Assembly (NCBI GenBank): GCA_965287045.1
Contig: OZ336884.1
Coordinates: forward strand, 52,204,001 to 52,268,000
DNA length: 64,000 nt
From: Carcharhinus amblyrhynchos
Taxonomy: Eukaryota
Direction: 5' to 3'
The notes below the pieces were generated by a model. It saw only the letters and a list, made by a program, of their open reading frames with translations, was not told the DNA's origin and did no database searches. The position numbers and the translations under genes were made by a program. Positions 1-64,000 of the stretch are shown here, in pieces (within the stretch, counting starts at the first letter, position 1; each line of letters starts with the position of its first letter).

Positions 1-156
1 TTTTCATGTCTGTTTAATTTTTTTTATTTTTCCTTCAAAGGATAGCTTTACGTTCCCACATATATTACTTCCTGTGCCATGAAACTTGAGCACTGTTCAA
101 GAAACGAGGCCTAGGCTACTTTAAACCTTCAGCATCATTCATGGAAACTAGCAGCA

Positions 157-945
157 AGAATACAACATTTGGTCCTTCAAGCCTGCTCCACCATTCAATA
201 TGATCATGACTGATCCTCTACTTCAATGCTGTATTTTCACTTTCTCCCCATTCCCCTTGATGCCACGAAAATCTAAAAACATTTCCGTTTCTCTCTTGAA
301 TGCATTGTGGCTTGGCCTCCACAGCCTTCTAGATTCCCCAACCAGGGAAAACATCTTCCCTCCATCTATTCTGTCCATGCCTGTTAGAATTTTATACATT
401 TCAATCAGATCCCCTCTCACCTTCCTAATCTCTTATTAATACAGGCCCAATCAAACCAGTCTCTCCTCAAAGGACCATCCAACAAAGCCCAGTATCAGCC
501 TAGTAAAGCTCCAATGCTTGCATCTCTGGCAAATATATCCTTCCTTAGGTAGGGAGACCAGAACTGCATGCAATACTCCAGGTGTGTTCCCACCATGGCC
601 CTGTATAACTGCAGTAAGAACTCTCTACTTCTGAACAAAATTCCTCATCCAATGCAAACTAATTTTCCACTTGACTTCCTAATTACTTGCTAAACCTGCC
701 TCTTCATTTCTATTGACTGGCGTACAAGGACACCAAGATTCCTTTGTATACCCACACTTCCCAATATTATCACCATTTAGATAATACTCTTCTGTTTTTC
801 ACACCAAAATATCTAACTTCACATTTAGCCACATTGTACTGTATCTGCCATGTGTTTGCCCACTCACTCAACTTGTCTAGATCACCTTGAAACATTCTTG
901 CATCTTTCACCCAACTCAATTTTGTTTCATCAGCAAACTTGTAAA
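157..945 (-). mobile_element. CR1 LINE 3' fragment, degenerate
   Basis: ORF 223-420 (MRGDLIEMYKILTGMDRIDGGKMF) is a CR1 ORF2 C-terminal motif; CR1-type 3' UTR at the left end. Confidence 0.85.
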
Positions 946-1886
946 TTATATCTTCTTATTTCTTTCTCTGAATGTCGACATTAGAAAAAGATAAGAGTAT
1001 TTTAATCATTAAAGGGCTTGAAAATTACAAATGGATAGAGATTTACATTGGACACAGCACTTCAGACAGAAGAAGGTGTCTTTGACTTTGTTGTCAGGAG
1101 TCCAGAATCTAACTCATTTTCCCTGTGGGTTGGATCCAGAGTACTGATGGCAACGCAAGGTGTGATTGCAACATTTCTTTGTTTGCCACAACCAATTCCA
1201 ATAAATCCCTGTGATATAAACAACACATTATATTTTAAGCATTACAGAATAGTTCAAATGTACTTTCTTACTGCTACTTGTTTTTCTCTTTCAGTATGAA
1301 TCAAGCACTTAAAACATTTCTGTTGGCTGTTTTCTCTCCCACTCAAAATAATGCAAGTCTGACAGGGGGAAAAATCCCTGTACAGTGTGAAAATTTATAC
1401 ACCTCCCACAGTCCCATTATTTTCACTGAGGCATTCATGAAGTAGTTGTGAATCTATGTCCTCTAGCATCAAAAGTAATAACAATCTCTGTTGGCTTAAT
1501 GCTAAAACTCCATAAAGAAAGCTAACACAACGTGAACTGTTTATTCGTAAAGCTTTTCAGTAAACTGGCCATTCTTGACATGGGGTTAGATAAATACCAA
1601 CAGTTCTCTGGTTTGGAGAGCTAAACATTACCCATTTGTAAAAGCACATCATGGTATAATACAAAGGCCATTTCAGCCATGATTCAGTTACAAGAGAGTC
1701 ATGGCACTTGAGTTATGAGGCTTTTGCATGCATGTAAAAATAGCTGCAATTCAGTTAGTGGCAAAGCATCTTGATTATGCTAAAGGTGTGCGCTTCCAAG
1801 GAGATTACTAAACTTTTTCTTAAGCTAACTGGATTTTATTGGTGTCATGGTCCCTGCATCTCTTACACCGCTTCCCTAGCCAATAT

Positions 1887-2200
1887 CACAGTAGCACAGC
1901 AGTTAGCACTGCTGCCTCACAGCGCCAGGAACCCAATTCAATTCCCGGCTTGGGTCATTGTCTTGGCAGACGTTCTCTGCATTTTCTCCCCATGTCTGCA
2001 TGGATTTCCTCAGGGTGCTTTGGTTTCCTCCCACAATCTGAAAGACATGCTGGATAGGTGCACTGGCCACGCTAAATTCTCCCTCTGTGCACCCAAACAG
2101 GCACCAAAGTGTGACAACTAGGGGATTTTCACATTAACTTCATTGCAGAGTTACTGTATGCATCCTTGTGACACTAATAAATAAATAAACTTTAAAACTT
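1887..2200 (+). mobile_element. tRNA-derived V-SINE (HE1-like head and core, alternative tail)
   Basis: Head gtagcacagcagttagcactgctgcctcacagcgccagg, core ttctccccatgtctgcatggatttcctc, tail ctaataaataaataaactttaaa. Confidence 0.8.
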
Positions 2201-4123
2201 AAGCCAGAGAGTAGAGTGCCCATGATTCTGACAGCAATTTAGGGAACAGTGGTAATTGCTTTAAGGTGAGGTTTTTACCCTATCTTCGGAAGAATTCCTG
2301 CCTTACAGTGCTATTGGTCAATTGAAAGGCAGGCAGTTCTGTAGTCGCACAATGCCAGCTGGAAGTGGTGGCCAATGCTGGGAGACAGGCAATGCTCCCA
2401 CAATGCTGAGTAGCCCCGATAATCCCAGACCAGAGATCTTGGCAAGAGATGGTGGGATGGGGGTCCATTTCTAGAAACCAAGTGGGTGGGGAAGAGCAAG
2501 AAGAATGACTTGGTTAGGGTGCAGTGGCTCTTGATATGCCCAGGAGATCCTAAAAGCAGGTTGACCCAGCCCTTATCAGCGTGGATGTTGAGTCTTTCCT
2601 CTGGTGATCATGACGATATGGAGGGAATAAAGGAAAAGTGCACTGGGTTCAGGGCACAGATTGTCATGAGTTGTCACTGGGGCTGTAAAGGATCATGAAT
2701 ATGAGTGGGGGTGGGACATGGGTTGGAACTGGGAGTATGAAGGGCTATGGATGATGGGTGCGAGTGCATGAGATAGCATAGGTTAGTATGGATGGGTATG
2801 GGAAGTGTGTTGGAGCTGACGGCTGTTGTTTTAATCATTTTTAAAATTAAATTCAACAAAGTGCCTCAACACCTCGCAACCTCTGCACCGGGTTCTGAGG
2901 CGGCAGGCCTGACTGCACATGCAGCCCACCCTCCAATGCCCCAAGAATGAAAATCAGAACTGTGGGCCACCATTTTTAACGGTAAGTTTACAGAGCTGGG
3001 AATTCTCCCATGTCTGCACACCCGACTTGGAAGTGAAAACCTGAATCTGGGTTTTTCTAGGATCTGATTTCTGGTTTAAAATAGAGTAGGCATCCAATAA
3101 ATGATGATGTGATAAAGTTGCCTGGGAGATAAAACAACAGATAAAATTGTCAACATTTTAATTTTAGGGGTAAGTAAGTTCCTGGTGGTGGTTCCCTGTT
3201 CAAGCAGTTCAGTTTTAGGACAAGTGGACTACAGAAAAGAAAATCTCAAAATCTCCCTCAAAAACAAAGTTCAGTTGAAGCTTGGTGCGTTGGTGAAAAG
3301 TTTTAAATGCTTGCTAACTAAAGGACTCCTTTGAGAACTGTGAGTGAGACTTCTGGTTTAGCCAAACTGAACAAGCAAGCGTTTAAATGCAAAATTTCAG
3401 AGTTGAAGAATATTAAAGCAGAAGTAGCTATGCTTAAGAAATGAGAGACACTGGTGTTGAATGGGGAGTTTACAATGGGATGATTGGAGGATATCTGAAG
3501 GAAAAAACCTTGCCAGAAGTAAGCAGCAGGCCAAGAAATTTAGCCTTTATATAGAGTTTTGCAGTAGTACTCAGACTAAGTAGTTAATTGTCCAATTTTT
3601 GATATGCATCTAACCTCAGTTTTTTGGGGAGCATAATACTAATGGATGTAGGAGGAAATGCAATTTAAAGAGTTTGTTTTAAGTTATAAGTAACTGAATA
3701 CATTGCAGCTTTCCTGCAATGACTATTCAAGATAGAGAGTCTTTACTGGTATTCATGTTCTTTGAATTTTTCTTAATTTAAACCATGAACTATGTGACTT
3801 CAGCTTCCAGTGAATACTTATGTTTTCAGATAATGAGATTGTAAGAGTATCCTTCGTGAAAACTGACCACTGGAGTGTAGATCTGCAATGGTAAATGAAA
3901 GGTTTTAATTAAAATGTGAAACCTTCTAAACCTGTAGTCATAGCTAATTTAGATTTCTGAAATGAAAAATTTATAGACTCCCAAGACCAATTTTTACAAA
4001 CCTAATATTAAATTCAAAGAGGCAGCGTGAAGAACACAACAATTGTAGAAACAACATTTTGGCTTCTGATGCCGCAAACATTTTTCCATTTACCCAATTC
4101 GTTAAATGACACCTAGTGATTGG

Positions 4124-4451
4124 GGGCGGCTCGATAGCACAGTGGTTAGCACTGCTGCTTCACAGCTCCAGAGACCTGGTTTCGATTCCCGGCTTGGGTT
4201 ACTGTCTGAGTGGAGTTTGCACATTCTTCTCATATCTGTGTGAGTTTCCTCCTGCTGCTCTGGTTTCCTCCCACAGTTCAAAGATGTGTGGGTTAGGTTG
4301 ATTAGCCACGCTTAGTGTCTTGAGTTGTGTAGGTTAGAGGGATTAGTGGGTAAATAAGTAGGGATATGGGAGTAGGGCCTGGGTAGGATTGTGGTCGGTG
4401 CAGACTTGGTGGGCCAAATGGCCTCTTTCGGTACTGAAGGGATTCTGTGAT
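4124..4451 (+). mobile_element. HE1-type V-SINE, full length
   Basis: tRNA head with A/B-box-like motifs (tagcacagtggttagc, ggtttcgattccc), V-domain core, CR1-like tail gggccaaatggcctc...gggattctgtgat. Confidence 0.88.
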
Positions 4452-5559
4452 AGAAAGGCACAATATCAATATTTTTTAAAATAAACCTAGAGGACATACT
4501 ACAACACAATTACTCCCAATGGGCAACTGTTCTTGAAAGCAAATGAAGGCCAAAAAATCAGAACCATACTGTGGGAGCCCTATCACTACCTTTCACAGAA
4601 TGTGGGAATGCCAAATTTTACTGCCTACAGCTTTGACCTGCAACACCTACCACGTGTTAGCTCAAGGGGTTAGATGGAAGATTGTTTTTGGAAAACATTT
4701 TGGCTGTGGAGAGCCCCATGCTTGTCAGAAAACAATTAGTTATGAATACAAACACCACATAGCATAAAATGAAGAACAAGCCACAAGATTATTTCCAACG
4801 TGACTTAATGAAACAGTTTAAAGTTATGATGACAAGAGAATGGAAAGTAAGCAAGTGGTATCTACAGTTTCTGTAGGTGCCAAATAAAGTGTTATTTGTG
4901 GATTCTTGGATAATAAAATGAGAACCTAAAATCAATACATCTAAAAGGGCTTCAACAATGAAAGTAATATTTTCACATTTTAATCACTGACAAGTTAATG
5001 AAGTCATGTGATTAAAAGGCAGCCAAATGTGTCAAGACTACTTTCATTAAATCCATAGGATACCAAGGCAACTCAAAAGATTACTGAATTAGTGTTCACA
5101 TTTTAACAGTTTGTACAATTGTCAGTGAATACAATTCTTGAAAACATAAGCGAACTTTACCATCCATTAAACTGTCATATTAAATGACAGATATATAAAT
5201 CAATTTCGACTGTGTTAATTTGTTTTCTTCTGTCTGAGAAGATGAAGCCATGACTGAGCAATTGGAATGAAAAGTTATTATTTAAAAGACACGAAGATGA
5301 TCTTCGTTATTCCCATTTTTGTAAGGAACCAACAATTTTGGTTGATTTACTGATTTAAATATCAAATCTAATGAGTCACTGTGGTGCTGTATTTGAAGCT
5401 AAGGAGGACACAGGAGTGGTTCACAAAATGGCAGCAGCAGTGGCACCAGCCTACATTATGGCAGCAAGTGCAGTTCAAAAACTGCTTAAAGTTCTTTGTA
5501 TTTCCTCAGGCTATGAAAAATGAAATACAAATGAAAGCCTTTCTTTTTTTAAATTTATT

Positions 5560-6700
5560 TTCAATAGGAAGTAATCCAGAGCACTTCACAAACAAAAGGA
5601 AGGAAAATGTACAGTGAGACAGGAAAGTACAGATTCAAACAAAGTAACAAGAGCTTCGTTGAGGTGGGTTTAATGGAAGCTCTAAAAAAAAAGAGAAGAA
5701 TGGCATGGAGATAGGTCGGGAGGAAATTACAGTCAGATTCAGATAGTTGATCTTCGACCTGACAACTGCAGAGCAACAGAAGGATTATACAAGAGTCCAG
5801 AATTAGAGGAACAGGGAGCTTTGTGGTGGGAAAGGAGGCTAGTGTGATGGTTGTGCAGGGATATGTGCAGGAAAACAAGTCATTCAGATAGAGAAGAGCA
5901 AAATTATGGAATGATTTAAAAATATGAACGTGGGTGATGCATGGCAAGGATTTTGTGTGGGACAAAAATGAGCAATGGAATTTTGATCAAGTTCCAATTC
6001 ATGTAGGCCAGAGGATGACGAATCAACAAAGCAAAGGTACAGTCAAGCATGAAGGTGACAAAGGTATATCTGAGCATTTAAATAGATCAGCTGAGATAGG
6101 GCACGATCTGGTGAAGCTGTGCAGGTAGAAATAAATGGACTTTGTGATGGAAGAATTTAGGGCTGAAGGTCAACTCAAGATCAAACAGGACCCCACAGTT
6201 GCAAGCAGTTTGGTTCAACTGGAGAAAATGACTGGGAGAGGAATGGAACCCCTGGCAAGGAAGTGAGGCTTGTAATGACTAGTCCACCCAAAGATTAGGT
6301 GGAAGAAATTAAGACGCAGCACTCAATATTCAGCAAGTATTCTGACAATCTAGAAGACGATCATGCATATCTAGACATCAAGTTTCTACAGGCATCTCCA
6401 CATCACAGCATTTATTACCCATCAGGGGTAAATGCTGTGCTGTAGCATAACGACAATCAGCCCACAAAAGTTAGTATTGGAAATTGGCCTGCAGATAGCG
6501 AGGAGGCAAAGTATGGAAATTTATGCACACCAAAGGAAGAAATTTTGGGGATGCTTTGGCAATTTTCAGATAGGCTAATGTGAAACCAAGCACTGGAAGT
6601 CCTGTAAAGCAGAATAATATTTGAAGGTTTGGTAAAGAAAAGACACTTTATGGTGTCGATCACTGCTAAATGCTACAGGGTTATCAAAGGGTAACAAGGA
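5560..6700 (-). mobile_element. Old L2-like LINE remnant
   Basis: Purine-rich degenerate sequence resembling the antisense L2 3' region; no intact ORF. Confidence 0.5.
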
Positions 6701-6709
6701 GAAAGACTT

Positions 6710-7470
6710 TTAAAAGTGACTTATGGGATATGGGCATTGCTGGTATGGCCAACATTTATTAGCTATTATCAATACCGCAAACTGCCGGCTCCAAGTGGAG
6801 AGGATCTCCAAGATGATCGTGCATATCTAGACATCAAATTTCTACAGGCATCTCCACATCACAGCATTTATTACCCAGTGACGATGAGGCATTTTTGTGA
6901 ACCACTGCAGTCTATCTAGTGCAGATACTCCCATAGTGCTGATAGGAAAGGAGTTTCAGAATTCTGACCCAGTGAAGGAGTGGTGACATAGTCCAAATCA
7001 GGTTTGTGTGTGGCTTTGCGGAAAGTTGGTGATAATCTCAGGTATCCACTGCCCCTGTTCTTATAGGTGACATAAGTTACTAGGTTTGGAAGGTGCTGAA
7101 GAAGCCTTAGCATGTTGCTGCAAGCATCTTGTATATGCTGCACAATGCTGTCACTGTGCAATGCTAATGGAAGAAGTGAATGTTCAAGGAGGTGAATGGG
7201 CTGTCAATAAAACAAGCTGCTTTTTCTTGGATGTGTCAAGCTGAAGTGTTCCTGGAGCTGCACTCATCCAGGCAAGTGAAGAGTATTGATAATTCTCCTG
7301 ACTTGTGCCTTGTAGATGTTGGGCAGGCTTTCAGGAATCAGGAATGAGTTATTCACTTGAGGATGCAAAGACTCTGACCTGATCTTGTAGCTACAGTATT
7401 TATACAATTGGTCCAGTTAAGTTTCCAGTCAATGGAAACTCTCATGTGGGGATTCACCAATGCCAAGATC
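6710..7470 (-). mobile_element. LINE 3' fragment (CR1/L2 group), interrupted by a short Penelope piece at ~6770-6860
   Basis: Reverse complement aligns by eye to the copy at 41035-41655 and shares its tail with the SINEs at 11945 and 15440. Confidence 0.75.
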
Positions 7471-7491
7471 ACTTAACACCCATCCATGTTG

Positions 7492-7803
7492 AATAGAATC
7501 CATAAAGTGCGCGAGGAGGCCATTCGGCCCATCGAGCCTGCACGAATAACTGTCCCACACAGGTCCTATCCTGGTACCCCCACATATTCACCCTGCTAGT
7601 TCCCCTGACACTAAGGGGCGATTTTGCATGGTCAATCAAGCTGACCTGCACATCTTTGGTGTGTGGGAGGAAGCCAGTGCATCCAAAGAAAACCCACACA
7701 GACACAGAGAGAACATGCAAATTCCTCACAGACAATGATCTGAGGCCAGACTTGAACCCAGGACCCTGGCGCTGTGAGCAGCAGTGCTAACCACCGGGCC
7801 ACA
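7492..7803 (-). mobile_element. HE1-type V-SINE
   Basis: Reverse-complement tail atagaatcccataaagtgcgcgaggaggccattcggcccatcgag and head cagcagtgctaaccac. Confidence 0.88.
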
Positions 7804-7869
7804 GGCTTGAGAGTTTAGGCAAAATAAAAATCTTTATTCAAAAGTTCCAATAATACTAATGTGTATTTG

Positions 7870-9042
7870 ACAAATGGAACAAAAACCATGCAACAGAAGT
7901 AGAGAACAGAAGATCACTTCCCATGGTACCATTGAGAAAGTATAACAATGTTTCTGCATGCATGGGATACCTGAAGTTTTGGTTTCTGACAATGGCATTA
8001 CATTTACAAGCACCAAGTTTCAGATCTTCACGCTTTCCAATGGAATCATACGCATTAGGACAGCACCCTATCACCAGTCATTGAATGAACTGGCTGAACA
8101 GGTGGTGCAGACTTTTAAGCTCAACATAAAGAAGCAGCCTGCAGTGTCCATACAGACCAAACTGCCATGAATTTTGTTTGGCTACAAGACTATCCCTCAC
8201 ACAATGACAGGAATCATCCTAATGGAATTGTTAATGGGGCAGACCCTACAGAAAAGATTAAGCCTACTTTTCCTAAATCTTGCAGGTTTTTGGAATCTCG
8301 ATGAGAGAACCAGAAGAAGAACTATGATTCTGCAAGAACAGAAAGAACTTTGAAACTCGGTGATCCAATCCACATGAGGAAATTCGGGGATGGCCTGGGT
8401 TAGGTTCCTGGGATTATAATGAAGAAAATGGGGTCTGTAAGTTTTAAGGTCCAAGTGCAGGGCAAAATTGTCAGGAAGCACCTGGGCCATCTCAGGAGTA
8501 GGTCTCACTCTCATCCATGGGGACAACTACTAATAGAAACCACAAATAGAAACCAACCCTGAACTTATCCGTCCGGCTGACGAGGACACGGATTCCAAGA
8601 TGAAAACAGAAGAAACTAGCACCCCTACTGAAGCAAGACCTCAGGAAGAACTGGCATCAGTAGCTTTAGAAGTGAAAGTCTCTAGTCCACTTCATGCACG
8701 CTGATCTGGTCCTGCCTCTAAATCACCTCAGGCCAATCACCAAGCAGTAGAACAGACCATTCTTTGGCAGGGGTGTTGCAGAAAAAATAGGTTTGAGAGG
8801 GGAGGGATGTTATGATGGCCAGAGGGGATTTCCAATAGATCTCCCCATGGGCCTCGTAGGATACCAGGTGTACCAGGAATTAGGTGAATGGAGGTCCACC
8901 CAATGGGCAAGGAGTAATTGGGGGTTCAGGTAGGCAGTCGGAGGACCCTGGAGCTTGATCTGTACTCGCTGAGGGGTGCTTTATGCTGATTGCAAATAAA
9001 GGATAATGGTGATGGAAGACTATCCTCGATGAGATTAGTACA
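7870..9042 (+). mobile_element. Gypsy LTR retrotransposon 3' relic: integrase, polypurine tract and 3' LTR
   Basis: Integrase core HGIPEVLVSDNG...IRTAPYHQSLNELAEQVVQTFK (7958-8170); PPT gagaggggaggga at 8795-8807; then TG...AATAAA...CA LTR at 8808-9042. Confidence 0.85.
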
Positions 9043-9869
9043 AGCATAACTATTCAAACATTCGGAGAGCAGTGTGGAGGTGTTATGCAGCTGAAAGTCT
9101 TTATTTTCTTTCCTGAATAAAGGTTTTAAAATGAAAACGATTAAAAAGCAAAATTTTCCTCTTTTATAGGATAAGAAAGTAGATGGAAATCTTTTTTTTG
9201 TATATTCAAACAGCCAGATTGCTCCAATTACACAGCTTCACAGTTTTAACTTTCAAACCAAGTTTGCATTTGCAACAGTGCAAACTCAGTGGTCTCTGCT
9301 AATAAGTAATTGTGCTATAGACAAAGCAATTTCATCCCACTATTAACCAGAGAAAGAAACATGATAGCTAACCATACAATGTGGGTGAGCCGGTAAATCA
9401 CTATTAAACACTGAATTTTCTAATAAAGAATAAATATTTTATGAAAACATGATAATTTACATGCTTAAGTAATTGCTACTTAGTAATTGTAGAAATAAAT
9501 CAAAAAATGAAACTAGAATTAATCATTTAAAAATTTGAGTTTTGGCAGCAAAACTATAGGACTGAAGTAAAATGGCCAGTCAACTTTCTAATAAAGTAGC
9601 AGAATGTCTGCCAGATTTATTTTTCACCACTGATCACATATTAATTAATTAACATCTGTTATAATCAAATGTTCAATCACCATATATTTAATAAAGCAAG
9701 GAAAATAATGACTCACTTTTTCATTCTTTGTTCAGTACTTCTTACTTGATCATATTAAATTCCATCTGTCTGCCCCTATTTTTCAGCCTACTTCTGGATT
9801 TTAGATTTGTTGGTTTCTGTTTGTCTTCTCAGATCCAACTGTCCCCCCCCTTCCACCCCAAAGTACTTT

Positions 9870-10250
9870 CTTCATCCCCAACCAATTTTGCCCAAAATTG
9901 CATTCGGTTTCAACATCATTAATATCAATAAGAAGCAGAGATTTGAGAACTGACCTTTGGAGAACTCAATCCAGTACTTCATGCAACTGCAACGTCCTTC
10001 CCCGATTAGAAAGTTGGCTGGCAAGTACCCTTTGCTTCCCGTACTTCAGTCAATTCATTGTCCAACGCACATTTTACCTCAAATACCCACGGCAGTCTTT
10101 AGGGGAGAACTCTGCCAAGCTTTTGAGTTTTGAAACCCAGCTGCCTTCACCCTGATTTGTTCAGCATCTCGCCAAATCCACTTGAAATGTCATTTTTTTT
10201 CATAAATCCAAGGAAATTTGATATGGAAAACTTACATTAGCTGCTATTTG
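9870..10250 (-). mobile_element. Ancient CR1 reverse-transcriptase remnant
   Basis: Minus strand ...ccaaaggtcagttctcaaatctctgcttcttattgatattaatgatgttgaa resembles the PQGSVLGPLLFLIYINDL motif. Confidence 0.5.
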
Positions 10251-11056
10251 CTGTTATCATACAGGGCATCTTTAATTTTAATCCTGATTATGTGTTCAGA
10301 TTCACAGCTTCTGCTTTCTTCCTTCTTTGATGTGCACAAGCCAACAAGCCAAATGTGCAGTCATTTTAATCTCAGCACAGCCATCAAAATAAACAGAACT
10401 AATTCATAGTCATTGCTTTTCAATGGCACTATCCAGCTCTTGTTCATTTTGAATTCTCATTTATTTTATTTGGATAATTGCTGCTACTCAGCTGCTCACT
10501 CAGGATGGAATCTACAAAAGCTCTTAACTGCTCCATGTTCGAGTTAATGCAGTCAATGAGTAAAAGCAATGCAGGTTTCAGTATTGAAATTAACCATTAG
10601 AGCCATAAGTAAAAGATGCAGAGCAAACATTATTATGAATAGGAAACCAGCTCATCTTTTTCATTTGCTCCTTGTTATGGTCTATAGGTTTAAGGATAAG
10701 AAAAGACTCCCCTTATATCATTTGTTCATTCAACTGCAGGTAAATGGACTGATTTCCAATTCTATTTCAGTTTTTTCTGGGGTATTAATTTGCCATGCAG
10801 GATCAGCTTGGATCTGGGTCCTAAAGTCTGGAATTCCAGCCCTAAATTTTACCACCTCTCAACAGCTCTCTCCTCCTTTCAGATGCTCCTTTTGGTCGTC
10901 TATGCTAATAACACCTTTTGCAGTTAAATGTCCAGCCTGATTAGTTTACATTCCTCTGCAGTTCTTTATTCAATGAAAGGTGATGCATAAGTCCAAGTTG
11001 TAGTAGTTACAGTCTTGCTTCTGGTGAGTTTATAACTCATATCAAGTCCAGTTCTG

Positions 11057-11877
11057 GTGGTAGATGTATATTGTCAAGACTGCTTTAAAGAAGCTTAGCC
11101 ACCCTTTTCAGAACATCCATCTGCAACGTGCGGCAGTTCGTGCAGCGGTAAATCATAGAATTCTACAGTGCAGTAGGAGGCCACTTGGCCCATCGAGACT
11201 TCACCACCACGGTTCCACCTTTGCCCTATCCCTGTAACCCCACGCATTTACTCTGTTAGTGCCTCTGATACTAAGGGGCAATTTAGCATGGTCAATCAGC
11301 TTAACCTCCATATCTTTGGACTGACAATATACATCTTCACTGTCTATCCTCTTATTCGCAGATGTATCTCCACAGTTGTGACTGACAGAGTGCAGGTAAG
11401 TAGATTGCTGCGTACTGGAGGCAAGGAACTCACAAAAAGGTGAAGTGCAAACTGTTTGGCAAGAGATGCCAGTCAGTGCAATCAGTAGCTGGTACTGCTG
11501 CCTCATAGTGCCAGGGTTCTACTCCAGCCTCGGTGTCACTAACTGTATGGAGTTTGCACTTTCTCCCCATGTCTGCATGGGTATCTTCCGCTGCTCCGGT
11601 TTCCTCCCACAGCCCAAAGATATGCAGGTTAAACTGACTGGCCATGCTGAATTGCCCCTTAGTATCAGGAGCACTAACAGAATAAATACGTGGGGTTACA
11701 GGGATAGGGCAAAGGTGGAACTGTGGTCGGTGAAGTCTGAATGGGCCAAATGGCCTCCTACTGCACTGTGGGATTCTATGATTTACCGCTGCACGAACTG
11801 CCGCACGTTGCAGATGGATGTTCTGAAAAGGGTGGCTAAGGTTCTTTAAAGCACTCTTGACAATATACATCTACCAC
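11057..11877. repeat. Inverted repeat: arms 11057-11323 and 11610-11877, spacer 286 nt
   Basis: Arms align as reverse complements. Each contains the 3' half of a V-SINE plus about 95 nt of non-SINE flank. Confidence 0.95.
11485..11782 (+). mobile_element. HE1-type V-SINE (partial inverted copy at 11153-11323)
   Basis: Core ttctccccatgtctgcatgggt and tail gggccaaatggcctcctactgcactgtgggattctatgat. Confidence 0.85.
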
Positions 11878-11944
11878 GCCCCACGACATAGCCTACTTAT
11901 GTAAAAGAGTTTTAGGCTCACGTAAAAAGATCAAACCCCTAGCT

Positions 11945-12297
11945 CTTATTTATTTATTCTCTCATGATGAGGGTGTTGCTGGCAAGGCTACCATTTGTTA
12001 CCCATCCATAATTGCCCTTGAACTTAGTGACTTTGGGCAAAGCCATTTCAGAGGGCATGTGGGTCTGAAGTCACATGTAGGCTAGATTTCTTTCCCTGAA
12101 GGGCATTAATGAACTAGATTGGATAATACGACAATCAATGATAATTTCCTTACTGAGATTAGCTTTCAAGCCCATACGTATGAATTGAATTCAAAGCCTA
12201 CCAGCTGTTTTGGTGGGATTTGAACCCATGCTTCCACAGTATTAGCCTGAGCCTCTTGTACTCCAGTGATGTTACCACCATGCTGCCGTCTTCTCCC
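11945..12297 (-). mobile_element. tRNA-derived SINE, second family
   Basis: Antisense B-box gggatttgaaccc; body similar to 15440-15792; tail shared with the LINE at 6710 and 41035. Confidence 0.75.
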
Positions 12298-12321
12298 TAG
12301 CTCTTCACACAGTGTTACTGC

Positions 12322-12459
12322 GGGCGTGATCTTACCACACCCATTCACATTGTGCTCCCACTGCAGCAAGGTCAGAGAATTTCACACCCAGCCAAATCTC
12401 CAGTCACTGCAGAGGGATGAGAAAATCCCACCAGTGTGAGCGACCGTAACATTCCAGCC
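12322..12459. mobile_element. Short MITE (probably PIF/Harbinger-derived)
   Basis: Imperfect terminal inverted repeats gggcgtgatcttac / gtaacattccagcc; similar architecture to 44723-44842. Confidence 0.5.
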
Positions 12460-15439
12460 AAAGAGTTTTGCAAGCTTACCACTACAGGCGAATAACCAGC
12501 TGCTTGCCAAAGACCATACTGGCCTTGGTTTGACCTGTCTGGAGGTAAGTAGGATAATTTGCTGCCAACCCTCCTCTAGGTTAGTCAGACCTATTGGTTG
12601 CTTACCAAAGGAGTACTATGGACCTGGTTGATTTATATTTTGGATCACTGAGTGCACAATATATGTTATGGTGACTATGCTTTGTACAGTATTAAAGGAG
12701 CATTAAATAGCTGTTCCCGATTGGGAAAATCAAATTATTTGATGGTTAAACATTAGTTGGTTTATTTCCAATCAATTATTCTGTTTCATATGAAGGAGGA
12801 TGGCCAATTGCTTCTCATTGTTCAGTATGACGCTCGTGCAAATATATTAAGCATCCCATTTACATGTTGAATCAATAAATAGGGCCTGAAACTGAATCAG
12901 AAAAATATTGTATCACTGACTGTTTCAAACTAGGATGCTTCTGAGCAGTCTTTTCTCCAATCCTTTATATTTGAGTGTGAATGGTTTTCGTCTCATGCTG
13001 CTATTTCAACCACGTTAAGTGCTAATTACATGAAAATCTGCCTTAGTAAGTACTCTACATAATTAAAGTAAATATGGTATTGCTGAACGGATATTGCAGG
13101 GTTATTTAGTAATGTATCATCATTACTCAACTTGCATTTACATTTTAATCATTAGCTTTATGTTTTATCACTCTTACTTTATACAAGCCTTTATATAATA
13201 GTGTTTAACCTGACTTATCGCCCAAAACAGAAATGCAGCAATAAAGGTAGAAAGATTACGGCAGAACAAAATTATATATCTGATCTTACTCCAACCATTT
13301 TAAGTAACTTAATTTTCTCTAACATCTGAATCTTAGCTTCAAAAAAATATTCTGTTCAATCCCCTTCCTGGTCTTCCTGTTGAGCAGGCAGTAAATATGC
13401 ACCAGGGAAACTGTCTTACAAGTGAGAAACTTGCTGTGTTTCTGCCTCACTGTAACTTGCATATATCAAGAACTGGATGGCAGCTGCCAACTTCTGTAGA
13501 ACTCAAGCAGAGACATTGCTGTTGAAAATTCTTTGGGGTTTTACCAGATGCCAGTTATAAATCCATTGGGAGGCCAGTGGGATGTCCAGATAAATGCCCA
13601 TTTTCAGACGTTTCCCTGGAAATTCTGCCAGTCACCCATGAAAGTTACAATAGCATACAACAGCAAAAGCCTTCCTGCTAAACTGTAAGGTCACATTATT
13701 TCTTGGCACCATTTCTGATCAGTTTCTGTAATCAACCACAGAACACAGTCAACAGCACAAAAAGGCAGTATCCTTCCTCCTCGTGAGTGTTTAAATGCTT
13801 TTGGTGCACATGGGATGCTTTGGTAAAGAATTGTTTGCACCCAAACAGCTCTATCTCCTACAGCTAAACATTGAATTCAGAACAATGCATTGCAATATGC
13901 AACTTTTTGCTCTTTAGGTGGATGGTTTCAAAATTCAATCCAGGAGCATTTTTGTGGCCTGAAGGATTAACATAGTAATGAAAATTGGTTAAATTATGGC
14001 CTAACAAAGAGCAATCATTCTTTAAGCTGGATTTGAATGAAAAGATGGACAAAAGCAACTTGTGGATGCTCTCCCAATTCCAACCTAAATCACTTCAAAC
14101 AATGGTATGATTTTAACAAAGGGAAATTAATTTTCCATGTTCTTACTTAAAATGAACTTTGAATATAAATGCCAGCTTTCCTATCCATTTGTACTTGTCT
14201 TCTTTGACTTGCCCATGTCATCTATCATTAGTGGATAACAGAAGTGGGATAATGGTGTTTATTGTATGTATGAGCAGAGCTCCACAGGCCCTTTACAGAA
14301 TAACTAATCTACATATTTCAATGTCGTTGCAATGTTATTAATGCTTCCATGCACTTGCACAATCCAAGATAAAAATATCAACACCAGTGATGAGAAGTTA
14401 AATGAGCATAGATTTTCTGATGAAATGCTTCAGTTCAGATTTGGTACTATTTCTATTCAAAACTTTGTTCTGCAGACCAGAAAGAACAAGAAATAATGGA
14501 AAATGGCGCTCTGCCGAGCACCTTCTTTCCCAAGTGGTTTCAGGCTGGTTAATGTTAGCAAGTATCAATTAATTAAGCTGATGAATAGACCAAAACCAAC
14601 ACAAAGATGATTTAAGGGTTATATATCCAGCATGAACTGCAGTAAAAACAAGGAGAGCCTAGTTCTCACTTTGTATGGTAACTACTTCAATATTAACACT
14701 GTGAAGAGAAGATTGTTATTTCAATTGCTAGAAGTGGGAGGCAAGACTCCAACCAGCCACAAACACACTTATTTCTGATTTAGCCATAACAGATTTGGTA
14801 TTGACTGAGTAACTTACCAAGACAAGTAGATTAATAGTTTAAATATTTAGGTAACAATAAATGCCTCAGACTTTGACAGAGAACTCGACTTAATGCCTGC
14901 AAGCAAGAGCTCCCAGACTCAACACTGCTTGCAGACCAGGAGTGCTTCACAATCTACCCCCAGTTCCACCAAGTTAACTTGCCATGATCTGCTTTCCTCT
15001 CCTTTCAATTGACCAAACTTCACCGTGATCTGCTCCCTCCCCCTTATGATCTTCCGACCTGATCTGATCTCTGCCTCCCTACAATCTTCCCTGCTTCCCT
15101 TATTACTTCTCTCCTTCCCTCCTTGCTCTTGGGCACTGCCCCACCCAAGTTATTAAACGTTTTATAGCCAGTTATTGAAGGAGGAGATCAGAAGCTAATT
15201 ATTACTTAGTTTTAAATTCATCCACAAAGTGAGACTTTACAAATGTATAGCTCCTATCTTTACAACCCAACTCCAGTGTTTATAAGTGTATAATGCTCCT
15301 GCCCAGTTTGAAACCAAGGACCTCTGACATGTGAAGCAAACACGATAACCACAACATTGTAGAAACACTGAACTTTTTTTAAATCCTTAACCTTCTAGTG
15401 TGCAACAAATTTTTGGAAGTGCAAGTGACAAAACGCAAG

Positions 15440-15792
15440 CTTTTTTTATTCATTTGTGGGACATGGGCATCGCTGGCTGACCAGCATTTATTGCCTATCC
15501 CTAGTTGCCCTTGGAGGGCAGTTAAGATTCAACCACGTTGCTGTAGTTCTAGAGTCACGTGGATGCCAGACCAGGTAAGGACAGCAGATTTCCTTCCCTA
15601 AAGGAAATTACTGAATCAGATGGGTTTTTCCAACAATCAACAATGGTTTCATGGTCATCAGTAGATTCTTAATTTCAGATAGTTTTTATTTAACCAGCTG
15701 CCATATGGGATTCGAACCCGTGTATCCCAGAACATTAGCTGAGTTTCTGGATTAATAGTCTACCAATAATATCATTAGGCCATCACCTTCCC
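15440..15792 (-). mobile_element. tRNA-derived SINE, second family, full length
   Basis: Poly-T tail ttttttttattcatttgtggg, antisense B-box gggattcgaaccc, head end ggccatcaccttccc. Confidence 0.8.
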
Positions 15793-17404
15793 TGTTGGGG
15801 ATTTGATCTCAGGACTTCTCCCATACTCACTCAATGAAAGCACCAAAAGGAGAATCATATTCCTGAATTAATGAGTACCAGCATCTCTTTATATTCTTTT
15901 GAGTACAATGAAAGAAAGAAATAAACAAATTAACATATGAATCACCCCTTAAAGGATCATTGTAATAAAATAAAACAGTAAGAGACACCAGAAGTGGTCT
16001 GTAGTGTAGCACTTATCACACTTCCATCACATCCCTGTTTCAAAACTAGCCAGAAACATTATACTACTTGAATTTATGTTTCCTTTAAAGATTTGTTTTT
16101 GTTTGAGTGCCCTTTCAGGGGTTGTTAATTAATTTGTTGAATTCATTTTATAGGTATACTCAAAAGAACACAAAGAGAAGCTTATCAAACTAAATTAACA
16201 TGATGTTCCTGGGGCTGATGATGTACTCCGGCCCTTTAGGTGCCCACTGGACCTGGAACATCTCAAGTGTACCAAGAGACACGGTGTGGTCCCCAACAGC
16301 ACCGTTTCACTATTGTCTTCCTCATCCTGCAGCTGTCTAGCATCTCAGTCTTCAAGTTGTTTCAGTAAAGGAGCCATTTTCTCTAAGTTGCTGAAGATTT
16401 AATTGAATAGCTTGCTTACAGTCTCGATTTTCATGCGAAAATAAACATGCACATCGAATCGAAGGTGGATTCCTACAAATCTAACAAGCTGCTTAATTAC
16501 AAAATTTGGCAGAAAATGACAATAAGAATATAGCTTACTGAAGTGTGTGGAAATTTAAAAAGGAGGAGGCACCCAGTACACTAGAAACTAATCAACCCCA
16601 CACTTAAATCTAAGACTGTGGCAAATTAATCACCACACCTCAGAATTATAGGAGAGGAAAGCATGGCAATCCACTCAAATAATTTTGAAGGAGGTAAAAT
16701 TACAAGGGTTGGCAAGAACTCAAGTAGCATATGAAGCAGTGATTGGAAAGTAAAAAAAGCTAAATAGTCGGGCTGACTGGCTATTTTAACCTTGTACTCG
16801 GGAGGGGAATTTAATTCTCAAACTATCAGTAATTGAAGCGCACTCCTGAACAGTATGTGCTATGAACTGAGCAGATAGGCTTTAACCTAACTATAAAAGT
16901 TCATTTTGATTCTTTCTTGAAGATGGCATCTCAGAATACACAGTAAATTCACTGAAATTTTCATTAATACTGAAGAGTTTTCTCTGACAGGAACAGAGTT
17001 TCACAGGCAACTACAGGATACATTATGTTCACTCAAAGGATTTTGAGAGAAAATTCTGAAACATTGGAATATTAAGATTTCAAGGATTTATTTTTTGTGA
17101 CCAGCTTTTACAGAATCCTGGGAAAGTTTTATACACTGTTGTTTGCAGGAAATATGGCTTTGAATGGCAGGAACATTTGTCACTTTCAGAATCCTTAAGC
17201 CACAAAGAAGATAGCTTCAGAACTGATGATCACCTGAACTAAATGTGAGCATAAATTATTTGAAGCAAAGAACCTGGTTCTTCATTCATCAAATAGGTTT
17301 GTTTACTTAATCAAAAAATACGGGGAGACAGTGTGAAGAAAATCTCTAGCTATGCAGTGCTCAATATAGCCCATTTCATAAATCTTAGTTTTCCCTTTAG
17401 CAAA

Positions 17405-17510
17405 ATACTGAAGAAGAGCCACATGGACTGAAAAAATTAACACTGTTTCTATCTCCACAGATGCTGCCATACCTGAGGTCTTCCACCATTTTCTCTTTTT
17501 ATTAGTTTTT
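17405..17510 (+). mobile_element. Penelope-like terminal repeat fragment (degenerate)
   Basis: ctgaagaagagccacatggactgaaaaaattaacactgtttctatctccacagatgctgcc; homologous to 53780-53910 and 19972-20080. Confidence 0.6.
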
Positions 17511-17929
17511 AAATTTTTAACACTGCAGAAACTCACAATCTGCTCTTAAAACAATTAGAGCCCAATGTTCTGGCAAAAGAAGGAATGCGTGCATATATTG
17601 CACCTTTGATGATCTCAGATATCCCAAAGCACTTTACTGGCTATGAAATAATTTGAAGTGTAGACACCATTATAACATAGAATCGCTTTTCCAGTACAAG
17701 AAGTGAACCCTCAGTATGCCCCAGTGGAAATTATCAGGTCCCATTTCCCAGGCACTTTTATCAGTGGGACAGATTTTTGGCACTTGCAAGGGCATACCAC
17801 CGGTCCCTGCCTTGGATTTAAGCATGCAGTAAAGCATGGGCTTCCCGGCCCAAGTTGTCACATAGTCTATCGGTAAGCCATCAACCGAGATGTTACAAAT
17901 ATACAATGAAGAAGAGCCTTGCACCCATG

Positions 17930-18860
17930 ATTCTGGTATTCACACTGTTTAATCTAAAAGCTAGGAAGACAGACCTTATTACTGTCACGCTTGGGTAAAT
18001 GAGAAGCGTTTTAAGGTGTAAATGGATAAAGGAGCATCAGCCATTCTGATAGGTGAGTATACATTTCAGTAACTAAGAGGGACAACCATTGAACTTGAAA
18101 GTCACGTCTGCCAAGTTGAAGACATATGGGAGAAGAAATAAAAATAAAACATACCATAGTGGTGCCTGCAAGCTATGGACAACAATCTACCCAACTCCCA
18201 GTGATAATAGTGACTGATGAAGATCCAAGCTCTCTTGGCCACAATTGGCTTAAAAAAATCAATTTGAAATGAGCTGAGGTTTTTCAGGTATGGGAAGTGG
18301 GATTACCTAAACTTATGAGAAAATACAAAAATGTCTTCTGTGATGAATTAGGCAAAATAAAAGAACAAAGTACAGCACAGGAACAGGCCCTTTGGCCCTC
18401 CAAGCCTATGGCAATCAAGGTGCCCTAACTAAGCTTAAAAAAAACGTTCTGCCCTTACTCAGTATCTATCTCTGTATTCCCTCCCTGTTCATGCACCCTA
18501 GAACTATAAGCTAAGATTTATGTGGATCCAAAGGCGATTCCGTGATTCATTAGGTTAAGACCAGTACCACATGCTTTATGAAAGAAAGTGAATATTGAAT
18601 TAAACAGGTTGGGAGAACTAAGCATTATCCAACCAGTTTAGTTCTTGGATTAGGCAGCACCCTTAGCCCAATACTGAAACCAGATAAGAGCACTGGCATT
18701 TATGGTGATTATAAGCTAATAGTTAATCAGGCTGCCAAGCTGGATAAATGGCCAATCCCAAGAACTGAAGTCCTGTATACATATGAGTCATCTATACCAG
18801 CAATAGATGGTGCTTCCAGGAAGTATGTTACGATAAACACACACAAAAAGACCTTTTTCA
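17930..18860 (+). mobile_element. Gypsy pol relic (protease to RT), interrupted by a CR1 3' end at ~18362-18495 (minus)
   Basis: Degenerate RT N-terminus: AAP..PILKPDK...IYGDYKLIVNQAAKLDKWPIPRTEVLY at 18653-18780; multiple stops and frameshifts. Confidence 0.8.
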
Positions 18861-19971
18861 GAATTTAGAATACAGATCCTAAATAGGAGTTCAGGGTTAT
18901 TGTATTGTAGTATACCATTTTCACTTCAACATGGTGGTTTCAGATGCATATTAGTAAATCAAAAGGGGAGTAAAACTGGACCATAAGCCAATTAAGGCGG
19001 TGGATTCTGGTCAAGTAATCTGATAGTACCTGTACCCTGACTTCAATCCAATTGAAATTCATATTTTCAAGCATGTTCAGTTGGACGACAGCATCTCACG
19101 GTGATTTCTTGAAACTTGGAATGGAATCATCTCATATGATATGACAGAACAGATTCCACTGTCTGCACTCCCTAAAAGTTATTAAAAAACTAATCATCTG
19201 GAAAGTGGAGATTTTGAGTCCTGTACCTGTGACCTAATGACATCCAGACAAATGCAAATCTCTTCAGAGTTCAAACAGGAAAGTGAAAATTTGAGAAGCA
19301 TTAGTATCGTTTGTTCCAGTTAACCAAGGAAACTGGAACTTTCAAAGCCAAAATTGTGAAAAATGACATACATGCAATGAACCACCTCCCCTCGAAGGAA
19401 GAATTAATTTCCAGGAATACCCTAGAACATATTACCTGAGTTTAGCCTGTGAAACCATGATAAATTGAATGCTGCACTGAAGTGATCCGACTCAGGAATG
19501 AAGCATAGCAAAGCAGCTCTGTGCAGCACGACTGTCAATCCAATCAGTCCCTGCCAAGGAACTACATCTAGTCAGATCACTCACTCTAATCTTTCTAATT
19601 TATTTTGACAACCACTCATCAACTAACTTTTATGTAAAATAGGAAGGGTTGTCAACTCCTATATATTAGCTTTCATATTTCAAGGGCTTTTGAAAGCAAG
19701 ATTGCTTCACTAGTAAAATAATTTATGAAAGGAATGGCTGGATCACACTAAAAATACATCTTCCCCCAGCAGCATGTTTATTTTGTCTTTTGATATTCAC
19801 CCAACTTCCATTTTTTTGTATTATTAGGTTTAAATAACCATGCTCTTTTAAAACTTAGATTAGAATGAAGTATTTGTTTTGTCACAAACACACTCACTAA
19901 GTGTATTCATGTTTCTGACTTTACATCATATTCACCAGCATTAAAAATAGCTTCCTGAAACAATTTGATGA

Positions 19972-20080
19972 AAAATCACAGACCTGGAAAGTTAATTTTG
20001 TCCCTCTGAACAAGATGCTGCCCAACCTGCTGGGCTTTTGCAGTATTTACAGCTTTCCAGCATCCATAGTATTTTGCTTT
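19972..20080 (+). mobile_element. Penelope-like terminal repeat fragment (degenerate)
   Basis: ...gacctggaaagttaattttgtcc...agatgctgcccaacctgctgggc...tccagcatccatagtattttgctttt. Confidence 0.55.
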
Positions 20081-23049
20081 TGCATTCATGTTTCAGGAGA
20101 ACCAGTGAACCAAAAAAATTAGTTTTCTGAAGAAATTTGTTGCTGATCATTTCCCATTTCAAATATGTATAAAACAGCAAGCCTGCAGGCAGTATATTAT
20201 TGACCTGACCTTTCGGCAAACTTTATGAATAAAATATTCATTCTATGTTCAATAGAAGTCAAATTTATGATTTTAATTTATGCTTTCAGATGCAATTAGT
20301 TTTTTTTAACATTTCAATGATTTCTCTTCAGTAAATGAGTTATATAACAACAGCCATTACTGTAACGACATAAGATCTGTTTTTCCTAACAGTAATGACA
20401 TCGCAGGAAGTAACTGCCAATTTTCCTCAATTATTAATGTCACAAAGTTGATGAAGCTATTTGTTTAAATGATCTTTGTAAACACAACCTCAAAAGTAAA
20501 AGCTGTGACGAGCTGAGAACTCTATTCACTACAACTGATGAAGCACCGCCAGATACAAGTCAATAGCGAATTGCTGCATGAGTTAATTTATTCGTTCAAG
20601 GTTTCCAAAGAAGACAGGCACTGTAACCAAACCAGAAGAATCTATGGGGCAAAGGGGCCACTGTTAAAACAAAGTTCTGCAAACATAAGCAGTGTTGATT
20701 TGAACAATTGTCATTTGAATGGTGTGGAGGACACTGTGGATAAAACACCAACACAATACAAGCACCTGGCTCCTTACAAAAAGGGCAGGAGGTGTTATCC
20801 CCCAAAATACCACTGCGAAAAAGACAAGAATACCCTCAAAGGACACTTCCAAAAGGAGTGACAGGGGAGGTGTCCCTCAATGCTACGGTCACATTTGGAC
20901 TAATCTTTTGGATCACCAATAAACCAAAGTTTGAACTTATACTCCACTAATGGCTTGCCAATTCATCTTTGTGTGGTATAGCACTGCTGAAAATTGGCAG
21001 AAGAACCTGGAAATCTTAAGTCCCACTCCCCAAACACAACACTGCCCATTTCGCAGGAAGCAGGACTGAAGTGGGGCCAAGGTTGATGCATACAAAATTT
21101 ATGGTGGTAGCTGGTCATTTATGTAATGAGTTGTCTCCACAGTAGTAGGACTTTGGTAGACCAGGAGTGTGAAGTCTAACATGTGCAGGTTATCTCAGGT
21201 AACAGTTGGTATGCACTTGGGGGATTTGTTTAAACATCCAAGGAACCCCTTGAAGAATTAAGGTTCCCCTTTGGATATGGTTAAAGGACACCTATAGGAG
21301 AGGTAAAGCACCCTTTTTGCCTAATTAAAAATAAACATGATCGTGTGTAAAAAAAAAGTGCATACAATTATTGCAAATGTCAGAGCTGTCAAAAGCTGCT
21401 AAAGAATGGTCACAGCTGATTGGGACTCCAAGCTCATTGGAGATGTCAAAGCTCAATGGCACTGTCACAAATTATGTTGTCCTTAATTATATCTTTAAAT
21501 ATCATCAACAAAGTGCAGAGTACAGGGACAGGCCTTCACACTCATTCCAACCTGATGTGCTATTCCAGCTCCCACACCAGAACAAGTCTAACCTTCCAGG
21601 TCTCTTTTGCTTCAAACTAAGGGTGAAAATCCGGGTTCTTGCTTTCCACGTGTACAACTGCTAAAAATAGCCTAACGCAATAGAGGTGTGTACTTTACCA
21701 ATTTATTTAAACACCTGCTGTCATTCAATAACCAAAGTCACAAAACAGTCACAATACTCATAAAAAATGCAAACCTGTTTTCTGTGTTCTTCTTATCATT
21801 TCATGAAAGAAGACAAAGTTAAAGTACTCATGCATTTGATATGTAAATAAGTATTCAGTTCTCATTTCGAACATTGGTGTTACCTTTTTCATTTAATCAG
21901 AAATGCATTTAGTTGTGTGGTTAGTATTTAATATATTATCCAATTCCTGTAGATAATAGTTTCAGTAAATGATGTCTGAGGACCATCTTTTTAACCCTCA
22001 CCTGTCACAATTCCACACTGTTCAGAGTATGAACAGTATAATTGTACACTGAACACAAACTAATACAACATTACTTGTTGAAACAGTAATTCAAATGAAG
22101 TCCTTCATCTTCCTCTCTAGTCTTACCTTCCCAAAAGGGCCTCATCATCTGTTGCAGTTCCTTTTTAGTCTTATTAGCAATATTTATAGATATCTATTAT
22201 TTTCATTGACTGGAAAGAAGAATACCCATCAGACACATGAAAAACAGAGACACACTTTCTGAACCACCATGGTATTTACTTCTCCATATCTAATGGGCTT
22301 TAAAAACATACCTAATTGATGCTGGCTGCAAAATCCGTCAAACTATTTTGTTACTATAGCCTAGCAAAACCAAATGCAAATGATAAAATAAACATATAGG
22401 CGAGCTGAATGATTTGAAATTCTATACAGAGTTATAATCCTGCTAATTAATAATATACACCTCAGTTGTCAGTCCAGCCACCAGTAGCTACAAAATTGTG
22501 TGACTCCAAATGGCCCTAACATGTACTTTTATTGCATCCTTCAATGTGTTATCAAGCCTTTTTTGTGGCACATTCTGTGTTTGGTGTTATGTTTGACTAG
22601 CAGTATAAATGCAATGTAGCACCAAACATGTTGACATTTCATACAATATGTCATTTTGTCATTAAAGACTAAAACGGCACAAGTGATTTCTTTGTGTGTT
22701 CTTCATTGTATTTGCTGTTCTGCAATTTCAGAATGTATAAAGTATACTTTGTAAAGATTTTCATATACCACATTTAAAGTCTCGCTCTTCTTTAAAATTC
22801 TAGTAAAACATATACCATGGGTATTGTCCAGGCATATCCCAGTAGTTCACAAAAAAATACATGAAGTATATCCTAGGAATTATTAAAAACTTACAATGCA
22901 ATAGTAGACATGTGTGCAGTTATGTGTACACATGCTTAATAAAGGTGATCTTCAATTGTCCATGCTTATTTAATTAGATGGCATCTAATTAATCCTACAT
23001 TTACATGAACTTCATTTTAGAATTTCAGAAAATAAACAAATGCATAAAT

Positions 23050-23400
23050 ATGACACCTTGTCACATCACTTTGACAAGTTTCAAAGGACTTCACAAACCA
23101 TTTCTGAAGTGCAGGATTATGTAAGTAAACACAGAAACCATTTTATGCATGCAAAAAATAAATAATAATGAGATGCACAATATATTAAACTTTATGGCAT
23201 ATTTAGGAGAAAATATTGGCTAGGGTACTCTGAGAATTCCTTAACTGTTGCTATACAATGTTTGACACAAATCTAAACAGTTAAACGGAACATTGGTTTG
23301 ACACCTTTTTCAAATATAGCCTGCCCAACAATGCAGTACTTCACTCAAGTTTCAGTTTGTATTTCAGCTAATTAGTCTCACTGCTCGTGAAGTGCATAGT
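23050..23400 (-). mobile_element. Highly diverged Deu-SINE (SacSINE1-like) remnant
   Basis: Weak colinear similarity to the element at 50670-51067. Confidence 0.45.
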
Positions 23401-26400
23401 AATGTCAAACACCCGCATTTCAACCTTCAGTAATTTAACCCATTCTTGCAAGACATAACCTAAGTAATTAAGATAGTTAAATTGAAAATTTCCATTGAAC
23501 AGTTGGCTTCATTTGTGTTCATTTTTATCCCAATTCACTTGTGTAGCATCTATAGATCCACATGGCATATCCCTAAGTCAGGTGAATGTGAGAATTATTA
23601 CAGTTCTGCAATAACTGCACTTGAAGGAGGAAGTATTGACTGGCAGTGAGTTCTGTAAACTCATGTGCTTGGGCTACCATTGAGAGATTTGGATTGTATA
23701 GCCAATATACTAGCAAAAGATCTTTATTTAATCAGTTGACAAAGACATAGATAACACATCTCAAGCAACAAATATGGCTTGCAAGCAACACAAAGAACAA
23801 TATATAGTGGCAGGCTCTAGTGGCATACTAACAAGTAAAAGTATTAGCAACATTTTTCTACTGTACAAAAATCGTAATTCACCATCTCACACTAGTCTTC
23901 GCATCTGTAATGCATCAATATCCTGTTATTATTAAATTTGAATTAGCAAGCAATTTATTGCTTTATATTAAGTTACTGAATGTATTATATGGAACATGTA
24001 TTTAATTGCAAACTTTATAAATGCCTTCAGTAACTTTTATTCTGGTATCTGGCACTGTGGCAGATATTTCCAATATTAAGTACATCACACTGTGTGACAT
24101 ATAATAGCTGCCTTCAACACCACCCCTCCCCGTCACCCTTCTGCTGCTCAATAACTGAGATTTCTCATGTCCAAAACCAAAATGGAGGTTTGAACAAAAT
24201 AAACCAATCCAAAAAAAAAATTCACATTAGCATGATTCCATCTAGCCATTGAACTGTCCTTTCATCCCTTCATTAAGATTTTACTTCAAGGCTTCTCTCA
24301 AACTAATGGGCTTGAACTTGAAAATTTTGCCCAGGGCCATAAACTGAATTTTGATTGTTTAGCCTGACCATTTAATCCAGTTAATTTTTCTGAATGGATC
24401 AGTATGTTCAGTCAACTCCACAGATGTGATATATCCTTTGCCTCTAGCACTTTGTCATTCTTTAACTAATTTTTGAAGAAAGGCAATGTGAAAAGCCTTT
24501 TATGAAATAACATCATATTGTTTTTCTTAAAGAAGGTAGTATCTGAAAAGAGAGAAGGGAAAAAAAAATGATACTGCTCTGATTACACAGCTGCTGCAGG
24601 ACTTGTTTGTGTTCTGAAAACTTTACAAGTATATTGAACAGGGAAGAAGTGAATGGTAGAAAATCTTTCTTTACAACATTACTTCTTTTTAAATAACCTT
24701 GAATTTTAAAGCTAAGAGTTGACAGTTATAAAAAAGAATTAATGACAACCATATATCCCTGTGAGCTTGGACTTCTGACATCTAGGAGACAGAGCCAGCA
24801 AAAAAAAATGGAAAGATGTTAACAGGAAGAAAGGCAGATACCACTACACCTGTCCCCCACTGGGCCAACTGTCACTGCTGGGTCAATTTATAATTGAAGG
24901 CAATTTGAAAATCCTCCCAAAAAGTCACATCCACCATGAAGCTGCAAAATAAGAACACTTAAACTTAACATATAAATGATATGAAAGCAGGATAACAGAA
25001 TCTATCCTTTCAAACATTCTTCCAATCATGTTGAATGTAAAGAAATGTTAATAAGTATCTACAGGATGGGGAGATGCTCAAAATATACTGCACATCCACC
25101 ACAGATTCCAGGTGACAATCCATTTTCTTCTTCATTTCCAAGAGTAAATGATAGACAACAGTGAAAAATCAATAATTTTACAGTATAAAGACCAATAAGT
25201 TCACAAACACGTTTGGCACAGAACAGAAAGACAATGCAACTGCTGCAGAATTTTTGCAGTTGCCTTTAAAACAGATTTTCCAAAGATGTAATACTGAGGT
25301 GTCACCATGACAGAAGCCCTTTACTACAACAGGACCACAAAGAGTGCCACAGCAGAAGGTGCTGGAACAGAAATGGTAACAAACCCCTAAAACTGGTAAA
25401 TCACTATTGAGAGAGGGCAGTCATTCCAGATACAATGACGCAAAGTAGAATCATCTTCAAGGAAGGACATAACTGCTGATCCAAGCAGAGAATTTAATTG
25501 AACAAAAACACTTCTCTTTTAAATGCTAAATTTGGACCTCTGATATAAGCAAAATTCTTAAGTATAACAAAATGCCTAATCTGTATGGTAAATGTTCCCA
25601 CATATCCATGTATAACACTTTGAACACAGTTCATTTACTAAAATCCCACACTTTCTATATTTTATTGTCCAAACTACAAACTTCGTTATGCAGGATGCAG
25701 TTATGGGACAGTTTATAGGCTTTGATAATATAGTCTCTGCCACAAAAAATTATTAACTAACATAACTCACATTCTGAAATAACGTTTCATCAGGTTTCAA
25801 ATAGACTACATATTTACAAATGATTTGCATGAGTAAAATTGCACCAGCCAAAACTGTAATGGCGGTCTGTAATGCAACGACAATAACTTAAATCTCCTAC
25901 CACAAATCAAAACCACAAAACCTCACATTCCATAGCCATGTCAAATACTTGGTTGTACATTAGATTTTAATGCAGAATGGCAGCTTAAGTAAAAGCAGTC
26001 AACCAGATGCCTCGTCCTTCAAACAAGCTGCCTGTCCTCAGTTATCACCTGTTTTACTTGCATGTGTCCATTATTGCTTAATTCAGTCACACCTCATTAG
26101 GAGAGCGAATTCAGAGTGGTTGGAGGAGAACCTCAATTATTCAATAAGTAGCTCAGTCTGACTTAGCATGATAGCACAAGAAATTACATCAAACTGAATT
26201 CAAGCACAAACACAAGTGCAGGCTGCTGAGAGATTACTATCTTTGGTTATAAGCAATTAACATATGCTGATAAACAATTCAAAATATCTACTAGTATTCC
26301 AATCTAACTTCACCACCACTGAAATATCAGTATTGGCACCACCCCTACTTCAAAGCTCAACATTTCAAAAGCCCTCGTCAGCTGCACTCCAACTCTAGCC

Positions 26401-26807
26401 TATACAAGCTCTAGTTCATTAGAACACGTTGTGCCTCAATGCCAAAAGTTCTGCTGCCCTGCCACACCTATTTTCAGCAACAATCACTTGCATCTCATCT
26501 CCCAGTGCATTAAATTTGAGGTTCTTTCTTCATTTACAAATCACTATTGTGGTCTTATTCCACTTGCAGTATTCTCCTCTAGTCCTATATTATGGTTCAC
26601 ATCTTTCACTCTTCCAACTTTCACTTACTGTGACCTCAGTCTGGGCACTGCACTTTAGGAAGGACACACAGGCTTTAGGGGACAATACAGTAGAGAATTA
26701 CCAGCCTGGTGCCAGAGATGAAGGATTACAGTAAATAAGAAAGATTGAAGATGCTGGGTTTATTCTCCTGGGGTTCAATGTGACAAAGTGTGAGGTCATC
26801 TACTTTA

Positions 26808-27112
26808 GGCGGCACAGTGGTTAGCACTGCTGCCTCAGAGCACCAGGAACATGGGTTCAAATAGCGGCTTGGGTCACTCTATGTGGATTTTGTACATTCT
26901 CCCTGTGTCTGCATGGGTTTCCTCCAGGTGCTCCAGTTTCCTCCCACAGTCTAAAGACATGCAGGTTAGGGTGTTTGGCCACGCTAAATTGCCCCTTACT
27001 GTCAGGGAGACTAACAGAGTAAATACACAGGGGTAGCTGCTGGGTGGGATTGTGGTCGGTGCAGACTCCATAGGCTGGATGGCCTCCTTCTGCACTGTAG
27101 GGAATCTATGAT
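26808..27112 (+). mobile_element. HE1-type V-SINE inserted in a CR1 remnant (~26640-27350)
   Basis: ggcggcacagtggttagcactgctgcctc ... gggaatctatgatt. CR1 sequence gttcaatgtgacaaagtgtgaggtcatctacttta lies before it and resumes after it. Confidence 0.88.
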
Positions 27113-28409
27113 TAGCCCCAAGAAAGATGGAGTATTTTCCAAAAGGTGAGAAACTAGGAACCGTGAATAAGCAGAGAGATTTACAGATCTAAATATAGAA
27201 ATTGTTTAAAGTTCATGGATATGTACAGAAATAATTAGGGAAGTAATGTTATGCTCACTTTTAGCTTAAGAGGGTTGAATGCAAAGAACATGAAGTTATG
27301 TTACAGCTTTGCAGAGCAGTATTTTAACTTCATCTGGATGACTCTGTTAGCAGGCACTTCATGTCAACTTTCCATTTAATTTGTTCATTTTATTTCATTC
27401 AAACTTCCACATCTATATTTATAATACAAATTGTCAAAGTAAACTTGTCATGCTGCAGTTACACCTCCTCATCAGGAGGAGTGCAGTTGTATCAGCTCCT
27501 CAGCCTGTTCTTGGTGAAACTCCAACTAACTCTACTTCCGTACTTCTCAAATTACTGCGCACTTTGCTAGCATCAGAATTCATAACTTCAAAACAATAAC
27601 TGAAGTACTTCTGCATGCTCCTGCCCAATTATCTTCAGCCTCCTAATCTCACTTCACCTGAAAACTGCACCTGATCATGATTTCCCATGAGCAACACAAT
27701 GGATGTTAGATTTATATGTGTTTTTTTAAAATATTTATCTCAGGTATCATAGGTCAAACTAAGGGTAAGACATTCTATCTAGTATGTTCCACTTCTCTGC
27801 ATTTAAGATTGGTTATTTCTCGATCATATCACAAGGGCATAAACTTGCACTTCAAAGCATACACCCTGTTAATTTTACATACGGGTCACCAAGCACTGGT
27901 CATAAAGCTCTGCATCACTAATCCAGTAAAAGACAGAATACTTAACAGTTTCTATTACTGCCGAGCTAATGGAATTTTTTTATTGCCTTCTATCCCACCA
28001 GGCTTGTATCTCTAAAGTCTTCAAAAACAATTCAGCTCATAAAGACTGATGGTTACTTTGTAATTATACCTCAACATATGCCGCCACTTAACTGTAAATA
28101 ATGTAACTCTATGCCAAAGGATCGCACAGAATGCAAATGAAAAATGGTGTAAGTGATGATACACTGTTAACATATTGGACCATGAGCTGCATACAAATCT
28201 CAGTGCCTATTACAGTTGTGTCAGTGTGTCCATATCAGAGTGACAACACAGATTATTTTCCTCCTTGGCAACAAAGTGGCATTGGTCTTTGCATGGTAAC
28301 ATAACAAACATTGCAAAATTCATTACAAAGTGAACAGAAAGCACAATTTTCCAGAAATATATATGTATATGAATGTTTATAAAGATCCCTTTTGATTGTT
28401 GGACTTCTA

Positions 28410-28910
28410 ATATTCTGGTTACCTTATTATAGAAAGGATATTATTAAACTGGAAAGAATGCAGAAAAGATTTACTAGGATGCTACTGGGACTTGATGGTT
28501 TGAGTTATAAGGAGAAGCTGGATAGATTGAGACTTTTTTCCCTGGAGCACTGGAGGTCTATAAAATGATGAGGGCAATAGATAAGTCAACATCTTTTCCC
28601 AAAGTTAGTGGAGTTAAAACTAGAAGGCATGAATTTAAGGTGAGAGGGGAGAAATACAAAAGGGATCAGAGCCTTTTTTTTAATGCAGGGGATGATGAGT
28701 GTCTGGAACGAGTGGCCAAAGGTAGTAGGAGAGGCAGGTACAATTTTGTATTTTAAAAAGAATTTAGACAGTTACATGAGTAAGATTGGTATAGAGGGAT
28801 ATGGGCCAAATGCCAGCAATTGGGACTAGCTTAATGGTTAAAAACTGAGTGGTATAGACAAGTTAGGCTGTAGGGCCTGTTTCCACGCTGTGAACCTCTA
28901 TGACTCTAAT
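28410..28910 (+). mobile_element. CR1 LINE 3' fragment
   Basis: ORF2 C-terminal remnants (LERMQKRFTRML, TRRHEFKVRG) and 3' tail ctctatgactcta. Confidence 0.85.
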
Positions 28911-29075
28911 ATATTTAGCGTCATTTATGAACCAAACAGTATTATTTGCAAATATAGTTTTCAAAATGTAATTCCTATTGGAAACAGATTTTGATATTTA
29001 TTTCCTAATTGGGAGGACTTGTTCCAACATAAATGTGTGGCTACTTCGAAAAGTAAGCATTTGATTAATAATTAC

Positions 29076-29226
29076 CTTGAGTTTCTGCTTGGTTCTCTCT
29101 GGCTCTACATTTTCAGTATCCACCTTAGTGTCAGCCAGGATCTGTTCTGCTTCTGTCACCCACTTGGCCAGGTCTTTCATGTCATTGTTGAAGGTACGCC
29201 ATTTCTCCACACATCTATCAAAACGC
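29076..29226 (-). CDS. DMD: Dystrophin coding exon, ortholog of human DMD exon 44
   Basis: Translates RFDRCVEKWRTFNNDMKDLAKWVTEAEQILADTKVDTENVEPERTKQKLK versus human RFDRSVEKWRRFHYDIKIFNQWLTEAEQFLRKTQIPENWEHAKYKWYLK. Acceptor cttgtcttctgtacag|G, donor AAG|gtaatt. 151 nt, phases 2/0, joins exon 43 in frame (AT|G). Confidence 0.93.
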
Positions 29227-30939
29227 CTGTACAGAAGACAAGTGCATTTTTTTGTAAATTTGACCACGATTTGAGATGGGTTTATAAATTTGCAAATCAT
29301 AACTCAACAACACCGAACAACGACAAAAATGTTATTTTAAACTGCCTGGGTATTGCAGAGCTCAAATATACAGAACTGGAAGTTGTACATCAAATTCATA
29401 AAGTATTACTTAAGAGTCAAAGTGAAGGCTGACATCATTGTCTTTCCATTGGAGAAGTAGATTTATTACAGCACTCTAATTGAAAAGTTAATTTGAATTT
29501 GTTAGCTGCGTCACCTGCCACCAACAATGCCCTGCCCTGCCCCGCCCACCCCCCACCCCTCAATCCCCACCTATTCTAGTAGGTGGTCACATTTGTGGTC
29601 AGAGTTGATTTGAAAAGAAATAAACTCAACATCAGGTAAAACTATCATCTTTCCTGAAGGAAATGCTTGCTTGCTACATTGAAGTCACTGCCAGTACACA
29701 CGTCAAATATTTAAATACTTTAAACAATGGACAACAGAAGATTTTGGGGTCAGAACTTTTCTACTTAGAATATGTCATCTTCTTTGCAAATTTACCATTT
29801 TGCAAAGGATTTGTTGTACAAATTATAATGATTAAACAAGAAAAACAGAAGGAAATTCACTTATGAAGCATTTGCCACATCACGAGTGTTTTTATTCAAG
29901 TCCTGTTGTTGGTGGTTGTTTGAAAAGACTGGACTGTGAAATTGCAAGGACCTCAACAAAGAACCAGGAAACAATCTAAACTCTGCCACGGAGCCTTATA
30001 CTAAAATGGCTGGGATTTTCCAGTGTCAATCTTCTCAAATGGGTTTGGTGATGGGAGCGGAAAATCTCACGAGAGGCCCAAGTCATGTCTGACATTGGTG
30101 GAAAGTGTCATTGCAATTGTCCCCATCCCCATCACTGACAACATGTCAAATATTTAATAATTTATACCCCTTTATAATTATAGTTTGGCTACAGAACAAA
30201 AACCACAGAGCTTCAAAGCAATTTGTTGCATCATGAGGACTCTGAAGCGTTTCTGATAGATTTGATAAGGTGCCATATAAATGTAAACTTTTCCATTAAA
30301 ATGTTGGAGCACCAGTGAGAGCCACAAAAGGAGCAGAGCACCCCTAATTTAGCAGACAGCATTTCAAAGCTCCACTGGAGCAGCATCTGCACTTGTGAAT
30401 AGAAATGTCTGTTGCTGACAGATATCACGCATGGTCTCCTATTTTCTCGAGTTATAGTGAGCTGAATATGTGGCCAGCCAAAAAAGACTGGAGGTACAGA
30501 TCAGCCATTTGTCAGATTGAATGGAGAACAGGTTCAAAGGGATAAATGGCCTATGCTTGCTCCTATGGTTGGGGCTAATGCATGAACCATGTGATATCTG
30601 GCCAAAGTGCTCTGAAAATGACTGATGCATGTAAAACCATATCCTAGCTCAAGTCTGAGCCTTCATAAGGGGAGGGCAAGTAACTGGGAGGAATAAAGGT
30701 ATTGCTTATCTACAGAGCAAAATTAGTTCTTGTATTACAGGTAAGGAAAATCAGATTAAGCAATCAGTTTGAATCAGTCTACTTCTGTCCCTGTGTTCCA
30801 TCATTAAATACATACAAGCCTGTGATGGACAGATTTCTGGTCTCAACAAGTGGAGGACATGGGGTTTTGGCAGACATGGCGTTTGAGTGGCTGAACAGGC
30901 AAGAAGGATCAAATTGTCTGCTTCTTACTCCTTTTCAGC

Positions 30940-31310
30940 CCACTGAGCCTGCTCCACTATTCAATTTGATCTTCTACCATTTTCCCCATGTTATCGCCAT
31001 ATACCTTGATGTAACCAATCTCTAAAAATTTATTGGTTTCTGTTTTGAATATGCAGTAGAGAATTCCAAAGATTCAACACCATCTGTGCAAATAAATTTC
31101 TCATCTCAGTCTACCCTTGATGTCGAGATTATGTTTTGTGGTTTTAGATTCACCAGCCAAGGGAAAACATCTTATCTACATCCACCCTGTCTTGTCCTGT
31201 CAGAATTTTATAAGTTTCAAATGAGGTCACGGTTTATTCTTTGAAACTCTAGGGAATACACGCCCAGCCTCTCATCATGAAATAATCCCATCATTCCAGG
31301 GATTTAATTG
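30940..31310 (-). mobile_element. Degenerate CR1 3' fragment
   Basis: Antisense CR1 motifs gagcctgctccactattcaat and agagaattccaaagattcaac. Confidence 0.65.
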
Positions 31311-31379
31311 GAGCATATCCATGATTTCTCCCTCCCAGAGATTCTGCTCCAATACATTATTTTTTTCCCAAGAGCCAGA

Positions 31380-32110
31380 GTCACTTCCAAAACTGCTATG
31401 GGAACCTGCACTACATTTTCTTGCTTTCCATATTTTTAACCCATTATATCAACCGGCCCTGCATCCTTTAATAGGAATTTTAATTCATGGCAAGTGGGAT
31501 GAGCAAATTCTCCATGTAACTTGAAGACAGTTAGCTTTTTTTTCTCAAATTCCTATCACTTGATGCCATGAGCACTTCTGTAACATTGAATAGAGATGCT
31601 GGTTTATTTATAAAAGGGATGCAATAATGCCCTGAATGAAAAATCAGTAGATTTTCAATTTACCCTAAGAAACTACTTTATTATTTCTAACTTCATTTGT
31701 ATCTTTTTCATGGATGGCTTGCTCAGCTGTAATGGTATATCATTAGATAATGCATCTGCACTATTGAAGTGGCTTATTCCAGCTATTTTACATGGAATCA
31801 CCACACTTTGCAATGACTTTAACGTGCTGTCTTCCCCAAACCTTATGCAAGTAGAACTTGTGTTCCTTGACCTTACTTTGATCCTACTTGTTGAATCCAA
31901 TTAATGTTTCAACCAATCCATTCCACATACCGTGCACATGCGTGCACTATCCAACACGGTTTAATTAAATGTATCCACAACTACATTCATCACCAGCTTG
32001 AAGCTTATCTCAGATTGATCAATATCATCACCATCCCCTTTTGAACATTTGCATCATGCATCACATTGAAAAACCCATTATGCAGTAAATTGTCCCAAAT
32101 AGAACAATGA
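31380..32110 (-). mobile_element. Ty1/Copia (GalEa-like) LTR retrotransposon relic: protease and start of integrase
   Basis: Minus-strand motifs in order: VLDSARMCTVCGMDWL (LDSA at 31943-31954), RFGEDSTLKS..VVIPCKIAG...NDIPLQLSKPSMKK.QMKLE, SGHYCIP (31615-31635), KLHGEFAHP..ELKFLLKDAG (from 31522). Contains stops and frameshifts. Confidence 0.72.
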
Positions 32111-32293
32111 TGTTTCAAATCATGTTTGAATTAATAATCCTCTAATGTTATGAAGAGTCTAAGTTTATGTTGAATGCATATACATATATATGTTTTGTTA
32201 AGATAAAAATGGTTCCTGTTTAATTTAGCCTTTGTTTGTGACCCTTGGTGCCTGAATGTCTGCATAGACCTGAGACTGAAGGCTTTCAGATTT

Positions 32294-32595
32294 GGCATGG
32301 TGCCACAATGGTTAGCACTGTTGTCTCAGTGCCAGGGAACCAGGTTCAATTCCGGCCTCAGTCACTGTCTGTGTGGAGTTTGCACTTTCTCCCCGTGTCT
32401 GCATGGGTTTCCTCCGGGTGCTCCGATTTCCTCCCACAATCCAAAAATGCGCATGATAGGTTGATAGGCCATGCTAAATTCCTCCATAGTGTTCCAGAAT
32501 TTGTAGATTACAGAGGTAGGGCTTGGGTGGGATTATTATCGGTGCAGATTCAATGGGCTGAATGGCCTCCTTCTGCACTGTAGGGATTCTGTGAT
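32294..32595 (+). mobile_element. HE1-type V-SINE
   Basis: ggcatggtgccacaatggttagcactg ... ttctgcactgtagggattctgtgat. Confidence 0.88.
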
Positions 32596-33539
32596 GGGCA
32601 TTTTGAATGAGGTCTTGCAATCCTGAAGATTAAATACATGGGTTAAGAAGGTTGAAAGTTCAGTGACTGTAGAAAAAAAATAAAAGCACTTTACATTATG
32701 CCAAGAGGCAGTTTTCCAGTGACAAATATGCCAGTAAGACATGAGTTGGGTGTGTGTGTGGTTGCGGGGAGTGGGGACACCAGTTGTTCAGACTCTGCGT
32801 CACACAGAAAAGACAGTGATTTTAACCTCTCTGAGAAAAAAAACTGCAAGGATAGTGGGGTTAACTGAATAATTAGTTATGGGACTCAGTAAAATGATCA
32901 GTTTAAGATATTTGCTACTGGAAGACTGAGCTCAGGGAACTCATTTGTTTGCAGAAAGAATCAGTGGGAAATCATTCTTGGATGCTCTATAATTGATTTC
33001 ATCCATTCTGCTCAAAAAGTAACTCTGAATCGAATCTCCTGTATGATTAAAAATTCTTTTTAGGTTTCCAACCCACACCTTTAAAAAACTATCTTCTGCA
33101 ACCATGGATTTCAGCCAGATGTTGAAGTACAAAACAAGACAATTCTTTTCCTTGACAGTAAGTTTATTCACAGGACAGTATGCAATCTTACAAATTTTTG
33201 TTTCCAAATCCCACCTACTGCATGTCCCAGTTGACTCTCTTCAGACAAAATCCAAGTTCTTAATTAAACATAAACAACACTTGTGTACCTTTACAAAGTG
33301 AGCAAACTATTAGCAGTGTGATCCATTCAACTATGAACTGGAAGGCCAGTAAAAAAAAATTATAACCAACACATGAATAAGTTTCTGGATGCAATATAGG
33401 AAAATTTGGGTGGGGGGGTGTCAGGCAACAATAGCACCTCTCACAGATGGGCTTACCAGGCTCTTTGGAGTGACTCATCCTGTATTAGTTTTCATCTTCA
33501 TCAACATTCACCTGTGGTTTCAAATAGCTGTTGCAGTGA

Positions 33540-34400
33540 CTGGTGGAGTAGTGGATAAGGTGGAGGGCTGTTGTAGGCTGCAAAGGGACATTGATAGGAT
33601 GCAGAGCGTGGCAGATGGAGTTTAACCCCGACAAGTGCAAGGTGATTCATTTTGATAGGACAAATTTGAAAGCGGATTATAGGGTCAACAGCAGGGTTCT
33701 GAGGAATGTGGAGGAACAGAGAGATCTTGGGGTTCATGTCCACAGATATCTGAAGGTTGCCATCAAATGGATTGAGTCGTGAAGAAGGCTTATAGTATGT
33801 TAGCGTTTATTAACGGGGTTTTGAGTTTAAGAGTCGTGGGGTTATGCTGCAACTATACAGGACCTCAGTGAGACCACATTTGGAATATTGTGTGCAGTTC
33901 TGGTCACCTCATTATAAGAAGGATGTGGAAGCATCCAGAGGAGATTTACCAGGATGCTGCCTAGTTTGGAGGGCAGGTCTTACGAGGAAAGGTTGAGGGA
34001 GCTGGGGCTTTTCTCTTTAGAGCAGAGGAGGATGAGAGGTGACTTAATAGAGGTTTATAAAATGATGAGGGGGGTGGATAGAGTGGACATGCAGAGACTA
34101 TTTCCTCAGGTGGATGTAGCTGTTACTAGGGGGCATAGCTATAAGGTTCACGGTGGGAGATCTAGGATGATATCTGAGGTAGATTCTTCACTCAGAGTGG
34201 TTGGGGTGTGGAATGCACTACCTGCTATGGTAGTGGAGTCGGACACTTTAGGAACTTTCAAATAGCTATTGGATGGGCACATTGAACACACCAGAATGAT
34301 AGGGAGTGGGATAGCTTGATCTTAGGTTTGGACATAGCTCAGCACAACATCGAGGGCCAAAGGGCCTGTACTGTGCTGTACTGTTCTATGTTTTATGTTC
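33540..34400 (+). mobile_element. CR1 LINE 3' fragment
   Basis: WQMEFNPDKCKVIHF and SYEERLRELGLFSLEQRRMRGDLIEVYK; tail ctgtactgttctatgttttatgttc. Confidence 0.92.
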
Positions 34401-35439
34401 CATAAAAATGTCCACACTTTGTTATCCTTTTCAATGGGTGAGTCTCATAACCTAAGTGACATAGGAATTTGTCTACCTTGGCACATGAAGATTGATTTCT
34501 GTAGATGAGGTGGATGAAATCTGAAGTCCAAAGGTCTTAAAGACAGGCGAACAGAGTGTTTTGGATGTGTAGAACTTGACCAAACACAGAAGGCATCCTG
34601 GTCAGTCACTGTATCTGGCTGAATAGACTCATCTCATCATTGGGCCAGGACAAGAGAGTGGGGCTCTCAATGAGCAACTCTCCCTCACTATAGTACAATT
34701 CACATGCAAGCCATGCTCATCATCTTTTTAACATCTGTTGTCTGGTGTCCATCGATCACAATGAGAAGCAATGCAGTTACAAATACAAAGTTATAAGAGA
34801 ATCTAGCTATAAATAAGTTATAAGATTACAAGAATAGCTCTCCTATAAAGTAGGGATTAAAAAGTAAAAGCAGAGTCAAACTGCTGGACAAAGTTTTAGA
34901 AGTTTATAGTTATGCCTGGGAATAATTATGTGCTCAAGAATAACAAATCCCCTAACTCAAGGCAATTCTGAAAAGTCAGGATTTGATCTTTACATCACCT
35001 CAGCGAGGCACTGGCAAGTTGTACGGTAATTCAACAAAGGATAACCTGAAAGATTATCTGAAATAATTTGTTAACTGATGTTGCAAGGAAGTGAGCAATA
35101 TCTGTATCTCTGAATTTCCTGTTTGATGAAAGATGTTAACTAAAATTGGAGGATGCTGGCGAAAGGCAGCATAAGTATTCAACGTGTTTCCTGCTGGTTC
35201 TACTCTTACATGGCATGAATATTGAGCATTTCTCCACGTATAACTTGTCGTTGTAGGGTCATGATGACAGTTCTCCTCTTAACTGTGATAGAGCTATCTT
35301 AGACTCAACAGCATTCTACTGAGGCCCATCTTTCTCAACTTAAAGTGAGAGTCATCACCCAAGGAGTATGCCCGATCTGGAATAGTCCCAACAGGGGCCA
35401 GGATTATAATTCGCTTCAACAAGTCAAATGACAATGAAG

Positions 35440-36790
35440 GAGTGATGTAGCAGTGGATATGTATTCACTGGAAGTTGGAGCCATGAACCTGCACACAGGC
35501 AGTTCAGGCCTAGGGTCATTATTAACTGGAAGGAGATAAAAATGTAAGGGGGTGCTTGCCTGAACAACTGAGCAGTCCAATTGTCCCAGCTGGGACACTC
35601 TCGCACAAAACATAGCTCCTGGGGAAATGCCAAGAACAGAACATGCACATCTACATCATATCTGCTGACATTGACGAAGGCTTGTGCTAGTCAGTTGTGA
35701 AGCCTTTGGAAAGTAATGGAAAAATCCTGTGTTCTGAGAAATTCCTTAAAATGATTTGACAGTTCCATCAGAGCATTCTCACATGCTTCTCCATACGATG
35801 GTAAGTCTTCTCACCCATTCCCAATCACTAATCGAATCAAACAAAGTTGTGTGCCAACATCAATCCTCCTCAGCATGTTTTTTTTCTCTATAATATTTCA
35901 TTATGGTTATCCTGATGTTAAAATCAAACATTGCATGGATGGGAAACCTGGGGTGACTCAAGACCAATGTTTCCAAGAAGACATTTTGCAATTTTCTATT
36001 TGCTAGCCGTCAGTTCAGAATTATACATGCAATGTAGCATGGACTTTTTCTCCAATGCACACGATGACTTTGGACTTACAACCAGTATGAAGAAAAGTGA
36101 AGTAATGTACCAGCCTGCTTCACTCAGAAAAGCCCTCTCTCCTACCCTAAGTTTTAGTTCATTACCAGAACCTGTCAGCCCTGGATAAGTTACTTCACTC
36201 AACAGCACACTCCCTCAGGCTGTTTTTACTGATGGCAAGACACATGCAAGAATTGTCATAGTGAATGTAGCCTTTGGTAGACTTCAAACATCAGTCTGTA
36301 AATTAAGATTTGATTTTGATTTAATTTATAATCGTCACATGTATTAGTATACAGTGAAAAGTATTTTTTCTTCCATACTAATTCTGCTTACTTAGAGCAA
36401 AGATCCTGTCCACTCCAAGACTTGGACTGTGTACCAGTCTCTTTCCAAGAAAGTCAACCACTTTCGCTTGAGCTGCCTTCAGAGGGTTCTGAAGCTCAGA
36501 TGGTAGGACAAAACACCAGGCATTGGAGGTGCTCACCCGAGCTGGCTTCCACACAATATCGAGACAGTCAGAATGTTTGACAGCCACTTACCAAAGCAAC
36601 TCTTTCATACAGAGCTCGAGTATTCTCATGGCAGTCAAATAAAGATCCACAGGATATGCTGAAGGTTTCACTTGTGCATTTTGATATCAACTTTGAGTCC
36701 TGGGAGAAGCTCACCCAAACTCCCCAAATGACAAACATAATAACTTTCCCCTCAAACGATGAACAAGGCAGTACAATTTGGGTGTTGTGA
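35440..36790 (+). mobile_element. RTE-clade LINE remnant (RT region), degenerate
   Basis: KCQEQNMHIYIISADI..KA, PFPITNRIKQSCVPTSILLSMFF, FGLTTSMKKSEVMYQPA and ARIVIVNVAFGRL are RTE/BovB-type RT motifs. Confidence 0.75.
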
Positions 36791-38045
36791 ATAGAGAAAA
36801 TGGAGTCTTTCTGGATCAATTATCTAAATTAAATCAGTTGCTCTTCTTCACCTATGCTTAACTTATCTTGCACCTGTAGTACCTGTCAGTGTTTACAAGT
36901 GCCATATGTGTCAAACATGTGTCAAACATGATCTCCTCTGTGAATTCAATATGGAGTTATTTGATGAGATTTATTGGCACAAACACTGAAAGATTCATTT
37001 TGCGTTTGCTGCTTCACTTCTAGCTAGCCCGATAATAGTAACACAGATCAAATATAAGCCCTATGCAGTGAATATGCAATAAAAGTGCTCTATTTTAATG
37101 ATGGTGTCTGTTGATGGCTTTTGGAAACAATTATGGAACATTATTAGTCCATTCAGGGAGTCTAAATAAGCTATTTGCATTTCCATTGTTTCCATTATTA
37201 GTCATGTACTGAATATAGTGAATTCTAATGTATGGCTAATTAAGGCAAGACTCAGTTCACAGGAAAGAATCTGAACAATCTCATTCGTGACACATCCTGC
37301 TGTAAAAAATTCCCAATTAAAAGTTAAAATACAAATCCAGGACTCAAGAGTAAGTGCAACATTTTCCCTAAATATCCCAAGTTATGCTCATCGCATATTT
37401 GATTATCTTATTGCAATTAGACGCCAAAACGATCGCAGCAAAATTTTTTATACACCTGACTGAAATACTGCAAAATATAGGAACAAAGAACTAATTTTCA
37501 AAAACATTCAGGCAGTCAATAGAATAGCGTTTATTTCCACTAGGTTTATTTGGATCCATTAAGCAAGGTATATATTAAGGAGGTTGTTCATGAATATTCT
37601 ATATTTTAAAATAAATTTGCCCAGCTTTGATTCGTTTTCAAGCTGCACCCATTTTGCTGCGCCAAACTGTATTTTTAAATGCTAACTTGCCTCATATTTT
37701 TAGTCACAGACAGCTCTAAATGCATTTTCACAAGTTGGAGTCCTGTGATTTTGCTTCTAGTGTTCATCTTTCCTTCTGAATGTTTTAAATCATACTGTTA
37801 AAATGGAACTAAGTTGACTGTGTATGTCAAAGTCAAGACTAATATTGAACTTATTCTCCCGCATTTTACAAACAGCAATTTGCTTAAGCGCTGATCTCAT
37901 TCACCAAACTGACGGCACTTTCTTTACTGCATGCAAAAAGAATATACAACTGAAATTCATATAAACATCAAAAAATGAAATCAGATTTTAGTTTAATTGG
38001 GCACAGTGGCCTGATATGCTAAACAAAATTTTTGGAACTAGATTT

Positions 38046-38797
38046 TGGCGAAAAACTGCAGCAGGCGACGGTGCAGAGGGACCTCGGGGTCCTTGTGCAT
38101 GAGTCGCAAAAACCCAGCCTGCAGGTGCAGCAGGTGGTCAGGAAGGCGAATGGGATGCTGGCCTTCATAGCGAGGGGGATTGAATATAAAAGTAGGGAGG
38201 TCTTGCTGCAGCTGTATAGGGCATTGGTGAGGCCGCAGCTGGAGTACTGTGTGCAGTTTTGGGCGCCGCATCTGCGCAAGGATATTTTGGCCCTGGAGGG
38301 AGTGCAGAGGAGGTTTACTAGGCTGATACCGGAGTTGAGGGGATTGAGCTATGAGGAGAGGCTGAATAAACTAGGCTTGTACTCGTTAGAGTTTAGAAGA
38401 ATGAGGGGAGATCTCATTGAGACGTATAAGATGATGAATGGGATGGATAGGATAGAGGTGGAGAGACTCTTCCCGCTCAAAAAAGACAGTAGGACTAGGG
38501 GGCACAGCCTCAAGATAAAGGGGAGGCGGTTTAGAACGGAGTTGAGGAGGAACTTCTTCACTCAAAGGGTGGTGAATCTCTGGAATTTTCTGCCCGTTGA
38601 AGTGGTGGAGGCTGCCTCGCTAAATATTTTTAAGAAGTGGGTTGATGGGTTCTTGATAAGAGAGGGGATTAAGGGTTATGGGGAGAGGGCGGGAAAGTGG
38701 AACTGAGCCACGACAGATCAGCCATGATCTTATTGAATGGCAGGGCAGGCTTGAAGGGCTAGACGGCCTACTCCTGCTCCTATTTCTTATGTTCTTA
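38046..38797 (+). mobile_element. Young 5'-truncated CR1 LINE with uninterrupted ORF2 C-terminus
   Basis: ORF 38032-38706 (QRDLGVLVHES...LYRALVRPQLEYCVQFW...RRMRGDLIETYK); tail ttcttatgttctta. Confidence 0.95.
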
Positions 38798-39792
38798 GAT
38801 GTCAACATTAATTTCCACAAATTTCTGGTCTAAGTTTTGGTTTTAGTTTGGTTACTGCAAGATTAGATACTGAATAGCCATACTGCAGTGTGCGCATCCG
38901 TATTGTGAATGAAGTTAAATACTTACGTGCTGCTTCACATTGTAAGCATGTGGTCTGATAGAGAAGGCTGAATGGGAGACACCCGAAGAAACATGATTGT
39001 GAAAAAAAAATTTTTTGATGTGTAGTTTCCTCTTTTATTTTGTTTCCTGCATCTCGTTGTGTGGCATATGTGTGGCAGAACTCTATTAGCCTGCTGCCCT
39101 GCACAGGCAACTCATGCCTCTGATATTTCATATTGCATTTTCCAAATGCTTATGTGCCTGTCTGCAGTGGGTTTGGGAAAGACAACAAATTTCAAAGGAG
39201 AGATTAGCCACACTGGGTTGTTACTCTTATAATGCATAAAGCTGAAGTTTAATTTGACAGGAGAGTTTGGATTGAACCGGTTAGAGAATATAGATTCAGT
39301 TTTTCTACATCAGACGAAAGTCCAAAACAGGGTCTTAACCTTCAAATGAAAAATGAATAGTCAAACAGAAGAACGGTTAAATCATTCTCAAGTCTGCAAA
39401 AGATGTAGAAATTGCCACGACAAAGTGGGGGAACAGCGTAAACAATTTTCTTGTAAAGAAGTATGATATAAGATTGTTAGGTGTAGAAATACATTAAGAT
39501 AACAAAGTAGAAAGCTGAATGAAAAATTTAGATGAATCAGGATTCTATAGGTGGCTTAAATGTGTGGGCTGCAGTTGGCAGATAGGTTCAACAGTAATTG
39601 CACAAATTAAAAGATCATCCAGATGTTTGCAGGTTCATAGTTCTGATTTTTTACAACTTTCTTTTTAATTGGAAGCAACATATCATATCATAGGTAGATT
39701 TGCCCTGTAGAAAAATTAAAGGGAAACTTGGCCAAATTTTTCTCACAGGATTCTGAACAAATATCAGAGAGGAAATTTTGTTGAATTCCGAC

Positions 39793-40133
39793 ATAACGGA
39801 ACGAGGCCATTCAGCCCATCAAGTCTGCACCAACTCTCTGACAGTGTGTCTTACCCAGGCCCATGTTGTAGTTGCTTAATCCCACACATTTACCATGGCT
39901 AATTCATCTAACCTCCACATCTTGGGACACTAGGGGTCAATTTAGCATGACTAATCCACCTAACCTGCGCATCTTTGGACGATGGGAGGAAACTGAAACA
40001 CCCGGAAGAAACCCACGCAGGCACAGGGAGAATGTGCAATCTCCACATAGACAGCGACCCAAGGCCAGAATTGAACCCAGGTTCCTGGTGCTGTGAGGCA
40101 GTGATGCAAACCACTTTGCCACTGTGCCTTCCC
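39793..40133 (-). mobile_element. HE1-type V-SINE
   Basis: Antisense core gaaacccacgcaggcacagggagaatgtgcaa and head gctgtgaggcagtgatgcaaaccac. Confidence 0.85.
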
Positions 40134-41034
40134 ACATTTCTATGCTTACTATGAATAGGAGACTGGAGGGGGGAGGTTAAATTGAAAAATTTGGGAAATT
40201 TACCTCCTGTCAACTTTCAGCTTTAACAGATGCTGGCAACTAAACCTTATTTTCAGTGGTGGGACAATAAGTTAAATGGTTTAATTATCCAAGTATAGTA
40301 CTGTCAAGGACAGAGAGGGACAAGAGTAGACTCAAAAAAGTTTTCTACAGCAGTATGTTTCAATGAGTAATGAAGCATTCCTAGACTTGGTTCATGGAAA
40401 TCAGATAGGCCAAGTGCATCAAGCTTCAATAGGACAATATTTATGGGACAACGATCATTGTATTGTAAGGTTTAGGTTGACTATGGAAAAGGATAAGAAT
40501 ACAGAATAAGGATAATTAACTCTGGGAAAGTCACCTTTGATGCTGTAAGAACTGATCTTGGTGGAATAAATTGGAGCCAAAGATTGGGAGGAAAAACAGC
40601 AGTTGAACAGTGGGCTACCTTCAAAGAAGAGATCATTCAGACACATTCAATGTATGCTCCTTTGAAAGGGGAAGGACAAATAAAGCCAGAATATTCTGGA
40701 TGACAAAAGAATTAGAAATTACGATCCGGAAGAAAAAAGTGTGCTTATGACAGCAATCAGGTAGAAAATGCAACTGTGAAGATAGAGACTTCAGAGGGAA
40801 GGTGAAACAGCAAAATGGGAAGCATAGAGGGAGTCTGAAAAGAGACAGGCAGCCAATATAAAAGGGAGTCCCAAAGGCTTCTATTGGCATACAAATAGTG
40901 AAAGGGTGGTAAAAGGAGTAGGACTGCTTGATCAGACATCAAAAAGGGGCTTTTCACGTAGGTGGAGGGAGCATAGCTTATGTGTTAAGTTAATACACTG
41001 GATTTGTCTTTAGAAGGATGCTGCCCAGGCCATT

Positions 41035-41655
41035 GGCCAGGAACTAAACTGAACTAGCCATATAAATACTGTGACTATGACAGCAGCTCTGAGGCTAGGA
41101 ATCCTGCAGTGAACAGTACACCTCCTGACTTCCCAAAGCCTGTCCATCACCTACAAGGCACAAGTCAGGATTGTGATGGAATACTCTCCAATTTGATTTG
41201 TTTTGATTTATTATTGTCACGTGTATTGGTATATAGTGAAAAGTATTTTTTCTTGCACTTCCAACCATCATTCATTCCTTCCGCCACTGACACACGGTGT
41301 GCACCATCTACAAGATGCGCTGCAAGAACTCACCAATGCTCCTTTGACAGCACATTCCAAATCCATGACCACGACACCTAGAAGGCTAAGGGTGACAAAT
41401 GGGAACACCACCATCTGAAAGTTTCCATCCAAGGCATTCACCATCTTGACTTGGAATTATATCACCATTCTTTCATCGCCATTAGGTTAAAATCCTGGAA
41501 CGCCCTCCCAAACAGTACTGTTGGTGTTCCCACATCACATGTGCTGCAGTGATTCAAAAACGCAGCTCACCACCAACTTTTCAAGGACAATTGAGGTTTG
41601 GCAATAAATGCCAGTCTAGCCAATGGCGCCCAAATCCCATGAGTGAATATAAAAG
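41035..41655 (+). mobile_element. LINE 3' fragment (same family as 6710-7470)
   Basis: ctacaaggcacaagtcaggattgtgatggaatactctcca ... ggcaataaatgccagtctagccaatggcgcccaaatcccatgagtgaatataaaa. Confidence 0.8.
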
Positions 41656-42370
41656 ATTCCAGAGGACTTGATAATTGTAAATGTTGCAGCCTTGTTCAAA
41701 AAAATAGGGTGTAAAGATAAACGCAACAACTGCAGGCCACTTTAATTTTGATGGCTGAGAAACTTCTCGAAAATAATATTTCAGGACAAAATTAATAGAC
41801 ACATGAACAAATGTGTGTTAATTAAGGAAAGCCAGCATGTAAAATTCTGTTTAACTCAGTTTTCCTTGCAGAGGTAACAGAGAGGATTGATGACAGTTAC
41901 ACTGTTGATGTAGTGTACATGGACTACAGTATTTGATACAGTACCATACGGATTTGTGAGCAAAGCTATAGTTCATGGAATAAAAGAGACAATAGCAACA
42001 TGGATTCAAAATTGGCTGAGTGACAGGATAAAGACTATTGTGGTTAACAGACATTTCTCAGGCTTGAGGAAGGTTTGCAGTGGAAGCTGCTAGGGGCTGG
42101 GTCTGTTATTTTTCCTGATATCCATTAATGACATTGACCTTAGTGTACATGGCACAAATTTGTGGATGATACAAAAGCTGAAAGCATTGTAAACTAAGAG
42201 AATTGTGTATAACCTCAAAAGGACCATAGACAGTTGGTGGAATAGGCAGATAGGTGGCAGATGATGTTCAATGCAGTGAAGTGGTTAATTTTGGTAGGAA
42301 AACATAGAGAGACAATGTATAAGCAGTACAACTCTGAAGAGGGTATAGGAACAAAGGTGTATAATTGCAT

Positions 42371-43043
42371 AGGGGGATTGAATATAAAAGTAGGGAGGTC
42401 TTGCTGCAGAGGGGGATTGAATATAAAAGTAGGGAGGTCTTGCTGCAGCTGTATAGGGCATTGGTGAGGCCGCAGCTGGAGTACTGTGTGCAGTTTTGGG
42501 CGCCGCACCTGCGCAAGGATATTTTGGCCTTGGAGGGAGTGCAGAGGAGGTTTACTAGGCTGATACCGGAGTTGAGGGGGTTGAGCTATGAGGAGAGGCT
42601 GAATAAACTAGGCTTGTACTCGTTAGAGTTTAGAAGAATGAGGGGAGATCTCATTGAGACGTATAAGATGATGAATGGGATGGATAGGATAGAGGTGGAA
42701 AGACTCTTCCCGCTCAAAAAAGACAGTAGGACTAGGGGGCACAGCCTCAAGATAAAGGGGGGGCGGTTCAGAACGGAGTTGAGGAGGAACTTCTTCACTC
42801 AAAGGGTGGTGAATCTCTGGAATTCTCTGCCCGTTGAAGTGGTGGAGGCTGCCTCGCTAAATATTTTTAAGAAGCGGGTTGATGGGTTTTTGATAAGAGA
42901 GGGGATTAAGGGTTATGGGGAGAGGGCGGGAAAGTGGAACTGAGCCACGACAGATCAGCCATGATCTTACTGAATGGCGGGGCAGGCTCGAAGGGCCAGA
43001 TGGCCTACTCCTGCTCCTATTTCTTATGTTCTTATGTTCTTAT
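42371..43043 (+). mobile_element. Young 5'-truncated CR1 with a 39-bp 5' tandem duplication
   Basis: ORF 42365-42943; near-identical to 38173-38797; tail (ttcttatg)n. Confidence 0.95.
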
Positions 43044-44722
43044 AACTAATTGAAAATGGCAGGACAGTTTGACAGATGGTTAATAAAGCATACAGTATGC
43101 TAGACTTTATTGATTGGGGCACAGATTACAAGAACAAGGCTTTGCACCCCACCCCCAGCTGGTTTTAGGAATGCAGAGTGCAAAATAGAAGGAATAGGCT
43201 CTTGGCTGGGTTCCTGCCTGCTCCAAGCACTCAGCAATTTTAGACTAGGACAGACAAGACCTGCCCTTGTCCCAAATGAGGCCCTTAAATGACAAGTTAT
43301 CGGCCACTTAAAGGCTGTTGCATCTCTGCCTCAATTTGAGGCTGATGGGAGAATTTCTCAGAGAAGTTCCCACGCCTTAAGGTCCGATGTTCATTCGACT
43401 TTAACCCATAATGTCCCAACCTCTCCCCTGACACTCCAGTCATCCACTAACCCCACTCCACAATGTCTTCACTATCTTCCCTGTCCTGAGACCCCAAAAA
43501 ACTTACTTTTCTGTCCAGTCCTGGGACTGAGGCTGCAACGTCTTTAGCAGGCTCCCCTTCTGTCTACTGCAGCTCCTGTTGCTGCATGGACAAGAGAGCT
43601 GCCACCAATCTAAATGGCTGGCAGCTCTCCAAGGTGGGACTTCCATCCAAATAGCTGTGGGTCAGACAGATTCAGTGGCAGGATAGAGACCTCACCATCT
43701 GAACAATCCTGGCCATGATCTCTTCCTCCTTTCATTTAGCAACCGAACAAATAACAAATATTGCACTTTGGCCATTTTTAATATGTACACTTGAGGAAAC
43801 TTAGTCTCAGTGATGCATGGGCAATGCTCCTTGGGCACTGCCACTTTGCCCCTTGGGCAGTGCCAGGGACCAGGCTGACAATGTCAGACTAGCAATGCCC
43901 AGGGGGCACCCTGTCCTTAGCCCTGACCACCTGGGGGACCTCCATGGCCTCCCTTCACTCCAGTGGGTTTGACCAGCAGTTCTCCATTAGTGGGGAGCTG
44001 TTGTAAACCCCTCTGGAGTGAACCATTCTTGACATGGGGGTAAGGGGGCGTGGGGGGATTAACAGCCTGGAGACTTCAGTCCCGGGCCCACTAATGGTAT
44101 TAAAATTATGATCTTAAAATGTAAATCAGCTCTGTTCCAATTTACTGTGTGGAGCTGATGACACTGGAAATGCAGGCCCCAGAGACATGCAGATGTCATA
44201 GCATCCAAGAGGGAGCCCGCTAAATGGTCTCCGCTGATGTCTCCTGGCTAGCTGTGTTGCTAGAACAGCACAATGAGCTGGGAGAATTGCCCTCCTATTT
44301 TTCTGCTCCATTCAGTTCAGTTGCACACTAAAAGATGCTTTAAGCCATCAAAAAGTCCTCATTATTTTAAAACTTCTCGCCTATCCTGTAAACAGATTGG
44401 CTTCTTCCTCCTCCCCATTTCTATATTAGGCATTGGGGTCTGTCTTAGCAACTGGTGTTCATTCTGGGCTTGTATTTGGTTACTATATATTTTCTATATG
44501 ATGCATATTTCACATTAATTAACTCATGATAATTAACTCATGGCGTTGGGTGTGTTTTTATTTGCAGAATGTACTTCTAAATTAATTAACTTTTAGAGAG
44601 TAATTCTGGGTCTCATAAATAATCCAAAGGCTGGGGCTCGCTCAATTAGAAATAGAATTAATTTCTTAATCTGGTGAATTTTGATTGAACGGCCAATTGC
44701 ATTAGTTCAGAATGAGTGCGCA

Positions 44723-44842
44723 TTACTGGAATTTTACCCCCCCTCCCGTGCCTGAGGCTTGTAAGATCCCGTCAGGGCCAAAGGAGAATGCCATTCTGCG
44801 AGCCTCGCTCACCTTGGAATCATGCTGGTAAAATTCTGGCCC
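44723..44842. mobile_element. Short MITE (~120 bp)
   Basis: Terminal inverted repeats ctggaattttacc / ggtaaaattctgg. Confidence 0.55.
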
Positions 44843-46179
44843 ATGTGTCTGAAAGTCATAAGTTTGAACATTCTAATTCCTTTTGCTCATTTTTGGAAGC
44901 AAAGACACAATGCATTTCTTTTAATGAACATACATTGGAGAGTGTCAGCTTTACATTCTATAGAATAGGAAATATCTTGCTTGTTTTGGATGGTATATTT
45001 AGTATGCTGAGGAATGTCAATATCAGGATTCCCAACATCTTTCCATTAGATTATTTTTTCTAATGTTTAATAACACTATGGCTTTGCACTGAAGAAAAGT
45101 CTCACAACAGCCAATTCAGCATAGTTTTCTGAATGAACATTTATGACATGTTAGTTAAGATGATCAAGAACAATATGCTGAACAATATCAATGGTGAGTG
45201 TTCACTCCTTCATTCAGCTGAGGTAGATCTTGAGGTCTGCCTCTTCTACTTGCCCTACTGTGAGTTCATAGCATTGTTGAAACACCACTGGAGATTGAGA
45301 TGTGTGGAGAGTCATGATTGGCAACCAAATACACTACATGGATGAGAAAGCAAACAAGTTTGAGTGATGTGCTCCCTAGTCTGCAGGTGATAGAAACTTG
45401 GGCATTATTTTACCATTTCTTGCCTGATTATCTTTGCAGATTCCGTTAAAACAGGGCTCTTAGCTTTAATTCTCTCCACTTAGTTTTCCTTTTGTTCCCA
45501 GTTTCTCTGGCTTGCTTCTACAATATACAAGCTTTTAAAATCCAAACTTGGTGTCATCTAATTGTGGGTCTTAGGTTTTTTAATTAAAAGAATGACCGAT
45601 ATCTTTTGCTTTACTGTTGTCTTTTGATCTTTGAATGTTATGCAGTTTCCATACACACAATATAAATTGAACATTTTAAATTAGAAGTGGGGTGACAGAA
45701 ACATTTTGTGTGAAGGACAAGATTAAGGTCTTTGGGCATAATTGCCAAAAAATAGAGGTGCAAATGCTGTGAAGACATTTTAATGTTACTCCACAACCAT
45801 GCCATAGACATATTAAACAATATCCTGCGATCAACAATCATCTTGATAATGATAATTCATAATGTGTGCACTGGTGCCTAAACTATTACCATGGCGACAG
45901 AGCCCTCATAATTTGTGTTACCTACAAATTATCCAGTTAGTGTTCTGAGTGACCACCTTGTAGTGGTTTGACTCAAGTAATAGAGAATGCCTGAATTATG
46001 TGAATAGATACTAAGTAGTTGATCAGCTAAATTTTAAATAAAAGAGACAACAAAAAATAAACTGTGACCTTTCAAAACAGCATATGGCCAACTTTTTTTA
46101 AAAAATTAAGGATCAACAGATGTCACCCTAATTAGAATTATTCAACAAGTTATCAATTTGTTGTCTATCTGGTATTGAC

Positions 46180-46430
46180 AACATCAGAAGTAGGAACTCG
46201 AGTAAGCTATTTGGGCCATTACCCTGCTCCACTGTTCAATAAAATCATGGCTGTTACTATTATGGCCTAAGCTCCACTTTTCCTGCCTGCCCACATAACC
46301 CTTGGAGATTAAAAATCTGTCTAGCTCAGTCTTGAATATATTCCAGTGCAGTCTGGGGTTAGAATTTCAAAGAATAAGGACCCTACGAAAGAAGAAATAT
46401 CTCCCACCTCCTTCTTAAATAAGATACACA
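46180..46430 (-). mobile_element. CR1 3' end, degenerate
   Basis: cctgctccactgttcaataaaatcatggctg ... ccacataaccctt. Confidence 0.6.
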
Positions 46431-49400
46431 TTTGCAGATATTTTCCATCAGTCATCTGCAGTGTCTGGTCACCTGTTTGCTTGGCTGCTGGTACTTGGCA
46501 AGAACGCTGAATGCATCCAGTACTGCAGGGTTGCTATTCTGGCTAGCGATCGGAGGCTGGCAGTGATGCGCCAATCTCAGCTATGACAGATTGCTGCATG
46601 CACAGTGACCCACACAGCGCTACACTGCTCACATTCTTGGGGGCACTCTGCAGTGCAGAGTGTGGGAGATCATTTTGAAAATTCCAACAAAAAAAAACAG
46701 TGGAAGTTACCCCCATTTTTACACGAATTTGGCACTTAGAATGTTTTTGGGAGAATCCTGGCCAAGAGAATTGATCCTTTTATTTTGATCTAATTGATTT
46801 TAGTTGGAAGTAGATGGGTCAGATTCAACACTCCTGAGCAATGTTAGTGGGTGTGTTAAAGGTCAGACAAACTTTCTGCTCTTAATTACTATACAGATGT
46901 TAGAAAGTGAATGTGTGTTGCTGGTCTGTGAAAGAAGGACCACGTTTCACAAGTATTCCCCATTGTCCAATCACCTGCTGACACTCACCGTCTAGGCTCA
47001 TATGTAAAATAAATAGCCACTTAAGTGAGGCACTAGATGGCCTCTTACATTACAATTCAAAAATACTTCAGTGGCTGTAAAGCACTTTGGAACCTGAGGT
47101 TGTGAAAGCTACAATATAGAGGCGCATTTCTTTTTTCTCTCCCAGCTGGCCAATTAAACCAAAGTATACCAAACATTGATGCTTTTAGGAGAATAGCTAA
47201 GAAAACGGGAAACAAAAAGTGAAAAAAATACTGAATAAATCCAATGGACCAAACAGTGTGTAATGCAGAAACATTAAGTGAAAATGAGTTGAAGCAGGCA
47301 ATTAAATAGCTTATTTAAGTCCCAATTAAGTAAATTTAATTCAGCAATTGACTGAATCTGAACTGTTGATGCCAGGGCATTGAGGCAAAGAGGGAAATCA
47401 GAGATATACAAATCTTGGAAAGGCAGAATGCATGTGTTGCTACAGTCAGTTGATGGAAAGGCAAATTGCTCCTTCATTAATCACTAAGATACAGATCACT
47501 GTATGGCTGGCAGACACCTTATTGACTTAGGAGTGGCTGAGATAAAACAATGATTGGCAACCTGTGCAACTAAATTAACCATTTCAACGTTCCCCCCCAA
47601 AAAAAAACACAACTACTCTTACTTAGTTTATTCTTCTTCCACCCTATGCATGTTTTAGTTATTGTCCTTTCTCTTTTTAATGTCACATATCCAAATAAAA
47701 ACATGGCAATTCAGTCTCATTACACTGCTTGTGGGGACATCAACTGTGACAGCATGCAGTGGTTTCTTGCATTTTGTATATCTGTTACAACAATGTTAGT
47801 TTGTCTTGGATATTAGTATTCATTTTTTTCTTACAGCAGTCTTCTCATCACATTGTTCCGTGTTCCTTTTAGTGTGTTACCTGAACCAGGTATTTCCCTT
47901 CATCAACAGTTTAGTGCCTTATCAGTTTTACTGCAATCACAGCTTTAGTTTCTATTCAATATCTACTCTATCGCATAGCAGATCCAATTATGGTTAACTA
48001 GCTGCCGTAGTTTATTTATTTTTAGATTTAGTAGGTTGGCTGTGAAGGAATATTTTTCACTGGAGAAAAATTGAAGCACAACAACAACTTGCATTTATGT
48101 AGCATCTGCAGGATATACAGTATGACACTGTTATGCACAAAGGAAATGAAGTAAAGAGATAACAGTGTATGGGCCACAGCAACAGGTGCTTAACAAAGAG
48201 TTGACCACCACAATGCAATGAGACGGACGAGTGCCCCTCATAAAAATAAATGATTCCTGTGCATTGAATGTAAATCTCAATGTATAATAAAACTTTAATA
48301 ATCAGTGCTTAAGTTAATACTTTAATGCAACCGCATTTCCCTTTCTAACCTATAAGTTATATTACAAGGCAATAATCAGTAGATAAATTTTATATCCAGT
48401 GCAGTCCTCATGTTTCAAGGAGCCAGACTTTGCTGTAGGTGCAAAACAATCTTATTGCAACAGGAGGAAGAATTATGATCTCTTCAAGTGGAAATTTACA
48501 AGAATTGACTTCAAAAGTTTACAACTACCAGGATTTGCTTATTTAGATGATTTTTCCACCCCTGTTGGATGCCATTCCCCAAATCAAAGATCCGTGCCAG
48601 ATGGCTCTCCGCTCCGAATCCCATGTTGGATGGCACCCTGCCCTGAAGCCCGTACGAGATGGAATCCCTGGTCTATACCATCCAGAGTTTCAAACAGTCT
48701 AACTTCAATGTGCATGTCATCACACAAACAAGCAACAGTTATAATGTTGCTGTGTGGTTTGAATCCTAAACAGGAACCTTTCCATGGAAGAAGGTTAATA
48801 GTTGAGAAGTCATTTTCCTTGTGATAGATGCTGAAATCAAAACAGCCATATTTCAAGGAATTAAGGCAGAAATTCTCCAGTCTCTGGATCATTGGAGAGA
48901 TGCACATCAGGATTCTGGCGAAGTCCTGATATGTTGACGTTCATGGGAATTACACAAAGTTTTAACTTCCTTTGGGGAATTCCCCTTCTCTGCAGGACCC
49001 TGGATAAATGTCTCCAGCATGGGGCAGTTCTGATGTATTTGCCTGAATAATTACCCAGGAATAGTTAGATAATTTAAAACCTAGTCCTTAAAACCTTGAT
49101 AACTACAGAACTGACCCCCCGATCACTCAAATATTTCCCACATACCTCAAGATCAACATTACACTCTACACATCTGCCACCTCATCCATCTACCACCATT
49201 TGCCATCCTATCAACCACCTCACCTATCTGTCCTCTAACCGCTTACCTATCCATTTACTTCACCAACTCCAGTCACCTACCCACTTAATTCACCCACATT
49301 AATCACATGCCTTCCCACCTACCCATTCACTCATTTGCCCACTTATCTATTCACTAATATTCAAATTGGGCCTTTAAATTCACCATACAACAGTTAGTAA

Positions 49401-49610
49401 AATGGGTATGTTCTGTTTACCCTTGACTCTGTTGTGACCATGCTCTCTGAGGGATGCTATGCTTTGTATTTCTGGGAAAACCAGGCTCTAATAGTCCCAG
49501 AAGAAAGATGGAGCAATGATGATTTGGGGCTTGTTAGAGCAGAGTAACAATCTATTGCTCTTCCGGCAGAGATCTAGGCCAGAGTATTTATTCCTCAAAT
49601 AATACTGAGC

Positions 49611-49846
49611 CTTTTGACTAAGATCAAGTATTGTATTGACATGCTGCACTTAGCTGAAGTCATTAGGTTACATTTTAGCTTCATTTGAAGCAATTTTTAA
49701 AAGCTGCATCTCGGCCTTTTGGAATGATGCAAATGAGATCAAGCTTTGGAAGAGGTGCAATGCCTACTCCAATCAGCTTCGAGTGGGAATGTCTCAGCTT
49801 GTTGAGACAATGAATTGGCCTCAATTTGATTGAATTGGATTAAAAA
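49611..49846 (+). mobile_element. Retroposed short element with a U2 snRNA-derived 5' head (candidate SINEU-like SINE or U2 chimeric retrocopy)
   Basis: 49609-49636 matches U2 nt 12-39 at 25/28. A second U2 piece tctcggccttttgg (U2 7-20) lies at 49709-49722 and agatcaag (U2 24-31) at 49736-49743. A-rich tail; TSD aatactgagc at 49601-49610 and 49847-49856. Confidence 0.85.
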
Positions 49847-50669
49847 AATACTGAGCTCATCAGTTGTAGATCTGCTTTTTCAATTCAGAAGAAAACAGTT
49901 CCGAATTAGATCTTCGTATTCTATAACTATTAGTAAGTCACACGGCCAGACTCTTGACTAATTTGTATTTTTATTCCCAGGTCTGTTTTTACAGATGGTC
50001 ATTTACGTAACTTAATTTTCCAAACTCGGATGTTTTGATTCTGTTAAAATCTTGAGTGAAAAAGTAACTTGCAGTCTTGCATTTAAAGAAGTAATGCTGC
50101 AATAAAGATTCTTGCTGGCTTGCAAATGCTTTATAGGTTTCTGCAAATTGAAGAAGATTGCTGCTTCTGATCATGAAACCATCCTTGGAGTTTATTTTCC
50201 CAGCACTGACCTTTCGCATAACATCTCACACCTTCATTCTCTACATAACAAATTAGTCCTTGGCAGATTTACTCAGGCCTCCAAATGTGCAGCTTACCTA
50301 TCTGTCAAATGTCAATAGACTTGGGATCCAGTGTTCTTTCCTTATTTGCTCTCCAGTAAAGAAAGGTAAGGGAATGGTATTTAGTGGCAACGTTATCCTA
50401 GTTTGCTGGGCTTCCATGGCCTAATTTTATCTTTGCAGTGAGCTTCCACAGATCATAAGATGAAAGAGCCCTAGTAAAATATAACTGTTAGATAGAATTT
50501 TTATTGATCCTGGATTTTCTTTTCTAATAGAAACTGCCTGACTTCTACTCGTCTCTGAGTGATGTAACTTGAAACGAAGCAGCCAATGTAAGCAAAGGAC
50601 ATAACTGCATTGAAAGGCATCTATTGCATTAAAAGTAATAAAAAAACTTTCAATTATCTTACTCATTCC

Positions 50670-51067
50670 ATGGCCACAGGACACCCAAAGTGCTCTATGG
50701 CAATGAAGCAACTTCACTTACTTTGTAATGTAGAGAAAAGTGGTGGACAAATTTGTTATGTGATAAGTTTGTACAAATAGAAATTATATCAATGATCTGA
50801 TGGTCTGTTTTAATGATGGTGGTTGGCTGATAAATTCACTGCCATGACTCGAGTGTTGCTCTTCACACAGGGCCATAGGATCTTGTGCACACAGGGCCAT
50901 AGGATCTTGTGCATCCAGACAATTGGGCATACAGTTCTACATCTCATCTGAAAGAGGTTCATCTCTGATAATACAGCTTGATCTATTAGGTTATGTGCAC
51001 AAGTCTCTGAAGTAATGACTGAACCCAAGATCTTCTGACTCTGAAGTAGCAATGCTGTAGCTGAGCA
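50670..51067 (-). mobile_element. Deu-SINE (SacSINE1-like)
   Basis: caggacacccaaagtgctctatggcaatgaag ... tctcatctgaaag ... gaacccaagatcttctgactctga...ctgagc (antisense tRNA head). Confidence 0.7.
50864..50913. repeat. 24-bp perfect tandem duplication
   Basis: cacacagggccataggatcttgtg occurs twice (50864-50887, 50888-50911). Confidence 0.95.
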
Positions 51068-51229
51068 AAGGGGAAGTTCTTTTCCAGTTTGTGGTCTTAT
51101 TTGCAAGTAATAGTGTTGGAAGAGTCTGTTGATAATACATTATAGACCATTCACCATCATTTTTGGTTTTAAAAGCAGATTTAAATGAGGAAGCACAATG
51201 CTGGGAAGTATGCCTAACAGTGACAAAAC

Positions 51230-51490
51230 AAGAGGTCATCAATTTATGATAGTCAACAAAAAAACCAACAGGGAATTCAGAAGAGACATTTTTGCCAAAA
51301 GAGTGGTGAAAATGTGGAACTCGCTAACACAACGAGTAGTTGATAGATATATTTAAGGAGAAACTTTAAATGCACATGAGGGAAAAGGAAATAGACAGTT
51401 CCAATTATAGAAACAGAAGAGGAAAGATCGGAGGAGGCTGGAGAGGAGTATTAACACTGCCCTGGACTGAATGACCTATTTCTGTGTAAA
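51230..51490 (+). mobile_element. CR1 3' fragment, degenerate
   Basis: gagtggtgaaaatgtggaactcgcta ... ggactgaatgacctatttctgtg. Confidence 0.65.
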
Positions 51491-51778
51491 AATCTCCAGG
51501 GGAGTCAAGCTGAAGCAAATGCTTTGGAGATATTGCTTTTCCCACAGTGCTTACTGTTTTATTCATAAATCTCGAAATCCACCACAATGAAAAATATACC
51601 TGTGCAATTCTGTAGTTTTCCCACAACACAATGGAGGGAATATTGAGGGTAGCTGCAGCGTAAAACATGTCTCACTGTAAAGTCATAGGGGTACATAGCA
51701 CTGAAACAGGCCCTTTGGCCCACTTGTCCATGTCAACCAGGTTTCCTAAACCAAACTAGTCCTATTTGCCTGCATTTA

Positions 51779-53010
51779 AGAGCATAATAAATAGGAGCAG
51801 GAGTGGGCCATCTAGCCCCTCGAGCCTGCCCCGCCATTCAATAAGATCATGACTGATCTGGAAGTGGTTCAGTTCCACTTACTCACCTGCTCCCCATAAC
51901 CCTTAATCCCTTATTGATCAGAAATCTATCTACCTATGACTTAAACATGTTCAACGAGGTAGCCTCCACCGCTTCAATGGGCAGAGAATTCCAGAGATTC
52001 ACTACCCTCTGAGAGAAGAAGTTCCTCCTCAACTCTGTTCTAAACTGACTCCCCCTTATTTTGAGGCTGCGTCCTCTAGTTCTTGTTTCCTTTCTAAGTG
52101 GAAAGAATCTCTCTGCCTCTACCCTATTAACCCCTTCATTATCTTTATATGTCTCTATAAGATCACCCCACAGCCTTCTAAACTCCAACGAGTACAGGCC
52201 CAATCTACTCAATCTCTCCTCATAAGCTAACCCCCTCATCTCCAGTATCAACTTGGTGAACCTTCTCTGTACTCCCTCCAAGGCCAATATATCCTTTTGC
52301 AAATAAGGGGACCAAAATTTCTCACAGTACTCTAGTTGCGGCCTCACCAGCACCTTGTACAATTGCAGCAAGACCTCCCTGTTTTTATACTCCATCCCCC
52401 TCGCGGTAAAGGCCAACATTCCATTTGCCTTCTTGATCACCTGCTGCACCTGCAGACTGAGTTTTTGCGATTCATGCACAAGGACCCCCAGGTCCCTCTG
52501 CACAGTAGCATGTTGTAATTTTTCACCATTTAAATCATTGCCCATTTTACTATTATTCCTTCCAAAGTGGACAACCTCACACTTGCCAACGTTATACTCC
52601 ATCTGCCAGATCCTCACCCACTCACTCAGCCTATCTAAATCTCTCTGCAGATTTTCCGCGTCCTCCACACAATTTGCTTTCCCACTCATCATTGTGTCAT
52701 CAGCAAACTTTGCTACCGTACACTCGGTCCCCTCCTCCAGATCGTCTATGTATATGGTGAACAGTTGAGGCTCCAGCACCATCCCTGCAGCACGCCACTA
52801 GTCACCAACTGCCAACCAGAAAAGCACCCACTATTCCAACTCTCTGCTTCTTGTTAGAAAGCCAATCCTCAATCCACGCTAATACTTTACCCGCAACTCC
52901 ATGTACCTTAATCTTCTGCAGCAACCTTTTCTGAGGCACCTTATTGAAGGCCTTCTGGAAATCTAAAAAACACCACATCCACCGGTTCCCCTCTGTCAAC
53001 CGCACTCGTT
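51779..53010 (-). mobile_element. CR1 LINE (RT C-terminal half and 3' UTR) nested in an older CR1 (51683-51778 and 53013-53285)
   Basis: ORF 51934-52782 includes LFTIYIDDL...KFADDT...WQMEYNVGKCEVVHFG; 52802-53005 includes FLDFQKAFNKVP. The host 3' UTR is split at cctgcattt|...|gcccatatccctctaaaccc. Confidence 0.93.
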
Positions 53011-53439
53011 ACAGCCCATATCCCTCTAAACCCTTCCTGTCCATGTACCTATCCAAATGTCTTTTAAATGTTGGAATTGTACCTGGCTCTACCACTTCCT
53101 CTGGCAGCTCATTCCATATACACACGGCCCTCTGTATGGAAAGAGATGCCCCTCAGGTCCCTTCTAAATCTTTCCCCCCTCACCTTAAACCAATGCCCTA
53201 TAGTTTTGGACATCCCCACCCTGGGGAAGACCTTGACTATTCAGCTTATTGATGCCCCTCATGATTTTATGAACCACTATCAGGTCTGTACTTCCAGTAT
53301 AATCAGATTTAATTTGTCACAGATTATACTACTCGTTTTCGGATCTCACAGAATAAACAAACTGAATTTCAGAATATAATCCCAAAACATTCATAAAAAT
53401 GCTGAAATCCAACATAAGAAAACTGGAGTTAATCGGTCA

Positions 53440-53912
53440 ATTTTACGTTGTCACATCTCTGTCCTTGACCTGCTGCAATGCTCCAGTGAAGCCCAGCACA
53501 AGCTCGAGTAGCAGCATTTTACCTTTGGATTGGGAACATTTTATCCCTTGAGACTCAATGTTGAGTTAGGCAGCTTTAGATTGTGATCTTTCTCCTCCAT
53601 TTAAAAGCCCTTTTAAAATAAAATCCCATATATGTATTGCCTCAATGCAGCCCCCCTTCACCAGCCCCGCACCCCTGGCCACTCACCTCCTTCCACACCA
53701 GGCCATCCGTTTTTGTACTTAAAAGTTGCTACTTTCTGTTGCAATCTCTTACAGCTCTAACACGTTCTCCCTCCCTGCAATTCTCACGAAGAGCCAAAGG
53801 ACCCAAAACCTTAACTTTGCTTTTCTCTCCTTATAGATGCTGCCAGCCCAGCTGCATTTTTCCAGCATTAATATTCTTGTTTCAGATTCCAGCATCTGTA
53901 GTATTTTGCTTA
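53440..53912 (+). mobile_element. Penelope-like element 3' end with terminal repeat
   Basis: ctgctgcaatgctccagtgaagcccagcacaagctcgagtagcagcat (GIY-YIG ORF C-terminus-like), then a terminal repeat ending ccagcatctgtagtattttgctt. Confidence 0.7.
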
Positions 53913-55029
53913 ATTTAATATTAAGTGGTAGCCTTGGATATAGGCAGTTATTCATGGTTTTTCTTCAACTTTGTGTCATTTTTGAATTTCTATTTTTGGG
54001 GTGGGAGGGTGGTCACTGTTCACCTTTTTAGCAACTCTCTCTCGTTTCAATTTGGTGTTTTTGTGAGAGCCAGAGATAATTGAATCGGTGCACAATTTAA
54101 ACCTCAATTTTACTGCAAAAAGAGGCAGATACATCTAGGTAGACCTCCTTCAGTCAGAGGTTTAAGAAAATAAACCTATCTCCAATAAATGCCACACTTG
54201 ATTCAGAAATGTCTCTGCAGTGGCATGATTAATTTTGAGTAAATTCTCCAAGGTGGTAGTTGGAGAAAAGCAGAACGAGGCATAATTAAATTACCAGATT
54301 GTGTGTAAAAGTGGAGAGGCAGCTGTAGACTGTGAAAAGACTGATAGTGTTCAAAGTGCTTAAATGGAACATTAAAAAAATGGCAAGGGGAAAAATACAC
54401 AAAGCTGGTCTCATCATTTAGATCCTATTTCAGATCTTCTCCAAACCATGTGTCTTTTCTCTCCTGCAATAGTCTGAAGGTATGCTACAATCCTAATATT
54501 ATATATCTAATGATAACCTCCAACTTTAAACAGACACTGAAAGCAGACTACAAACTGAAGTTGATCTGAACAGAGTAAAATACAAATAATAAGGACTGTT
54601 AGAATGAGCTGGAACACACAGGATGACACAAGGCACACATGTACAGGAGCAACTGGTAATGGCAGAGGAAGAGGAATCTACCATCTCAGAAGCCTTGGCT
54701 GATAAGTTGGGATCTCAAGGGACCTAATTAAAAAGAATGCTTCCTCAGCATTAAGTGCTGGCACTATTGTCAGAGTTAATGCAAGCTCACGGGAAGCAGT
54801 TCACGGCTCGGATAGAGAGATTCATCAGTTGTGTGTACATGGTTTAGAAACATTACGATCCACCATGAAACTATCACAACTCCATATATTTCAGCATTGG
54901 AGCACCATTCCATTACTCCTCACTACCCCCACCCTCCCCAAACACCAAGCCCTCCACCTGCTCCCATCCAACTTCCCTGCACCAGGGCCTAATAGCAGCG
55001 AGTGTTCTATCTCCCTAGAATATCAGATA

Positions 55030-55270
55030 GTTGCCACCAAATAGGAGTCGCTTGCATTTATATAGTGCCTATAATGTGGTAAAATATTCCAAGTGATGTT
55101 CAAATAGCACTGCATACCAAGCCCCAGAAGGAAATTTCAGGTTAGGTGACCAAAACTTTGGTCAATGTGGAAGGTTTTAAGAGAGTCTTAAAGGAGGAAA
55201 GAGACAGGCAGAGAGGTGGAGAGAATTCCAGAACTTAGGGTCTTGATAGCAGAAAGTTTGCTGCCAATTG
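55030..55270 (-). mobile_element. L2 LINE 3' end
   Basis: cttgcatttatatagtgcct ... ggtgaccaaaactttggtcaa ... gagagaattccagaacttaggg. Confidence 0.65.
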
Positions 55271-57767
55271 TGAGGAAATGGAAGTTGCATATATAACATT
55301 AGGAGCAATGCTACACAATCCACTGACCAAAATTAAGCAGCGCTCAGCAGCATAACATACTGGAACAGGTACAGGTGATGATATTGGAGAGGGATTTTCC
55401 GCTCCCATTTTTGTATCGAACGGATTCCCGAAAAGGCTTTTACACTGGTAGAATTTCCCTGATTAACTGTCTCCGCTCATCCTCGCCAATAACATAATGG
55501 AAATTCTGACATTCATTAGCCTCAATCTAAATATCACTACCATAACTTTACTCCTCGTAGTCTCCCCATGTTAAACTATCCATGGGGCAGTGCCAGGGGC
55601 TGGGTTCCATGGCGATGGTGGTGGTGTGGTTGCGGAGCTCTGCCGGGGGGTGAGTTCTGTGGGTGGGGGGGACAGGGAGTTCCATGGCTGCTGGAGGTAT
55701 TCAATTTTTATTCATTTTTATTGGGCTTCCCAATTGATTAAAAACCTAAGTTGCTGGCAGGGCAGGCTGCCACCTGTCTTCTACATGCCTTCAGGCTGTC
55801 TTCTGCTGAAGTCTGCCCAATTGTTCCCTCAAGTCATGTGATCCTCTACTGCTGTGTTGTCCTTAAAGGGTCAATCGCCACAATAATAATGATGGGATTA
55901 AACTCTTTATGCTGGCGCTTACTGTAGTTTTGGGAAACGCTTGCATCTATCTGGGTAAAACAGTTTAGTTCTTTGTTCGTAGTGTGTGCTGGATTGCTAT
56001 TGTAGGTTAAAACATTATCTACAGCGCACTACATGGATTTCAAAGTGAAACTAGGGCAACTGGAGTTTTATATATATAGCTGCAAGTTAAATACTTCTCC
56101 AACAGTGTCACTGTTTTATGTCACCAGGTTATTTTACTTGAGTGTAATTGTTCGTGTGATACATTAAATTATGGATAGTTGGCAGCATTATGAATGTAAT
56201 TTCTTCTGATTCTGATGACATCATAAGCTGTGAAAGCTAAGCACAAGTGATTTATGATTGCCATCTGAACCCTGAGATTAAATTACAACTCCTCCTCATT
56301 TATCATTTAGAATTGTTTCACAAAATCTATTGTAGCCTCAGGAAAATGAAGATGGTGTTGAAATCATACTGTGCACTGTGAAGTTCAATGGCATTGCTAC
56401 CACCATGATAGGAAGGAAAGATATTTGTTCTAATCGCTGTGCAGTGCCACAGGAAGCCCTCTCGTAGATCATTCAAGCAGCCACTTGTCCAAATACTGAA
56501 CATTGGTAGCTACACAGTCATGGTAAGCATCACAGATGCTGTCCTCATCTAATGACCTCAGTTGTACCTTCCATCAGGCTACCACTGGAAAATAATTAGA
56601 AGCAGGAACCATGGTTTGTTTTCCTAACGCCTACCATGCTGCTGATCTTTGTGATTCAGGACCACACTAGTGTATTTGCCTATTGAGGCATCAATAGTGC
56701 AGTGTTGTAGTCCTCAAGTAGAATTAGGTAATAGTTTAAAGCTTAATGGTAAAGTAGTTCCATCTCAGTCTCAATGTTAATATATGTCTAGTCATTTTCA
56801 CAGTAAGCTTCCTAAAAGGCAGGAAGTGACAGCAAAAGATTTGTTGGAATAATAATATCCATTGTTCCTTTATGAAGCATGACTTGCTGTCCCAAATACT
56901 ACAGTTTTGCATTTAAAAGTCCAGAATGCAGTGAAATTACCAGCTGCTGAAAATAACAAGACAGGGGAGATTTTAAAGAAAACAATATTGATTGAAGAGA
57001 GAACCAGAGTCTAAACCAGATAGAAAGCACAATGAAGGGTTTCAGATTTCACTTCATAAAGTAAATCCTTATCATTGTCCTCTAATGCTTCTTTATTGCC
57101 TATAAATCTCATGAGGCCTATTACATATTTTGTTTTGCTCATCACATAATTTTTGGGCTTTAGAAGTTGGCAGCACCATGATTGTAACATTTGGGCTATC
57201 AGCTAAATCCTCTTGTATAATGTTGTGTTTTGTTTAGTTGACGGAAGTTTCATCTTGCTTTCTGCATCATGAAGAGTCTTATTTCCCCATGGAAAGTAAA
57301 GCCAATCACCCGAACTTAATTTCTTGGCAACCCAAGACCATGTATTTATTTACCTTAAAAATTGTCTGAAATCATCACAACCATTCCTTTTTATTCAGAG
57401 GCACTGAATTGAAGGCATGAGCTGCTTGAACTTTCCAAAGGAGTACTTAATGGCATCAAGTGAAATTCCCCAGTGTGGCATTTCAGCACAGCCATTAACC
57501 CCTGCACTATAGTAATTTCACATGAATATCTTAGTCAGTATACTACCAGAAATAATTAAGCTTCATTAGCTGAGATTACTCTGTGTAGCAGAGGTTTCAA
57601 GCCATTAGTAGAGGAAAAAAACTTCAGCTGGAACTAAGCATTTGTACATTGTCATCCCATAATGTTGTTTCAAGGCCATAGTTCCCCACCACGAATACCC
57701 CCACCCACCTAGTAACTAGATCATGAAAATGGGCAATTATTAAAACTAGTCAGAAGCAGGAACTTAC

Positions 57768-57940
57768 ATTTGTCGATCAGTGCACATCTTGTTCACATTT
57801 TCCCATTCAGCATCAAGCTGAGCCACTGCATCCTGTATTTGCTCTCCGTCTGTATATGAGACACTCCGCAGAACACTGGGTTTCTTGCTGTGAACTGCTT
57901 CTACTCGGCCCGAGAGCGTCTCCAAGTTCCTTTTTATTTT
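57768..57940 (-). CDS. DMD: Dystrophin coding exon, ortholog of human DMD exon 43 (spectrin-repeat rod domain)
   Basis: Translates KIKRNLETLSGRVEAVHSKKPSVLRSVSYTDGEQIQDAVAQLDAEWENVNKMCTDRQ, matching human exon 43 (NIKDSLQQSSGRIDIIHSKK...QLDFQWEKVNKMYKDRQG). Acceptor ttttctgaactccag|AAA, donor CAAAT|gtaagt. Length 173 nt, phases 0/2, as in human. Confidence 0.93.
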
Positions 57941-58284
57941 CTGGAGTTCAGAAAAGATATAAAATAGGATTGACTGTTTTAGCTGTGCAAGGTAAACAAA
58001 TATCAACAAAAATGTATCTGCTGATTGATGGGGTTTACAAATATTAGGGGGATTCAAATCTTGATTTACAAAAGATATGAAAAACATCCGCAGAATGATT
58101 TTTACTTAAGTGAGTTCAGTCCATCAGCAACTCTTTGTAAAGTAGAACCATTCCCATGTTATGAATAAAACAAGATTATCTTTTGAGAATGCAGTACTAG
58201 TTCTTTATCACTATCAGAAACTGACCTTTACCCATCCAGAAAAGGGCAGCAGTCCTACACAGACTAAAAGTTCAGAATCTAGGA

Positions 58285-58566
58285 CAGACGTTCCCAAACC
58301 ATGGGTCGCGGATGATCACTCGTGGTCACAATCTCTGAGATAGTAGTGGGGAGACTCTGGAGGGACAGTCCTGGGATTGGTGTCGAGACTCCATTACACG
58401 TGCAAGACAATTTGTAGGTGAAGGCCAGACCAGAGTCTTCAAAACAATTGTGAACAAAACCATTGCCCCACTCTACAGCTTGACAGTTCTCCTCCCACTC
58501 TCACTCTCTCTGGATTACATCAATTTTTAAGCATTACAATGGGATCACTGTGGTTGAGAAGCACTG
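58285..58566. mobile_element. hAT (Charlie-like) MITE
   Basis: Terminal inverted repeats cagacgttcccaaacca / tggttgagaagcactg; imperfect 8-bp TSD atctagga / ctctaaga. Confidence 0.65.
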
Positions 58567-59345
58567 CTCTAAGAAGGAGTGTTATCCAAAACCATCATTA
58601 TGGCTAAGAATTAGTTTGTTTCTCGCACATACAATTTATCTCTAACCCAGATTAATTCCTAGAAACTATAAAACAAAAACAGTATTCTCCATCTGACAAC
58701 AGAATCTTTCAATAAATCTTTCCTGATACATTTTTCTTCTGAATGTCATGCGTATTTAAAAAGAAATTAAGTCAATTGGGATCATGGATATATTTTCCTC
58801 TAAATTCAGCACTGAAAGGAATCAATAAATTGTGGATTCAAGTTGCAGATATGTTTGGTCATTTGTAAAAACAATTCAACCAAGAACAGGTGAAAATCTG
58901 AGTGGCCTGATAATATATTGTATGGGCTTCAAAATCTCACTGGTTTAAAATTTCTGGAATGGGAACTAAGGCCAGGATTTTACAGATTGTGGGCAGTTGT
59001 GTACCTGACCCAGAAGAACCCAAAATCACACAAGGAGGACCAGGCACACATCCTGGTGTCATTGTGCACTCTCACGATATTTTGGTTAGTGGGCAAAAGT
59101 GAGTCAGTTGTGTGCCTGCCGATTATTAAGCTGCCAGCTTAATAAATTAAGTTTTATTGAAAGATTCTGTTGCCAGGTAGAGTAAGCTGTTTTTGTTTTA
59201 TAGTTTGTAGGAATTAATCTGAGGTAGGGATAAATTAGGAGTTCAACTAACTTGAATTTTACATTGCTGGTGCCATATTTAGGTTGATGCACAGGCAACA
59301 CAGATTTGTTATCCAAGGACACAATGACTGGAGGGTGGAGCAAAG

Positions 59346-59571
59346 ATGTGGAGATGCCGGAGTTAGAACGGGGTAAACACAGTAGGAAGTCTCACAGCAT
59401 CAGGTTAAAGTCCAACAGATTCATTTGGAAGCAAAAGCTTTAGGAGTGCTCGCTGCTCCTTCGTCAGGCAAGTGGGATTTCACTCAAATCCCACTCACCT
59501 GATGAAGGAGCAATGAGTGCTCTGAAAGCTAGTGGCTTTTGCTACCAAATAAACCTGTTGGACTTTAATCT
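59346..59571. mobile_element. Penelope terminal-repeat fold-back with two hammerhead-ribozyme cores
   Basis: Inverted arms ~59401-59480 and 59486-59572; CTGATGA..GAAA on plus; CTGACGA..TAAA on minus; 13-bp TSD gggtggagcaaag at 59333-59345 and 59572-59584. Confidence 0.85.
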
Positions 59572-59639
59572 GGGTGGAGCAAAGGCAGGGTGAGTTAGTA
59601 AAAGTTACTGAGAGCCTGGTGTGGGGTTAAAATAGAGAT

Positions 59640-61013
59640 TTGCGACCATTCTCACTGCTTTCTTGTAATGTCTTTGCACATTTTCTGGGCTTTTTAGGAC
59701 TCTTTAGTCATTCTGAGAATTTGAATCCATTGGCACCTTCAGTGCACCAGTCAAGCCCATTAGCACCTCAGCAGATCGGTACTGTTTACTCAGCAGGGGC
59801 ACCTCCTCTGAGGAGGAAGAGAGGGACTGGAGGGAAAGGGGGCCAGGTGGACATACATTGCCTCAGGGATGGACATTTGGGAGACGAAGTGCGGGCACAG
59901 AGGGTGTAGGGAGAGCAAGGACGATGAACACACAGATGACACCACTATCAGCTGTCAGGCAGCAACCCAACACCTCAACATGACAGAGACTTAGGGATGA
60001 TGTCAACCTACTACTTTTTTGACGGGTTCGGTCAGCAGACGCGTGCGTGCACCGATCCACGTTTCACACCTCCAGAAATCAGGCTCATTCAGGACCATGC
60101 AGGAAACTTGCGAGAACACCATGTAAGTCATTTTAATCTAATTTTAATGTTATTTGCATGCGATTATTGGGCCCAGGACTGAATTCTCCTGGCCCAATAG
60201 CATCTCCCACTCTGCCAGTGCAATTTCAGTCCAGTGGGGATCAGACTAGCTCCCCACTTTCAGGAAACCAGCGGGAGACCCCGATGGATTGAAGGGGGAA
60301 TATCGGGGCTGCTCAAGGTGTTGGGCTGTGGAGGAGTGGTGCTTCCTGTGCATGGGCACTCTGGCAGTGCCAGCCTGTGGCCCTGAAACTGCCCAAAGGG
60401 CAAAGTGTCCACGCCCAGGGGTACCTTGGCACTGCCCATTGGGCATTGAGCCAAGAGGGTGGGGCCTATTGGGGCAGGGCCTAAGGTTGATGGGCAGGGG
60501 TGGGGGTCCCGCTGCCACTCTGCCATTTGGATCCAGTTGGGAATGGAGGGAGGCCAGCGATCAGGGTGGGCAGGGGGAGGGGGGTGGGTCTGCCTCCCTT
60601 GCAGGGAGAGGGGTGGGGGGGCGAAGAGGGAGGAAAGTGGGGTGGTGGGGCTGAAGATTGGATTGCTCTGGAATGGAGGGTGGGTCTGGGCTGGCCTGGG
60701 AATGCTTGTGGGGGCCGCGTTTGTTGGGAGGGGCAGCACTGCAGGGGTTCGGCTGGCCAGTAATTGAGCTGGTCAGCAGATGGGAGACTGACATCAGGGC
60801 CACTGTACATGCGCAGAGTTCCAGAACTGTCAGACTTTGGCATGAATTGGCCCCACCCCACTTAAGCTTTTAATGATATTCATGACTGTGACCTCTCCTG
60901 TGCACAAAGTGTAGGAGATTTAGGTCTGAACTCCCATTGAGAAAAACACAATTGTGATTTACGCCATTTTTCCCGTGAATTCAGCACTTCGAATTTTTTT
61001 GGGAGAATTGCCC
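59640..61013. mobile_element. GC-rich non-autonomous DNA element(s), probably Harbinger-derived
   Basis: Right terminus ttcagcacttcgaatttttttgggagaattgcccc resembles 46725-46763; internal sequence resembles 43800-44130 in reverse orientation. Confidence 0.55.
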
Positions 61014-61097
61014 CATCAGTGCCACAGAAAAGTTTGGCTCTCAAGGGAAACCGTCACTTTGTTTTTCCACATGATTGGGCTGGAGATGATAGCAATA

Positions 61098-61436
61098 TCA
61101 TAGAAATCCTACAGTGCAGAAGGAGGCCATTCAGTCCATCGAGTCTGCACCAACCAAAAACCCACTCAGGCCCTACCCCCATATCCCTACATATTTATCT
61201 GCTAATCCCTCTAACCTACCCATCTCACGACACGAAGGGGCAATTTTTAGCATGACCAATCAACCTAACCTGCATATCTTTGGATGTGGGAGAAGACCGG
61301 AGCACCCGGAGGAAACCCAAACAGACATGAGGATAATGTGCAAATTCCACACAGACAGTGACCCAAGCTGGGAATCAAACCCAGGTCCCTGGAGCTGTGA
61401 AGCAGTACTGTTACCACTGTGCTACTGTGCCGCCCA
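61098..61436 (-). mobile_element. HE1-type V-SINE, full length
   Basis: tcatagaaatcctacagtgcagaaggaggccattc ... accactgtgctactgtgccgccc. Confidence 0.9.
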
Positions 61437-61444
61437 CATGATGG

Positions 61445-64000
61445 ACACACACTGTCTCTAGTTTTGAAAGCCAAGGTAGCCCTTAACCTTTGTGCCTTTG
61501 GATATTTTCAGAGGCCATTCGGTGATCTGTCAGGCTACTTTACCTGACTGACACCGTTCAGGCAGGTAAAGACCTACATCCATTCCAGGACAGCCTACAC
61601 CAGCCAGGCTGCATTAGCCAATGACTTCGTAGCTATTGCAAGGTTGCCCTGCAACCAGGATGCCGTTGATTATTCCCACATGGCCATCAATGGATATCAC
61701 AGCATGAATGTGGAGATAGTGTCACAAGACCAAAACACTGCAAGTTAGTGCGAGGTACCCTGGCAGCTCCCAAGGTGCCACTCACGTGCCAAGGCTGTTC
61801 GTGGCTCCAGTTTGTCTCAATGGAGTGATAAGCGGTTTGGTTTGAAAAGGTGGATCATGACACTTACCTGCAGCCAAAGGCAGAAGACAACAGATGCCAT
61901 CATTGTCATGCCCCCACAAGATTGGTGGTGGAGAGGACAGTGCGTCTCCTTAAAATGAGGCTCTGTGCCTGGACCGCTCCAAGGGGCCTTGCAATAACCA
62001 CCAGAGAGCATGTAGCTTATAGTCATTGTGTGTTGTGCTCTGCATAACCCAGCTATTGCAAGGGAGGGAAACACTGGACCAAATGGACACCTAAACAAGT
62101 GCACATGCCTCAGAGGAGAAATCCAATGATGACTCGGCTGGGGAGCCTGGGCAATCAGAGGGATGCAGCATTGCTGAACCCGCAGGGGGGTGCTGGATCA
62201 CAGGAAGGCATGCATTCATTGTGTCACATTCATTGTTAACCAGGGGCGCCACTTTGTTCACACAACTCAGAGATGTCAATGCCCAAAGCACAATGTCATC
62301 TCAGGACCTCTCTAATGAATGTTGTTGTCTCTACATTCCATCGTCATGGTCTGATAAGGCCAGCAGCACTAAGAACAAACATCAGGACCACTCAGGTCAA
62401 AGCTACACTTTTTTTTATCTGCTCGACAGAGTACAAGACAACAAATAGAAAATAACATGTTTGGCCAAGTAACAGACACAAAATGATACTTCGATGAAAG
62501 AAAGAAAAAACACCTGTAAAAACCCAGCCTATGCCTAAGGTTCCTTAACCTTACACTTGCAAGTGCTACATCTTGGTACTCCCCACTTGCTGGCTTCAGG
62601 CAGATTGCTGACTGCTGTCACACTGGCCCTGATGGCCATGGTGGTCGTCCTCTTGCCCATGGTGTCTGCGCAGCAACATGGCTGGACACTCCTCAGTTGG
62701 TGCGGACTCAGGTGATGCCTCATTACTGGCAGAGGGCAATGGAGCTGCCACCATCTTGAGCAGCACTCTGACAGGAATCCACAATGGCAACAGACAGCTC
62801 ATCTGCCAGTGTGAGTGCCTGCATCTCCCTGTTTACCAATGACTGATGTGCACCAAGTGCAGAGACCAGGTGCCTGATCCATCTCTCACATTGACAGTGG
62901 CCTCCTGAGGTCATTGCCTGGATGAAGGCTTGTCGATCCGAGAGCAATCTCAGGAATCCCTGATTCTGCTCTTGGAGTAGCTGTTCAGTGAGAGACGCCA
63001 CTCTCTCAAAGGAGTGATTGTGATGTACCCACACTACAGTGCACTCTCAACTGAGATAACATGCTGTAGTAACCAAAGTGATGGTGCTTGGTACTGAGTG
63101 TGAATGTGATGCTGGTGTATCCCTCAGAAGCTTGTGTATAGGCGTGGAGGGGTGAGGGGGTGCTTTCAGCCTCGGCTGATGCTTCTGTGGATACAAAGAA
63201 AATGTCACTAACATCCTTAGTAAATATCTGCCTTAGCACAGTAGTGCCTTTCCTCAACAGTCACGTGCCTCAATTAGCTTTCACTGTAACCAATTCACGC
63301 ATTCTCAGAATCTGATCTTCTTCATGGTGATAGAACAACTTGGCCCTTCCCGCACATTCGCCCACTCTCTCCACTGTCCACTGAATTCTTACTATCCTCC
63401 GGCACCACTGCCTCACTAACTGAGGACCATGCTCCATGATTGTCCTCGAGGTCCAGGTCATCCATCTTAAATTAGGTGATTATGGTGGGTTTAGGCACTC
63501 CACTGCCCATATGCATGTGCTCCCACACAGAATGGCTTCACTTTTCCTGACATGAACAAGTATTTCAATTAGTGAAACCTTCTCTGGTGACATCATTTCA
63601 ACCGCATGAATCTCCCACCTGAATGCCCAGCCTTAAGTGCCTGTCAGACTGATTTGTCACCCTTCCGTTCACTAAAGGTGCAAGGCCCTATCTCCCACCC
63701 ATGGTATTCACATGGTGAAACCTCCTTTGGCACTATGTATCTCTAATCCCTGAATACACTGACTGATATCCACCCTCCAATCCTTCCATATTACCACATG
63801 CCAAGTTGGTACTCACCCTTGCGGACTGCAGAAGATCATTGAAGGGATTCCGTCAGGCGCACAGTACCACATTATGCTCACTCTCCGGTGCTGCCATTCC
63901 ACTCCATGCCCTCTGGGTCTGGTGGGAGGCCTCCTCCTGCCATTCTATCTCATTGGTACATTATGCTAGACACCCATGGCCTGCATCAGTCTCACAGGCT
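61445..64000. mobile_element. PIF/Harbinger transposon relic: HARBI1-like transposase on plus (~61445-62120), probable Myb/SANT partner remnant on minus (~62530-64000)
   Basis: ALNLCAFGYFQ, INGYHSMNVEIV (61686), VSARYPGSS (61744), HAPTRLVVERTVRLLKMR (ORF 61850-62047); disrupted. The partner-gene assignment is inferred from the usual convergent arrangement. Confidence 0.72.

Follow-up and report, generated by a model that had tools for sequence, protein, structure and literature searches.

A recently active U2 snRNA-headed SINE family in the shark Carcharhinus amblyrhynchos, very probably mobilized by the U2-targeting LINE Keno

The R2 retrotransposon has short, internally deleted non-autonomous elements in rDNA. 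These elements are promoterless and rely on co-transcription from their multicopy target gene, as we propose for the SINE family described here; they stay in rDNA and keep the ends of R2, whereas the shark SINE lies at thousands of sites, lacks the ends of its partner LINE and is tied to an snRNA gene. Co-transcription of R2 with its target gene is mentioned in the text of Kojima (2015; PMC4494074) on which we draw, in which the snRNA-headed SINEU elements were found only in crocodilians. The transcription of snRNA-headed SINEs was left open there, snRNA promoters being outside the gene, and transcription from a flanking promoter was proposed for SINEU-2 (PMC4494074). Among LINEs, Keno is defined in the consulted sections of PMC4640811 and PMC6136364 by insertion at U2 nt 38/39 and by an APE endonuclease type. 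Utopia has the same 3' U2 flank as the shark SINE but encodes a restriction-like endonuclease (PMC4640811, as far as consulted), whereas every array insertion seen in this study has an APE-type Keno tail.

The window analysed here is the whole 64,000 nt stretch of C. amblyrhynchos DNA from contig OZ336884.1 (positions 52,204,001 to 52,268,000, forward strand). It contains a forward-strand retroposon insert bounded by an exact 10-bp TSD (49601–49610 and 49847–49856), a 10-mer that occurs only twice in the window and matches at 13 of 14 positions when extended. The insert opens with U2 nt 12–40 (49609–49637; the family head is nt 1–40), and of the 28 positions covering nt 12–39 (49609–49636), 25 agree with the U2 gene of this genome. 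The final 2 nt of the left TSD overlap the head, forming the GC microhomology described in the initial annotation, which had also placed the TSD, the head and the 3' features correctly. It had regarded the body as non-U2 sequence, but the body opens with a complement of U2 nt 11–39 (49641–49669), identified by ungapped comparison of 115 copies and predicted to fold back onto the head. A small hairpin and a T5 run follow (49678–49698; T5–6 in the family, recognized from sequence, fold and T runs), the latter a Pol III stop signal. Next comes a second sense mimic of the U2 5' end (49706–49743), supported by its hairpin fold, decayed in this copy and starting at about 49706 rather than at 49709 as first annotated. 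The mimic consists of stem-loop I with an extended stem, a short insert and then U2 nt 25–31, and in intact copies it is identical to U2 nt 4–27 at 23 of 24 positions.

Further downstream, gapped columns against the family alignment place an internal deletion of about 50 bp at 49774–49789, flanked by two short direct repeats and removing one family hairpin. It should be noted that our 88-copy set is unusable for counting this deletion, because its copy filter excludes deleted copies. The 3' hairpin (49790–49809), one pair of which differs by subfamily (T-A versus C-G), is followed by the polyadenylation-signal variant ATTAAA and an A run (49839–49848, the A run itself being 49842–49848). The window insert is thus an old copy, 5'-clipped, short of about 50 bp of the family middle and 89.7 % identical to the family column majority. 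On its own it has an Rfam score of 16 bits (E 4.5), so the case rests on the family evidence.

Elsewhere in the window, an exon-like frame was observed on the reverse strand at 57770–57949, which we take to resemble a dystrophin/utrophin spectrin repeat. A homolog search with this frame returned no match; the frame would place the SINE antisense within an intron.

The window insert belongs to a real, recently active family of U2-headed retroposons. A DNA search returned 2,639 first-look candidates, 40 of which were scored and gave 62 matches. Genome-wide, a 19-mer spanning the head–body junction is found 1,267 times without mismatch and another close to the 3' end 2,394 times, with no match for either reversed control; cross-detection of the two ends (42/70 and 8/26) puts the copy number at about 4,000, probably an underestimate. 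The initial annotation had suggested a dispersed family rather than a one-off chimera, for which the body would be single-copy. The body is multi-copy with a common head–body junction, so the chimera reading fails, and the exact junction matches, subfamilies and individual TSDs all speak for a family.

A full-length copy is about 300 bp long and comprises U2 nt 1–40, a body rich in hairpins, the signal AATAAA (present in 76 of the 88 copies sampled) and an A run. The head of one copy, L009, matches the genome's own U2 nt 1–40 at 39 of 40 positions. When 30 loci were anchored on the tail, 26 extended to the U2 head and 4 were 5'-truncated. TSD matches of 8–24 bp were found in 17 of 60 copies with intact tails, against 0–3 in five shuffled pairings. 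Near-full copies, of which 115 were compared after being picked either by similarity or by position, form three tail-defined groups of 73, 10 and 32 copies with mean identities of 94.5, 97.0 and 96.1 %, respectively. The youngest copies are 99–100 % alike, and two are identical over the aligned columns. Double U2 heads are present in 3 of 70 junction-anchored copies and also at L121 and L318; the latter (G000:C15:52139233, about 65 kb before the window) is a young copy with two heads, behind which lies a second copy. At L155 (G000:C1:137047622-137047684), two copies lie head to head in inverted orientation, as expected from twin priming.

Words of a young copy were also matched in 20 sequencing runs from 11 studies, none of them listed as an RNA run. 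By word match only, 39–73 % of the words were found in runs under 9 organism labels. A metagenome scan gave a single chance 19-mer match, in unrelated DNA.

The U2 genes of this genome lie in a 10.5-kb array on C45 and in 407-bp arrays on C98, C334 and C734, the 407-bp type having hundreds of copies. The two gene types are about 87 % identical, have unrelated upstream flanks and are possibly tissue-specific. In 495 kb of arrays, with coverage of 235 of the 745 kb of C98, we found 465 intact U2 genes and 50 disrupted-U2 3' junctions. In all 50, U2 resumes at nt 38/39, preceded by the tail of a single LINE family, and the 5' junctions of its array insertions fall at U2 nt 34–58. The ORF1 and ORF2 frames are both open in a full-length element at G000:C98:57783-63177 (L065-L066), and ORF2 has APE (PF03372), RT (PF00078) and zinc-finger domains. 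Since its site and endonuclease type match the definition of Keno, we assign the LINE to Keno; the 3' flank of its insertions agrees with the flank quoted in the part of PMC6136364 consulted. Such array elements are intact and apparently active.

Keno is also dispersed. A 20-mer from its tail occurs 1,051 times genome-wide, and of nine dispersed copies whose 5' end is intact, eight begin with a U2 head that extends to about nt 56 and lacks promoter flank. Double heads were seen on dispersed copies and once inside an array. ORF1 has three named relatives, all from sharks, in indirect agreement with the host: Heterodontus and Chiloscyllium (41 %) and, as the best match, Mustelus (80 % over 32 % of the query). 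One protein record (P0003), a shark PRDM7-like entry, contains a stretch 80 % identical to Keno ORF1, and represents either a fusion or an annotation artefact. Separately, six positions on C98 (G000:C98:25222, 32134, 37825, 44737, 49598 and 71893) show a recurrent junction in which A-run-ended sequence and a short spacer lead into U2 at about nt 118; these junctions are distinct from the Keno site.

The SINE head ends at U2 nt 40, adjoining the Keno site. Birth of the family at this site had been suggested initially, and the link holds, intact Keno being present in the U2 arrays. Like the SINE, Keno is associated with U2 nt 38/39, has a U2 head on dispersed full-length copies, ends in AATAAA and an A tail, shows double heads and contains an antisense-U2 stretch, a weaker one, in its 5' UTR; unlike Keno, the SINE has no ORF, and its body and tail have no alignable homology to the genome's Keno. 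A search with the SINE tail joined to U2 nt 40–47 gave 12 matches, against 1 for the control; 2 are unrelated, and the other 10 are family copies that run on into U2 from nt 39. At L117, SINE and Keno pieces are nested in U2 heads, with a 5'-truncated SINE between U2 nt 37 and nt 39. We consider it very probable that the SINE family is mobilized by Keno.

We lean towards a model in which this ~300-bp non-coding family, headed by U2 nt 1–40, is mobilized in trans by Keno and transcribed from U2 genes that hold master copies at the Keno site. By inserting a SINE copy into a U2 gene, Keno proteins would bring it downstream of the external snRNA promoter, with U2 sequence from nt 39 following it. 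Pol II would then start at U2 +1, and the AATAAA of the SINE together with U-rich downstream U2 sequence would direct cleavage, mostly within the A run but now and then at U2 nt 47/48. Keno would reverse-transcribe the polyadenylated SINE RNA at relaxed sites, and the dispersed copies would be promoterless dead ends. In the RNA, the antisense arm is predicted to fold onto the head and to mask the region which, from U2 anatomy, we take to be that of the branch-point and U6 pairing.

Transcription from U2 genes, considered by itself, is probable. The SINE 5' ends stop at U2 +1: in 51 copies reaching U2 nt ≤5, none matched the unique 5' flank of another or an 80-nt U2 upstream flank, and the only flanks in common were neighbouring SINE tails, Keno tails and extra U2 heads. 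Five of the ten copies with a U2 3' flank end in the tail, U2 nt 39–47 and a second A run, with a TSD clear by eye in three, and three copies continue to U2 nt 112–149 of the C45 type. The five re-polyadenylated copies would reflect read-through from a U2-embedded master, with cleavage about 20–25 nt after AATAAA; a search for uninserted U2 copies ending at nt 47 plus A5 found no exact match. L121 has both an extra head to nt 50 and a 3' U2 piece, as would be expected if its parent copy had inserted into a U2 gene anew. In L318, a young copy, the two heads are separated by 8 nt identical to the upstream flank of a C334 U2 gene, for which a rough estimate of the chance probability is ~0.01. At L122, a 12-nt match to the U2 upstream flank was not counted, as it could be a mutated body start.

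The search for a master copy was negative. Among the 465 intact U2 genes of the 495 kb sampled, none of the 50 junctions held a SINE master, nor did any of 12 C45-type promoters have one downstream. A search for a long, young SINE tail in U2 yielded no master, its only match being L117; of two pattern searches for a promoter-bearing master, one gave no match and the single match of the other had no promoter. The two master pattern searches allow one head and up to about 25 extra bases, so full double-headed masters would escape them. The U2-promoter transcription advanced in the initial annotation therefore has indirect support from the U2 3' flanks, the parallels with Keno and L318, whereas the master behind an intact promoter that it predicted was not found in the sampled arrays and pattern searches. 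This absence is awkward because the youngest copies are 99–100 % alike; the master could be unassembled, polymorphic or double-headed in the other 510 kb of C98, or it could be absent and the model wrong. One candidate was rejected: at L209/L210 (C45), a decayed U2 promoter is separated by another insert from a partial copy some 450 bp downstream. This duplicated relic consists of the decayed promoter, U2 nt 1–13, an inverted coding-like insert, presumably ribosomal protein S18-like, and the partial SINE.

In an alternative, which we consider unlikely though the best of the rivals to our model, Keno moves the family from masters outside U2 genes. The head would have been gained once by template switching to U2 RNA, flanking promoters would drive transcription, and the U2 3' flanks would stem from insertion into dispersed heads or retrocopies. 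The absence of any copy in the sampled U2 arrays or behind intact promoters agrees with this, nested insertion into dispersed heads is seen at L117, and template switching can add extra heads (PMC4494074, sections consulted). The U2 3' flanks could indeed come from dispersed U2 heads or retrocopies, and the L118 copy shows greater divergence in its U2 part (90 %) than in its SINE part (95 %). Masters outside U2 fit poorly, however, with 5' ends that stop at U2 +1 without any common 5' extension in 51 copies, with five copies re-polyadenylated after U2 nt 47, with the 8 nt of U2 upstream flank at L318, and with the fact that Keno itself disperses headed and promoterless.

The closest described counterparts of the shark family are SINEU-1/2/3, as presented in the consulted text of PMC4494074. 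Like it, they are short, non-coding elements that start with a U2 5' head and end in a poly(A) tail; they contain internal oligo-T, have gained heads repeatedly, occur as tandem copies on either side of a TSD, share their tail with no LINE and have a Tx1-clade partner. In the shark SINE we find the structural features of that design: an snRNA head, a length below 500 bp with poly(A), spread from masters, no LINE sharing the tail, repeated head addition, an oligo-T that excludes Pol III, and a target shared with a Tx1 LINE (U2 nt 38/39). The host, in contrast, is a shark rather than a crocodilian, and its partner, Keno itself, sits in U2 arrays, whereas that of the crocodilian elements is Tx1-Mar in a Mariner (PMC4494074, same sections). 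The shark copies further differ in their U2 3' flanks and in the antisense-U2 arm, which goes unmentioned in the text of PMC4494074 consulted. Because the likeness is one of described features only, we class the shark SINE as working like SINEU and not as a member of SINEU-1/2/3.

It probably arose independently of the crocodilian elements, a judgement made by comparing descriptions and not sequences. That the family is instead related by descent or transfer to SINEU-1, or is already named in Repbase, and so is no new independent origin, seems rather improbable. The same architecture (a short U2 head, repeated head additions, a tail without LINE match and a Tx1 partner close to Keno) would favour kinship, whereas PMC4494074, in the text consulted, did not find SINEU outside crocodilians, the subfamilies here are young, and we found no report from sharks. 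Our literature search returned no description of a U2-headed SINE in sharks, its coverage leaving out most subscription journals and Repbase Reports, and the consulted parts of PMC5381603, PMC7245038 and PMC5499810 contain nothing on sharks. In an annotation table for an octopus (PMC13282606, part consulted), 'U' and 'U-L1' are given as SINE classes with no further description. A repeat of 4,000 copies is probably present, unnamed, in automatic repeat libraries, and the family may be in Repbase.

We also considered whether another LINE, either L1 or a non-Keno Tx1 element, does most of the dispersal by recognizing poly(A), with Keno responsible for the founding insertion only; this is decidedly unlikely. 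It would account for the 3' ends of the two elements, which have nothing in common beyond AATAAA and an A run, so that the 3'-end comparison recommended in the initial annotation did not link the SINE to Keno. The SINE as a deletion derivative of Keno was likewise rejected, as only the U2-derived parts align. A U2-like target preference, suggested by eye, was not borne out at dispersed SINE sites (17 of 84 have TC/CT behind the tail, against a 20 % background), and TSD lengths of 8–24 bp fit L1-like enzymes generally. However, dispersed Keno tails are equally without U2-like preference (2 of 30), and no LINE carrying the SINE tail was found, all 30 tail-anchored loci being SINE copies, a sample that a rare LINE could escape.

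Adjacency further points to Keno. Of 30 Keno tails, 5 are followed on the same strand by a SINE no more than 35 bp away; conversely, a Keno tail immediately precedes 5 of 70 SINEs, and the two sets have three loci in common. A mere liking for A runs predicts less than 0.5 % adjacency to Keno tails, because runs of A≥8 number an estimated 1.1 million genome-wide. Additionally, at L167 the Keno 3' UTR is fused directly to the 3' half of a SINE. A comparison of secondary targets gave 12 in-register SINE–Keno pairs against 5–10 in the control, which is not clearly above it. The proposed dispersal by L1/Tx1 machinery can be narrowed from the generic class to Keno. In a non-U2 repeat (L212, L217, L220, L153 and L159), the same base has been hit by three Keno tails and one SINE; this repeat contains short U2-like words.

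A conventional Pol III SINE, driven by the A-box-like motif near nt 124 and the B-box-like motifs at nt 142 and 195 associated with the second U2 mimic, is most improbable, because T4 at nt 15 and T5–6 at nt 97 (two copies scanned) would terminate upstream of the boxes in a motif-level test, and because 26 of 30 tail-anchored copies reach the U2 head, about 100 nt upstream of the box-predicted start, while none of the 30 starts near nt 107.

In a comparison over 115 copies, the antisense arm (body nt 44–72) can be matched gap-free with U2 nt 11–39 in reverse complement. Its fixed transitions are three A>G and four C>T, with no G>A or T>C, so that seven of seven keep G·U pairing. The probability that all seven fall on A or C by chance is p ~0.02, with the caveat that folding, by which the hairpin was detected, is biased towards wobble pairs. 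The arm has also acquired four transversions, in two symmetric 2×2 loops, and two polymorphic sites that are likewise wobble-neutral and may represent CpG decay. The head–body duplex has a z-score of −4.0 (1 of 300 shuffles as stable) and the whole element −6.0. In the 3' hairpin, the variable pair is T-A in 61, C-G in 41, T-G in 8 and C-A in 5 of the 115 copies, a covariation between subfamilies that is probably one event.

The Keno 5' UTR carries a weaker antisense stretch to U2 nt 19–36, with a z-score of −2.8 (5 of 300 shuffles) that is the best of 15 windows along Keno. In a second 5' form of Keno (L264-L269, L271, L276, L265), the U2 head abuts the antisense-U2 stretch, some 160 nt of 5' UTR having been deleted.

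Sense-strand A>G hyper-mutation is seen in two SINE copies, one at L015 (upstream of the main copy there) and one at G000:C334:349-885, with 32 A>G versus 2 T>C changes in one and 35 versus 6 in the other. This pattern fits a folded transcript, because editing of double-stranded RNA is expected to give A>G, and the two copies are likely retrotransposed edited RNA. Such hyper-mutation is absent from all 115 aligned copies, both cases lying outside that set.

The most complete version of our model is an independently evolved, still-active, promoterless snRNA-headed SINE that cycles through U2 genes, has its poly(A) signal completed by U2 and bears a selected antisense arm paralleled in the Keno 5' UTR. 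As a whole we put this forward tentatively, as somewhat short of an even chance.

A borrowed U2 promoter, if true, would explain how promoterless SINEU-type elements are transcribed. The idea is directly testable in this shark, since the genome offers intact Keno, assembled U2 arrays and very young copies. The family would extend the SINEU design from crocodilians to sharks, with a probable second origin. The antisense mask over the U2 head is a structural prediction that can be checked in Keno, Utopia and SINEU, and, if true, it would be an undescribed RNA feature of U2-targeting retroelements. Finally, the ~4,000 dispersed copies, together with near-identical sequence under 9 organism labels (by word match), may supply presence/absence markers for shark phylogeny.
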